Source: Octopus sinensis (taxonomy: Eukaryota). From it: 64,000 bases of DNA. Both the position numbers and the translations under genes were made by a program. The stretch covers positions 15,872,001-15,936,000 of the forward strand of contig NC_043022.1 of the NCBI RefSeq assembly GCF_006345805.1. Reading direction: 5' to 3'. The notes beneath the pieces are model-generated. The model ran no database searches. It was not told the DNA's origin and saw only the letters and a program-made list of their open reading frames with translations. Below are positions 1-64,000 of this stretch, piece by piece; the first letter of the stretch is position 1, and each line of letters opens with the position of its first letter.

Positions 1-228
1 TGTGTGTGTCTGTGTATATATATATAATGATTGTGTTTGTATCTGTGCCCCCAACATAGCTTGACAACCGATGCTGGTGTGTTTACGTCCCCGTAACTTA
101 GCGGTTCGGCCAAAGGGACCGATAGAATAAGTACTAGGCTTACAAAGAATAAGTCCTGGGGTCGACTTGCTCGACTAAAGGCGGTGCTCCAGCATGGCCA
201 CAGTCACATAACTGAAACAAGTAAAAGC
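1..228 (+). mobile_element. SINE family A, 3' half
   Basis: TTGACAACCGATGCTGGTGTGTTTACG...GCGGTGCTCCAGCATGGCC...GAAACAAGTAAAAG shared with many copies. Confidence 0.85.
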
Positions 229-804
229 GTATTAACATTTGTTGTTTCTAATTAAAATTGCTTGGCGGTATTTCGTTTGTTTTTACGTTCTGAGTTCAAA
301 TTCCGCCGAGGCCGACTCTGCCTTTCATCCTTTCGGGATCGATAAATTATGTACCACTTGCATACTAGTGTCGATCTAATCGACTGCCCCGCTCCCCCAA
401 AATTTCGAGCCTTCTGCCTAGAGTATAAAATCGTGCTATACAAATTACAGTTTTTGACCAAATAAATGAAAGTTAACCCTTACATATTTACATTTTCAAA
501 AATTGCTGTTTTTTTCTCAAATACAACGAAAAGCAAAGCTAAAAGAAGTCTGGCAGAAAATTACAAACGAAAAGTGTAGATTATACTTACGATTCAAAAA
601 AGTCTATTTGTACACCATTCTAGTGTTCAATTTTCTAAAATTATATTGAATTCATCATGTATGCAAAAAATGCCTTATAAATTTGGAGAGTGTGTTTTTA
701 TAGTTGGCAGTCTTTGGGGATTGTGTTAAGACGAAATCGTTTACCCACACACTGACATAAAGAAATTAGGCTGAGAAAGAGGGTGAATGTCATTTTTTTT
801 TTCT

Positions 805-1980
805 TCAGATTATTCTGATGCTTGTTCCTCCGTTGGTTGTGGTGAATTTGCGATGTCTCTCTAAATTAACTCTTGACACGTTGACTTTTATTTTCGAACA
901 GTATCCTCTATCTTCGAGCCTTTTAAATACCCAAAGTCTCCTGTTATCAAGGGAGTAATAGTTTCCTTCGTGTAGTGCGACAGTTATGGTTGGAAAGTCT
1001 CCGATACTTTTTCTACCGGCCCTTATAGCTTTCACTGTGTCCTCAAGACTAGCACCACGGTAAAACTTTCGTCGAATGGAACTTTGTGAAAACCGAATTT
1101 CTGATGGTTTTAGTTCCATACTTGATGGCATTCGTGTCATTTCAGATAATTTTACTTCCATTTCTGATGGTTCTAATTCCACTTCTGATGGTTTTACTTC
1201 CATTTCTGATGGTTCTAATTCCACTTCTGATGGTTTAAATTCCACTTCTGATGGTTTTACTTCCACTTCTGATGGTTTTACTTCCATTTCTGATGGTTCT
1301 AATTCCACTTCTGATGGTTCTAATTCCACTTCTGATGGTTTTAATTCCACTTCTGATGGTTTAAATTCCGTTTTTGATGGTTTTAATTCCACTTCTGATG
1401 GTTTTACTTCCATTTCTGATGGTTTAAATTCTGTTTTTGATGGTTTTACTTCCATTTCTGATGGTTTTACTTCCATTTCTGATGGTTTAAATTCCGTTTT
1501 TGATGGTTTTACTTCCATTTCTGATGGTTTAAATTCCGTTTTTGATGGTTTTACTTCCGTTTCTGATGGTTTTACTTCCATTTCTGATGGTTTAAATTCC
1601 GTTTTTGATGGTTTTAATTCCACTTCTGATGGTTTTAATTCCACTTCTGATGGTTCTAATTCCACTTCTGATGGGTTAAATTCCGTTTCTGATGGTTTTA
1701 ATTCCATTTCTGATGGTTTTAATTCCACTTCTGATGGTTTTAATCCCATTTCTGATGGTTTTACTTCCACTTCTGATGGTTTAAATTCCGTTTCTGATGG
1801 TTCTAATTCCATTTCTGATGGTTTTACTTCCACTTCTGATGGTTTTAATTCCATTTCTGATGGTTTTACTTCCACTTCTGATGGTTTTAATTCCACTTCT
1901 GATGGTTTAAATTCCACTTCTGATGGTTTAAATTCCACTTCTGATAGTTTTAATTCCACTTCTAATGGTTTTACTTCCAT
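805..1980 (-). CDS. Intronless gene: N-terminal heptad-repeat array fused to a ~100-aa ParB/sulfiredoxin-like domain (391 aa from first ATG)
   Basis: Open frame 805-2022. First in-frame ATG is at 1980 in GAAATGG context (the track's 2022 start is GTG). Non-repetitive C-terminus IRFSQSSI...FPTITV...YYSLDNRRLWVFKRLE...RKFTTTNGGTSIRII looks like a folded domain. TATA+Inr lie upstream with no intervening ATG. Fold assignment is inference. Confidence 0.75.
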   Translation of the reverse strand: MEVKPLEVELKLSEVEFKPSEVEFKPSEVELKPSEVEVKPSEMELKPSEVEVKPSEMELEPSETEFKPSEVEVKPSEMGLKPSEVELKPSEMELKPSETEFNPSEVELEPSEVELKPSEVELKPSKTEFKPSEMEVKPSETEVKPSKTEFKPSEMEVKPSKTEFKPSEMEVKPSEMEVKPSKTEFKPSEMEVKPSEVELKPSKTEFKPSEVELKPSEVELEPSEVELEPSEMEVKPSEVEVKPSEVEFKPSEVELEPSEMEVKPSEVELEPSEMEVKLSEMTRMPSSMELKPSEIRFSQSSIRRKFYRGASLEDTVKAIRAGRKSIGDFPTITVALHEGNYYSLDNRRLWVFKRLEDRGYCSKIKVNVSRVNLERHRKFTTTNGGTSIRII

Positions 1981-2022
1981 TTCTGATGGTTTAAACTCTG
2001 TTTCTGATGATTTTAGTTCCAC
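1099..2022 (-). repeat. Coding 21-bp tandem array, 44 units (consensus approx. RTGGAA(T/G)TAAAACCATCAGAA)
   Basis: 924 bp = 44 x 21 with no frame-breaking indel or stop; translates as 44 heptads, unit 43 diverged (MTRMPSS). Confidence 0.95.
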
Positions 2023-2208
2023 TTCCTTTCTCTCTCTTTATATATGTATATATATATATGCTCAGTCAGTCACAAAAGCAATAAGTATTTAGTCCAACTC
2101 AAAACCCAACCCAGTTAGGCCTTCGCTATAATGATACAAAATTAAACCAAGTGCAGTTTCTAGTTCTTCTTAGCTTGGATCTACACACTTTGTCTCTCTC
2201 CAATGTGA

Positions 2209-2242
2209 TAATGAAACCACCACCTACTTGACAGCTTTTATA
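2209..2242 (-). promoter_or_regulatory. Core promoter: TATA box (TATAAAAG, 2242-2235) plus initiator (TCATTA, +1 A at 2212)
   Basis: First T of TATA is 30 nt upstream of the Inr A, the canonical spacing; oriented toward the 805-1980 ORF. Confidence 0.55.
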
Positions 2243-2623
2243 TTCGAACATCATAGTGAAAGTAAAACGACTTTTCCTAGAAATATGACTTCCGTTTTGT
2301 TTCATAGACACAGAGTGGTGGGGGCTGAGGGGTGTGTGGTTCTCCAGAAGCTAAGAAGTGCGCCCTTCTAAATAATGTTATTGCGTCCCTTTAAGTTTGG
2401 TACTAAATCAGTGTCTTTTGCTACATCACTATGTACATTCGTGTTAGTGTCTGTGTGCATGTGTCTGTGTGCATGAACGTGTAAAAGAGTGAGTTTACTA
2501 ATAACTTGCACATTATGATCTATAAAAGAAAGTCGCAGCTATCTTCGGTGGTTTCACAGTTCTCTATCTCTCTCTCTCTCTCTCTCTCTCGTGTGTGTGT
2601 AAGAAAAACCCACCTAAAACTAA

Positions 2624-3600
2624 CCCTTTCGTTACAATATTTCTGACCAAAATACACCCCTCGTGAGTTTCAATTAAATTCTAAAATAATCATGAATTTA
2701 GACTAGTTTCATTAAACAACTGTAACCTTTTTTACTTATCAACATATTAATGTGATATTTGGAACATAATTAAAAAAAGGGTTCTTAATTTTATTGCATA
2801 AGTTTTGTCTTAAAGGGACTTTAATTACAGATAAATCCAGGTAAACTGAGAAAAAGGTAAAATATCAATATTTTGTTTAAACATCACCATAGAAAATGAA
2901 TCATCAGCTAATATTCAAATGGGTATGCAACAAAATTTTGACATAGAAGAATTGTGCACATCACTAGATCACCAGTTGAATTTAATGCACAACTGAACAG
3001 GTGTACCATAAAGGTGAAATAAACTGAAATACTGGAATCCACCTAAATCCACCGCAAGTTTGACCGAACTAAAGAAATCGGTCAAAAAATAATATACGGC
3101 CCTGGTTATGGTATGGAAGTGATAAATTCCAGACCACATCGTACCCTAGGCCATGCTGACTAACATTATTTTCCCTGTAGTACGCAGCATCTGCTTCACA
3201 AATTTTCCAAACTTTGATCCCTCATTTTGTGTTTGTTTACAATCTGCGAAACAGTTTGTTTCCACAGTGATCGCTTCCTAAGAAAGACTCAGAAAAATTG
3301 CTAATAAAAACATTTTTTAAAGTTTTTACTTCATTCCAATGTAAAATCGTCTTTGCTGTCGCTATCCCAGCTTTCAGTTTCTTCAGAATCGCTGCTTTCG
3401 GTTTCAGATACGGAAATATCCCATTCATTCTCGTACACCATGTTCTTTTGTACCTCATTCATTCTTTTTCTCGATATCTCCATATTCTCCGTTGAAAAAC
3501 CTTTAGATTCGGAATCACTGCTTGATAGCATGAAACTCCTATCCATTTTCAAAGTTGAAAAAGAAAAAAATCGAACCGAAAAAATGTGGGGAAAAAAGTC
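2624..3600 (-). mobile_element. Decayed, internally deleted piggyBac-type DNA transposon
   Basis: Terminus CTAA|CCCTTTCGTTAC at 2620-2635. Minus-strand remnants with stops/frameshifts: K*GIKVW, CEAD, SQHGLGYDVVWNLSLPYHNQGRILFFDRF/FSSVKLAVDL (3030-3230; matches the DNxFTS catalytic motif), acidic Ser-rich N-terminus (3331-3546), FVAY end near 2925. Confidence 0.75.
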
Positions 3601-3735
3601 TCCCAAAATTCACTGTTATTTTGAATTATTCGGGTCCAGAAGGAGTCTCCACAATATTTGATTGCAACTTAGTAAATTTTTTAGATACAGTTTTGAAATT
3701 TTGTCAGTGCATACTTTATATACCACTGGTTTATA

Positions 3736-3830
3736 CAGGGGTTGGACAAAATAATGGAAACACCTTAAAATTTCAAACAAATTTATTTTAATATGGAGTA
3801 GGACTGCCTTTGGCAATAATTACAATTTAT
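3736..3830 (+). mobile_element. Tc1-like terminal fragment
   Basis: TA|CAGGGGTTGGACAAAATAATGGAAACACC, a typical Tc1-family TIR start; no partner TIR seen. Confidence 0.55.
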
Positions 3831-4174
3831 TACCTTGTCCAGGTTGTTTTGCATACTTTCAACAAATGTGACCTCGAAATCATGCGTAAACGGCTTCTTT
3901 TTCCAGAAAAAGGGAAGATTTGGCTGCTATTTCTAGCATGTCACCTAACAGCTATTTATGTTCACACCAAAATATTTACTAAATTTTTTCCTTCCATTTA
4001 TTTTTTCCCCACTTTATGGAAGTCAATATTTTCTCTGACATCCATCCCAGCAAGGTCATCAAATGCAACCATATCAATTGACTGTCCCCTCTATTTATGT
4101 AGAGAGAGATGTAGTGAATCGCAGAATTAATTTCGAAAATAGAATATCAATGACTTTTATCTGGTACCAGATAA

Positions 4175-4558
4175 GGCGCAATGACCCAGTGATTAGGGCA
4201 GCGGACTCGCGGTCATAGGATCGCGGTTTCGATTCCCAGACCGGGCGTTGTGAGTGTTTATTGAGCGAAAACACCTAAAGCTCCACGAGGCTCCGGCAGG
4301 GGATAGTGGTGATCCCTGCTGTACTCTTTCACCACAACTTTCTCTCACTCTTACTTCCTGTTTCTGTTGAACCTGTATTTCAAGGGGCCGGCCTTGTCAC
4401 TCTTTGTGTCACGCTGAATATCCCCAAGAACTACGTTAAGGGTGCACGTGTCTGTGGAGTGCTCAGCCACTTACACTTTAATTTCACGAGCAGGCTGTTC
4501 CGTTGATTCGGATCAACCGGAACCCTCATCGTCGTAACCGACGGAGTGCTTCCATCCG
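4175..4558 (+). mobile_element. tRNA-derived SINE, family C (tRNA-Arg-like head; possibly octopus OR type)
   Basis: Head GGCGCAATGACCCAGTGATTAGGGCAGCGGACTCG...TTCGATTCCC with A/B boxes; body repeated at 38156 and elsewhere. Confidence 0.8.
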
Positions 4559-4768
4559 TGGTAAAATGAATAGCATGAATAAATGTACAGAAACTGGTGC
4601 CTAGACAAAAGAACTCAGTTACTAAACAGTATTCTCAGATTTGTTTGCTTTGCTACTATTTGTAACAGGTTGCAAGTCTGTCTTCTTTTTGATTTGTCTG
4701 TGGTGACTAACATATTTATTTTATTTCCCTTTCTTCTTTAGCAGTTTAAGATAGATAACTTTTGATAT

Positions 4769-5075
4769 CATCATCATCATTAGCGTTTAACGTCCGCTTT
4801 CCATGCTAGCATGGGTTGGACGATTTTGACAGAGGGCTGGCGAACCAGATGGCTGCACCAGACTCCAATCTTGACCTAGCAGAGTTTCTACAGCTGGATG
4901 CCCTTCCTGACACCGACTACTCCGAGAGTATAGTGGGTGCTTTTTACGTGCCACCGGCACGGGGGCCAGTCGGACGGTACTGGCAATGACCTTGCTCGAA
5001 TCTTTTTACACATGCCACTGGCACAAGTGCCAGTAAGGCGACGTTCGTAACGATCACGCTCGAATGGTGCCCTTT
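4769..5075 (-). mobile_element. SINE/short element family D with RTE-type 3' tail
   Basis: GGGCATCCAGCTGTAGAAAC...GCTAGCATGGAAAGCGGACGTTAAACG(ATG)n tail and GTGCCGGTGGCACGTAAAAAGCACC subunits. Confidence 0.75.
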
Positions 5076-5082
5076 TATGTGC

Positions 5083-5485
5083 CAATGTTGTTGACAGGGC
5101 TATTAGAGAAAAGAAACAGGCTTGGAAGGACTAGAAGAATGGTGGCAGCAGGGAATTGTATCAGACTGCCAGAAGGGAAGCTAGGAGATAGGTTTATTTA
5201 GCCAGAAGGGAAGCAGATAAGAAAAAATTTGCCAATGTTCTGCACCATGAGAACCAAAGACTTGAGATATTTCATGTTGCAAGACAGTGTGTGAGAGACA
5301 ATTGTGATGTGGTAGGAGAGAAATGTGTTCGCATGGATGATGGTTCTCTTGCGCTAAATGAGGCTGCAAAGAGAGAGGTTTGGAGATGCCACTGTGAAAG
5401 GTTGCTCAATAAAGAAAATGAATAGAAGAAAGAGAGTCTGCCAGATGTCGACCCAACAGAGGGACCAGCTATCCGAGTTGACAGT
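5083..5485 (+). mobile_element. RTE-clade LINE ORF2 fragment (endonuclease-RT linker), pseudogenised
   Basis: NVVDRAIREKKQAWKD*KNGG...LEIFHVARQCVRDNCDVVGEKCVRMDDG...WRCHCERLLNKENE*...EGP; three in-frame stops. Confidence 0.75.
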
Positions 5486-5539
5486 ACATATATACATATA
5501 TACACATTTTTTTTTCTAGTTTCTGCTCCATGTTGCAGC

Positions 5540-6340
5540 CATGCTGATGCACTGCCGCTTTGTGCTTGAAACCCAGGCTATTGCAGTAACTGGTACTGAA
5601 GTGTGATGGCATTGCTGGGATCTTTGGCACTATGCAGTGTCGTCCTGTTCTGACATTGGTGTAGCTTTCAATGTCAAAATTTGGCACAATTCCTTCGAGG
5701 ATCTTCCAGATATATATTACTGCATACCTCTCCCGTCTTCTCTCCAGGGAGTAGAGTCTTAGCTGTTTCAACCTTTCCCAGTAGCTGAGCTGTTGCAAAG
5801 AGACGATCTTCTTTGTGAATCTTCTCTGGATTGCTTCAAGGTCCACTGTTAATTTCACACTGGTGGGTGACCATAGCTGTGAGCAGTAATCCAGGCGGTT
5901 GAGGACGAATGTCCGCCAGAGGACCATCATGGTTTCCTTATCTCTGGTTCTGAATGTTTTTAGGATCCATCCAGCCAGTCGTCTGCACTTTGTCGCCATC
6001 CTGGTAATGTGCACTTGGAAAGAAGTACCATCACTCATTTCGATACCTAGGTCCCTCACTGATTTAGACTCTGGGATTGAAATTCCCTGTAGACCGGTGT
6101 ACCGTGTAAGTTTCATATTCAGTTTTGGATGCTGGTAGTGCAGGGCTTGGAATTTTTCAGCATTAAACTGCATATTATTATCCTCAACCCATCTGTAAAT
6201 TGAGTCCAACTCCTGCTGCAGGTGTATAACATTGCTGGGGTTCTGTGTTTTCTGCAAGACTTTAGTATCATCTGCATAGCTTGCAAGGGTGGCTATCCGG
6301 GCACTTGAGGGCATATCTGAGAGGGCCACTATATATGCCT
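5540..6340 (-). mobile_element. CR1/L2-group LINE, 5'-truncated reverse transcriptase C-terminal fragment
   Basis: YADDTKV, MQFNAEKF, RDLGI, LDYCSQLWSP, LEAIQRRFTK, SYWERLKQLRLYSLERRRER in ORF 5469-6353. Confidence 0.9.
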
Positions 6341-6537
6341 CTGTTACCAACATGAATTAAAATACTTTTATTTATAATTTATTTTGTATGCTAAAAATAT
6401 CTCAATTTCTTTCTTTTGTGTTTTCAGATTTCAAAATAAAGATATAAAAGATAATGGACCTCTAAAGGAGAGAATTGATTTCTCATCATCAATATTATCA
6501 CTGCCATATTGAAAGTTGTGTTTAATGGACATTAAAG

Positions 6538-8116
6538 ATGGCTGCAGTGTTTGAAACGGGCGATGAATCTGCAGACACCTGCAATCAGGTGACTTATGAG
6601 GACAAGATATTTCACAAGGTTGAAAATTTCTTAAATTGTGCCGTAGACAATCACAACCATGTTAAAAATAATGAATCTGATTGGCTGAGCTTGGAAGGAA
6701 CTAAACCAGACACACAAAGCGAACAAGCACAACACCAAATCCATGGTGAAAACTTTTTAAATTCCAAGAATATTTCCAAAGCGAAGCCAGGTCCTGGAAA
6801 TAGGATTTCAAATGGTGTTGTTTGTAGTATGAAAGAATTTCCCCAAAATTCTTGGGATAAAACTTGTAAATTCTCAAAAAAAACAAATTCTCAAATTGAA
6901 CTTGAAGGGAATTCCTCTACTGAATCAGAATCGCTGTCCAAACTCCAAGAAGAAAGCATCGAAACTGAAGTGCCTTCGACATGCAAATCTTTCGACATGT
7001 GGGAAAATACCATTTTAAAGACAGATAATTCCACCAAGAATACTGAAAGTACAAAAGCATTAAACGTTTCCGCGGATGCTGGCAAGCAGGTTAATTGTTT
7101 TAATAATACATATGGTTTCAAGGATGATTTGAAAATGGACTGTGAAGAACCAGTAACAGAGACTAGTCAACTCAAAGATGGTCAGTCATCACCTAGAATC
7201 AATTCTACTTCAGAAGATAAATCGTTCACACCAAATTTTACAGATGACAATGTCAAAACCTCAGAGTCTTCATCATTACTGAATCACGAACATATATATT
7301 CCAAAACTGACAACAGAACTAAATGTGCTGTAGACACATCCTTACCAAATGCACATCGGTTAGCAGAGAATGAAGAAAATGTTTCCAAACTCGAACCGAA
7401 AATGACAAAGAACTGTTTGGAAAATAATTTATCGGGAGGAATGACAAAAAGTGCTGAAAAGCAGCCAAATCCGGACAGGTGTTCAAATATATCTAACTTA
7501 CGCAAACACTGTACACCTTGTCAAGTTATAGTTCAGGATTTCTTCAAAGAGCTGAATATTGATCTTGTGGAATTATCCCGGAATTTCCCAGTGAAACACA
7601 TCCAGAAAAGGCCTCCTGGAAGACCAAGTCTCCTGCGCCAAACAGATATTTCAGAGAATCGATTTTTCCATGATGGCAATCAGGAAATGACAGGTGATGG
7701 TGCCAACAAGAATAACAATAGTGTGAAGACCAAGAGAAAACCAGGAAGAAAATGTAAAAAGCTCTCGGAGAAGAGGAAGCGGACATTCTCGCTGGAATGG
7801 CCAGGTGTGAAAACTTCAGTGACTTTATGGATGAACAGGATAAGTACAAAGAAAAACATTTTAGTGTTGGTGGTGATGATGATGATGATGATGAAGAGGA
7901 AGATAATCTACCACTTATGTCTGTTAAGAATAATCTTCACCAAACTCAAATGTCTGCTTTATTGAGAAACAGCTTAGAGAACTCTGCCGCTGGTGAAACA
8001 GAAAAATATGACAATGTCACTAAGAATAGAGATGTTGAGAAAAAGACTGCCAACACCATTCCTTCATCTACAACTATCAACGGTGTTGAGACACAGCAAT
8101 CAGGATCGCCCAAAGG
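6538..8116 (+). CDS. Zinc-finger gene, first coding exon (low-complexity S/T/N/E/K region, basic KRPPGRPS and KRKPGRKCKK motifs, acidic patch); apparent 1-nt deletion at 7756-7760
   Basis: Acceptor TTTTCAG ends 6427; ATG 6538 with in-frame stop at 6523. ORF 6538-7965 overlaps a -1 frame open from 7758 that ends at donor AAGG|GTAAGT (exon end 8116, phase 2). Confidence 0.75.
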
Positions 8117-8212
8117 GTAAGTCTACACTTTGAGTGCCATATTTTCGTTTGCACTAGCAGACTAATTTTGTTAAAAATTATTTATTTTTAAACATTTTTA
8201 ACTACATAGATA

Positions 8213-8572
8213 TTGGGTTGTCCAAAAAGCTTTTTCAGTTTCTTTAAGCAAAAGCAAGTTTTAAACCCAAAGCAATTTATTCAATCAGTGATCTAATTAC
8301 CATTTCATTCCAGTATCTTCTGGGTAGATCCATTATTCTCTGCTCAAAGAATTTCCTGTCTTTAGACAAAAATTTCTTCCAGGTGTATTTTCATATCTTC
8401 TTCAGAGTTGGTCTGTCCATTCAGTGTATTTTGGTGAGTCCAAAACAGATGGAGATCTGAATGCAGAATACGAACAAGGAGGGTGCCGCAAAACTTCCCA
8501 GCCAACCCCCAGTAATATTAGTCACGTCTGCAAAGAAGTGTGTAGTCTGGTATTGTCATAGTGAAAAACAAT
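8213..8572 (-). mobile_element. mariner transposase 3' relic with TIR
   Basis: IVFHYDNTRLHTSLQT*...GWEVLRHPP (HDNARPH / HPPYSPDL equivalents); TA|TTGGGTTGTCCAAAAAG end at 8211. Confidence 0.75.
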
Positions 8573-8574
8573 TA

Positions 8575-8882
8575 GCAAGTACTGGGCACTTCTGGTGGAC
8601 CACTGCATTTTATCCAAATTGATGGTTCCGTGCCGGTGGCATGTAAAAAGCACCATCCGAACGTGACCGATGCCAACGCTGCCTTGACTGGCTTCTGTGC
8701 CGGTGGAGCATAAAAAGCACCCACTACACTTACGGAGTGGTTGGCATTAGGAAGGGCATCCAGCTGTAGAAACTGTGCCAGATCAGACTGGAGCCTGGTG
8801 CAGCCTCCTGGCTTCCCAGACCCCGGTCGAACTGTCCAACCCATGCTAGCACGGAAAACGGACATTAAACAATGAACGATGA
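8575..8882 (+). mobile_element. SINE family D (RTE tail)
   Basis: Two GTGCCGGTGGCA subunits followed by the shared tail. Confidence 0.7.
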
Positions 8883-10293
8883 ATCTCACCAAATTGACAG
8901 CATAACCTGATTAGGGCGGTTCACCGTGCTTCTCCCTTCACCATTTTGATATTCGAGTTTGGGTTTATAGCAATAACCAAAACATTTGGCATTATATCGT
9001 ACTGGAGACGAAGACCTATCAAGGCAATAAAACCAGTCATGGCAGATACCATGTCACACAAATGGCACCTGTGTCAGTAGTACATAAAACCACTCATTAC
9101 ACCCTCTGGGGTGTAATGAGTGGTTTTCAAAAGCATTCCTACACATGTCCTCCACTCCTTACATTTTTGTGGACATTTTTTTCCTTTTACTGACCCATTT
9201 AGATTTGCTTTTAGTTTCGTCAGTTTTCTTTATTTTCTCTCTTTTTTAATGAATTCGGAAGTAAAATGTACAGGAGTGGCTGTGTGGTAAGTAGCTTGAG
9301 TTCAGTCCCACTGCGTGGCACCTTGTCTTCTACTATAGCCTCGCGCTTTTGTTTTTTTCCCTCATAATATCAAAGGATTATTATTTTGGTAATAATTTGA
9401 CCCTACTGTTGTTTTTCTTCTTCTTCTTCTTCTTCTCTGAAATATGCTTTCTTTTAATAAAAACATTTTTTTCATTATTACTGTGACCTCTTTAGTAGCA
9501 TCCCCCCCCCCCCAATTTTTATTTCTCTCTGCCTATAAATAGAAATGTAACCTTTTCTATAAAACTGAAAGTGTTGATCGTGGAAATACAGCAGCAAAAT
9601 TTATTTGTTAAACCTTCCAACATTTTCTTTGCTGTTTGGTACATAACGGCTGAGGTAAAAAACACAACAAATATCTTACAAACTATAGAATTTTCTCAAT
9701 AAAGCCAAGAGAAAAAGATGTTTTATAAACACATTCTGCCAGTATACGAAGTTTAAAAGTGTTTAGTTACCTAGAAATTATGTTAAAAATTGCCGTTCAA
9801 ACCGAAAAGATCCAAAAAAGTGTGATAAAATAATCTCAAAAGGCATAAAATAAGGACAAAAATAACAAGATTAAATTACAAAAGCATTCAATGTTAGACT
9901 GGATATCATAATTTTAAGGGTTCTAGTCAGGAGATGTAAGATAATTGATGAGTCAAAAGTTTAGTGAGTTAAAAAAGACAACAAATATCTTACAAACTAT
10001 AGAATTTTCTCAATAAAGCCAAGAGAAAAACACATTCTGCCAGTATACGAAGTTTAAAAGTGTTTAGTTACCTAGAAATTATGTTAAAAATTGCCGTTCA
10101 AACCGAAAAGATCCTAAAATAGTTAAATAGTAAGTTAAAAGAAAAAGCCCTGATCGAGGATTATTTAACATTTCATTTTGATTAAAGTGAAAGTAAAGTA
10201 GCTTTCCTTTGTCATTCTTTTTCGAGTGCAAAATAAACTCTGATGCAACGTCTCGCACACACACATATACCCGGATGTGTGTGTGTATCTGTA

Positions 10294-10505
10294 TTACTCT
10301 TTTTACTCTTTTCTTGTTTCAGTCATTTGACTGCGGCCATGCTGGAGCACCGCCTTTAGTCGAGCAAATCGACCCCGGGACTTATTCTTTGTAAGCCCAG
10401 TACTTATTCTATCGGTCTCTTTTGCCGAACCGCTAGATGACGGGGACGTAAACACACACCAGCATCGGTTGTCAAGCAATGCTAGGGGGACAAACACAGA
10501 CACAG

Positions 10506-10550
<45 letters not shown>

Positions 10551-10719
10551 CATATATACGACAGGCTTCTTTCAGTTTCCGTCTACCAAATCCACTCACA
10601 AGGCATTGGTCGGCCCGGGGCTATAGCAGAAGACACTTGCCCAAGATGCCACGCAGTGGGATTGAACCCAGAACCATGTGGTTGGTTAGCAAGCTACTTA
10701 CCACACAGCCACTCCTGCG
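10294..10719 (-). mobile_element. SINE family A, full length (tRNA head, CORE-like block, internal (TA)/(TG) tract, GTAAAAGA tail)
   Basis: Head GGAGTGGCTGTGTGGTAAG...GGTTCAATCCC; CORE-like CTTGGGCAAGTGTCTT. Roughly 30 full or partial copies in the window. Confidence 0.85.
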
Positions 10720-10998
10720 TATTATGTATATATTTTTGTTACTTTTCATTTCTTTTGCTCGCTTGCGTTTCTGGTGTGCTAAATTTTCTGGAGAACAATT
10801 CTTGGTGGTTAAGACCGTAGCGGATCTTCTTCTAGCGTAAGGGTTTCCACATAGTGGTAAAAAAAAAATTCCCCCTTATATTTACGTATGAAATACTATT
10901 TACTGAATCTCAGTTTTTTATATGCTAGACCACTGGTGTTAAAATTGATGTTATCAAATTAATATCCAATTTTTCACCCTCATTTTGATTTTAATTTA

Positions 10999-11048
<50 letters not shown>

Positions 11049-11269
11049 TTACTCTTTTACTTGTTTCAGTCATTTGACTGGCCATGCTGGGGCACCGCCT
11101 TTTAGTCGGGCAAATCGCCCCCACCCCCCAGACTTATTCTTTGTAAGCCCAGTACTTATTCTATCGGTATCTTTCACCGAACCGTTAAGTTACGGGGCGT
11201 AAACACACCAGCATCGGTTGTCAAGCAATGCTAGGGGGACAAACACAGACACAGACACACACACACAAC

Positions 11270-11300
<31 letters not shown>

Positions 11301-11466
11301 CATATATACGACAGGCTTCTTTCAGTTTCCGTCTACCAAATCCACTCACAAGGCATTGGTCGGCCGGGGCTATAGCAGAAGACACTTGCCCAAGATGCCA
11401 CGCAGTGGGATTGAACCCAGAACCATGTGGTGGTTAGCAAGCTACTTACCACACAGCCACTCCTGC
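11049..11466 (-). mobile_element. SINE family A, chimeric copy
   Basis: Left half matches the 11803 copy, right half matches the 10294 copy. Confidence 0.85.
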
Positions 11467-11746
11467 GTATTATGTATATATTTTTGTTACTTTTCATTTC
11501 TTTTGCTCGCTTGCGTTTCTGGTGTGCTAAATTTTCTGGAGAACAATTCTTGGTGGTTAAGACCGTAGCGGATCTTCTTCTAGCGTAAGGGTTTCCACAT
11601 AGTGGTAAAAAAAAAATTCCCCCTTATATTTACGTATGAAATACTATTTACTGAATCTCAGTTTTTTATATGCTAGACCACTGGTGTTAAAAATGATGTT
11701 ATCAAATTAATATCCAATTTTTCACCCTCATTTTGATTTTAATTTA

Positions 11747-11802
<56 letters not shown>

Positions 11803-12014
11803 TTACTCTTTTACTTGTTTCAGTCATTTGACTGGCCATGCTGGGGCACCGCCTTTTAGTCGGGCAAATCGCCCCCACCCCCCAGACTTATTCTTTGTAA
11901 GCCCAGTACTTATTCTATCGGTATCTTTCACCGAACCGTTAAGTTACGGGGCGTAAACACACCAGCATCGGTTGTCAAATGATGATGGGGGCACAAACTC
12001 AGACACACACACAC

Positions 12015-12101
<87 letters not shown>

Positions 12102-12198
12102 GACGGGCTTCTTTCAGTTACCGTCTACCAAATCCATTCACAAGGCTTTGGTCGGCCCGAGGCTATGGTAGAAGGCACGTGCCCAAGGTGCCATGCAT
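11803..12198 (-). mobile_element. SINE family A, head-truncated
   Basis: Family A body; ends in GTGCCATGCA. Confidence 0.8.
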
Positions 12199-12204
12199 TA
12201 GTAA

Positions 12205-12330
12205 TGACCCTCCCAAGATAAGATTTGTTTCGACCCAGGACGAATTTTCATCAAGAATCTTGTAAACCAAATCGAAAAACGAAATTTTGTTTAATGGAAG
12301 TTTTGCTAAATAGAGCTCTGGATTATAGTA
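12205..12330 (-). pseudogene. Possible LINE APE-endonuclease relic
   Basis: SFFDLVYKILDENSSWVETNLILGG resembles the FF...(I/L)ILGGDFN segment of L1/Tx1 endonucleases; short, with no DFN. Confidence 0.3.
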
Positions 12331-12492
12331 AGGTCTAAAATAAATACCGGCCAAGCCACTAGGATCAGTTGTTGACGGCCATGACGCTGCATCCTTTAAG
12401 GCCCTCATGCTTTCCGAAATCCGCCGAAACTACACCTGATTATATATGCACTTTAGATGAGTTGTAGTGCACCTGAGCACTGTACACAATTA

Positions 12493-12699
12493 CTACTCTT
12501 TACTCTTTTACTTGTTTCAGTCATTTGACTGCGGCCATGCTGGAACACCGCCTTTAATCGGGACATAATCTTTTTATAAGCCCAGTACTTATTCTATCGG
12601 TCTCTTTTGCCGAACCGGTAAGTAACGGGGACATAAACACACCAGCATCGGTTGTCAAGCAATGCTAAGGGGACAAATACAGACACACAAACACACACA

Positions 12700-12737
<38 letters not shown>

Positions 12738-12908
12738 CATATATACGACGGGCTTCTTTCAGTTTCCGTCTACCAAATCCACTCACAAGGCATTGGTCGG
12801 CCCGGGGCTATAGCAGAAGACACTTGCTCAAGATGCCACGCAGTGGGACTGAACCCGGAACCATGTGGTTGGTTAGCAAGCTACTTACTACACAGTCACT
12901 CCTGCGCC
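12493..12908 (-). mobile_element. SINE family A, full length
   Basis: Same head, body and tail. Confidence 0.85.
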
Positions 12909-13639
12909 TATTATTATTATTATTATTATTATTATAAGCGACCGAATTTTTGCGAGGTTGTACACCAGCTTGGTCGCAATCCAGTCACTGAAACAAGTGC
13001 CATCAAATTTTAAATGAAAAATGCAGTGGAGCGGGGTGGGGATACAATTTAAATTTTGTCGGAGTCACCTCCCTTGAACGTTGCATTAATGTAGAGTTAT
13101 TTCCCTTGAATAAATGAGAGCATTCCTTTTCTGATTTACCTGTCTCGCTAGAAATGGCAGCCAAATATGCATCAAATCACACAGAATGGAGGACAGGCAT
13201 TTAAAAATGTAGATTAAAACGGCGTGAGTTTTAGTGGGGTGGTTTCGATCGGGTTTATCTCATCGCGACTCGTCTTGGTTGAACGACAGTAATAACGATT
13301 TCGCCTTTCGTCCAGTTCTACCTCTTACTCGCTTCAACCACTGGACTCCGTCCCTGCTGGAGCACCGCCTCCTACGGTTTTTGTTAAACAATTCGACCGC
13401 AGTGATTAAGTTTGTTTTATTCTTCTAAACGTTGGTGCTTAGACTTATAGTCTCTTGCCTAATAATTTTATGCAATGTAAACAAACCAACACCGGATGTC
13501 AAGCGGTTCTGGTGGCGGAGACACGTATGCAGTGTGTGTGTGTGTGTCCTTGCCTTGACATCACTTGATAGTTATGAGCGTCGCTGTCATTCATTTCCAA
13601 ATATTTTGTGAAAATGTTTGGCTATGAAGAAATATTACA

Positions 13640-14236
13640 CTGGTGCCGGTGGCACATAAAAAGCACCAACCGATCGTGGGATCCTGGAAGATCTCGCTGT
13701 GCTTGAGGAGACCTGTTGAGTCAAGTGCATGTACATGAACATCGAACCAAATATCAATGGAAACAGTAGTTGTGATACCTGTGCCGGTGGCACATAAAAA
13801 GCACCATCCGAACGTGACCGATGCCAACCCTGCCTCGAATGGCTTCTGTGCCGGTGGCAGATAAAAAGCACCATCTGAACGTGGCCATTGCCAGTGCAGC
13901 CTCCACTGGCTTCTGTGCCGGTGGCACATAAAAAGCACCATCCGAACGTGGCCGTTGCCAGTGCAGCCTCCACTGGCTTCTGTGCCGGTGGCACATAAAA
14001 AGCACCATCCGAACGTGACTGATGCCAGACCCCTCTGGCACCTGTGCAGGTGGCACGTAAAAAGCACCCACTACACTCGCGGAGTGGTTGGCGTTAGGAA
14101 GGGCATCCAGCTGTAGAAACACTGCCAGATCAGACTGGAGCCTGGGGCAGCCCCTGGCTCCCCAGACCCTGGTCGAACCGTTCAACCCGTGCTAGCGCGG
14201 AAAATGGACGTTAAACGATGATGATGATGATGATGA
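13640..14236 (+). mobile_element. SINE family D with five ~67-bp internal tandem subunits (13781-14075)
   Basis: GTGCCGGTGGCACATAAAAAGCACC units at ~13781, 13848, 13915, 13982, 14044; (GAT)n tail. Confidence 0.8.
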
Positions 14237-15290
14237 GGGTTGACAACAGGAAGAACATCCAGCCATAGAAAATGTGAGGGGCATGCTTGGAAACTTGGAT
14301 ATTAAAACAATTATTATGACCAAAGCAATTAGCTACCAGAATCATTAAATTCCAGGTAAATTGCTTTGCAGTGTTTTGTCTATCTTGATGTTCTGAGTTC
14401 AAATTCCGTCAATGTCGACTTTGCCTTTCATCCTTTCAGGGTCAATTAAATAAGTACCAGTTATACACTGGAGTCGATGTAATCGACTTAATCCCTTCCC
14501 CTAAATTTGGGGCCCTTTGGCTTCCAATAGAAAGGGTTATTATTTTTGAGGTGGCAAGCTGGTAGAATCGTTAGCACACTGGACAGAATGCTTAGCAGTA
14601 TTTCACCTGTCGCTATGTCCTGAGTTCAAATTCCACTGAGGTTCACTTTGCCTTTCATCCTTTCAGGGTCGATAAATTAAGTACCAGTTGAGTACTGGGG
14701 TCGATGTAATCAACTCATTGCCAAGCTGCTCCTGTGGCAAAAATTATTATTATTATTATTTTACTCAGTATTTTACTCATTGCTACGCTCTGATTTCAAA
14801 TTCTGTTGAGGTCAACTTTACTTTTCATCCTTTCGAGGTCATTAAATTTAGTACCAGTGATATACTGGGGTCAATGTAATTGACTTGTTCCCTCCCACAA
14901 ATTTCCGGCTTTCTGCCTTTGGTAGACATCCGTGCCGGTGGCACGTAAAAAGCACCAACCAATCATGGCCGTTGCCAGCCTCGCCTGGCACATTAAAAAG
15001 CACCCACTACATTCATGGAGTGGTTGGCATTAGGAAGGGCATCCAGCTGTAGAAATACTGTCAGATCAGACTGGAGCAGCCTCCTGGCTTCCCAGATCCT
15101 TGTCGAACCCTCCAACCCATGCTAGCATGGAAAACGGATGTTAAACGATGATGATGATTGTTATTATTATTATTGAAGGCAAGGAGCTGTCAGTATTGTT
15201 AGCACACTAGACAAACACTGCTGAGTGAGAGTGTAACTCCCATGAAATCAATGGATCAGGTTTCAATCCTTAGTCAAATTCATTTAGTGT

Positions 15291-15687
15291 TTACTCTTAC
15301 TCTTTACTCTTTTACTTGTTTCAGTCATTTGACTGCGGCCATGCTGCAGCACCGCCTTTAATTGAGTAACTCGACCCCGGGACTTATTCTTTTGTAAGCC
15401 CAGTACTTATTCTATCGGTCTCTTTTGTCGAACCGCTAAGTGACGGGGACATAAACACACCAGCATTGGTTGTCAAGCAATGCTAGGGGGACAAACACAG
15501 ACACACGCATATATATACATATATACGATGGGCTTCTTTCAGTTTCCGTCTACCAAATCCACTCACAAGGCTTTGGTCGGCCCGAGGCTATATAGAAGAT
15601 ACTTGTTCAAGGTGCCACGCAGTGGGACTGAACCCGGAACCATGTGGTTGGTAAACAAGCTACCTACCACACAGCCACTCCTGCGCC
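15291..15687 (-). mobile_element. SINE family A, full length, ~120 bp upstream of the acceptor
   Basis: Same head, body and tail. Confidence 0.85.
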
Positions 15688-15804
15688 TGTTTGTTGTTGT
15701 TAGTTTTTGTTTTTATTATTAATGTTATTTTCTTTTATTTTTCTCTTTTTTCAATGAAAGACTCACATTTTCTGTTTGGTTTTTTTTTTTGTTTTATTTT
15801 CTAG

Positions 15805-17014
15805 ATTGTCGACCAAACAAGTAATTCCTGCAATCATCGAAGCTGCTCCAAGTCTTGGCAATGTCACCATTTCTCCATATATTTCTGAATCAACAAATAA
15901 CATTTCTTCTGCTATCAACGCCAGTGTCACCACCAATCCTTCTGCGACCACCGCCGCTACTGACGATGACGAAGCTACTATATTCACCACCGTCTCTCTC
16001 GCCACCAACACTGAATGTAACTCTACAAACGCCATCACCAACCCCACCAATTCTGCTGTTTCCTCCTCCTCCGCCTCTCCGTTCTCTTCATTTCCTGGTG
16101 ACCCCGTCACGCTTACTCCGACAATTGGAAACGGAGGCAGCGTACAATTGGGAGAGGAAACACAGAAGCAAAGCAAGGATGGCGCACACCCAAAACCAAA
16201 TGACAAAGGCGGTAAGTTCTTGAACGCCAACACCACAACAGTTACCACTTTTGCCAACAACAACAGACCTCATTGTGAAAACCTCAGTGTGAAGACATCT
16301 GGTCAACGTTGTGTTACTTCGACAAAGCCCAAGTGTAAATACCATGGATTGAACTCGGCACCTTGTCGTAAGTTGTACAAGTGTAAGAAGTGTGGATTGG
16401 AAGCAAAGTGCTTGAGCGACATCCAGGCACACATGGGTGGCACCCACTCAGAGTTTTGTATGTACAGGTGTCCATATTGTGTTCCTCGGAATCGTGTGAA
16501 GACAATAAATTCTATAGAATTCGAAGTGCTTCGAAGTAGCAACACCAATGTGTCGTCGCAGTCTTCAGTGAAGAAAAAGACCCCTTATTACACCAGCAAC
16601 AACAATAGCACCACCACCACCACCACCACCACCTCCTCCACCACAACCACCACCACCACCAACAATGGCAAGAAGAAGAAAGTGAACCATCAAATACAGT
16701 TACAGAGAGAGAAGAAACGGAAGCTGAACTACTATTATCGGAACCAGCATGAAATCAAAAAATACAAAAACACCAAGATCACATGCGAATATTGCCGGAA
16801 GTTGGTGAATCAGTCGAACATTTCGCGACATTTGAACAGTAAAAGCTGCAAAGGGTTAAAAAAGAACACAGAAAAACAAAACGTAAACGACAGGGAAAGA
16901 ATAGTGATTAAGAAATACCAGAAAGTAAAATGTAACACTTGTCAGAAACAGATATCGCGGACAAACCTCTCAAAACATTGCAGGATTTGTCCAAAAGAAA
17001 ACCTGCACAACTAA
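15805..17014 (+). CDS. Zinc-finger gene, terminal coding exon: one C2H2 finger, a CPYC half-site and two C-terminal C2HC-type fingers
   Basis: Poly-T tract + CTAG acceptor ends 15804; first base A completes GG+A (Gly), phase-compatible with the 8116 donor. Motifs CKKC-x12-H-x4-H, CEYC-x11-H-x5-C, CNTC-x11-H-x3-C; TAA at 17012-17014. Confidence 0.8.
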
Positions 17015-17566
17015 ACTCGTGAGGACCCAGCGATTGATTTCATTCGCAGAAAAAAATGGGGGTTTTTTTTTTTTTTTTTGGGATTTCTTTTTTTCTTTTA
17101 ACCTTTAAACCTTTTAAAGGTTTTTTTTTTTTTTTTAACAACGAAACACTGGACGAAGAGAAGAAAAACAAAGACGCCCCACACGTGTTTCTTCTTTCCT
17201 CGGTCTCGCCCCCTCCCTTCAACCATATCGTTGTTGCTGTTGTTGTAAGCATTTTTATTTTTATCTTTTAGCTTTTTTGTTTGTTATGTAAGGTTTGTTT
17301 GTTTGTTTGTTGCATTCCAACACCTCCCCCCCTCCGCCAACAATACTTGGTTTTTTTTTTTGCAATTTGACTCTTACAACAATGGAAAGGAAAACTGCAA
17401 ATGGCTTAAAACGTGTGTGCGCATGTGTGTGTATATGTATGCATGCATGTGTGTGTATATATACATATATATATATATATACACACATACATATATATAT
17501 ATATCATCATCATCATCATTTAGCGTCGGCTTTCCATGCTAGCATAAATGATGATGATATATATAC

Positions 17567-17601
<35 letters not shown>

Positions 17602-17744
17602 TATACATATATGTATGCATGTGTGTGTATATATATACTTATATGTATGTGATGTGTGTGTGTATATATGTGTGTACGTATACATGTGTGTACGCATGTG
17701 TGTGTGTGTGTATATATTATGTATGTGTATCTATATGTGATGTA

Positions 17745-17799
<55 letters not shown>

Positions 17800-17844
17800 T
17801 TGTGTGTGATGTGTGTGTGTATATGTATGTGATGTGCATACACA

Positions 17845-18030
17845 CTGCTGGTGTAGTGAATGGGGAAAGCTTGGTCTGCAATGTTTGCAGTCGTGTATGC
17901 TGGTCAAGGGCAGGGCTCTTCAGCCACTGACGGAGCCGCAGATGCAAAATATAAGTTAGTCCTAGAGTGCACAATGTTCCTGAGGGTCAACAATGGTCTT
18001 CCTCGGTCAAGAGTGGACGGCCATCATATT
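17845..18030 (+). mobile_element. RTE(BovB-like) LINE 3' end with terminal zinc-finger codons
   Basis: [19 protein letters not shown] matches the C-x2-C...SRxGLxSH terminus of RTE ORF2; ends ...GGACGGCCATCAT. Confidence 0.6.
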
Positions 18031-18163
18031 TGATGTATGTATATATGTGATGTATATATATGTGTGTGTGTGTATATATATAACGTATGTGTGTGTGTGC
18101 GTATATATATAGGATGTATGTGTGTATGTATATATATATATATATATATAGGATGTATGTGTG

Positions 18164-18196
<33 letters not shown>

Positions 18197-18694
18197 GATG
18201 TATGTGTGTATATATATATATATGATGTATGTATGTGTATATATATATATGATGTATGTGTCTATATAAATATATATATATATATAATGTGTTTGAAGTG
18301 GTTACAAATATTGAATCTTGAGAAAAATTAGGCAGATTTTGGATAATCTTTTATTAGTTCTTTCGTTCTTTTATCAAACTTGTCTTGACAAATTTTAAAT
18401 GACTTTGATTTTGTCCTTGACGAATTTGAGAGGCAAACGAAAGTGCTAATAAAGAATTATCCAAAATTCTGACTGCCTCCTTTTCCTCAGTATATATCTA
18501 TGCATACATACATAAATACAAACATGGGCGAATGGACTAACGAAAGAAAGAATCACTTAATAAATTTAGCGAGCATTACATACATTATTATTATCAAAAA
18601 CATTTTAATTTGGTCCCTTGTGACTCAGTTACCCAAGCTCAATGCGCTGAGTGTCTGTCAGCTGCATTGAGCAAATCAAAACCGTTTAATTTTA

Positions 18695-18734
<40 letters not shown>

Positions 18735-18737
<3 letters not shown>

Positions 18738-19069
18738 ATAGTGACCCCCTTCGGTCAGACACTGACCATGGGTTTGCACCTAGAGAGTTACTCTCTGAGG
18801 CACAAGTCTGGGCAAGGTTGTTTCATGGAAGTCCAGCAGTCGCCCATGCATACCGGCCTCCCCTCTCCACGTCAACGATGTTGTCCAAGGGAAAGGCAAA
18901 GGGGCCGATACAGCTTGGCACCTGTGACGTCGCAACTCATTTCTACAGCTGAGTGAACTGGAGCAACGTGGAATAAAGTGTCTTGCTCAAGAACACAGCA
19001 CGCAGCCCGGTCCGGGATTCGAGCTCACAACCTCACGATCGTAAGCTCGATGCTCTAACCACTGAGCCA
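18735..19069 (-). mobile_element. tRNA-derived CORE-type SINE, family E
   Basis: Head TGGCTCAGTGGTTAGAGC...TCGAATCCCGG, then TTGAGCAAGACACTTTATTCC; partial copy at 41035-41165. Confidence 0.8.
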
Positions 19070-19158
19070 AATATATTATTTCTGGAATTTCTCCAAGAGT
19101 ATATTCAATACATCAAAAAGATATAAAAAAATATACATCATGTAAAAGCACCGGCTAC

Positions 19159-19208
<50 letters not shown>

Positions 19209-19232
19209 TATATATTATATGTATATATATAT

Positions 19233-19902
19233 CAGGGGCGTGCGGTGATCTTTATGGCTGGGGAAGGCAATGACCAAAATTTTTTTGTCACATAGATATT
19301 TGAATCAAATTGACATGTTCGTATTATCCAGCTATTTAAAAAAAATTTTTTTAATCGCATTTTATATTAAGGGTGTTCTGTAATTTGAAAAAGTAGTTGA
19401 ATAAAGGCAGAAAACTACGCACCCGATATCTTTCCACCGTTTTTCTGATGGAAGCAGAAAGTCGACATGCTTCCCCTTTTCCCATGTAAAGTGTTACATA
19501 ACATAAGATTATATCATAGGTATTGCGAATTGACAAACTTAATCCAAGCATATGAATATTTATTTGCATCTAAAACTATTCGTCATCAACTCTTAGAAAA
19601 AAAATTGTCTTTGTGGCATTTTTATTGGAAAAAATGTTAAAATATTATACCGAAAGGGATGCAACAGGTCCTGTTGCTTCCCTTGCAATTTTTTTTTTTT
19701 TTTTGTGTCATCTGCCACTGTTTGTCATCTCATGCTGATTCCGACAATAAAAGTCTGAAGCCTACGATGTCATGTAGTTTATATTAATTTTACAGAACAT
19801 TAGAAAAACGATCTTATGAAAATAAGGAATATAGTTTTAATTTTGTTTCCATAACTTTTCAGAGAAGCATTGCTTCCCCAGCTTCCATGGTCCACACGCC
19901 TG
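19233..19902. mobile_element. Non-autonomous hAT-like DNA element
   Basis: Ends CAGGGGCGTGCGG...GCTGGGGAAGGCAATG and reverse-complement CAGGCGTGTGG...GCTGGGGAAGCAATG form imperfect TIRs; no clean 8-bp TSD. Confidence 0.5.
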
Positions 19903-20454
19903 CGATATATATATGTATGCAGAAGTAAGAACCAAAGTCAGGCAAATCTGGTTCACATCTACATTTGTATTTATTCAGCCCCAGACCCAACAGGGTCTGG
20001 AATTTCTCCGAGAGTATATTCAAGACATCAAAAAGATATAAAAAATATACATCATATAAAAGCACCGACTACACTCTCGGAGTGGCTGGCATTAGGAAGG
20101 GCATCCAGCTGTAGAAACTGCCAGACCAGATTGGAGCCTGGTGCAGACCCCTGGCTCTCCAGACCTCAGTCAAACCTTACAACCCATGCCAGCATGGAAA
20201 ATGGATGTTAATCGATGATGATAGAATATATATATATTAAAAATATAATGAAAAATATCTATATTTTACTCTATTACTTGTTTCAGTCATTTTTGACTGC
20301 AGCCATGCTGGAGCACCACCTTTAGTTGAATAAATTGACCCCTGTATGCCTAGTCCTTATTCTATTGGTCTCTTTACATGAACGTAAACACCCCAACATC
20401 GGTGTCAAGCAATGGTGGGAGGGGGATAAACAGATACACAAATACATACATGCA

Positions 20455-20500
<46 letters not shown>

Positions 20501-20649
20501 GCAGGCTTCTTTCAGTTTCCGTCTACCAAATCCAATCTCAAGGCTTTGGTTGTCTCGAGGCTTTAGCAGAAGACACTTGTCCAAGGTGCCATGCAGTGGG
20601 ACTGAACCCAGAACCATGTGGTTGGGAAGCAAGCTACTTACCACACAGC

Positions 20650-20694
<45 letters not shown>

Positions 20695-20699
<5 letters not shown>

Positions 20700-20915
20700 C
20701 GTCATTGTGGCACTCTGTCGGTTATGATGATGAGGGCTCCAGTTGATCCAAATAACAGAACAGCCTACTCGTGCAATTAACGTGTAAGTGGCTGAGCACT
20801 CCACAGTCACATGTACCCTTAACATAGTTCTCGAGGGAGATTCAGCATGACACAGAATGTGACGAGACCGACCCTTTGAAATACAGGTACAACAGAAACA
20901 GGAAGAAACAGCTTC
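20695..20915 (-). mobile_element. SINE family C, 3' part
   Basis: Reverse complement of the 4175/38156 body. Confidence 0.7.
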
Positions 20916-21825
20916 CTCATCAAAATCTCATCACTACAAGATAATGCATGATTAGTTCAAAACAGTGTGGATCATCATCATCATTGTTTAACGTCCGTTC
21001 TCCATGCTAGCATGGGTTGGACGGTTCGACCGGGGATCTGGGAAGCCAGAAGGCTGCACCAGGCTCCAGTCTAATCTGGCAGTGTTTCTACGGCTGGATG
21101 CCCTTCCTAACGCCAACCACTCCGTGAGTGTAGTGGGTGCTTTTTACGTGCCACCTGCACAGGTGCCAGGCGAGGCTGGCAACGGCCACGGTCGGATTGG
21201 TGTATTTTATGTGCCACCGGCACGGAAGCCAGACGAGGCGGAGCTGGCATCGGCCACAAGTCGGATAGTGCTTTTTACGCCACGAGGAAAAAGCATAAAT
21301 TTTGGCAGAATAATGCGAACACTAAAGGGTTAATAAGGCATTAAAACAGAAAGACTCTCGCCAGACAACAAAATTGTCGTAATTGTTTCAGTATCAACAT
21401 TTCCCTGTTTGCAATGACAAGAAGGGATTCATCTAGGCAAGTCCTCCGCAGCTGGATGCCTTTCCTGTCCACAACCACCACTTGTTTCAGGCTAAGATAA
21501 TATCTCCCTACGACCAGGCATGCTTTTGACAGAAAAATCAACACTGCTTGTACGACAGGGATGCTCGTTTACTATTAACATGCAGTATCAAGACAAAGAG
21601 ACTTGCACACAAACACAGACGACGGTCTTGTATCATATCAGTTTACTAAATCAACTTGTAGGGCACGGGTCAAGCGGGGTCCACACTAGAAAACCCTTAT
21701 GTAATGTATAAATAGATAAATAACTACAAACCTCTATATACTTGTAGCTGTATAGGATATATAGATATATGTGTATGTATATTTTTGTAGATATATATGT
21801 GTGTATGTATGTATAATATGGTTCT

Positions 21826-21994
21826 CAACTGTTTTAATATCTGGACCAAAGCCAAAATCTGGGAGGCTCACCGAAAGAAGCAGGACAGAATTCTAAGAAA
21901 ATGTATTAGATTTATAGAGGGAAGAACCTCAAGATCCATTAGAAGGATACTGGAGGGCCACATGCGGCCCTGCGGATCACAGTTGAAAACCACT
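21826..21994. mobile_element. hAT/Charlie-like MITE
   Basis: TGGTTCTCAACTG ... CAGTTGAAAACCACTG termini with internal GGGCCACATGCGGCCC. Confidence 0.55.
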
Positions 21995-22209
21995 GATATA
22001 TACAGTCGTATGTGTGTGTGTTAACTATATGTATATATATATATATATATATATAGTGTGTGTATGTATATATATATAGTTATGTATGTGTGTGTATGTA
22101 TGTATATGTATATATATATAGTTATGTCTTTCTATTTTATTTGTATGTATATAATTCACATGTGCTAATACATATGTGTGTGTATGTAATATATATATAT
22201 GTGTGTGTG

Positions 22210-22242
<33 letters not shown>

Positions 22243-22245
<3 letters not shown>

Positions 22246-22527
22246 GGTCTAATCAATAAGTATCCAGACTGTTGCCATAGTAACAAAGCTAAAGCACGCA
22301 GAGTAAAGCCACTTGGCACAGATTGACCTTGTATTCTGCTGTTCGTGTTCACTAAGTTTTAACACTTCTGCTGTTTACAGCAGTGCTTGGAAGGAAGGTG
22401 TGTAGCGTGTAATCATCGTATTGACTATAACAGAGGAAGCTGAGCTGAGAAATTGCATCAAATTTCATTGAAAGCTTGGCAATACTTGCTCAGAGGCCTA
22501 TGCAAAGTTTCCAAAAAGTTTATATTG
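22243..22527 (+). mobile_element. mariner 5' end relic
   Basis: TA|CATGGTCTAATCAATAAGTATCC TIR; ELRNCIKFH*KLGNTCSEAYAKF N-terminal transposase motif. Confidence 0.7.
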
Positions 22528-23978
22528 TTCTCGACACGATCAAGGAGATCTTGTTTTCACTGAAACCTGAGTGTCCTTTTTGGTCAGCTGAAAGCAGTTT
22601 TGGCACAAATTTGGCTGACACGCATCTCATACCCAAATCTTCAGTGATAATGGGCTCAACTGAACTGTAACTAAGGCGACGAGCTAGCAGAAACGTTAGC
22701 ACGCTGGGCGAAATGCGTAGCCGTATTTCGTCTGCCGTTACGTTCTGAGTTCAAATTCTGCCGAGGTCGACTTCGCCTTTCATCCTTTCTGGGTTGATAA
22801 ATTAAGTACTAGTTACGCACTGGGGTCGATGTAATCGACTTAATCCGTTTGTCTGTCCTCTCTGTGTTTAGCCCCTTGTGGGTAGTAAAGAAATAGGTAT
22901 TTCGGCTGCCGTTATGTTCTGAGTTCAAATTCCGCCGAGGTCGACTTTGCCTTTCATCCTTTCGGGGTCGATAAATTAAGTACCAGTTACGCACTGGGGT
23001 CGATGTAATCGACTTAATCCCTTTGTCTGTCCTTGTTTGTCCCCTCTGTGTTTAGCCCCTTGTGGGTAGTAAAGAAATAGGTATTTCGGCTGCCGTTACA
23101 TTCTGAGTTCAAATTCCGCCGAGGTCGACTTTGCCTTTCATCCTTTCGGGGGCGATAAATTAAGTACCAGTTACGCACTGGCGGCGATGTAATCGACTTA
23201 ATACGTTTGTCTGTCCTTGTTTGTCCTCTCTGTGTTTAGCCCCTTGTGGGTAGTAAAGAAATAGGTATTTTGTCTGCCGTACGTTCTGAGTTCAAATTCC
23301 GCGAGGGTCGACTTTGCCTTTCATCCTTTCGGGGTCGATAAATAAGTACTAGTTACGCACTGGGGTCGATGTAATCGACTTAATCCCTTTGTCTGTCCTT
23401 GTTTGTCCCCTCTGTGTTTAGCCCCTTGTGGGTAGTAAAGAAATAGGTATTTCGGCTGCTGTTACGTTCCGAGTTCAAATTCCGCCGAGGTCGACTTTGC
23501 CTTTCATCCTTTCGGGGTCGATGTAATCGACTTAATCCCTTTGTCTGTCCTTGTTTGTCCCCTCTGTGTTTAGCCCCCTGGTGGGTAATAAAGAAACAGA
23601 TTTGATGATGTCCCCTCACAGCTGCACACAGATCTGTGATGTTTTCCTCAGTTCTGCTAGTTGTGGGTCTCCCAGAACATTTGTCACTATCAACATTATT
23701 GGTGCCACCTTGGAAACATCTGAACCACTCGTACATTCGAGTGTGGCTCGTGAGCTCCTCTTTCTGCGACTCTGCATGGGCCTCTGAGCAGGTACCACCA
23801 TGACCGCTTGCTCCGTCATGATCATCTTCCTTCCAAGCATCGCTGTAAACAGCAGAAGTGAGCAAGAACGTTAGAACTCGGTGCACACGCACAGCAGAGT
23901 TCCAGGTCAATGTGTGCCAAGTGGCTTCACACTGCATGCTTTAACTTTGTTACTATGGCAACAGTCCGGATACTTATT
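22528..23978 (-). mobile_element. mariner 5' half relic of the same family, interrupted by a SINE array
   Basis: RMYEWFRCFQGG...SGRPTTSRTEENI (23610-23750) continues after the array as SSVEPIITEDLGMRCVSAKFVPKLLSADQK (22570-22670). Confidence 0.8.
22675..23596 (+). repeat. Tandem array of SINE family B: one headed copy plus four headless ~184-bp copies
   Basis: Units end AAAGAAATA at 22895, 23079, 23263, 23445, 23596. The central GCCTTTCATCCTTTCGGGGTCGATAAATTAAGTACCAG block recalls the Meta-type SINE domain (recollection). Confidence 0.9.
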
Positions 23979-24065
23979 TATTTCTTTATTGCCCACACGG
24001 GGCTAAACATAAGAATGGACAAACATGGACATACAAACGGATTAAGTCGATTACATCGACCCATG

Positions 24066-24165
24066 NNNNNNNNNNNNNNNNNNNNNNNNNNNNNNNNNNN
24101 NNNNNNNNNNNNNNNNNNNNNNNNNNNNNNNNNNNNNNNNNNNNNNNNNNNNNNNNNNNNNNNNN
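24066..24165. other. Assembly gap (100 N)
   Basis: Run of N; a family B SINE runs into it. Confidence 1.
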
Positions 24166-24484
24166 CCTAGCCAAAGATGACAACAGAGGAGCGAGATATG
24201 GGACACATGTCTGTCGTCAAGAACACCTGCCCACCACAACAGAATTGAGATCCGAAACCCAAGGTGCTGTGTAAAAAGCACTGGTGCTAGTACCACTTAA
24301 AATGCACCTGTGATGGTACCACATAAAAAGCACCCCGTACACACCGCAAAGTGGTTTGGTACACTCTTTTGGTTTGCCAGTTCCTGTCAGTCCATATAAC
24401 CCATGGCAGCATGGTAACTGGACATTAAATGATGAGGATGATGTTGAAACATGTGTGCATATATATTATATATATATATATATC

Positions 24485-24645
24485 GCAGGGGTGGCTGTGT
24501 AGTAAGTAGCTTGCTAACAAACCACATGGTTCCGGGTTCAGTCCCACTCTGTGGCATCTTGGGCAAGTGTCTTCTGCTATAGTCCTGGGCCGACCAATGC
24601 CTTGTGAGTGGATTTGGTAGACAGAAACTGAAAGAAGCCTGTCGT

Positions 24646-24676
<31 letters not shown>

Positions 24677-24890
24677 GTATGTGCGTGTGTCTGTGTTTGT
24701 CCCCCTAGTATTGCTTGACAACCGATGCTGGTGTGTTTACGTCCCCGTCACTTAGCGGTTCGGCAAAAGAGACTGATAGAATAAGTACTGGGCTTACAAA
24801 GAATAAGTCCCGGGGTCGATTTGCTCAACTAAAGGTGGTGCTCCAGCATGGCCACAGTCAAATGACTGAAACAAGTAAAAGAGTAAAAGA
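24485..24890 (+). mobile_element. SINE family A, full length
   Basis: Same head, body and tail. Confidence 0.85.
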
Positions 24891-25222
24891 GAGAGTATAT
24901 ATATACACATATGTATGTATCTCTCTATCTATACATCTATGTGTATATATACACCTGCACACATATCGTACTAAATATTTTCAAATAATATATATATAAA
25001 CAAATGACATTAACCATTACAAGAAGAATATGGCATTACCAAAAACCAAGTCTTTTTTGCTCAACAGTGCCACATTCCAAGCAATAACCACTGTTAATAA
25101 TTCTTCACCCAAACTCCTCCTTTTCTTTGGAAGTCTACAACAAAAACAAGAATTTCTTATTCAAAATATTTTTCTTAATGCAAAACCAGACTATCAAAAT
25201 GAAGTGAAAACAACATACTTAC

Positions 25223-25268
<46 letters not shown>

Positions 25269-25425
25269 ATGTATATATATATATATGTATGTATGTATGT
25301 GTGTGTGTGTACTGAGATCCCCCTTTTAGTAGAAGGAATTTCTAATTCGGTGTGTTGGTGAGGCAATTCGTTGCTAAACCCTTAATTACTTAGTATATAT
25401 ATATATATATTATATATTATATATG

Positions 25426-25457
<32 letters not shown>

Positions 25458-25550
25458 CATATATATATCATATATATATATATACATATATATAATATAT
25501 ACATATATACATATATGTATGTATGTATGTGTGTGTGTGTTATATATATA

Positions 25551-25582
<32 letters not shown>

Positions 25583-25974
25583 TATGTATATATATATATA
25601 TGTATATTATATATATATATATAATATATGATATATATATATATATTATATATATAATATATAGATAGATTATTTATATATGAATACATATGTATGCATA
25701 TATATATATACACATACATTATTTATGTATATAAGATATATATGTAAGCATACATATATATATTATACATATATATGTATGTATGTATGTATGTATGTGT
25801 GTATATAAGTAGGTCACAGAACCTATAAAAAGCTTTCTGAAGCTTCTTGTTTCATTATTTTTTCCTATTTTTATTTCTTGTTTTGCTTAGTTTTGTTTTT
25901 TTCTTTTTTGTTCCTGGGAGTGTTGTTCCACTGTTACAGAATGAGAAATATGTCAAGCATTATTATCATTATTA

Positions 25975-26027
<53 letters not shown>

Positions 26028-26059
26028 GTTATTGTTATTATTATTATTATTATCGTTAT

Positions 26060-26310
26060 TAAGGTGACTAGCTGGCAGAATCGTTAGCACATTGGGTGAA
26101 ATATTTAGCAGCATTTTTGTCCCCCTTAAAGTTCTGACTTCAAATTCCGCCAAGGTCAACTTTGCCTTTCAACCTTTCTGGATGTATAAATTAAGTACCA
26201 GTGAAACACTGGGGATCAATGTAATTGACTAGTCTCCTACCCACAAATTCCAAGCCTTGTGCCTATATTAAAAAGGATTATTATCATTATTATTATTGTT
26301 GTTGTTATTA

Positions 26311-26364
<54 letters not shown>

Positions 26365-26550
26365 GGCAGCGAGTTGACAGAATTGTTAGCACGCTGAGTG
26401 AGATGCTTTGCAGTATTTTATTTGTCTTTACATTCTGGGTTCAAATTCTACCTAAGTCATCTTTGCCTTTCATTCTTTCAGGGTCAATCAAATAAGTACC
26501 TTTGGGGCAAAATTTGACACCACCACCACCACCACCACCATCACCATCAC

Positions 26551-26598
<48 letters not shown>

Positions 26599-26830
26599 TA
26601 TTATTATTATTATTAATACAGTGAGCTGGCAGAATGGTTAGCATGCCGGACGAAATGCTTTGTAGTATTTCATTTGTCTTTACATTCTGAGTTCAAATTC
26701 CAGTGAAGTCAACTTTGCCTTTTATCCTTTCGAGGTCAAAAAAATAAGTACCAGTGTAATACTGGGGGTTAATCTAATCGACTATACCCCACCCCACCAA
26801 ATTTCAAGCCTTGTGTCTATAGTAGAAAGG
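26060..26830 (+). mobile_element. Three degenerate family B SINEs separated by (TAT)n/(CAT)n tracts
   Basis: GCTGGCAGAATCGTTAGC heads near 26070, 26368, 26624 with the shared central block. Confidence 0.7.
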
Positions 26831-27339
26831 ATTATTATTATTATTATTATCATTTTATATATATGTGTGTGTGTATATTTATACGTATATATACAAATAT
26901 GTACAAAAAGTTCCAGTTGTGGCTGTGTGGTAAGAAGTTTACTTCCCAGTCACATGGTTCCAGGTTCAGTCCCACTGTGTGGTACTTTTGGTAAGTGACT
27001 TCTATTACAGCCTTGGGCTGACGTAATGGGTGTGTGTGCGAAAATATAAACAGGAACTGAACCCAAAACAACAAAGTGGACTTCTCTGCCACTCAGCCAT
27101 TACTTCTGGGCCTTCATGCTACTGAAGTGATGCCTAAATCATCTATTTGGACCCTATATTTCTCAACTAAACCATTGAGTTGACCCTTTAGACAGTCAAC
27201 TCAGTGACACAGTACCCCAGCTGCCGGTTCACCTTTCCAGCAGGAGAATGGAAACTCTTCGACTTATCTAACACAGATAGTAAATCTGTTAATCCTATCA
27301 GAAAGCCATACATCTATCAATGTCACTTAGTTAGTTTAA

Positions 27340-27360
27340 TCTCCAAAATCCAGCCAGTCT

Positions 27361-27391
<31 letters not shown>

Positions 27392-27770
27392 AGGTTAACC
27401 ACCGAAACGGATAGTAAAGTTGGTGCTACCAGAAACTTCATTACCACCATCATCATTATCATCATCACCATCCTCATCATCATCACCATCCTCCTCCTCC
27501 TCATCATCATCATCACCATCATCATCTTCATCATCATCATCACCGTCATCATTCTCATCATTTTCATCATCATCATCATCGTCATCATCCTCATCATCAT
27601 CACCATCGCCATTGTCATCATCCTCCATCACCATCATCATCATCACTGTCATCATCGTTGTCGTCATCATCATCCTCATCATCATCCTCATCACCATCAT
27701 CATCCTCATCATGCACGCCAGCATCATCATCATCATTGTCATCATTGTTTTACATCCACCTTCCATGCTG
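27340..27770. repeat. (AGCC)n then degenerate (CAT)n low-complexity tract
   Basis: Direct reading. Confidence 0.9.
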
Positions 27771-28071
27771 CAATCCATAATGGATGAGCCAGCGCAGTTT
27801 CAAGTCAGCACACATTTCTCAGTAACAGAACTCTATCAACTACGTCCGACAAGCCATTTAAGATAATCCTTTTTTTCTCTCAATATCTCAATAACCACTG
27901 ATCCAATTTATGCAAAACTTGTTTTATTCCGTTTGTATTCACATTTCAGGGGCACTGTACTCTCAAAGTATTTTCCCATTATGTGCCAGTTGGCTATGTA
28001 ACATTGCAAGCAAGCAAGCAAGATTGAACTTCATTTTTAATATATATATATATATATTGTGTGTATATATA

Positions 28072-28119
<48 letters not shown>

Positions 28120-28166
28120 TATATATATATGTGTTGTGTGTGTGTATATATGTGTATATATATATG

Positions 28167-28233
<67 letters not shown>

Positions 28234-28234
28234 G

Positions 28235-28265
<31 letters not shown>

Positions 28266-28283
28266 TATGTTATATTATATATC

Positions 28284-28317
<34 letters not shown>

Positions 28318-28795
28318 GTATTATATATATATATATATGGATTTATATGATTGGGTTTAAAGGGCTACATTATCTGTATGGATACCATAGTAGGTCTCAG
28401 TTATGTTCCAGGTTAAAGCTAACATCATCGATTTGTAATTCATGTCTGTGGCTATTAGGAGTTGTCACTCATGCCGTAGATTCCTCCAATGGGTAATTCT
28501 GTGTTTGCTTCACACGATGGTGTAATGTCATCTGGAGTGTATATCAGTCTCCATATGGATCTATAGAGAATATGGGGACTGATACATCCTCAAAATTTAT
28601 TTCCTTACATTTTACCATGTCATGCAGCATGAAAATATGCTGTCCCACCCATGTCAGCATGGAAGGCAGACATTAAACGACGACGATGATGATGATGATG
28701 ATGATGATGACATTGTAAAATTAGAGGAAATAAATTTTGAGGATGTATCGGTCTCCATATTTTCTATCATTATAATTATTGCATTTATTTATACT

Positions 28796-29103
28796 TATAC
28801 TTGCAGTATCGCCCGGCGTTGCTCAGGTTTGTAAGGGAAATAACTATATAAGCATTTTTAGAGAGTTACTTCCCTTATAATAGCAAAAAAATGCATTAAA
28901 AATGGGGAAAAAAATGATGGTAAATTTTTTTTAAAATTGTACACTCATCGTAGACGCGCGCTAATACCCAGAAGGGCTCGATATGAATCACGACTATAAG
29001 ATACCCGAATTTGGTTAAACTGTACCGCAAAATGTGGGAGTAGTTAGGAATCTAAATCGGAGGAGACAGACTCTCACACAACTTCAGTTTTATATATAAA
29101 GAT
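28796..29103 (+). mobile_element. Non-autonomous Helitron-superfamily element (Lep1/DINE-like)
   Basis: Starts TATACT(T)GCAGTATCGCCCGGCGTTGCTC(A)GG, has GACAGAC near the 3' end, ends TTTTATATATAAAGAT; no TIR or TSD. Class is inference. Confidence 0.5.
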
Positions 29104-29387
29104 ATTGTCGTTGTCATCATCAATGTCAGCATCATCATCAGCATCATCATTTAATGTCCTTTTCCCATGCTAGCATGCAACGGACCGGGCCGCTTGACAG
29201 GAGCTAATAAGTTCAGGGGCCATACCAGGCTCCATTGTCTGTTTTGGCATGTTTTCTATGGCTGAATGGCCCTTCCTAATACCACCTTTCTCTCCTTTCC
29301 TCTCATTCCAATGGCTGAAAGCACCTTCCATGCCGACTGAGCTGGGAATTCCCAACAGCCAGCCTCAACTGGGAAAAGCCATACCTA

Positions 29388-29578
29388 TTTCTTTACTACC
29401 CACAAGGGGCAAAACATAGAGGGGACAAACAAGGACAGACGTAACTGGTACTTAATTTATCGACCCGGAAAGGATGAAAGCAAAGTCGACCTCGACGGAA
29501 TTTGAACTCACAACATAACGACAGACGAAATACGGCTACGCATTTCGCCCGGCGTGCTAACGTTTCTGCCAGCTCACC
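29388..29578 (-). mobile_element. SINE family B
   Basis: Reverse complement of the 22675 unit with internal deletion. Confidence 0.8.
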
Positions 29579-30224
29579 GCCATACCTGTCATCCCTTCTC
29601 CCTGCAATCCTGCAGAAGACTTTCATATTTAGCATGCTTCAATTCGTGGGCCTCATCACACCCCTCTTCCCAGATGACTGTGATCCCACTTATCATTTTC
29701 TTGGTCTTTTCAGACGTAAAGCATAAATATTGGTCATTACATTTTTTTTTTTATTGTAGTAAATTTGACTTACAGCCGTTTCCAGTAGTCATGATAGGTT
29801 TCATATTGATAGCTTTACTCAATCAGCCCATTGATTGGTTGAGACAATTGAATGACCTCCAAAATTAATGCTACTTTAGTCAGTAATTTATGGTAATTAA
29901 TTTTCTAGGTCATTCAGACTAAAGAGAGTATATATAGTTTCGGTAATTGAACAGAGACTGGTGGATTAATTGACCGACCAGAGTGGAGTGATGTTACGAG
30001 AGATAACAGGAAAACAATTAGAGAAAGTGTAGGCATGGCTGTGTGGTAATAAGGCCTGCTTCCCAACAACATGGCTTGGGTTCAGTCTCACTGCAAGATA
30101 CCTTAGGCAAATGTCTTCTACTATAACACCAAGGTAATTAAAGGCTTGTGAGTGGATTTGGTTGCTGGAAACTTAAAGGAGTTATATGACCATAACCCGT
30201 GGCCTCTACATGGGATGTAGCCAG

Positions 30225-30660
30225 TCCACTTATGCATACCTTTCCTTCTTGGGACACAAAACTCTACTTGTGAAGACCTGTTGAGGCAAGTGAAAATCAA
30301 AATCGATCAACATCAATGGAAATTGCAGCTGTGATACCAGTCCCGGTGGTACACAAGAGAACCATCCGAATGTGGCTGTTGCCAGCGCCTCGCCCTGACT
30401 GGCCTCGTGCCGGTGGCACGTAAAAAGCACCATCCGATTGTGGCCGTTGCCAGCCTCGCCTGGCCCCTGTGCCAGTGGCACATAAAAAGCACCCACTACA
30501 CTCATGGAGTGGTTGGCGTTAGGAAGGGCATCCAGCTGTAGAAACTCTGCCAGATCAAGATTGGGCCTGGTGCAGCCTTCTGGCTTTCCAAACCCCAGTT
30601 GAACCGTCCAACCCATGCCAGCATGGAAAGCGGACGCTAAACAATGATGATGATGATGAT
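30225..30660 (+). mobile_element. SINE family D
   Basis: Subunits plus RTE-type tail (GAT)n. Confidence 0.75.
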
Positions 30661-31112
30661 ATATATATATATAAATAAATGGTGAATAGGAAGGAGAATA
30701 CCACTTCTCTCTCTTTCTCGCTCTCTTTCTCTCTCTACCTATCCGTGTATCGATCTATCTATCCATATCCATCTATCTTTCTATCTACTTACTTACCTAC
30801 ATATATTTCTATCTATCCATCTTCATTGTCATGGAACCTCACCCCCCCCCAAAAAAGCAATGTTATCTTCCAAACAAAACCCTCAAAAACCATCTGTTTT
30901 ATATAAATAAACAAGCTGTTTGTGCATTCACAAAATTTTATTCAACAAGTTCAAGAAAGGAATGAAATCACTAATCATAATGAAGAAATAAAAAGAATTT
31001 TTTTACAAAATTCTTACAAAATTTTTTTCTCAATATTCAATTTCTGTACATCACACCTAACACTCTATACACACACACACACACATACATATATATATAT
31101 GTATATATATAT

Positions 31113-31555
31113 ATCATCATCATCGTTTAACGTCCGTTCTCCATGCTAGCATGGGTTGGACGGTTCAACTGGGGTCTGGGAAGCCAGAAGGCTGCATCAG
31201 GCCCAGTCTGATCTGGCAATGTTTCTACAGCTGGATGCTCTTCCTAACGCCAACCACTCCGTGAGTGTAGTGGGTGCTTTTTACGTGCCACCCGCACAGG
31301 GGCCAGACGGATCTGGCAAACGGCCACGGACGGATGGTGCTTTTTACGTGCCACCAGCACGGGGGCCAGGCGAGGCTGGCAACGGCCACGATCGGATGGT
31401 GCTTTTTACGTGCCACCGGCACGTAGGCCAGTCAGGGCGGCGCTGGCAACGGCCAGGATTGGATGGTTCGCTTACTTGTCACCGGCACTGGTATCACAGC
31501 TGCAATTTCCATTGATGTTGATTGACTTCGATTTTGGTTCTGCTTTCTGATATCT
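31113..31555 (-). mobile_element. SINE family D
   Basis: Four GGTGCTTTTTACGTGCCACC-type subunits plus tail. Confidence 0.75.
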
Positions 31556-32085
31556 GATTTGATTTGGTTTAGATAGATAGATAGATATGTGCAGGAGTAA
31601 CTGTGTGGTAAGAAGCTTGCTTTCAAATCACATGGTTCTGGGTTCAGTCCCACTGCGTGGCACCTTGGCGAACTGGCCAACCAAAACCTTGTGAGCAAAT
31701 TTGGAAGATGGAAACTGAAAGAAGCCCATCGTGTATGTATATATATATATATATATGAGTGTTTATGTATGTATTTGTATGTCTGTACTTGTCCCCCTCA
31801 CCACTATTGCTTCAGCAAAGGATACTGATGGAATAAGTACTAGGCTTTCAACGAATAAGTCCTGGGGTCAATTTGTTCAACTAAAGGCGGTGCTCCAGTA
31901 TGGCCACAGTCTAATATCTGAAACATAAAAGTAAAAAAATAAGATAATATACATGGGTGTGTTTCTGTCTGTGTTTGTCTCCCATCAATGCTTGACAACT
32001 GGTGATGGTTTGTTTACAACCCTGTAACTTAGCCATTCCGCAATAGATACTGATAGAATAAGTACCAGGCGTTACAAAAATAAGG

Positions 32086-32494
32086 AGTGGCTGTGTGATA
32101 AGTAGCTTGTTTACCAACCACATGGTTCCGGGTTCAGTCCCACTGCGTGGTATCTTGGGCAAGTGTCTTCTGCTATAGCCCCGGGCCGACCAAAGCCTTG
32201 TGAGTGGATTTGGTAGACAGAAACTGAAAGAAGCCCGTCGTATATATGTATATATATATATATGTGTATGTGTGTGTGTGTGTGTTCGTGTGTCTGTGTT
32301 TGTCCCCCTAGCATTGCTTGACAACCGATGCTGGTGTGTTTATGTCCCCGTCACTTAGCGGTTCGGCAAAAGAGACCGATAGAATAAGTACTGGGCTTAC
32401 AAAAGAATAAGTCCTGGGGTCGAGATGCTCGATTAGAGGCGGTGCTCCAGCATGGCTGCAGTCAAATGACTGAAACAAGTAAAAGAGTAAAAGA
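32086..32494 (+). mobile_element. SINE family A, full length
   Basis: Same head, body and tail. Confidence 0.85.
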
Positions 32495-32744
32495 GGGGTA
32501 GATTCATTTGACTAGAATTCTTCAAGACTTTGCTCCAGCATGGCCACAGTCAAATGACTGAAACAGGTAAAACACAGATGATAAAAGGGAGCTCCACCAT
32601 ATTTAATTGTTTTAGTTAATTATAATTATGGCCTTAGAAGAACTAATTATTGTTATCTTAATCAATTTCTCTGTCAGTCACCTACCAACCAACCTGTCAA
32701 CAATTCCAGCCAGCCAGCTTACAAACCAACCTTGGATACTTGAT

Positions 32745-34480
32745 ATGGTAAAGGGAGTCCTTAGGAGGTCAGTTGACAGGCTAGAAACAGCAGCCAAAGC
32801 ACCCTCATATTATGAGTTAACGAGGGTGTAGCTATGAGGTCACTTGACAAAGCAGAAATAACAACTAAGTCTTCCTGAAATTATGAACACACGAGGGAGT
32901 CTTGACTTGTTAGAAATAGCAGTCAAAATTCCCTCAAATTATGAGCCAATAAAGGAGTCCCTGTGAAGTCACTCAACAGGCTAGAAACAGCAGCCAAAGC
33001 ACCCTCATATTATGAGTTAACGAGGGTGTAGCTATGAGGTCACTTGACAAAGTAGAAATAACAACTAAGTCTTCCTGAAATTATGAACACACGAGGGAGT
33101 CTTGACTCGTTAGAAATAGCAGTCAAAATTCCCTCAAATTATGAGCCAATAAAGGAGTCCCTGTGAAGTCACTCACAGGCTAGAAATAGCAGCCAAAACA
33201 CCCCTAAATTATGAGTTAACGAGGGTGTTGCTATGAGGTCACTTGACAAAGTAGAAATAACAACTAAGTCTTCCTGAAATTATGAACACACGAGGGAGTC
33301 TTGACTCGTTAGAAATAGCAGTCAAAATTCCCTCAAATTATGAGCCAATAAAGGAGTCCCTGTGAAGTCACTCAACAGGCTAGAAATAGCAGCCAAAACA
33401 CCCCTAAATTATGAGTTAACGAGGGTGTTGCTATGAGGTCACTTGACAAAGTAGAAATAACAACTAAGTCTTCCTGAAATTATGAACAAATGAGAGAGTC
33501 TCTTTTTAGGATACATGATTGGCTAGAGATAACAGCCAAATCTCCCGTAAGTTATGAACCAATAAGAGAGTTGCTATACGATCTACTATGCTAGTAATAG
33601 CAGTCAAAACTCCCTTAAATTATGACACAATGAGGGAGTCTTAACTATTTGGAAATAGCAGCCAAAACTCCCACAAATTATGAGCCAACAAAGGAGTCCG
33701 TATGCAGTCATTCAACAGGCTAGAAATAGCAGCCAAAACTCCCTTAAATTATGACACAATGAGGGAGTCTTAACTATTGGAATGGAATAGCAGCCAAAAC
33801 ACCCCTAAATTATGAGTTAACGAGGGTGTTGCTATGAGGTCACTTGACAAAGTAGAAATAACAACTAAGTCTTCCTGAAATTATGAACAAATGAGAGAGT
33901 CTCTTTTTAGGATACATGATTGGCTAGAGATAACAGCCAAATCTCCCGTAAGTTATGAACCAATAAGAGAGTTGCTATACGATCTACTATGCTAGTAATA
34001 GCAGTCAAAACTCCCTTAAATTATGACACAATGAGGGAGTCTTAACTATTTGGAAATAGCAGCCAAAACTCCCACAAATTATGAGCCAACAAAGGAGTCC
34101 GTATGCAGTCATTCAACAGGCTAGAAATAGCAGCCAAAACTCCCTTAAATTATGACACAATGAGGGAGTCTTAACTATTTGGAAATAGCAGCCAAAACTC
34201 CCACAAATTATGAGCCAACAAAGGAGTCCGTATACAGTCATTCAACAGGCTAGAAATAGCAGTCAAAACTCCCTTAAATTATGACCCAATGAGGGAGTCT
34301 TAACTATTTGGAAATAGCAGCCAAAACTCCCACTAATTATGAGCCAACAAAGGAGTCCGTATGCAGTCATTTAACAAGCTAGAAATAGCAGCCGAAGCTC
34401 TCTTAAATTATAAGGCAATGAGGTCTCTATGAAGTCACTTAGTATGTTAGAAATGACAGGCAAAAAACTCTCCCAAATCT
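32745..34480 (+). repeat. Complex minisatellite of ~58/71-bp monomers with 200-, ~400- and ~130-bp higher-order periods
   Basis: CTAGAAA(C/T)AGCAGCCAAA recurs at 32781, 32981, 33180, 33380; monomers carry a CCC..AAATTATGA..GGG core. Confidence 0.9.
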
Positions 34481-34729
34481 CACATTTTATTTATTTTTTT
34501 AAAAATTATTTTATCTAGTTTCAGCTCACGAGCTGTGGCCAAGCTGGGGCACCGCCATTTACATTGCTTTTTTTAAATAAATGAAAATGCATTAAACAAC
34601 ATAGGATTGAAAATGAACGGGCTGGCCACAGCTGGAATGTGCTTGATCATAAGATTACTCAGTCTAGGCCGACCTTGGGTTAAAAAAAACAACCTGTCAA
34701 CCAACCCAACAAGCACCCATTCACCTCAT

Positions 34730-36185
<1,456 letters not shown>

Positions 36186-36866
36186 TTCCCAACCGAATTA
36201 TTTACCAAACTCTTTTTCTCTTCTCTTCTCTTTGCTGCTCTGTTGTATTCTCTTCTCGTTTTTCACAAACCGTTTTTCATAAATAATTAAACTTCAATAT
36301 TTTGGTTTGTTCTATTTTCTTTACTCTACCAAATGTATTGAGTAATCCTTCGTTTTACTGTAAAATTGTTTTTATTATAACATAAAAACGAACATCAAGG
36401 CTTATGCGTGCATGTGTGTGTGTGTCTGTACATCAATAAGTGTAGGTAGATAGATATGTTTCTTTATTAGCCACACAGGGCTGCACACAGACAGAACAAA
36501 TTACAAGGTAGAGCTTTTCTTTTGGGGGTAAAAAAAAGGGGGGGTTGGTTTTCGATCAAAAGGTATCGTAAAAGGAAAGAAAGAACAAAAAAGGGGAGGA
36601 TTTAAAAAAAAGGGGGGGAGAGGAAAAAAATAGATAGAGAGAGAGAGAGAGAGAGAGATGTATGCATTGGCAGTGTGGTAAGAAGCTTGCTTCCCAACAA
36701 TATAGTTCCGGGTTCAGTCCCACTGCATGGCGCTTGAGCCAGTGTCTTTTACTATAGCTTCAGGCCAACCGAAACCTTATGAGTGGATTTGGTAGACAGA
36801 AACTGAAAGAAGCCCATTGTTTGTGTATCTATCTATATATATATATATAACCCTAACCCATAGACG

Positions 36867-37245
36867 CAGGAGTGGCTGTGTGGTAAGTAGCTTGCTTACC
36901 AGCCACATGGTTCCGGGTTCAGTCCCACTGCGTGGCATCTTGGGCAAGTGTCTTCTGCTATAGCCCCGGGCCGAGCAATGCCTTGTGAGTGGATTTGGTA
37001 GACGGAAACTGAAAGAAGCCTGTCGTATATATGTGTATATATATATGTGTTTGTGTGTCTGTGTTTGTCCCCCTAGCATTGCTTGACAACCGATGCTGGT
37101 GTGTTTACGTCCCCGTCACTTAGCGGTTCGGCAAAAGAGACCGATAGAATAAGTACTGGGCTTACAAAGAATAAGTCCAAGGGTCGATTTGCTCGACTAA
37201 AGGCGGTGCTCCAGCATGGCTGAAACAAATAAAAGAGTAAAAAGA
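36867..37245 (+). mobile_element. SINE family A, near full length
   Basis: Same head, body and tail. Confidence 0.85.
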
Positions 37246-37259
37246 GTATATATATATAT

Positions 37260-37490
37260 TTCTTTATTACCCACAAGGGGCTAAACATAGAGGGGACAAA
37301 CAAGGACAGACAAAGGGATTAAGTCGATTACATCGAGCCCCCCCCAGTGCGAAACTGGTACTTTATTTATCGACCCCGAAAGGATGAAAGGCAAAGTTGA
37401 CCTCGGTGGAATTTGAACTCAGAACGTAACGACAGACGAAATACCGCTAAGCATTTCGCCCGGCGCGCTAACGATTTTGCCAGCTTGCAG
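37260..37490 (-). mobile_element. SINE family B, full length
   Basis: Head GCTGGCAAAATCGTTAGCGCG to tail GGGTAATAAAGAA. Confidence 0.85.
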
Positions 37491-37720
37491 CCATTGTTGT
37501 GTATATATATAACCCTAACCCATAGACGCAGGAGTAGCTGTGTGGTAAGTAGCTTGTCTACCAACCACATGGTTCCGGGTTCAGTCCCACTGCGTGGCAC
37601 CTTGGGCAAGTGTCTTCTACTATAGCCTTGCGCCAACCAAAGGCTTGTGAGTGGATTTGGTAGACGGAAACTGAAAGAAGCCCATTGTATATATGTATAT
37701 GTGTCTGTGTTTGTATACAC

Positions 37721-37771
<51 letters not shown>

Positions 37772-38155
37772 TATATACATATATATATACGACGGGCTTC
37801 TTTCAGTTTCCGTCTACCAAATCCACTCACAAGGCTTTGGTCGGCCCAAGGCTATAGTAGAAAACACTTAACCAAGGTGCCATGCAGTGGGACTGAACAC
37901 GGAACCATGTTGTTCGTAAGCAAGCTACTTACCACACAGCCACTCTTATGCCTATATGTATAAATGTTTATATTATATTTTGTGTATATGAATGCGCCTA
38001 TGTATACTGTGGAGTATTCCGATGCTTTGAAATACATTGATTATGAACTCTGACCTTTGAAATTTGTTCTCTCTTTTTTGGTTTTATACTCCTGAGGCTC
38101 AATTAGAACGCTAATTAGCTGTACTGTATAAGGGAATTATTATCTCATTTAGGGA

Positions 38156-38563
38156 GGCGCAATGGCCCAGTGGTTAGGGCAGCGGACTCGCAGTTGTAGG
38201 ATCGCGGTTTCGATCCCCAGACCGGCCGTTGTGAGTGTTTATTGAGCGAAAACACCTAAAGCTCCACGAGGCTCCGGCAGGGGATGGTGATGATCCCTGC
38301 TGTACTCTTTCACCACAACTCTCTCTCTCTCTCTTACTTCCTGTTTCTGTTGTACCTGTATTTCAAAGGGCCGGCCTTGTCACTCTCTGTGTCACGCTGA
38401 ATATCCCTGAGATCTACGTTAAGGGTACATGTGCCCGTGGAGTGCTCAGCCACTTACACATTAATTTCACGAGCAGGCTGTTCCGTTGATTCGGATTAAC
38501 CGGAACCCTCGTCGTCGGAACCGACGGAGTGCTTCCTTCCTTCCAACCGACGGAGTGCTTCCC
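38156..38563 (+). mobile_element. tRNA-derived SINE, family C, full length with 13-bp target-site duplication
   Basis: Same body as 4175 copy; ATTATCTCATTTA at 38139-38151 and 38567-38579; duplicated CCGACGGAGTGCTTCC tail. Confidence 0.85.
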
Positions 38564-38969
38564 AGAATTATCTCATTTATTACGTTTATAGTGCGTGTGT
38601 TTTTTATTGGCTAAACTGGCAAAATGACCATTCCGAAATACAACAATATCTCATTTAGTTCTTCCTTGTATGTGTGTGTGTGTTTATAGTCACAATGAGG
38701 ATATTTAATTTTAATCTTATCTGAGAAACGAAACAATTGTTGGTTAATATTTTGATTAATTAATAAATTAATTTGTATCCATTACATCTCTGTTTTCTAA
38801 CTTATTATGTATGTTTATATATATGTGTGTTTATATGTATGTTTATATATATGTGTTTATATATGTGTGTGTTTATATATATGTGTTTATATGTGTGTGT
38901 GTTTATATATATATATGTGTGTGTTTATATATATATATGTGTGTTTATATATATATATATATATGTTTA

Positions 38970-39368
38970 TCATCATCATCATCATCATCATCGTTTAACG
39001 TCCATTTTCCGCGCTAGCACGGGTTGGACGGTTCGACCAGGGTCTGGGGAGCCAGGGTCTGGGGAGCCAGGGGCTGCACCAGGCTCCAGTCTGATCTGGC
39101 AGTGTTTCTACAGCTGGATGCTCTTCCTAACGCCAACGACTCCGCGAGTATAGTGGGTGCTTTTTACGTGCCACCTGCACAGGTGCCAGAGTGGTCTGGC
39201 ATCGGCCACGATCGGTTGGTGCTTTTTATGTGCCACCGGCACAGAAGCCAGTCGAAGCGGTGCTGGCATCGGCCACGTTCGGATGGTGCTTTTTATGTGT
39301 CACCGGCACAGAAGCCATTCGAGGCGGGGTTGGCATCGGTCATGTTCGGATGGTGCTTTTTATGTGCT
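38970..39368 (-). mobile_element. SINE family D
   Basis: Four subunits plus tail; similar copies at 20975-21275 and 40397-40700. Confidence 0.75.
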
Positions 39369-42204
39369 TTTTATACATATAGTTAATCCAAACAAGAAAG
39401 CACAAAAAAACACAACAACGCGAGGACGTGGAACAAATATAGTATTATTGGACGCTCAGGAAAGAAGGAGGGTTTAACGTTTCGAGCGGAGCTCTTGGTC
39501 AGAAACATAGGAGAAGGAAAGATCCAGAGAAGGGAAGACGGAGGAAAAAAAATCGCCAACGGTACACACGCGGTCACATTTTGAATCATTTTGTTTATAC
39601 ATATGTATGTTTATATATGTGTGTGTTTATATATACATGCCATGCTTGAGAAGAAGACCCATTGAGCCAAGTGAAATCATAGTCATAGCAGACACTGGTA
39701 TCATGCCACTTGCACCTGTGCCAGTGGCACATAGAAGCACCCATTACGCAGAGTGGTTGGTGTTAGGAAGGGCATCCAGCTGTAGAAAACCATGCCAAAT
39801 CAGACTGGAGTCTGGTGCAGCCTTCCAGTGTGCCAGCCCTGGTCAAACCAACCAACCCATGCCAGCATGGACAACAGATGTTAAATGATGATGAAGATGA
39901 TGATGATGGTGATGATGCACACACACACACACTTGCACCAAACGTGTAGGTTATTGGTGTACTTGGACCCAGCCAGTGCACAGGAATAGTTTACCAAAAT
40001 ATATAAAGGTTATTTATTTGTTAAAAGTTTATATAGGATGACATACAACTATATATACACACACACACACACACACACATGCCACAATTTACCCCCCACC
40101 ACCACCACCAGTAATGAGAAATATAGGTCACAATTTAGGAATTCCAAACTGTATAGATATACGCTATTCATTCACACGCGCCCGCGCCCCGCCTGTGTTT
40201 GTCTATCATCATCATCATCATCATTATCATCATTTAATGTGTGTCTTCCATTCTAGCATGGGTGGGACAGTACCACAAAGAGCCAGCCAAGCAGAAGCCA
40301 GCACCAGACTTCTGTGAGAGCTTTGACAGGATTTTTACTGCTGGATGCCCTTCCTACCATGCCAATGCCACACAGCAGAGTGGACTGTATATATATATCA
40401 TCATCATCATCATCGTTTAACATCCGTTTTCTGCGCTAGCATGGGTTGGACGGTTTGACCGGGGTCTGGGAATCCAGGGGATGCACCAGGCTCCAGTCTG
40501 ATCTGGCAGTGTTTCTACAGCTGGGTGCCCTTCCTAATGCCAACCACTCCGCGAGTGTAGTGGGTGCTTTTTACGTGCCCGAGGAGTCTGGCATCGGCCA
40601 CGATCGGTTGGTGCTTTTAACGTGCCACCGGCACGGAAGCCAGCCAAGGAGGCACTGGCATCGGCCTCGTTCGGATGGTGCTTTTTATGTGCCACCGGCA
40701 CAATATAAATATATATATATATATTCCTTTTTATCTTTTTCTTTTTATTCTCTTACTTTTTTCAGTCGTTCAACTGCGGCCATGCTGGTGCACTGCCTTT
40801 ATTCAAACAAATCGACCCCAGGACCTATTCTTTGGAAACCTAGTACTTATTCTATCGGTCTCTTTTACCGAACTAATATCAGTTTTGTTGTACATGCCAA
40901 AGTTCAGCTTGCCTTGGGTGCCAGCAACCCTAGGGCTGGCCCTGCGCGTACCCTTAGCATAGTTCTCGGGGAGATTCAGTGTGACACAGAATGTGACTAG
41001 GTCGGCCCTCCCCTTTGAATTACTGGTACAGCTCATTTGTGCCAGCTGAGTTGACTGGGGCAACATGAAATAAAGTGTCTTGCTCAAGGACACAGCATCC
41101 TGCTAGGAATTGAAACCATAACCTTATAATCCTGAGCTCAATACTCTAACCACTGAGCCACATGCTTTCACGCCCCACTACCATCAACAACATTTCCACT
41201 ACCACCACCACCACTGTCACCAGCGCCACCATCACTATCACCATCAACAACAACAACACATCATCATCATCATCATCACCATAGTCATGAACAACACCAT
41301 GAGCAAGCAAGCAAGGTAGCCTCTATGTAGTCATTTAACTAGCTAGAAATAGCGGCTAAATCTCTCTCAGTGCCCATACTTCCATCTCATACAGAAGAAG
41401 GACACAATGGATGATGTAGTCTTAGATATCTTATGCTTAAATACAGGACAGTCACAACTGTAAGGCCTTTAATCATAAATTTACTCCATGATGACTGCCA
41501 TGAAGCCACAACTTCACCACCACCACCATCACACCTGACCCTAACCACCCCACTCCACTACCAGCCGTTCAGGAATTTGGACCTGGAGATCTCCATTTCC
41601 AGCGACTTCGAGGGCCACCTCCCAGTGGTGTCGGGCATCAACGAAGAGCCCTCGACTACAAGAAGATGACCAAAGTTTTTTTTTCTCCAAGGTCTGGGGT
41701 CTCCTACCCGCTAAGCCCTAGACCATCACCCAACCACCCTTACCCGCTTTGTTGCTTAACAACAACTCCACTACCATCATCATCATCATCATCATCATTA
41801 TCACCAACACCATAACCATCAGCAATTTTATCATTCCGCCTACGACAGAGCTTCTGCAAGGCAGTGTGATCTGCTAAAAATAACAGCTAAATCTGCCTCC
41901 CACCCCACCCCACCACAACCTACGTAGCTTGTCATGTGTCAGGTTGAAACTGTCCAATCATAGGCACAGACTTTGGCCTCCTTGAACCAAATCTTGCAGA
42001 AAACAAATATCAAACAAGTATAAACCAGTTTCTCTTTTCTTAAAGAAATTCATTCTCTAAAGAAACTATTTACCTCCCAATCATGCTGGATGTTCTGAAT
42101 GTTTTAGGCAGAGTACACCTGGAAACATAACCTTTTTGACAGCAACATCTACAGGGACAAACAAGATGGGTTTCACTTTCTTCTTCTTCTTCTTACATAC
42201 ATAG

Positions 42205-42374
42205 GCGCAGGAGTGGCTGTGTGGTAAGTAGCTTGTTTACCAACCACATGGTTCCGGGTTCAGTCCCACTGCGTGGCATCTTGGGCAAGTGTCTTCTGCT
42301 ATAGCCCCGGGCCGACCAAAGCCTTGTGAGTGGATTTGGTAGACGGAAACTGAAAGAAGCCTGTCGTATATATG

Positions 42375-42405
<31 letters not shown>

Positions 42406-43230
42406 GTGTGTGTGTCTGTGTCTGTGTTTGTCCCCCTAGCATTGCTTGACAACCGATGCTGGTGTGTTTACGTCCCCGTCACTTAGCGGTTCGGCAAAAG
42501 AGACCGATAGAATAAGTACTGGGCTTACAAAAGAATAAGTCCCGGGGTCGATTTGCTCGATTAAAGGCGGTGCTCCAGCATGGCCGCAGTCAAATGACTG
42601 AAACAAGTAAAAGAGTAAAAGAAAAGAAAAGAACATAAATAAATGTGCGTGTGTGTGTATTCTTTTACTTGTTTCAGTCATTTGACTGCGGCCATGCTGG
42701 AGCATCACCTTTAGTCGAGCAAATCGACCCCGGACTTATTCTTTGTAAGCCTAGAACTCATTCTATCAGTCTCTCTTGCTGAACAGCTAAGTTATGGGGA
42801 CGTAAACACACAGCATCGGTTGTCAAGCGATGTTGGGGGGACAAACACAGACACGCAAACATATACACACACACACATACGACAGGCTTCTTTCAGTTTC
42901 CGTCTATTAAATCCACTTACATGGCTTTGGTCAGCCTGAGGCTATAGTAGAAGACACTTACCCAAGGTGCCATGCAGTGGGACTGAACCCAGAACCATGT
43001 GGTTGGTAAGCCAGCTTCTTACCACACAGCCACTCTTGTGCCTTACTCTTTTACTTCTTTCAGTCATCTAACTGCGGCCATGCTGGAGCACCGCCTTTTA
43101 GTCGAGCAAATCAACCCCACGACTTATTCTTTGTAAGCCCAGTACTTATTCTATCCGTCTCTTTTGCCGTACCGCAAAGTTATGGGGACGTAAACACACC
43201 AACATTGTTTGTTAAGCAATTGTAGGGGGA
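42205..43230. mobile_element. Cluster of three family A SINEs (+ 42205-42625; - 42661-43042; - 43044-43230)
   Basis: The first two are tail-to-tail and form a ~400-bp imperfect inverted repeat. Confidence 0.85.
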
Positions 43231-43257
43231 TGCTTGAGTTTGTCAAGTGACGGAGGG

Positions 43258-43823
43258 AATGCTTGAGTTTGTTGAAAAGCCTCATAGCGGGGTCTTTCCT
43301 CCTTTCCTTGATGGCTTGGGATATAAATTGGCCCTTTCTCATTTTGTATGAGGAATACCGAATGTCTTCATGCGCTACCTGCCTGATAAGAAACTCAGAC
43401 ACTCCCATGTCCCTGGCAATGGGCCTGATTGACTTTGAGGGGTCATTGTCAATCATGGTCTGGATCTCACCAACAAATTCAGAAGTTCTTTTCTTATCAT
43501 TATTATCAGAGTGAGTTTTCCAAGCTGCTGTACCTTCGTAATCCCCATTAGATTCATCCACCCCTTTCTAAATTCTCTGCACTGTCCTCAAATTGACACC
43601 CAAACACTCTGAAATGTTTGTATTGGAGCTTCCAGCATGCATGCCCAGCAGTACAGCATGTTGTTTCCAAATTTCTGGCAGAGTCAATTGCGTCATGGTG
43701 CTGTTTTTCTCACAGACGGTGCCCAACTGACCCTACTATACTGTGTAGTTGACAAAATTAAAAACTAACAATGCACATATGCAAAATTAGAAACATAAAA
43801 CAACAAGAATTTACCCCACTCTG
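43258..43823 (-). mobile_element. Tc1/mariner-superfamily 5' fragment with transposase N-terminus
   Basis: TA|CAGAGTGGGGTAAATT end; ATG 43696 MTQLTLPEIWKQHAVLLG...LRTVQRI*...DPSKSIRPIARDMGVSEFLIRQVAHEDIRYSSYKMRKGQF (HTH region), one stop. Confidence 0.8.
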
Positions 43824-43959
43824 TATACACACACACACATATAATATACACATATGCGTACATCATCATCATAATTAAATGTCTGCTTTCCTGCTGGCAT
43901 GGGTTGGACAGCTTGACAGGATCTGGATTTAATGCCATATATAGGGTAATCCCTTACCT

Positions 43960-44140
43960 TTTCCATTCCATTCTGTCTGTCTGTCAATCTTTTGTCTGCC
44001 TATTTATCAGTCTGTATGTGTGTGTATTTATCTATCAATCCATCCATCTAACTATCTATTTATCTATCTATCTATCTCTGTCTGTCTATCTATCTACCTA
44101 TCTGTCTATTTGTCTATCTATATCTGTCTGTCTATCTATC

Positions 44141-44198
<58 letters not shown>

Positions 44199-44219
44199 AT
44201 CTATCTATCTATCTGTCTG

Positions 44220-44287
<68 letters not shown>

Positions 44288-44312
44288 CCTATCTATCTAC
44301 CTATCTATATCC

Positions 44313-44376
<64 letters not shown>

Positions 44377-44459
44377 CTGTCTATCTATCTATCTGTCTCT
44401 GTCTGTCTATCTATCTATTTATCTATCTATCTGTCTCTCTCTTTCTCTTTCTCTTTATT

Positions 44460-44493
<34 letters not shown>

Positions 44494-44560
44494 CATTAAT
44501 CCATTTGTCTGTCTATCCATCAGTCTATGTCTGTCTATCTATCTTTCTGTCTGTCTACTC
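43960..44560. repeat. (CTAT)n/(CTGT)n microsatellite
   Basis: Direct reading. Confidence 0.95.
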
Positions 44561-46104
44561 ATTATTATTCTCACATTAAGACATTATGACAACATACTGT
44601 CATAACTTTAAAAAAAATCCCGTTATAACAAATTAAACCTCCTTGTCCTCTATTGCCTTCATTGTCTTTTATAATCTTTCATAACCTCCCTTACTAACAG
44701 CATTTAACCACTCATCCATTATCCTGTTCTATAATGGGTGCATTATGCTGTGGCACCTACACTAGAGGGAATACCTTTCCCTCAGTAAGACTAAAAAATC
44801 ATCTTAAATCTATGTTATCTCCAGTCATTTGCCAGCCATTTTATAGAGAGTGCTGGGCCCATTTTATCAAGGCACCAACATTCAAGAGGTTCCTTTGTCC
44901 CTTGCAAGACCCTCCTCACTCCACAAAAAAACTCTTCTCTATGTTGTCTATGTTCTTTCATGGTCAACATGATTGAGTGTGTGAATAGAAAAGAGGATGA
45001 TAACCAAGAGAGTGAAAGCAGAGGGTATGAGTTCAATTTGTGTAGCGGTACAAAGTAAGGAAGGGCATAAGGGAAGAAAAACAGTGGAGGTTTTTACAGC
45101 CTTCTCATCTACATCATCCCTCTTTTGTCCTCCCCCATCCCTGCTTCCCCCACCACTCTTAACTCTTTCCTGCACCTCTATCTTCCCTAACTCCTACATC
45201 ATTGGTTACCCCCATGCCTTATCCACCACCCCTTATATCCACCCTCCAACCCTACCCTGTTGTTGCTTGCCTCCACTCCCTTCTCCCATCCCCTGCCTCT
45301 ACATTCTTGCAAGTCCACACCCCACCCTCAGCTCGTCTGTCTCATCAGTCTCTGCCTCTTGTCCCCTCCTATCTCGAGGAGTCACCTGTGCATCTCATCA
45401 CCACATTTCATCTCTCTGCAGCTCCCAGGAACCATTCTTTCCCTCTCTTCTACCCATGCAGCTCTTCTACAAGAACTGGCTCTGCAGCACTGGATTCCCT
45501 ATTAATGAAAATAAGCCTGTGCTTAGGGGATCAAGGGAAGAGAGAGAGGGAGGCACCACATAAATGGTAAATGGTTTATGGCACAAAAAAAATCACTTTA
45601 AACTTGCTAAAATAATATTCAAGAAGCCTTAATTTTACTGTGTTATGTAAAATTAATTTTGAGGATTTGATCAGTCTTTGCAATTAAAAAGGCAAGTAGA
45701 AAACTTTTCCAATATAAATAATGAGGAAATCTACAAAAATAAGCAAATGATGACGATGATGACACACACATACATAATGTATGTATATATATATATATTT
45801 AGTCCATCCTTCGGAATTAGTATCTGGAGTATCAGTCATTCACCTTCCTTTTTAGCCTAGCCTCTTCGTGTCATGAGGGAAAGCTGTGTGGGTGGATGAT
45901 GTCATCTACCAATACAAAAGGACAGCCTTACATTTATATCTATGTATGTAAATACACACACACACACACATAAAGGTACAGGTGTGGCTATGAAGTAAGA
46001 AGTTTGCAATCCAGTTACATGATCCACTGCACGTGTCTTCTACAATAGCCTCAGGTCAATGAAAGCCTTACAGGTGCATTTGGTAGACAGAAACTATAAG
46101 AATC

Positions 46105-46408
46105 CTGTCATATCACCGTGACCAACCAGGCTATCAGATGTTGCTACACATCGCTGGTCACAATGCGCTTCGCATTGCTTTAGCCTTCAAATGACGCCAC
46201 CCCGCTGGCTAAGCGAGCAGGCCAACAGAAGAAAGAGTGAGAGAAAGTTGTGGCAAAAGAGTACAGCAGGGATCGCCACCCCACCCCTGCCAGAGCCTCG
46301 TGGAGCTTTTAGGTGTTTTCGCTCAATAAACACTCACAACGCCCGGTCTGGGAATCGAAACAGCGATCCTACGACCACGAGTCTGCTGCCCTAACCACTG
46401 GGCCATTG
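46105..46408 (-). mobile_element. SINE sharing the family C head but with a different 3' body
   Basis: Head and CTCCACGAGGCTC segment as family C; tail GCTGGTCACAATGCGCTTCGCATTG also at 54095-54200 (+). Confidence 0.75.
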
Positions 46409-47114
46409 CTCCTCCATACACACACACACACACACACATACATATATATATATACTTACATATGTATGTATTTGCGTGTCTGTGTTTGACCCCACCACCA
46501 TCATCGCTTGAGAACTGATGTTGATGTGTTTTTCTCCCCGTAACTTAGCAGTTCGGCAAAAAAAATCGATAGAATAAATACTAGGCTTACAAAGGTAAGT
46601 CCTAGAGTCAATTTGTTCGACTAAAGGCGGCGCTCCAGTATGGCCGCAGTCAAATGACTGAAACAAGTAAAAGAATAGAAGATTAAATAAATATATATAT
46701 ATATATCCCCGTCACTTAGCGGTTTGGCCAAAGAGACCGATAAAATAAGTACTGGGCTTACAAAGAATAAGTCCCGGGGTTGATTTGCTCGACTAAAAGG
46801 CGATGCTCCAGTATGGCCGCAGTCAAATGACTGAAACAAGTAAAAGTGTATATTCAGATATATTTTACGAAAAATAATTACGCCCCAGTAACTTAGCGGT
46901 TCGGCAAAAGAGAGACCGAGGAAGAACAAGTACCAGGTTTTTAAAAAAATATATAAGTACTGCGATTTGTTCGCCCAAACCGTTCAAGGTGTTGCCCCAG
47001 CTTGGCCGCAGTCCAATGAGCGAAACCAGTAAGCGATACAAGATACATATGCTGCAAAATATATACGCCTTAAAAAGCAGCAGACCCCTTATATATAAAT
47101 ATATATATGTGTGT

Positions 47115-47162
<48 letters not shown>

Positions 47163-47226
47163 TATATACACATACACATACGCATACATGAAGAGGAAGC
47201 AAGCACTCCTGACACAGATCCTCGCG

Positions 47227-47268
47227 GTTGCTATACAGTGCATAGCAACGGTGGAACTGGTGACGTCA
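47227..47268. promoter_or_regulatory. Candidate cis-element cluster: inverted RFX half-sites plus CRE palindrome
   Basis: GTTGCTAT-N7-ATAGCAAC (47227-47249) and TGACGTCA (47261-47268) in a CpG-containing unique patch. Confidence 0.35.
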
Positions 47269-47456
47269 TTTCCTTTCCCCGTGTGTATCTTTCTTCTTCT
47301 CTCTTTCCTTCCTCCCTTCCCTCCCCCCCGTCTCTACCCCCTCACCGGTTATATTTTTCCTCTCTTTTTCGTCAGCAAAGAGTCGCCATACATTAAAGTA
47401 TAGCATATTGTGAAATGCTGAATTTCATTGTTTGACTAACACACGCACACAGACGC

Positions 47457-47487
<31 letters not shown>

Positions 47488-47751
47488 CATATTTATATAT
47501 ATATATATAAATATGTATGTATATATATATATATGTGTGTATGCGTATATGTTAGCTGAAAAAAAGAAGCTATGTGAGTAATTTAAGGTCCCAGAGTTTC
47601 GTGCAAAAGCGCGCCACAAAACTAGGTCCTCCATTCAACCATGTAGCTTTACAGCTAATAAATTAAATATGCTCTACTTCAGGTATTGAGTTCTTTTTCC
47701 TCTACTCTTCAACCCCCCTCCCACCATCCTCACCTACATGTGTGTCCATGT

Positions 47752-47786
<35 letters not shown>

Positions 47787-47985
47787 CATACATACTCATC
47801 ATTAAATATACACACACACACACATACATGCATCTCGAGAACTGTGGCCACGCTGGGGCACTGCCATAGGTTTTGCTAAGATAAGGTCTTTTTAAAAAAA
47901 GCCAAATACAAAATAGAGAGAACACATCAAAATCCAGTGCCAGACAAAGAGGTTTCAATCCCACATCCATGCTACCACCACCACC

Positions 47986-48021
<36 letters not shown>

Positions 48022-49279
48022 GCTGCTGTTACCGTTATTATTACTATAGTTCGCCTGTCACTAGTATTGCTGCTACTGCTACTACTGCCATGGCTGACCT
48101 CTTCCTCCTACTGCTACTATTACTACTAGTACTACTTGGGCACCCCCCTCCTCCACCATTGCCCTCCCGCGATCTATGCTACTACTACTACTACTACTAC
48201 GACTATGACTACTGCTATTACAGCTGTCACTGCTGCTCTCCTTGCTACTACTACTACTAACGCCACTACTCCACCGAAGTTGTGGTAAAAATAAGGAACA
48301 TATACATAGAGAGAGAGAGAGTGAAGAGGGGGGAGTGAGAGAGAGAGAAGGGAAGAGAATACCAGATAGAGTGAAGAGGAGACGGAGAGAGAGAAGGGAA
48401 GAGAATACCAGATAGAGTGAAGAGAAGAGAGAGAGAGACGGAGAAAAGTGAGAGAGAAAGGGTAAGGGTGATAGAGTGTAACGATAGACTAAGGGATATA
48501 GAGTGTAAGAGAAAGCATGAAAGAGCGTAAGGGAGATGAAAAGTCAGATATAGAGCGAAGGAGAGAAGAGAGAATGAGAAAAATAAAGATAGAGATAGAG
48601 AGAAGAGCAGAGAGGATAGAGTAAGAAGGAGAGAAGAAAAACACAAGGGTGAAAAAAGAATTTCGTGGCGGTAGAGGTGATCTGTCCCAGCGCAATTTCA
48701 GGCCAATTCCTTCTACGTACCTATGTTATATCAGTCAACTGTGGGAAGTGTATTTTTAGGGTACCCAGCTTCGTGATCTTATTACACCCGAGAAAGCGCC
48801 TTTTAGTACTAAATAAAAGTCTTTTCTTCTCTCTTCACCAGTGCAGATGGTGAGAAGAATCTTCGGTACATTGTCCAGAGCAAATAAATATTCGTTCGTG
48901 CTGCACTGTGACTAGTATAACGGGCAGACAGCTTGCTTATACATACAATGCATGCATGCAGACATACGTACATAGTGCACCTGGGCATTGCATACAATAA
49001 GCTAATTGTAGTATATTCGTAGATTCAGGTCGATAAATTAAGTACTGGGATCGATATGTGATGGGCTAAAAAGCAGTTGAAGGTCGTACTCCAGTCTGGT
49101 CGCAGTCCAATGACTTCAGCCAATAAAAAGGAGAGACCTTGGTGGAGTTCTTTGATGTTTTACGAATGATAATTAGAGACAGAAGAGAGATATTAAATAT
49201 TAAATATTTACTGGGCAATAAATGTACTGACACGTTACTTTTTTTTAAACATTTATTATAGACATGGGGCGGCGAGTGG

Positions 49280-49735
49280 TAGAAGAGTGAATAAGTCGGA
49301 CCAAATGCGTAACATGTCGTCCGTCTTTATGATCTGAGTTCAAATTCCACCGCGGTCAACATCCTTTCCAGTTCGATAAAGTACCAGTTGCGTACTGGTG
49401 TCGATCAAATCGACTGGTCCCCTTCCCCAAAAATTTCGGGCCTTGTGCCTAGAGTATAAAAGGATAAAGTACCAGTTGCGTACTGGGTCGATCTAATCGA
49501 CTGGGCCCCCCCCCCCTTCCCTAAAAATTTCGGGGCTTGTGCCTAGAGTATAAAAGGATAAAGTACCCGCTGCGTACTGGGGTCGATCTAATCGACTGGT
49601 TCCCTCCCCCCAAATTTCGGGTCTTGTGCCTAGAGTAGAAAAGGATAAAGTACCCGTTGAGTACTGCAGTTGATGTTGTCGACTTACCCCCCCCCCCTCC
49701 GGAATTTGCTGGCCTCGTGCTAAAATTTGAATGTT
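49280..49735 (+). repeat. Family B SINE followed by four tandem ~88-bp copies of its 3' segment
   Basis: GATAAAGTACC at 49375, 49463, 49557, 49644. Confidence 0.85.
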
Positions 49736-50063
49736 TTATTTTTACATAAATATCGTTTATCTATATCCTTAATTTCTTTTTTTACTTGTTTCAAGTCATT
49801 GGACTGCGGCCATGCTGAAGCACCGCCTTGAAGGTCTCCTTTCTGGTCACTACACTTATTTTTGTAAACCTGGTGCTCATTCGATCTTGGTTCTCTATTC
49901 GCCGAACCGCTAGGTCACCTGCACCGGTTGGCACACACACACACACACACATACGTACATACATATAGGTTTGGCGATGCAAAGTTTGATAAAGACTAAC
50001 GCACGAATCTCTTGACCCTTCGGTCACTCTGTTGCTTCTGCTAAAATATTAATAGTATATATA

Positions 50064-50099
<36 letters not shown>

Positions 50100-50101
<2 letters not shown>

Positions 50102-50513
50102 ATCATTTCGGTTTGAACGGCAGTTTTTTAAAATAATTTCCACGTAACTAAACACTTTTAAACTTCGTATACTGGTAGAATGTGTTTATAAAACATCTTT
50201 TTCTCTTGGCTTTATTGAGAAAATTCTATAGTTTGGAAGATATTTGTTGTTTTTTTGTCTTCAATTTCTGCAATTTCAACCAATCAATGACCGTCTATTG
50301 AGGTAAAAAAATATTCTGTGCCGTATGAATATGTCCCTCGTTTAAGAAACAGATTGGGTTTATTTACATTTGTGAAGAAAAAAAGATACCCTTCCCCCGA
50401 CCCTAACCCTAAAACAGATTGAAATGCAATAGATCGATACTAGGGTCATGATTATGGGTGACAATTTCATATGACACTGCTCGAAAAAACTGCCGTTCAA
50501 ACCGAAAAGATCC
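50100..50513. mobile_element. MITE with 30-bp TIRs inserted in a (TA)n tract
   Basis: GGATCATTTCGGTTTGAACGGCAGTTTTTT vs reverse-complement GGATCTTTTCGGTTTGAACGGCAGTTTTTT; second copy 53220-53610, partial copies 9675-9813 and 9970-10113. Confidence 0.85.
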
Positions 50514-52340
50514 ATATATATATATATATACTCTTTTTACTTGTTTCAGTCATTTGACTGCGGCCATGCTGGAGCACCGCCTTTAATCGAGCAAATCGAC
50601 TCCGGGACTTATTTTTTTGTCAGCCCAGTACTTATTCTATCGGTCTCTTTTGCCGAACCGCTAAGTAACGGGGACATAAACACACCAATATATACATATT
50701 GATAGAAATGGTGAGACAACAAAAGAATGAAAGGGACCTCGATATTATTGTAAAGAGAGGAATTTATCTGTAAATATAATATGTGACATTATTCGGTGAC
50801 TTTGTTTTAGTTTTCGTCTACCAAACTCACTCATAAAGCTTTGCTCGCCCGGGGACTGTAGCCGAAGATGTCGTGCGAACCCGAAACCACATGATTGCCT
50901 AGCAAACTTCTGAACCACAGTACAATCCTCCTTCCTTTTTTCCCTCCCTCCTATTCCCTAGCAACTCCAACTCCCTCTTTTTCCTCCCCTTCAATCCATC
51001 TATTTATCAATCCTTTTTTTTTTTTATCTCTTTCTCTTTTCCCTCCCTTCAAATACCCTTCCTGTCTCTTTCCCCTCATCCCCTTACCCTTCTCATCAAC
51101 CACTTCAGCACTAGTATCACCTCTTCCTTTCATTTCCTCTCCTTGACTCAACAACTTCTACGGTTTCTCGCCTCTTCCTACTCCTCCTTTTCCCGCTCTC
51201 CCACCATGTGCTATTTACTTCTTTCACCCTTGATTTTTTTTTGAAAATTGTTCTTTTTTACACATTGCTGTTTGTTGACAGTTTTATGTTTATTTATTTT
51301 TACTGTAAATAAATAAATAAATAAATAAATACAAAACGGAGACAACTTTTTTTTTTATATTCTAATATTTCACGAAAAGTTTTGAAAACTTAAATTTGTT
51401 AAAAATTAGTTAATCTTTTTTTATTTTCTCTATTATTTTGCTAAATATTACGTATATTGTAGCCGAAGTTGTCGAATTTATACATAAACAACGACTTCTC
51501 GTGCAAAACAGAAGGGGCCACATGAAAACAACTTCCTACATCTGTCCAGTTCACAAATATATTAGAATTAATTGGCATACCTACACATGTGTGACCCCTA
51601 TACTTTGTTTCCTCATAACTTTTAGAAAAAAGGATATTTTCTCATGAACTCTTCTACAAATACCTTTTAGCTTACTATTATATTGGAATTTATTGCGAAA
51701 ATAATTTCCAGGGGTTGGGGAAAGGAGCTTCCTATAATTCATGAGCCAACTTTGTTTCGGTAAATTTTTACCACAAAATTTACCGTTGTCCCCTCATAAC
51801 TTTAAGAAAAATACGCATTTTTTAGTGAAATTTTCTACAAACACCTTGTAAAAGGTGTAGATTGCGATTATATTACAATTTTGAAAAAAAAAAAAAAATT
51901 TCGGCGGATGAGGAGAGGAGTTTCAGATACGAATCGACTTTGTTTCCTCATAACTTGCCTCATAACTTTCAGAAAAAGGATATTTTTGAATGAAATTCCC
52001 TTCAAATACTTTTCAGACAGTGTAGATTACGATTACATCGGAATTTATGGCGAGGAAAAAAATTACTGGGTGTACCCCTAAACATAGTGACACACGTCAC
52101 CTTTTTATCTACAAAATGAAACTTATGCGGTGTTAGTCAGAATGTTTGAAGGCACGACCACCATTTTATTTTTGATTTTTCTCTTTTCCCATTAAATTCT
52201 GATCTAATCGGAATCTACGCTGTCTGAAAGATATGCCTATCTTTTATCATATTTTTGTTTCAGTCATTGAACAGCCGTTATGCTGGTGTACTGCTTTGAT
52301 CGGTTTAGTCAAAGTCCAGTACTTAGGCGCAGTACATAGG

Positions 52341-52742
52341 CGTAGGAGTGGCTGTGTGGTAAGTAGCTTGTTTACCAACCACATGGTTCTGGGTTCAGTC
52401 CCACTGCGTGGCACCTTAGGCAAGTGTCTTCTACTATAGCCTCGGGCCGACCAAGGGCTTGTGAGTGGATTTGGTAGATGGAAACTGAAAGAAGCCCGTC
52501 GTATATATGTATATATATGTATATATGCGTGTGTGTGTTTGTGTGTCTGTGTTTGTCCCCCTAGCATTGCTTGACAACCGATGCTGGTGTGTTTATGTCC
52601 CCGTTACTTAGCGGTTCGGCAAAAGAGACCGATAGAATAAGTACTGGACTTACAAAAGAATAAGTCCCCGGGTCGAGTTGCTCGATTAAAGGCGGTGCTC
52701 CAGCATGGCCGCAGTCAAATGACTGAAACAAGTAAAAGAGTA
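52341..52742 (+). mobile_element. SINE family A, full length
   Basis: Same head, body and tail; further copies at 53911-54065 and 54585-54935. Confidence 0.85.
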
Positions 52743-52881
52743 CTTAATTGTAAATCTGGTACATATTCTATTGGTTCTCGTTTTGTCAAACCACTAGGTC
52801 CGTCAGATGTAAAGAAACTAACCTGGTTGTCAGGTGACACGAGCACATAGATAGATACTCACACATACCAATATATATATA

Positions 52882-52935
<54 letters not shown>

Positions 52936-53854
52936 CTTTAAACTTTCTCTCCTTGTTTTTTTTCTGTGTCCCTTTCTGTAGAAGAGCGTGGCTCGAAATG
53001 TAAAACACTTTTTCAATTCCTGAGCGTTATACTTAATACATCTGTTTGTTTTCTACACCACCTGTCTTCGTCTTTTGTTTTTTTTCGTGCACTCTCCCTA
53101 TGTATGTATATATATATATGTATATATATACATACATATATATATATAAATATAATATGTGACAATTAGTTGGTTGTCATAATAAAACTCAGAATTTCGG
53201 ATGTCAGGGATGAAGTGTGGGATCTTTTCAGTTTGAACAGCAGTTTTTAACATAATTTCTAGGTAACTAAAAAATTTTAAACTTCGTATACTGGTAGAAT
53301 GTGCTTATAAAACATCTTTTTCTCTTGGGTTTATTGAGAAAATTCTATAGTTTGGAAGATATTTGTTGTTGTTTTTTCTTCAATTTCTGCAATTTCAACC
53401 AATCACTGACGTCTATTGAGGTAAAAAAACATTCTATGCCGTATGAATATGTCCCTCGTTTAGAAACAGATTGGGTTTATTTACATTTGTGAAGAAAAAA
53501 GATACCCTTCCCCCGACCCTAACCCTAAAACAGATTGAAATGCAATAGATCGATTCTAGGGTCATAATTATGGGTGACAATTTCATATGACACCGCTAGA
53601 AAAAACTGTACCAAATCTACTCCTATGGCTTTGGTTAGCCCTGGGGCTATAGCCAAAGACACCTGCTATATATGTATATATATACGTTTTTGTCTTTTGT
53701 TTTCTAGCTCCAAAAGGTTTTTTATTCTCTCAGCGTAGGCTCAAAGCATAAAAGATTTTCTCACCTTCCCGAGTGTTAAACTAATACACCTGTTTGTTGT
53801 TTGCACACCTGTCTTCGTCTTTTGTTTTTCTGTAAATTTCAACTATATATATAT

Positions 53855-53888
<34 letters not shown>

Positions 53889-54206
53889 TATAATATATAT
53901 ATATATATATAGGCGTGACTGTGTGGTAAGAAGCTTGCTTCCCAACCAAATGGTTCTCGATTCAGTCTCATTGTGTGGCACCTGGAGCAGGTATTCTCTA
54001 CCATAGACTTGGGCTAACCAAAACCTTGTGAGTGGATTTGGTAGCTGGAAACGGAAAGAGGCTTGTTGTATATGTATTCAAATATATATATTGGCCTGCT
54101 CGCTTAGCCAGCGGGGTGGCGTCATTTGAAGGCTAAAACAATGCGAAGCGCATTGTGACCAGCGATGTGTAGCAACATCTGATAGCCTGGTAGATCACAG
54201 TGATAT

Positions 54207-54238
<32 letters not shown>

Positions 54239-54241
54239 ATA

Positions 54242-54331
<90 letters not shown>

Positions 54332-55503
54332 TATAGTTGGAATTTATAAAAAAAACAAAAGACGAAGACATATATATATATGTGAATGTGTCTTCGTCTG
54401 TTGACAACCGGTGTTGGTGTGTTTACGTCTCTATAACCTTGCGGTTTGGCAATAAACCGATAGAATAGGTACCATTCTTGAAAAAAAATCTAAGTTTTGG
54501 GGGTGGATTCATTCAACTTAGATTCTAAGGTGGTGCTCCAGCATGGCCGCAGTCTAATGACTGAAACAAGATAAAATATATATAGGCGCAAGCCTGACTG
54601 TGTGGTAAAAAGCTTGCTTCGCAGCCACATGGTTCTAGGTTCAGTCCCACAGAGTTGCACCTTGGGCAGGTGACTTATACTATAGCCTCAGGCCGATCGA
54701 AGCCTTGTGAGTGGATTTGGTAGACGGAAACCGAAAGAAACCCTCATATATGTGTGTGTATGTGTTTGCCCCACCCATCACTTGATAACAGACGTTGATG
54801 TGTTTACGTCCAAGCAACTTAGCAGTTCGGCAAAAAGAAACCGATAGAATAAGTATTAAGTTTACAAAGAATAAGTCCTGGGGTCGATTTGTTCGGCTAT
54901 AGGCGGTGCTCTAGCATGGCCGCAGTCAAATAAAAGAATATATCTATTTAGAATTTGTACATATATGTTTTTGTTGTTTCACATTGCATTTAGCTGTCTA
55001 ACGGTCCGTATATTTTAATTAAGTCCAATCGTCAGGTATTGAGTGCTACAATTACATTACATTCCTATATGAATAAGGTATACAATTATATGGTGCAATG
55101 TATATATACTGAGACATTATCTAGGACAACAGTATGGAATGTGTCCTCCTTTCAGCTATTGAATCCTGCATGAATATTAACATTCCAATATGAATAAGGT
55201 ATATACACTGCAAATATATATATATATATATATAATATATATATACCTTACGTGTATATATTACCAATATATACGTATTTATTATTATTTTGCAATCTAC
55301 TTAATCATAGGTATATCATTATTTTAATTTAATATTTCTATTATATGTCATTTTCTAGATGGTGTAAATTTAATTGTTCATTTTAAATTGATAAAAGGTG
55401 TTTTTTTCTAATTTTTAAAAATATATATTTGAGATATAGGCCATCTTCGAATATGTCCTTCCTTTATATAGGATTGCAGTGTGTGATATTGTAAAAAAAA
55501 ATT

Positions 55504-55636
55504 TGGCTGCTACCTTTAGCAGGTCAAACGACCACTTCCCATTTGGTCTACGCATATATATATATATATATATATATGCTTAGGCCAACAAAATCAAATG
55601 GGAAGTGGTCGTTTGACCTGCTAAAGGTAGCAGCCA
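55504..55636. repeat. Perfect 42-bp inverted repeat around a (TA)n spacer
   Basis: 55504-55545 is the exact reverse complement of 55595-55636. Confidence 0.95.
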
Positions 55637-57489
55637 TATATATTCATATACAGCACATATATAGATATATATGTGTGTGTGAGTATATAGATGCACACGT
55701 GTAGATTCATATATATATATATGTGTGTATATTTAGCAAGTCTACGCGCGGAACTCCCTCCAGTAGTCGATGTCATGTAAGTACTTGCTCTGTGTCTGTG
55801 TGTCTTACATGAAGTCTCAACTGAAGCAAGCTTTTCTTTTTCCTATCTCATGTATATGCATACGCACCATATATATATCATATATATAAATATATATATA
55901 TTCATATATGTATATGTGTGTGTATAAGCATATATATATATTTATTTTATTTTATTTTTATTCATTATTCGATTTTCCTCCTAATTGCCTATACTCCTCC
56001 TACTCCTGCACTATTTTATATCTCCTCCCTTTCGAATCTTTTTTAACTCGTTTCTTTTTTCCCCTCCTCCTCCTCCGCTTCCTCTGTCAGCATTTACTCC
56101 TGCTCCCCCTGCTCCTCCTCCACCTCCTCCTGTTCCTCTTCTTCATGTTTGCACCCACCTCGCTTCATCACCGTTCCCCCCTCTCTCTCTCTGGTTGGTT
56201 ACTCCTTATTTACTCTTGGCGTTGCTAGCCCAGCACCGTTTTATTTATATTTTTCATTCTTTGTTTTTTTTTTCCTTCTTCTTAACTTCCCATTTCCCCC
56301 TCTCTCTCTTATTCCTCGTTACCTCCTCCACTTCCTCCTCCTCCTCTACTCCCTTCAGCTGTACTCACCACTTTCCTTAACGCTCTCCTCTCACAATACT
56401 CTATCCTCCCTCCATCCCTCCACCTCAGTCTCTCTACTCCCGTTACTCGCGTTCAGCTCGAGCTCTCAGCCTCAGCCTTATTTCCTTTTCTTCCTCTCCC
56501 GTGGTTTTTTCGCCTCGTTTCTTACTCCCCGTCCTCCCTCTCTCTATTTCTCTACCCTCTCTCCTCTCTCTATTTCCCCCACTCACTCTTTCTCTATATC
56601 CCTCTCCGTTTCTCACTCTCTGTGACTTCACCGACTTTATTCTGACCTCTTCCTTCACATTCTCCATATTCACAGTCGTGCTCAATGCATTGTACACTTC
56701 ACTCACACGTGGCACTCCCCGTATATATATATACACACACTAATATCTATATATATATATATATAAAGACATATAAGTATGTATTTACCTATGTATATAT
56801 ATATATAATGTGGAGGTGGAGAGAGAAACTTGTCTTTAGTAGGACGTCTGAGGAAATAAAGGCCAAAAAAATAAAATAATAAAAAAAGGGAGAGGGGGAG
56901 GTATACTCGTATAGGTGGGGGGAGGGTTTAACTTCCGCGAGTTTTAATTTTTTTTCGAGGGTATTTCCTCCCCCTCTTGCTATACTCTTTTTCTTCCTTC
57001 CCTCCTGCCATTCCTCCCCCCCCTTAGTATTTTTCCTCCTCCTCCTCCTCCCCTTCTTCCTGCTACTACGACCGCGCGAAACTCCTTCTCCTCCTCCTCC
57101 CGTAGTGTTGTTATTGTTGTTAATGATGATAATGTTGATGGTGGTGGTGCTGATGATGTTGATGATGATGATGATGATGATGATGTGATGTGAGTTCTGC
57201 CTTTTCCAGTCCGTCGTACCGTACAAAGTGTTTGGGAGCCGAAGGAGTGGTTTTTTTTTTTATTTGGGATTTTATATATTTGAGGTGTGTACATGGTTTT
57301 TTTTTTTTTTGTTGTTGTTTGTTGTTGTTGTTGTTATGTTATAATTATTTTATTATTTCCTTTTAAAAAAAAAACAAACAAACAAAAAAACAAAACAAAA
57401 GGGGAAAACAACAAAAACACTGGTTCGAATCGTGGCAGTTCTGCAGCACCACCAACGTGCACCTCTATGCCTGTCTTTCTCTCTGTACT

Positions 57490-58790
57490 TAAACCACACA
57501 CACACACACACACAAACGCACACATTCTCTCTCTCACACACACACACAAACGCACACATTCTCTCTCTCACACACACACACACACACACGCACACATTCT
57601 CTCTCTCTCTCACACACACACATTCTCTCTCACACACACACACACAACGCACACATTCTCTCTCTCTCACACACACATACACACACACACGCACACATTC
57701 TCTCTCTTCTCACACACACACACACATAAACGCACACATTCTCTCTCACACACACACACGGTACTCCTTTACATTATTTGCACAATAAGATTTTTTTTTT
57801 TAATTACACGAGGTCATACGTGGGAGTTTCTCATCTGCTAGAAATAACAACCAAATCTCTTCCCCCCCCACCCGTCCACATATACACCACGTCCTAGCCC
57901 AGTCCTCCAGCGGCTTGCGGGGCCGGGCCGGGGCCGTGCCGTGCCGTGCCACATGCGGCCCGCGTGACTCTCTGGATGGCACGACCGCCTAACGAAAAAA
58001 AACTATGTTGAATATTTGTTTTTTTAAGTAGTGCGGCCCGAATTGATGTCGAAGTCCCCTCGTTTCATGCGGCCCGTTTCTATGAAGAGGCCGCCTGGCC
58101 AAGCGTCTTGGAAGAAAATGAAAAAAAAAAAAAAAAAAGGCAAACATTGTAGTTTAGTGGCTTCAAGGGGAAAAAAATACGAAAAAGAAAGCATCGATGT
58201 GATGGTCACGGCTGGAATCCGTTTGGTTATTTGCTTCTAGGTCATCTGGGTCGTTGCTGAATTATGAAGCAGGGCAACAATAGAAACGATGGCAACTTCA
58301 CTCCAACCACCACCACCTCTGTGCATATATATATCTCTACATGTTAGACAAGAACCACATGTAAACACATGCACGGGAGCGCACACACATGTGGGAGAAT
58401 GAATGTGTAATGTGGATAGCTTCATGTAGTAAAAGAGTTGTTGGTGTTTTGACTAACACACAGACACACACACTCGTGTTTTAAATAACATATTTAAACA
58501 TGATGCACACACACACACACACACCTGCACTCTCTCCACCCCATCTATACACACATCCACAAATACATTTAAACCCCCTCTGTGTATATATACATACACA
58601 TATATATATGTGTGTGTATACATACACTACACACACACATATATATATGTATGTGTGTGTATATACATACACACACACACACATATATGTTTGTGTGTAT
58701 ATACATACACACACACACACACACATATATGTGTGTGTGTATATACATACACACACACACATATGTGTGTGTGTATATATACATACACTT

Positions 58791-58822
<32 letters not shown>

Positions 58823-59384
58823 GGTACCGCACTCTCTCTCTCTCTATATATATATATAGATACCCCTTTCTTTCATACACATAATCTCATGTACTCACGC
58901 ATACCCAAATTCATGTTTAAACACGGGTGTACCCGTATATGCACCCGCACTCTCTCCTTCGGTGCATCCACTCTGTCGTTTCTACACACACACACTTTAT
59001 TATACGGTTATCATACACACGTAAATGCATTCATACATGTACACCCATTTATGCATAGTATACAAGCGCGCACACACACTTCTTTCATTCATGCAAACAT
59101 GTAGGGAAAGTCTGGCACACACACACATACATATATATATACAACACACACACATACATATTTATATATATATACAACACACACACACATATATATATAT
59201 ATATACAACAACACACACACATATATATATATACAACACACACACATATATATATACAACACACACATATATATATATACAACACACACACATATATATA
59301 GACAAGACACATACACATATATCTGTGTGGCACTAATTACACACACACACATATCTTCATGCACTCACCCCAGTCAGCCATACA

Positions 59385-59421
<37 letters not shown>

Positions 59422-59559
59422 TATATAATTGAATGCACTGCTTGTCGGCGATGCTAGACTTGATGGGTTTTTTTCAATACAACTGATGCACTTCAGCTCT
59501 GGGTCACACACACACACACATATATATATATACACATACATACATATATATATATACAC

Positions 59560-59590
<31 letters not shown>

Positions 59591-59800
59591 CATATATATA
59601 TAATCTATGGAGGTAACACCTGAAGCAAAAGCCAAGTACACTGCAAATACTTGGACTAATATATATATATTTATATATGCATTCTTTCGTATATATATAT
59701 ATACATATACACACACACACACATGCGTATACACGTACAGATATATATGGTGTCACATAGTATATATATACCCACATTTCCTGAAGAATTTACATTTAAA
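57490..59800. repeat. (CA)/(CT)/(TA) micro- and minisatellite field with a hAT-like GCGGCCCG remnant at ~57900-58100
   Basis: Direct reading. Confidence 0.8.
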
Positions 59801-60518
59801 TTTATTTATTATTTAACTTGATTTTCTCTTGCTTTCTCTCTGCTCCAAGCGCAGGGTACACCTCTATCCACCCGGCTCTCTACATCCATCTATCTAACAA
59901 TATATATATATTATATATATATATATACACACGCACTGTAGAAAGAGGTGGTGGTGAAAGTGAGAGGAGGGTACCAAGAGTAACTGGTGTATATATAAAG
60001 AACCGTGCTATTTTTACTTAGCTATACCGGTTTCTACACACTCTGAAAGTACTAATAATATCTCCTACACCTTACTAGACCTGTTATGGTGTTTATACAC
60101 ACACACACACACACATGGGTGTGTGTTGTGAGTATTTGATTACTCATTAACCACTGGTAACTTTAAAAGTACTTCGTGTATGTGGCTGTGTATATAATGT
60201 GCACTGGATGGCTGGGTACCCCGCATAGTTGATCAATTTGCTACCAAAAGCAGTGCCCAACACTGTTTTCGGGTTGAGAAAAAAAAAAGGACCTTGCAAT
60301 GGATCATATATGATCGATCCGCGTTGCCATTAAATCCCATCCTAACTCCCTAATCCCGAACTGTATTTCCCCTGGATGGTTTTTTTCTCAGGTGGGTCCT
60401 GTACTTGATCAGAGCTAAACCGGGATCTAAGCTACCCGATAACAAAAGCACGGGATCGCTAAACCTGTTAGAAAACAGCCTTCAAACAACACCCTACTGT
60501 CTTTCAATACATGTGGTG

Positions 60519-60666
60519 AGGTCGACTTTGCCTTTCATCCTTTCGGGGTCGATAAATTAAGTACCAGTTACGAACTGGGGTCGATGTAATCGACTTAATA
60601 CCTGTGTCTGTCCTTGTTTGTTCCCTCTGTATTTAGCCCCTTGTAGGTAATAAAGAAATAGGTATT
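60519..60666 (+). mobile_element. SINE family B, headless
   Basis: Central block through AAAGAAATAGGTATT. Confidence 0.85.
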
Positions 60667-63155
60667 AGAGGAACGAAGGGACTCGGGGTCTCCTTAATCC
60701 CAGTTAGGAGCCCCGACCGCGAAAACTGCCACAGCCCGACCCTTTTCAGGCTCTTTTTATACTCCTCTGCTCGTGATCCTACAATAATTCATGCGGTTCC
60801 CTGCTTTCTCCTTCCCCTCATTAACTGATTTAAATTTAATTTAATTAATTATTTAATTCAAAATGATATTTCTCCTCGCCTTCCCTCGTCTCACACACCT
60901 TTTGAATGCTTCGAAATATTTCAAGCTTCCCCTTCACAGTCTCTGGACCAAAAAAATTGATGATTAACATTCTTTGTAGGACAAGCTGTGTGTGTTATCG
61001 AGGGCAGATAGTGTTCCAAATATATTACTGGTACTTCTACATGTGTCAGAAAATAGTTGGACCCCAGGGTGGGATTTAAAGAGCTAAGAGAGGACACATG
61101 CAACATTATACATACATAATATTTAATGGTCTTAGAATTGGTGCGCCTCTTGGTTATGTCGGTCATATAGATTTATTTATAACATAATAATGGCTTTATT
61201 AGTCACAGAGTTAACTCAGACAAACATTAGTATAGTATAGTACTATTGTGTGTGTATCTAGTCACACATGTTAGTCACTGGAATGTATATGTTCAATAGA
61301 GAGATATATAAATTTACGAAAATATTATTCTCTTGTAATGATGATTTCGGTAGAATTGCGAAAAAAGGATATTAAGTGCTTATTGAAGGCTTGCAATATA
61401 TTATTTGGAAGTGTCTGGGTGTTGTGATGAGGATAATAATTATAAATAAGGGTGGTGGGTAGATATGGAAGTGCAATTATAATTGTGTGAGGGGGGTAAG
61501 TGCGTCCGCAAGGGTGTTATATATATATATACATACATACAGACGTGACATATATTTATATATAAACACGACATACATACGCACACGTGCATATAACATT
61601 AATATTGTGTATTTGATATCTCATTAGCACTTATTGTTTTCAGTATTATTATTATTATTACTATGAGGGGTGTTGGTGTTTTATCCCAGGTCAATACTGA
61701 TGAGGTGGACCCTATCACAGTGAAATCCATCCATTCTGTCGTTCTACCCCTAAAACAACATCCACCCAGTCCTTCTTTTTTTTCTAAGGTGATACTGAAA
61801 TTAAAAGCCGGTTTAGTTGCTATATTTAGCATATCGTGGCACCACATAGGGACACCCTCGTTGTCTCTTGCATTCATTCAATTAGGAGCATTTTTTCCCT
61901 AATAATTCAACTTTTGACAATTTCTTTGTCAAGAATATTTTGTGTGGTCTGGGACTTATTATCTATTTCTTGTTCTAAGTTAACAAAACCATCTTTATCA
62001 TCATCTTACACCTCTTCTGCCTCCTCGTCATAGTTGTACTCTTTGTTCTGTAATGAGTTCATCCACCCTCAGATACGACCCGGTCCCCCCTGTAACCTCG
62101 TCCAATTTTTGCTTCGGTTTCAAAGAAAAAAACAAGCAAAAACGCTATTCATTCTTTAAAAAATTCAATTTTTTTTTAGAAAATCAATTATTATAAATGC
62201 TAATTATTGTTTTCAGGAAAGTGATCAACATCACTACATCCTACTTTTGTGTAAAAATCTTTTGACACCCACCAAAATAACCATTTGTTGGACTGCGTGT
62301 GTGTGTGTGTGTATTGAAACTTCTAAATTGCTTATTTTTATTCGCTTTTAAAAATAAAATAATTCAAGGATTTAGAATATTTTGTGTGTAAGAAAGAGGC
62401 AAATAGGGTTTTTTTTTTGTTAATATCTAACGCGCTCCAGCATGGCCGCGGAAAAATGACTGAAGCCGGTGAAGGAATAAAAAATACCTGAAATTTAAAC
62501 TTCAACCTATATTAATATATATATATATATAATTATATTTCTATTCATATATATACATGTGTGTGTGTGTGTCTGATAATGGGGAGAAAGAGTACTCAAT
62601 ACGCTGGTGTAGAGTTACAGAGCTGATGATTCATTCCTTCAGTAGAACTGATTGTTGTGTTTTATTTCCATTTTCCTTTGTATTTGTTCATTCGGGCGGC
62701 GCTCGGCAAAATAAATCGACATAGAAACTACCAGGCTTTAAAAGAAAGAAAAAAATAAAATAAGCCCTGGGGGTCGTCGATTCGTTCGACTAAAAAATTC
62801 CCTAGGACGGTGCTCCAGCATGGCGCAGTCAAATGATTGAAACAAGTAAAAGATAGAAAGATAAATGCATATACATTCACACACACACACACACACATAT
62901 ATATTTATATTTATATACACACATCTTTTATATTTTAGTTGTTTGTCAATCATTGGACTGCGGCCATGCTGGGGCATCCACCTTGAAGGTGTTTAATGAA
63001 ACAAATTGACTCCATCACGTAAACACCTTCATACTATATACACACATCTATGTATATATATCTCTCTTTCTCCATATATCTATCTATCTATATATATATA
63101 TGTATATAAATATATACATGTGTGTACGTGTATCTAATATATATATATATATTAT

Positions 63156-63202
<47 letters not shown>

Positions 63203-64000
63203 CTATGAAGAATTATTAGAGAACTGGCCGACCGAAAAGTAGTCTGGTGTCGTCGTTAGCACAATAAAAAAAAAAAGACAAATCCACCAGTCTGCCGTTT
63301 AATAAAGCCCGGAAATTCCATACTTAAATAATTCACATTATTTTTTACTCTTCTTTTTATTTCCCAAAATAAAAATCAATCCTTCCTCCCTCCTTCCTTC
63401 TCTCTATCTTCGTCTTTAATGGAAAGCCTACATGTCGAGATGTACGTCGTCTGTATTTTCATTCTTTCCTTCTCTCCTGCTACTTGTGGTTATTTATTAT
63501 CATTATTATTACTACATTACTTCTCCTCTTCGCTCTTTCTCTCAATCTCCTCCAAAATGTCCCTCTTGTACTCAGTGAATTCCTGGCCTATTTTCCCTCC
63601 TCTCTCTTCCTCCATTTTTTCTCTCCTTCCTTCCTTCCTTCCTTCTCTGCGTCTCCTCCCGCTCCATCTCTACTCCTTCCTCCTCCTCCTCCTCCTTCTC
63701 TCTATCTCTTCCTCCATTATCCTCCATGTTTAACATTCATCGTTAAACTAAGTTCACCGATATTTTCATATCAACAAATATGTACTTTTAAAACTTATTT
63801 TCCCCCCACAGTAAAATATAGTTTCTTTCGCTTGATTTTCCTTTGGTGTTGCAGCAGTTTTTTTTTATCACCAGGTTCACGGGATATTGTGTGTGTGTAT
63901 GTATATATATATGTATGTGTGTGTGTGTATCTATATGTGTAAACAAAATGTCTGTACATGTATGTATATATGTGTATAAATATATATATATATATATAAT

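Follow-up and report, generated by a model that had tools for sequence, protein, structure and literature searches.

How did an octopus gene come to carry 44 in-phase units built on its own first codons, and what is the small domain that follows them? The gene lies in Octopus sinensis (GCF_006345805.1, NC_043022.1:15,872,001-15,936,000); this whole 64,000-nt stretch is referred to here as the window, and all positions are counted within it. Taken as a whole, the data are probably best explained by a tandem pair of intronless genes that carry an anciently acquired Tox-ParBL1 domain, preceded by a self-templated arm and shaped by diversifying selection. Three aspects are new. The arm takes its template from the start of its own gene; its length is hypervariable; and the domains of the two copies, A and B, have diverged by 11%, overwhelmingly through amino-acid-changing substitutions, inside flanks that are ~99% identical.

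Anatomy of the locus

An ORF scan finds a single open frame at 805-2022 on the minus strand (405 codons plus stop). Its listed GTG start is an artefact of the bacterial code; the first ATG, at 1980, is codon 15 of the ORF and has A at -3 and G at +4. The exact 391-residue protein is recorded as a single-exon gene in GCA_006345805.1 (CM016884.1), in keeping with the intronless structure read from the letters. The features of the locus are as follows.

805..1980, minus strand: annotated coding sequence of copy A, intronless, 391 aa, from the first ATG to the TGA at 805-807
1099..2022, minus strand: coding minisatellite, 44 in-phase 21-bp units, x-E-[LVF]-[KE]-P-S-[EK]
1120..1140, minus strand: unit 43, degenerate (MTRMPSS), kept in all four gene copies
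1099..1119, minus strand: unit 44 (MELKPSE), the ancestral domain N-terminus and repeat template, which holds the start ATG of repeat-free homologues
808..1119, minus strand: Tox-ParBL1-type ParB/sulfiredoxin-fold domain, 104 codons, identified from the AF2 model, Foldseek and homologues
1084..1092, minus strand: F-S-Q motif, the family's conserved N-terminal Ser/Thr and near-invariant Gln
934..948, minus strand: D-N-R-R-L motif, invariant in 44 of 44 aligned sequences and present in no fewer than 97% of the larger set of domains (165 eukaryotic, 118 bacterial)
826..849, minus strand: K-F-T-T-T-N-G-G, C-terminal motif, with K93, T95, T96, N98 and G100 conserved in both kingdoms
2037..2044, minus strand: TATATAAA, a putative TATA box proposed from its letters, at the end of a (TA)n microsatellite and 64 nt 5' of the first ATG
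1076..2092, plus strand: antisense ORF, 338 aa, a by-product of the stop-free repeat and not a gene

The putative TATA box overlaps an in-frame upstream stop (TAA at 2038-2040), and the frame upstream of the array reads RERKE. Copy B, the tandem partner, lies 4.3 kb downstream of copy A, just beyond the window; no notable ORF separates the two copies, and the O. sinensis and O. vulgaris assemblies, made independently, show the pair in synteny. The gene is surrounded by octopus microsatellites and a LINE fragment, and Rfam and tRNA scans of the 64-kb window returned no matches.

A ParB/sulfiredoxin fold with an N-R-R signature

The domain (104 codons, pI 10.6, net charge +12) matches no Pfam family even at E <= 10, and NCBIfam, PADLOC, PHROGs and PDB sequence and profile searches, run with the domain and its bacterial relatives, return no family for the domain itself; its identity was reached solely through structure comparison and the literature. 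The AF2 model of the domain is of high confidence (pLDDT 96.3, pTM 0.88), and all 50 PDB hits listed by Foldseek belong to the ParB/Srx superfamily: Noc (7ol9; E = 4e-4, TMq 0.55), ParB (7bnr, 7bm8), sulfiredoxin (6ky4, 2rii), Atu1540, SbnI, PadC and KorB are among them. Every named hit in a viral structure library is likewise of the ParB/Noc/KorB/sulfiredoxin type. The ParB/Srx fold proposed by the sequence-only reading is thus upheld, and so is its second proposal, that DNRR stands for GERR of ParB and GCHR of sulfiredoxin: in the model, D-N-R-R-L sits at the N-terminus of helix 61-72, directly after a β-hairpin, where D-N-R-R is the positional equivalent of both motifs.

This arrangement matches a published signature. 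Tox-ParBL1, described in 2012 (Zhang, de Souza, Anantharaman, Iyer and Aravind, Biol Direct 7:18), is defined by a conserved [ST] and by [NT][RT][RT] (mostly N-R-R) in a predicted ParB fold; the triplet is the counterpart of DGHHR/GxxR, and the conserved Ser/Thr is absent from classical ParB (Zhang et al., 2012). In a 44-sequence alignment of the octopus domain and its relatives, N61, R62, R63, L64 and G100 are invariant; among 283 domains, of which 165 are eukaryotic and 118 bacterial, N61-R62-R63 reaches a frequency of at least 97%, and P7, Q14, F21, P45, D60-L64, F67, K93, T95, T96, N98 and G100 are conserved in both kingdoms. The Ser/Thr of the F-S-Q motif (S13) is Ser in copy A and Thr in copy B; Ser is the residue here in most domains (98% of the bacterial and 66% of the eukaryotic ones). 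Both octopus genes keep every residue conserved across kingdoms, with one exception: copy A, which stops five codons before copy B, lacks the C-terminal Arg (R106; 87-98% conserved).

How close are the named relatives? The CTPase N-domain of ParB, Noc and KorB (PF02195) shares the fold by Foldseek (TMq ~0.55, probability 1.0) and, like the octopus domain, a β-hairpin followed by a helix with an N-terminal Arg-Arg motif of the phosphate-binding type. By contrast, the octopus domain has no sequence match to PF02195 at E <= 10, has DNRR in place of GERR and spans only 104 residues; unlike ParB, the protein has no HTH, dimerisation domain or ParA-binding motif and ends 97 residues past MELKPSE, its modelled secondary structure comprising N-domain elements only. 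Sulfiredoxin, an independent eukaryotic acquisition of the ParB fold (Zhang et al., 2012), is also a single-domain eukaryotic protein of ~100 residues, but the octopus D-N-R-R lacks the catalytic Cys of sulfiredoxin F-G-G-C-H-R, the conserved motifs differ (FSQ and KFTTxNGG in octopus) and identity is 13-20%.

An arm copied from the gene's own start

Stepping by 21 nt from 2022 gives 44 in-register units with 0 indels and 0 stops: 42 clean units, degenerate unit 43 and unit 44, after which come 97 unique residues (IRFSQ...SIRII). TRF reports period 21 x 44.0 copies, with better matches at periods 42 and 63 and 0% indels at period 42; together, the two counts confirm the 44 uninterrupted units and the 97-aa unique domain that had been read by eye. 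Repeat-free homologues begin M-x-L-K-P-S-E-I-(R/F/Y)-(F/Y)-S-Q, and most members share P7, eukaryotic (93%) and bacterial (85%) alike; the unit does, as claimed earlier, copy the first motif of the domain. The claim of a length-variable array also stands: copies A and B have 44 and 13 units in O. sinensis and 70 and 14 in O. vulgaris, each length being that of one assembly. Head units 1-3 and tail units 42-44 are common to all four arrays; the interior turns over, and its higher-order repeats differ between the two species.

The units run head to tail, have a length divisible by 3, continue on one strand into the unique coding sequence without a change of frame and vary in copy number between close relatives whose flanks are ~99% identical; as annotated, the array is a coding minisatellite, with the in-frame multiple-of-3 unit and the rapid multi-unit change in copy number that are typical of this class. 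It probably arose when slippage or unequal crossing-over acted on the 21 bp for the domain's first seven residues, and it keeps lengthening and shortening in multi-unit steps. The titin PEVK segment and mucin VNTRs are examples of PEVK-type disordered arms and coding minisatellites; unlike in these, the octopus unit duplicates the N-terminal strand and turn of the adjacent domain itself. Here a protein would clearly have been extended from its gene's own first codons, which suggests that hundreds of residues can be gained through a coding minisatellite in the time that separates sister species.

If translated from the first ATG, the arm would comprise ~290 residues with a net charge of -41 and a Pro at every seventh position; its composition is PEVK-like (P + E + V + K = 66%), with 37 CK2-type serine sites, and it is probably extended or disordered. 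Its K-P bonds would hide nearly all of it from trypsin. A full-length AF2 run without an alignment yields pLDDT 41 and low-confidence 4-residue strands every 7 residues, which are unusable, and a charge-hydropathy plot, which puts the well-folded domain on the disordered side too, does not tell arm and domain apart. A heptad coiled coil, like an α-helix, is ruled out because Pro recurs every seventh residue, and a neuropeptide or secreted precursor because the protein has neither a signal peptide nor dibasic cleavage sites. Searching with the full-length protein turned up no other relative with an array, and the arm architecture is absent from all ~290 relatives retrieved; a Lysinibacillus membrane protein with a similar heptad was judged to be convergent low complexity.

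But is the array part of the protein at all? Translation could instead start at the ATG of unit 44 and yield a 104-residue product, with the array left as a promoter or 5'-leader minisatellite derived from the 5' end of the gene. All repeat-free homologues start at this ATG (M-x-L-K-P-S-E-I), which makes such a product possible, and it, too, has A at -3 and G at +4. Since the array is open in two of its six frames, the antisense ORF at 1076..2092 included, and a 21-bp unit is kept in frame by construction, the open frame is only weak evidence for translation. Single-step changes among unit variants are mostly nonsynonymous (20, versus 4 synonymous), indicating no purifying selection on the amino-acid sequence of the array, and exact-match look-ups of the protein find it in the genome assembly only. 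Set against these points, fifteen in-frame ATGs in good context lie 5' of unit 44 and, on any transcript containing the array, would capture scanning ribosomes; the putative TATA box sits just upstream of the array, not downstream; and both genome annotations place the array within the CDS. Furthermore, the 141 units summed over the four arrays contain no stop and no indel, and the probability of meeting no stop among 24-40 random substitutions is 0.06-0.009. A short product is a credible but clearly less likely reading, and the arm is treated below as a putative part of the protein.

Two copies that differ where it may matter

Copies A and B differ at 11% of bases in the domain, ten-fold above the flanks, and nearly all of these differences change an amino acid. 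The flanks are 98.7-99.6% identical in every pairing; at 1.2% divergence, the Poisson probability of at least 34 differences in 306 nt is 1.6e-21. There are 31 nonsynonymous and 3-4 synonymous changes (dN 0.14, dS 0.045-0.06, omega 2.4-3.2), and tests of omega > 1, based on just these 3-4 synonymous changes, give P = 0.036 and 0.078. The orthologue pairs, compared between O. sinensis and O. vulgaris, show 5N:1S and 7N:0S. Among the fixed A/B replacements, 18 of 21 fall in residues 4-55, the N-terminal half, and the motif half is spared. Ten-fold more divergence in the domain than in its flanks, almost all of it through replacements in the N-terminal half, suggests diversifying selection such as conflict and immune genes undergo.

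Some of the contrast between domain and flanks may be due to gene conversion, either by homogenisation of the flanks or by sequence brought in from another paralogue. Could it be the main cause, with flanks and array ends homogenised or the B domain derived from a distant paralogue? Domain dS is ~4x flank divergence, the shared arrays and ~3 kb of near-identical upstream sequence offer a substrate for conversion, and copy B shares its IRYTQ and IVAG states with octopus paralogue P0002. However, polarisation of the 21 A/B sites by paralogues is mixed (A-like 6, B-like 3, undecided 12), so that copy B is not simply a copy of the P0002 type; dN/dS is still 2.4-3.2 with dS taken at face value; and each domain type, A and B, is conserved from one species to the other. 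Conversion as the main cause is thus unlikely.

A slimmer chance is that A and B are decaying duplicates, incipient pseudogenes under relaxed constraint in which the replacements are neutral and the array a junk expansion. No comparison gives an omega below 1, copy A ends early and without its conserved terminal Arg, and the look-ups described above, which returned the genome assembly only, lend no expression support. Yet decay cannot exceed the neutral rate, and the domain differs by 11% next to flanks that differ by ~1.2%; in addition, four ORFs are intact across two species, the residues conserved across kingdoms are retained except for R106 in copy A, and the changes cluster in the N-terminal half instead of reaching the motif half. 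Decay is accordingly quite improbable. Diversifying selection remains the preferred reading. Apart from arm length, the only substantial differences within the pair are ~21 fixed replacements that cluster on one half of the domain, which makes it a convenient natural experiment from which the domain's specificity surface might be mapped.

An old domain with a bacterial past

The domain belongs to a large family (1840 representative clusters at E <= 1e-3) and fits Tox-ParBL1 by published signature, fold and bacterial context: it combines a ParB/Srx fold, an N-terminal Ser/Thr and an N-R-R motif, and its bacterial homologues, which are 40% identical to it (E = 8.5e-12), follow PT-TG, PT-HINT and RHS modules. 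Bacterial Tox-ParBL1 has been described as a C-terminal module of polymorphic toxins, with HINT, RHS or FilH pre-toxin regions and an adjacent immunity gene; Imm-SUKH and Imm44 are the published immunity partners, and the type member is the Neisseria MafB-class protein NGK_2271 (Biol Direct 7:18). There is no Pfam model for the family, and a search of the accessible literature found no measured activity for any member.

A single bacterial query led to two MAG loci. Downstream of the bacterial domain, a small, acidic DUF7660 gene is found at two loci, and in a third protein the two are fused; this recurrent pairing suggests a toxin-immunity pair. Bacteria carry the domain as the C-terminal warhead of secreted polymorphic toxins, followed by the small acidic DUF7660 gene. 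The octopus protein shares the predicted ParB fold, the N-terminal Ser/Thr and the N-R-R motif with these toxins but lacks a signal peptide, a trafficking or pre-toxin module and a neighbouring immunity gene; what it adds is the N-terminal heptad array made from its own first codons.

Relatives in marine invertebrates had been suspected from the sequence, and homologues are indeed found in bivalves, an annelid and tunicates (Mya, Tegillarca, Mizuhopecten, Mytilus, Sinanodonta, Dimorphilus, Styela and Ciona). Metazoan members were already listed in 2012, when Tox-ParBL1 was proposed to be among the toxin-derived domains taken over by eukaryotes (Biol Direct 7:18). The existence of these relatives argues that the transfer is not recent and that the domain is not undescribed. 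The earlier suggestion of an undescribed system fails: the domain family has been known since 2012, there is no partner gene at the locus and the octopus loci contain no DUF7660-like sequence.

The suggestion of a horizontal origin fares better as an ancient event at the level of the family than as a recent one. The family is a bacterial polymorphic-toxin warhead and the gene is intronless, but a recent bacterial transfer or an assembly contaminant is contradicted, and has next to no chance of being right, by the same syntenic tandem pair in independent assemblies of two species, by the octopus microsatellites and LINE fragment in which the gene is embedded, by a GC content in line with that of the genome (0.40 in the domain and 0.34 in the array, against 0.39 in the window), by closest relatives that are molluscs (43-52% identity, versus 40% for bacteria) and by a eukaryote-type 5-residue insertion at 74-78, common to the sampled eukaryotic members, octopus included, and lacking in the sampled bacterial clade. 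The preferred explanation is that an animal ancestor or an earlier eukaryote acquired the Tox-ParBL1 domain long ago and that the animal family has since persisted, without a signal peptide, in molluscs, annelids and tunicates.

What might the domain and its arm do?

That the residues conserved across kingdoms are intact, copy A's Arg apart, suggests that the N-R-R helix cap still holds a nucleotide phosphate and that the domain catalyses an NTP-dependent reaction, either phosphotransfer or hydrolysis; a nuclease reaction is a possible alternative. The best available functional analogy, at the level of the fold, is CdiA-CT ToxB, a stand-alone ParB-fold warhead without a DNA-binding domain that is experimentally toxic; it acts through ATP binding and hydrolysis and is also toxic in plant cells (bioRxiv 10.64898/2026.05.05.722872). 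ToxB was found via PF02195 and belongs to the classical ParB lineage (the Tox-ParB of Zhang et al.), not to ParBL1 (bioRxiv 10.64898/2026.05.05.722872).

A bolder proposal, which we regard as a long shot, holds that copies A and B are a toxin module domesticated for an animal conflict system, for example innate immunity, allorecognition or a selfish element of toxin-antidote type, with the warhead restrained by its own polyanionic arm. The arm, possibly phosphorylated by CK2 and templated on the N-terminal strand of the domain, would replace DUF7660 in cis; the threshold for release would depend on its length (13 to 70 units), and selection on the N-terminal half would track the target or the inhibitor. 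If the arm does regulate the domain, this would be a new eukaryotic way of taming a bacterial warhead. The sequence-only reading had likewise proposed that the domain may be an NTPase or toxin and that the arm may be autoinhibitory or compete for its binding site.

Under the explanation preferred here, an anciently acquired domain behind a self-templated arm, two roles of the arm can be ranked. The first is that of a tolerated or bulk-adding spacer whose length would be nearly neutral. The second is that of a cis-acting polyanion which would shield the +12 domain, a built-in stand-in for the absent immunity protein. Acidic appendages are not a family-wide trait: among 111 homologues with extensions, 40 extensions are net negative and 68 net positive, which weakens the cis-shield idea. 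A recurrent acidic tail as a rule of the family was dropped, since only 12 of the 111 extensions are strongly acidic and 68 carry a net positive charge.

Anatomy and Origin of the Array

On the minus strand, one open frame holds an array of 44 perfectly registered units (21-nt cuts starting from window position 2022), running directly into a unique domain:

805–2022, minus strand: open frame of 405 codons plus stop
Units 1–42: clean x-E-[LVF]-[KE]-P-S-[EK]
Unit 43: degenerate, MTRMPSS
Unit 44: MELKPSE, continuous with IRFSQSS... and 97 unique residues to SIRII
1980, minus strand: first ATG, within unit 3
805–1125, minus strand: 106-residue query, which sets the domain residue numbering

Tandem Repeats Finder recovers the same array (period 21, 44.0 copies) and finds better matches at periods 42 (88%, 0% indels) and 63 (87%), indicating that higher-order units are present. 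The GTG start in the ORF listing reflects the bacterial genetic code and is an artefact; the 391-aa product from the ATG at 1980 is recorded as a single-exon gene in GCA_006345805.1 (CM016884.1). Two caveats attach to taking the open frame as coding: a 21-bp unit preserves frame by construction, and no stop interrupts two of the six frames over the length of the array. One of them is an antisense ORF (1076–2092, plus strand, 338 aa, SDGFNSTSDG...), a by-product of the stop-free unit that should not be annotated as a gene.

Where did the unit come from? The sequence-only reading proposed that the start of a small gene had been amplified, and the homologs bear this out for its first seven codons: repeat-free homologs, among them the O. 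bimaculoides paralog P0002 (MLLKPSEIRYTQ...), begin at the same motif, M-(x)-L-K-P-S-E-I-(R/F/Y)-(F/Y)-S-Q. In bacterial relatives, the domain boundary reads ...(I/V)-(D/N)-P-S-x-V-R-F-S-Q; thus, the P-S-E of the unit is where the conserved part of the fold begins. P7 is kept by 93% of the eukaryotic domains and 85% of the bacterial ones.

Fold and Family of the Domain

The domain matches nothing in Pfam, even at E ≤ 10, nor in sequence and profile searches of NCBIfam, PADLOC, PHROGs, and the PDB. The family is a large one even so: exhaustive phmmer searching recovers 1840 representative clusters at E ≤ 1e-3 and, at the stricter E ≤ 1e-10, 309. In an alignment of 44 sequences, N61, R62, R63, L64, and G100 are invariant, and P7, Q14, I17, F21, P45, I47, V49, T96, and N98 nearly so. 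With this alignment, AlphaFold2 returns a very confident model (mean pLDDT 96.3, pTM 0.88) ordered strand, strand, helix, β-hairpin, helix, strand, in which D-N-R-R-L forms the N-terminus of the post-hairpin helix. All 50 of the PDB matches listed by Foldseek belong to the ParB/sulfiredoxin (ParB/Srx) superfamily: Noc (7ol9; E = 4e-4, TM 0.55 on the query), Myxococcus and Caulobacter ParB with CTP analogs bound, plant and human sulfiredoxin, Atu1540, SbnI, PadC, and KorB; a viral structure library also returned ParB/sulfiredoxin proteins. The scores are moderate, but their unanimity is convincing, and the predicted structure supports the ParB/Srx fold named from the sequence.

The closest described family is Tox-ParBL1 (Zhang et al., 2012; PMC3482391), whose type member is a Neisseria MafB-class protein. 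That paper predicts a ParB fold for the family (HHpred 93% to Thermus ParB) and reports a conserved N-terminal Ser/Thr, an [NT][RT][RT] motif (“mostly R”), and a place at the C-terminal end of polymorphic toxins that carry HINT, RHS, or filamentous-haemagglutinin modules. The octopus domain, taken together with its bacterial relatives, shows every testable feature of this family. When 165 eukaryote-type and 118 bacterial domains are aligned together, P7, Q14, F21, P45, D60-N61-R62-R63-L64, F67, K93, T95, T96, N98, and G100 are conserved in both groups, and the window gene (copy A) keeps them all. In the literature searched, the name Tox-ParBL1 is used in this sense only by Zhang et al. (2012), and the search turned up no measured activity for a member of the family. 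Functionally, the closest precedent is an analogy from a different family: ToxB, a CdiA-CT domain and classical ParB-fold warhead of the PF02195 lineage, binds and hydrolyzes ATP and is toxic in plant cells too (bioRxiv 10.64898/2026.05.05.722872).

Bacterial Toxins and a Candidate Immunity Protein

The octopus domain is 40% identical to bacterial P0024 (E = 8.5e-12), in whose relatives the domain directly follows three kinds of pre-toxin module: PT-TG (P0179), PT-HINT ending ...LVHN (P0217, P0260), and an RHS core ending DPLGL (P0259). The next gene in two metagenomic loci, L002 (4013–4261) and L005 (3384–3614; an Acidimicrobiales MAG), encodes a small acidic DUF7660 protein, and in P0257 the two domains are fused. 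A toxin-immunity pair would be expected to have this layout; because DUF7660 adjoins or is fused to the ParBL1 cassette in three independent contexts, it is a candidate immunity protein for ParBL1 toxins. The partners given in 2012 were Imm-SUKH and Imm44; DUF7660 was not among them (PMC3482391). Separately, a DoxX-like membrane protein without a ParBL1 domain (P0294, Lysinibacillus sp. B2A1, 248 aa) carries N-terminal heptads, SETE(M/L)GPSE / TVVKPSE, that resemble the octopus unit; we judge this array to be convergent low complexity.

Animal Relatives and the Question of Transfer

Named animal homologs, all annotated as uncharacterized, come from bivalves (Mya, Tegillarca, Mizuhopecten, Mytilus, Sinanodonta), the annelid Dimorphilus, and the tunicates Styela and Ciona. 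Most of them place the domain at their very N-terminus and lack a signal peptide; long low-complexity tails come after it, or it is present in two or three tandem copies. In the multi-copy invertebrate proteins P0030, P0054, and P0062, the first copy keeps N-R-R and copies 2–3 have degenerate motifs (e.g., D-N-E-L-L, Q-N-E-K-L, E-N-R-K-L), which suggests active-plus-inactive arrangements.

A possible horizontal origin had been raised, and it stands only as an ancient event at the level of the family, as already proposed in 2012 (Zhang et al.; PMC3482391). Recent transfer is rejected because of the spread of animal homologs, a five-residue insertion (positions 74–78) that is common to eukaryotic members and absent from the sampled bacterial clade, the GC content of the gene (0.40 in the domain and 0.34 in the array, matching 0.39 for the window), and a setting among octopus microsatellites, next to a LINE reverse-transcriptase fragment.

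A Tandem Pair With Hypervariable Arrays

In O. vulgaris (L001, OX597839.1), two gene copies lie ~4.6 kb apart, and O. sinensis has the same pair. The copy B domain protein is 75–77% identical to copy A, and the flanks are ~99% identical.

Gene copies and their arrays (one long-read assembly stands behind each array length)
O. sinensis A: window 805–1980, minus strand; 44 units
O. sinensis B: L004 15245–15826 (CM016884.1), 4.3 kb downstream of copy A, ~4.3 kb beyond window position 1 on the minus strand; 13 units
O. vulgaris A: annotated 573 aa; 70 units
O. vulgaris B: L001 9875–10477, a 200-aa ORF with 158 aa annotated (P0001); 14 units

All four arrays share a head, VELKSSE-TEFKPSE-MEVKPLE, and a tail, MEVKxSE-MT(R/P)MPSS-MEL(K/R)PSE, and their interiors differ by multi-unit blocks, such as a 5–6-unit block repeated in O. 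vulgaris A; this pattern reads as the signature of unequal crossing-over in an array that predates the A/B duplication. Together, the 141 units comprise 30 nucleotide and 26 amino-acid types, free of stops and indels. Their minimum spanning tree requires 40 substitutions, 24 as single steps; 7 of the 63 possible single substitutions in a unit create a stop, and the probability of seeing none is 0.009 to 0.06, modest evidence for maintenance of the reading frame. Among the single-step variants, nonsynonymous changes outnumber synonymous ones 20 to 4, which shows no purifying selection on the arm's amino-acid sequence beyond its general character.

The domains tell a different story from their flanks. 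Across the four copies, flanks (2.2 kb upstream, 264–280 bp downstream) are 98.7–99.6% identical in every pairing; the 306 domain-coding nt differ between A and B at 34–35 positions, 31 nonsynonymous and 3–4 synonymous (dN 0.14, dS 0.045–0.06, ω 2.4–3.2), where the flank rate predicts ~3.7 differences (Poisson P = 1.6e-21). Ortholog pairs differ by 5N:1S and 7N:0S. Of 21 fixed A/B-type replacements, 18 fall in residues 4–55 (the first strands, helix 27–35, and the first strand of the hairpin) and almost none in the motif-bearing half; polarized with octopus paralogs, changes map to both lineages. With so few synonymous changes, binomial tests of ω > 1 reach only marginal values (P = 0.036 and 0.078). 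Relaxed constraint alone does not account for a rate ten times neutral, particularly with the invariant residues all kept. Domain dS is about four times flank divergence, so part of the contrast may come from gene conversion, either in the flanks or by import of paralog sequence into the domain. Copy A also stops short of copy B by five codons, reading TGA at the position of B's GGA (window 805–822, minus strand): the ends read IRII* and IKIKGRKKK* in both species, and copy A lacks the Arg at domain position 106 (Arg/Lys; 87–98% conserved in the family).

Is the Arm Translated?

From the first ATG, a translated arm would have 287 residues, a net charge of -41, and a pI of 4.4 (E 28%, S 14%, P 14%, K 13%, V 11%; P + E + V + K = 66%), with 37 S/T-x-x-D/E (CK2-type) sites; the domain has a charge of +12 and a pI of 10.6. 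Proline at every seventh residue excludes a coiled coil. AlphaFold2 on the full-length protein without an alignment is uninformative (pLDDT 41), giving no more than a faint hint of 4-residue strands every seven residues, and a charge-hydropathy plot does not tell arm and domain apart. An acidic appendage is not a family rule: of 111 homologs with at least 25 extra residues, 40 extensions are net negative vs. 68 net positive, and some small homologs (e.g., P0003, P0018, P0042) have strikingly acidic C-tails.

The alternative product would begin at unit 44, where all repeat-free homologs start, and be 104 aa long; we consider it distinctly the less probable, given that TATATAAA lies upstream of the array, at the end of a (TA)n tract (2037–2044), 64 nt before the first ATG, and that this ATG and 14 more in-frame arm ATGs have A at -3 and G at +4. 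Sequence context thus favors translation of the arm: an array-containing transcript should be translated through the array.

Proposed Mechanism and Novelty

From its conserved residues and by analogy with ParB, sulfiredoxin, and ToxB, the domain would still have a nucleotide-phosphate site at the N-R-R helix cap, with an NTP-dependent phosphotransfer, hydrolysis, or nuclease activity. The arm, presumably translated, could serve either as a spacer that is nearly neutral or as a polyanionic shield acting in cis for the basic domain, and the A/B pair may be under diversifying selection, as expected for a conflict or immunity gene.

The sequence-only reading was accurate as to the sequence, and both the fold and the kind of relative that it named were correct; its “undescribed system” goes too far, as the domain family has been known, computationally only, since 2012 and the locus has no multi-gene system. 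What is new is the self-templated, hypervariable coding array, along with the sharply bounded hyper-divergence between tandem paralogs.

Other Features in the Window

Rfam and tRNA searches gave no match anywhere in the window, which also contains:

5469–6353, minus strand (L004 5628–6512, plus): 294-aa ORF lying between the ParBL1 gene and its upstream neighbor, with a weak match to reverse transcriptase (RVT_1); probably a LINE fragment
~6538–11980, plus strand (L004 1–5443, minus): neighboring annotated gene with a 509-aa product, extending past the fetched locus; its long Ser/Asn/Glu-rich exon (475-aa ORF) has no Pfam match
32776–34423, 22723–23522, 34742–35975: large satellite-like tandem arrays, with periods of 200/401/129 bp (97% identity) and 184/366 bp, and long (CCAG)n tracts
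13779–14068, 30361–30493, 31273–31431, 39156–39367, both orientations: short tandem clusters of a 62–67-bp element (GGTGCTTTTTA[CT]GTGCCACC...), probably an octopus interspersed repeat
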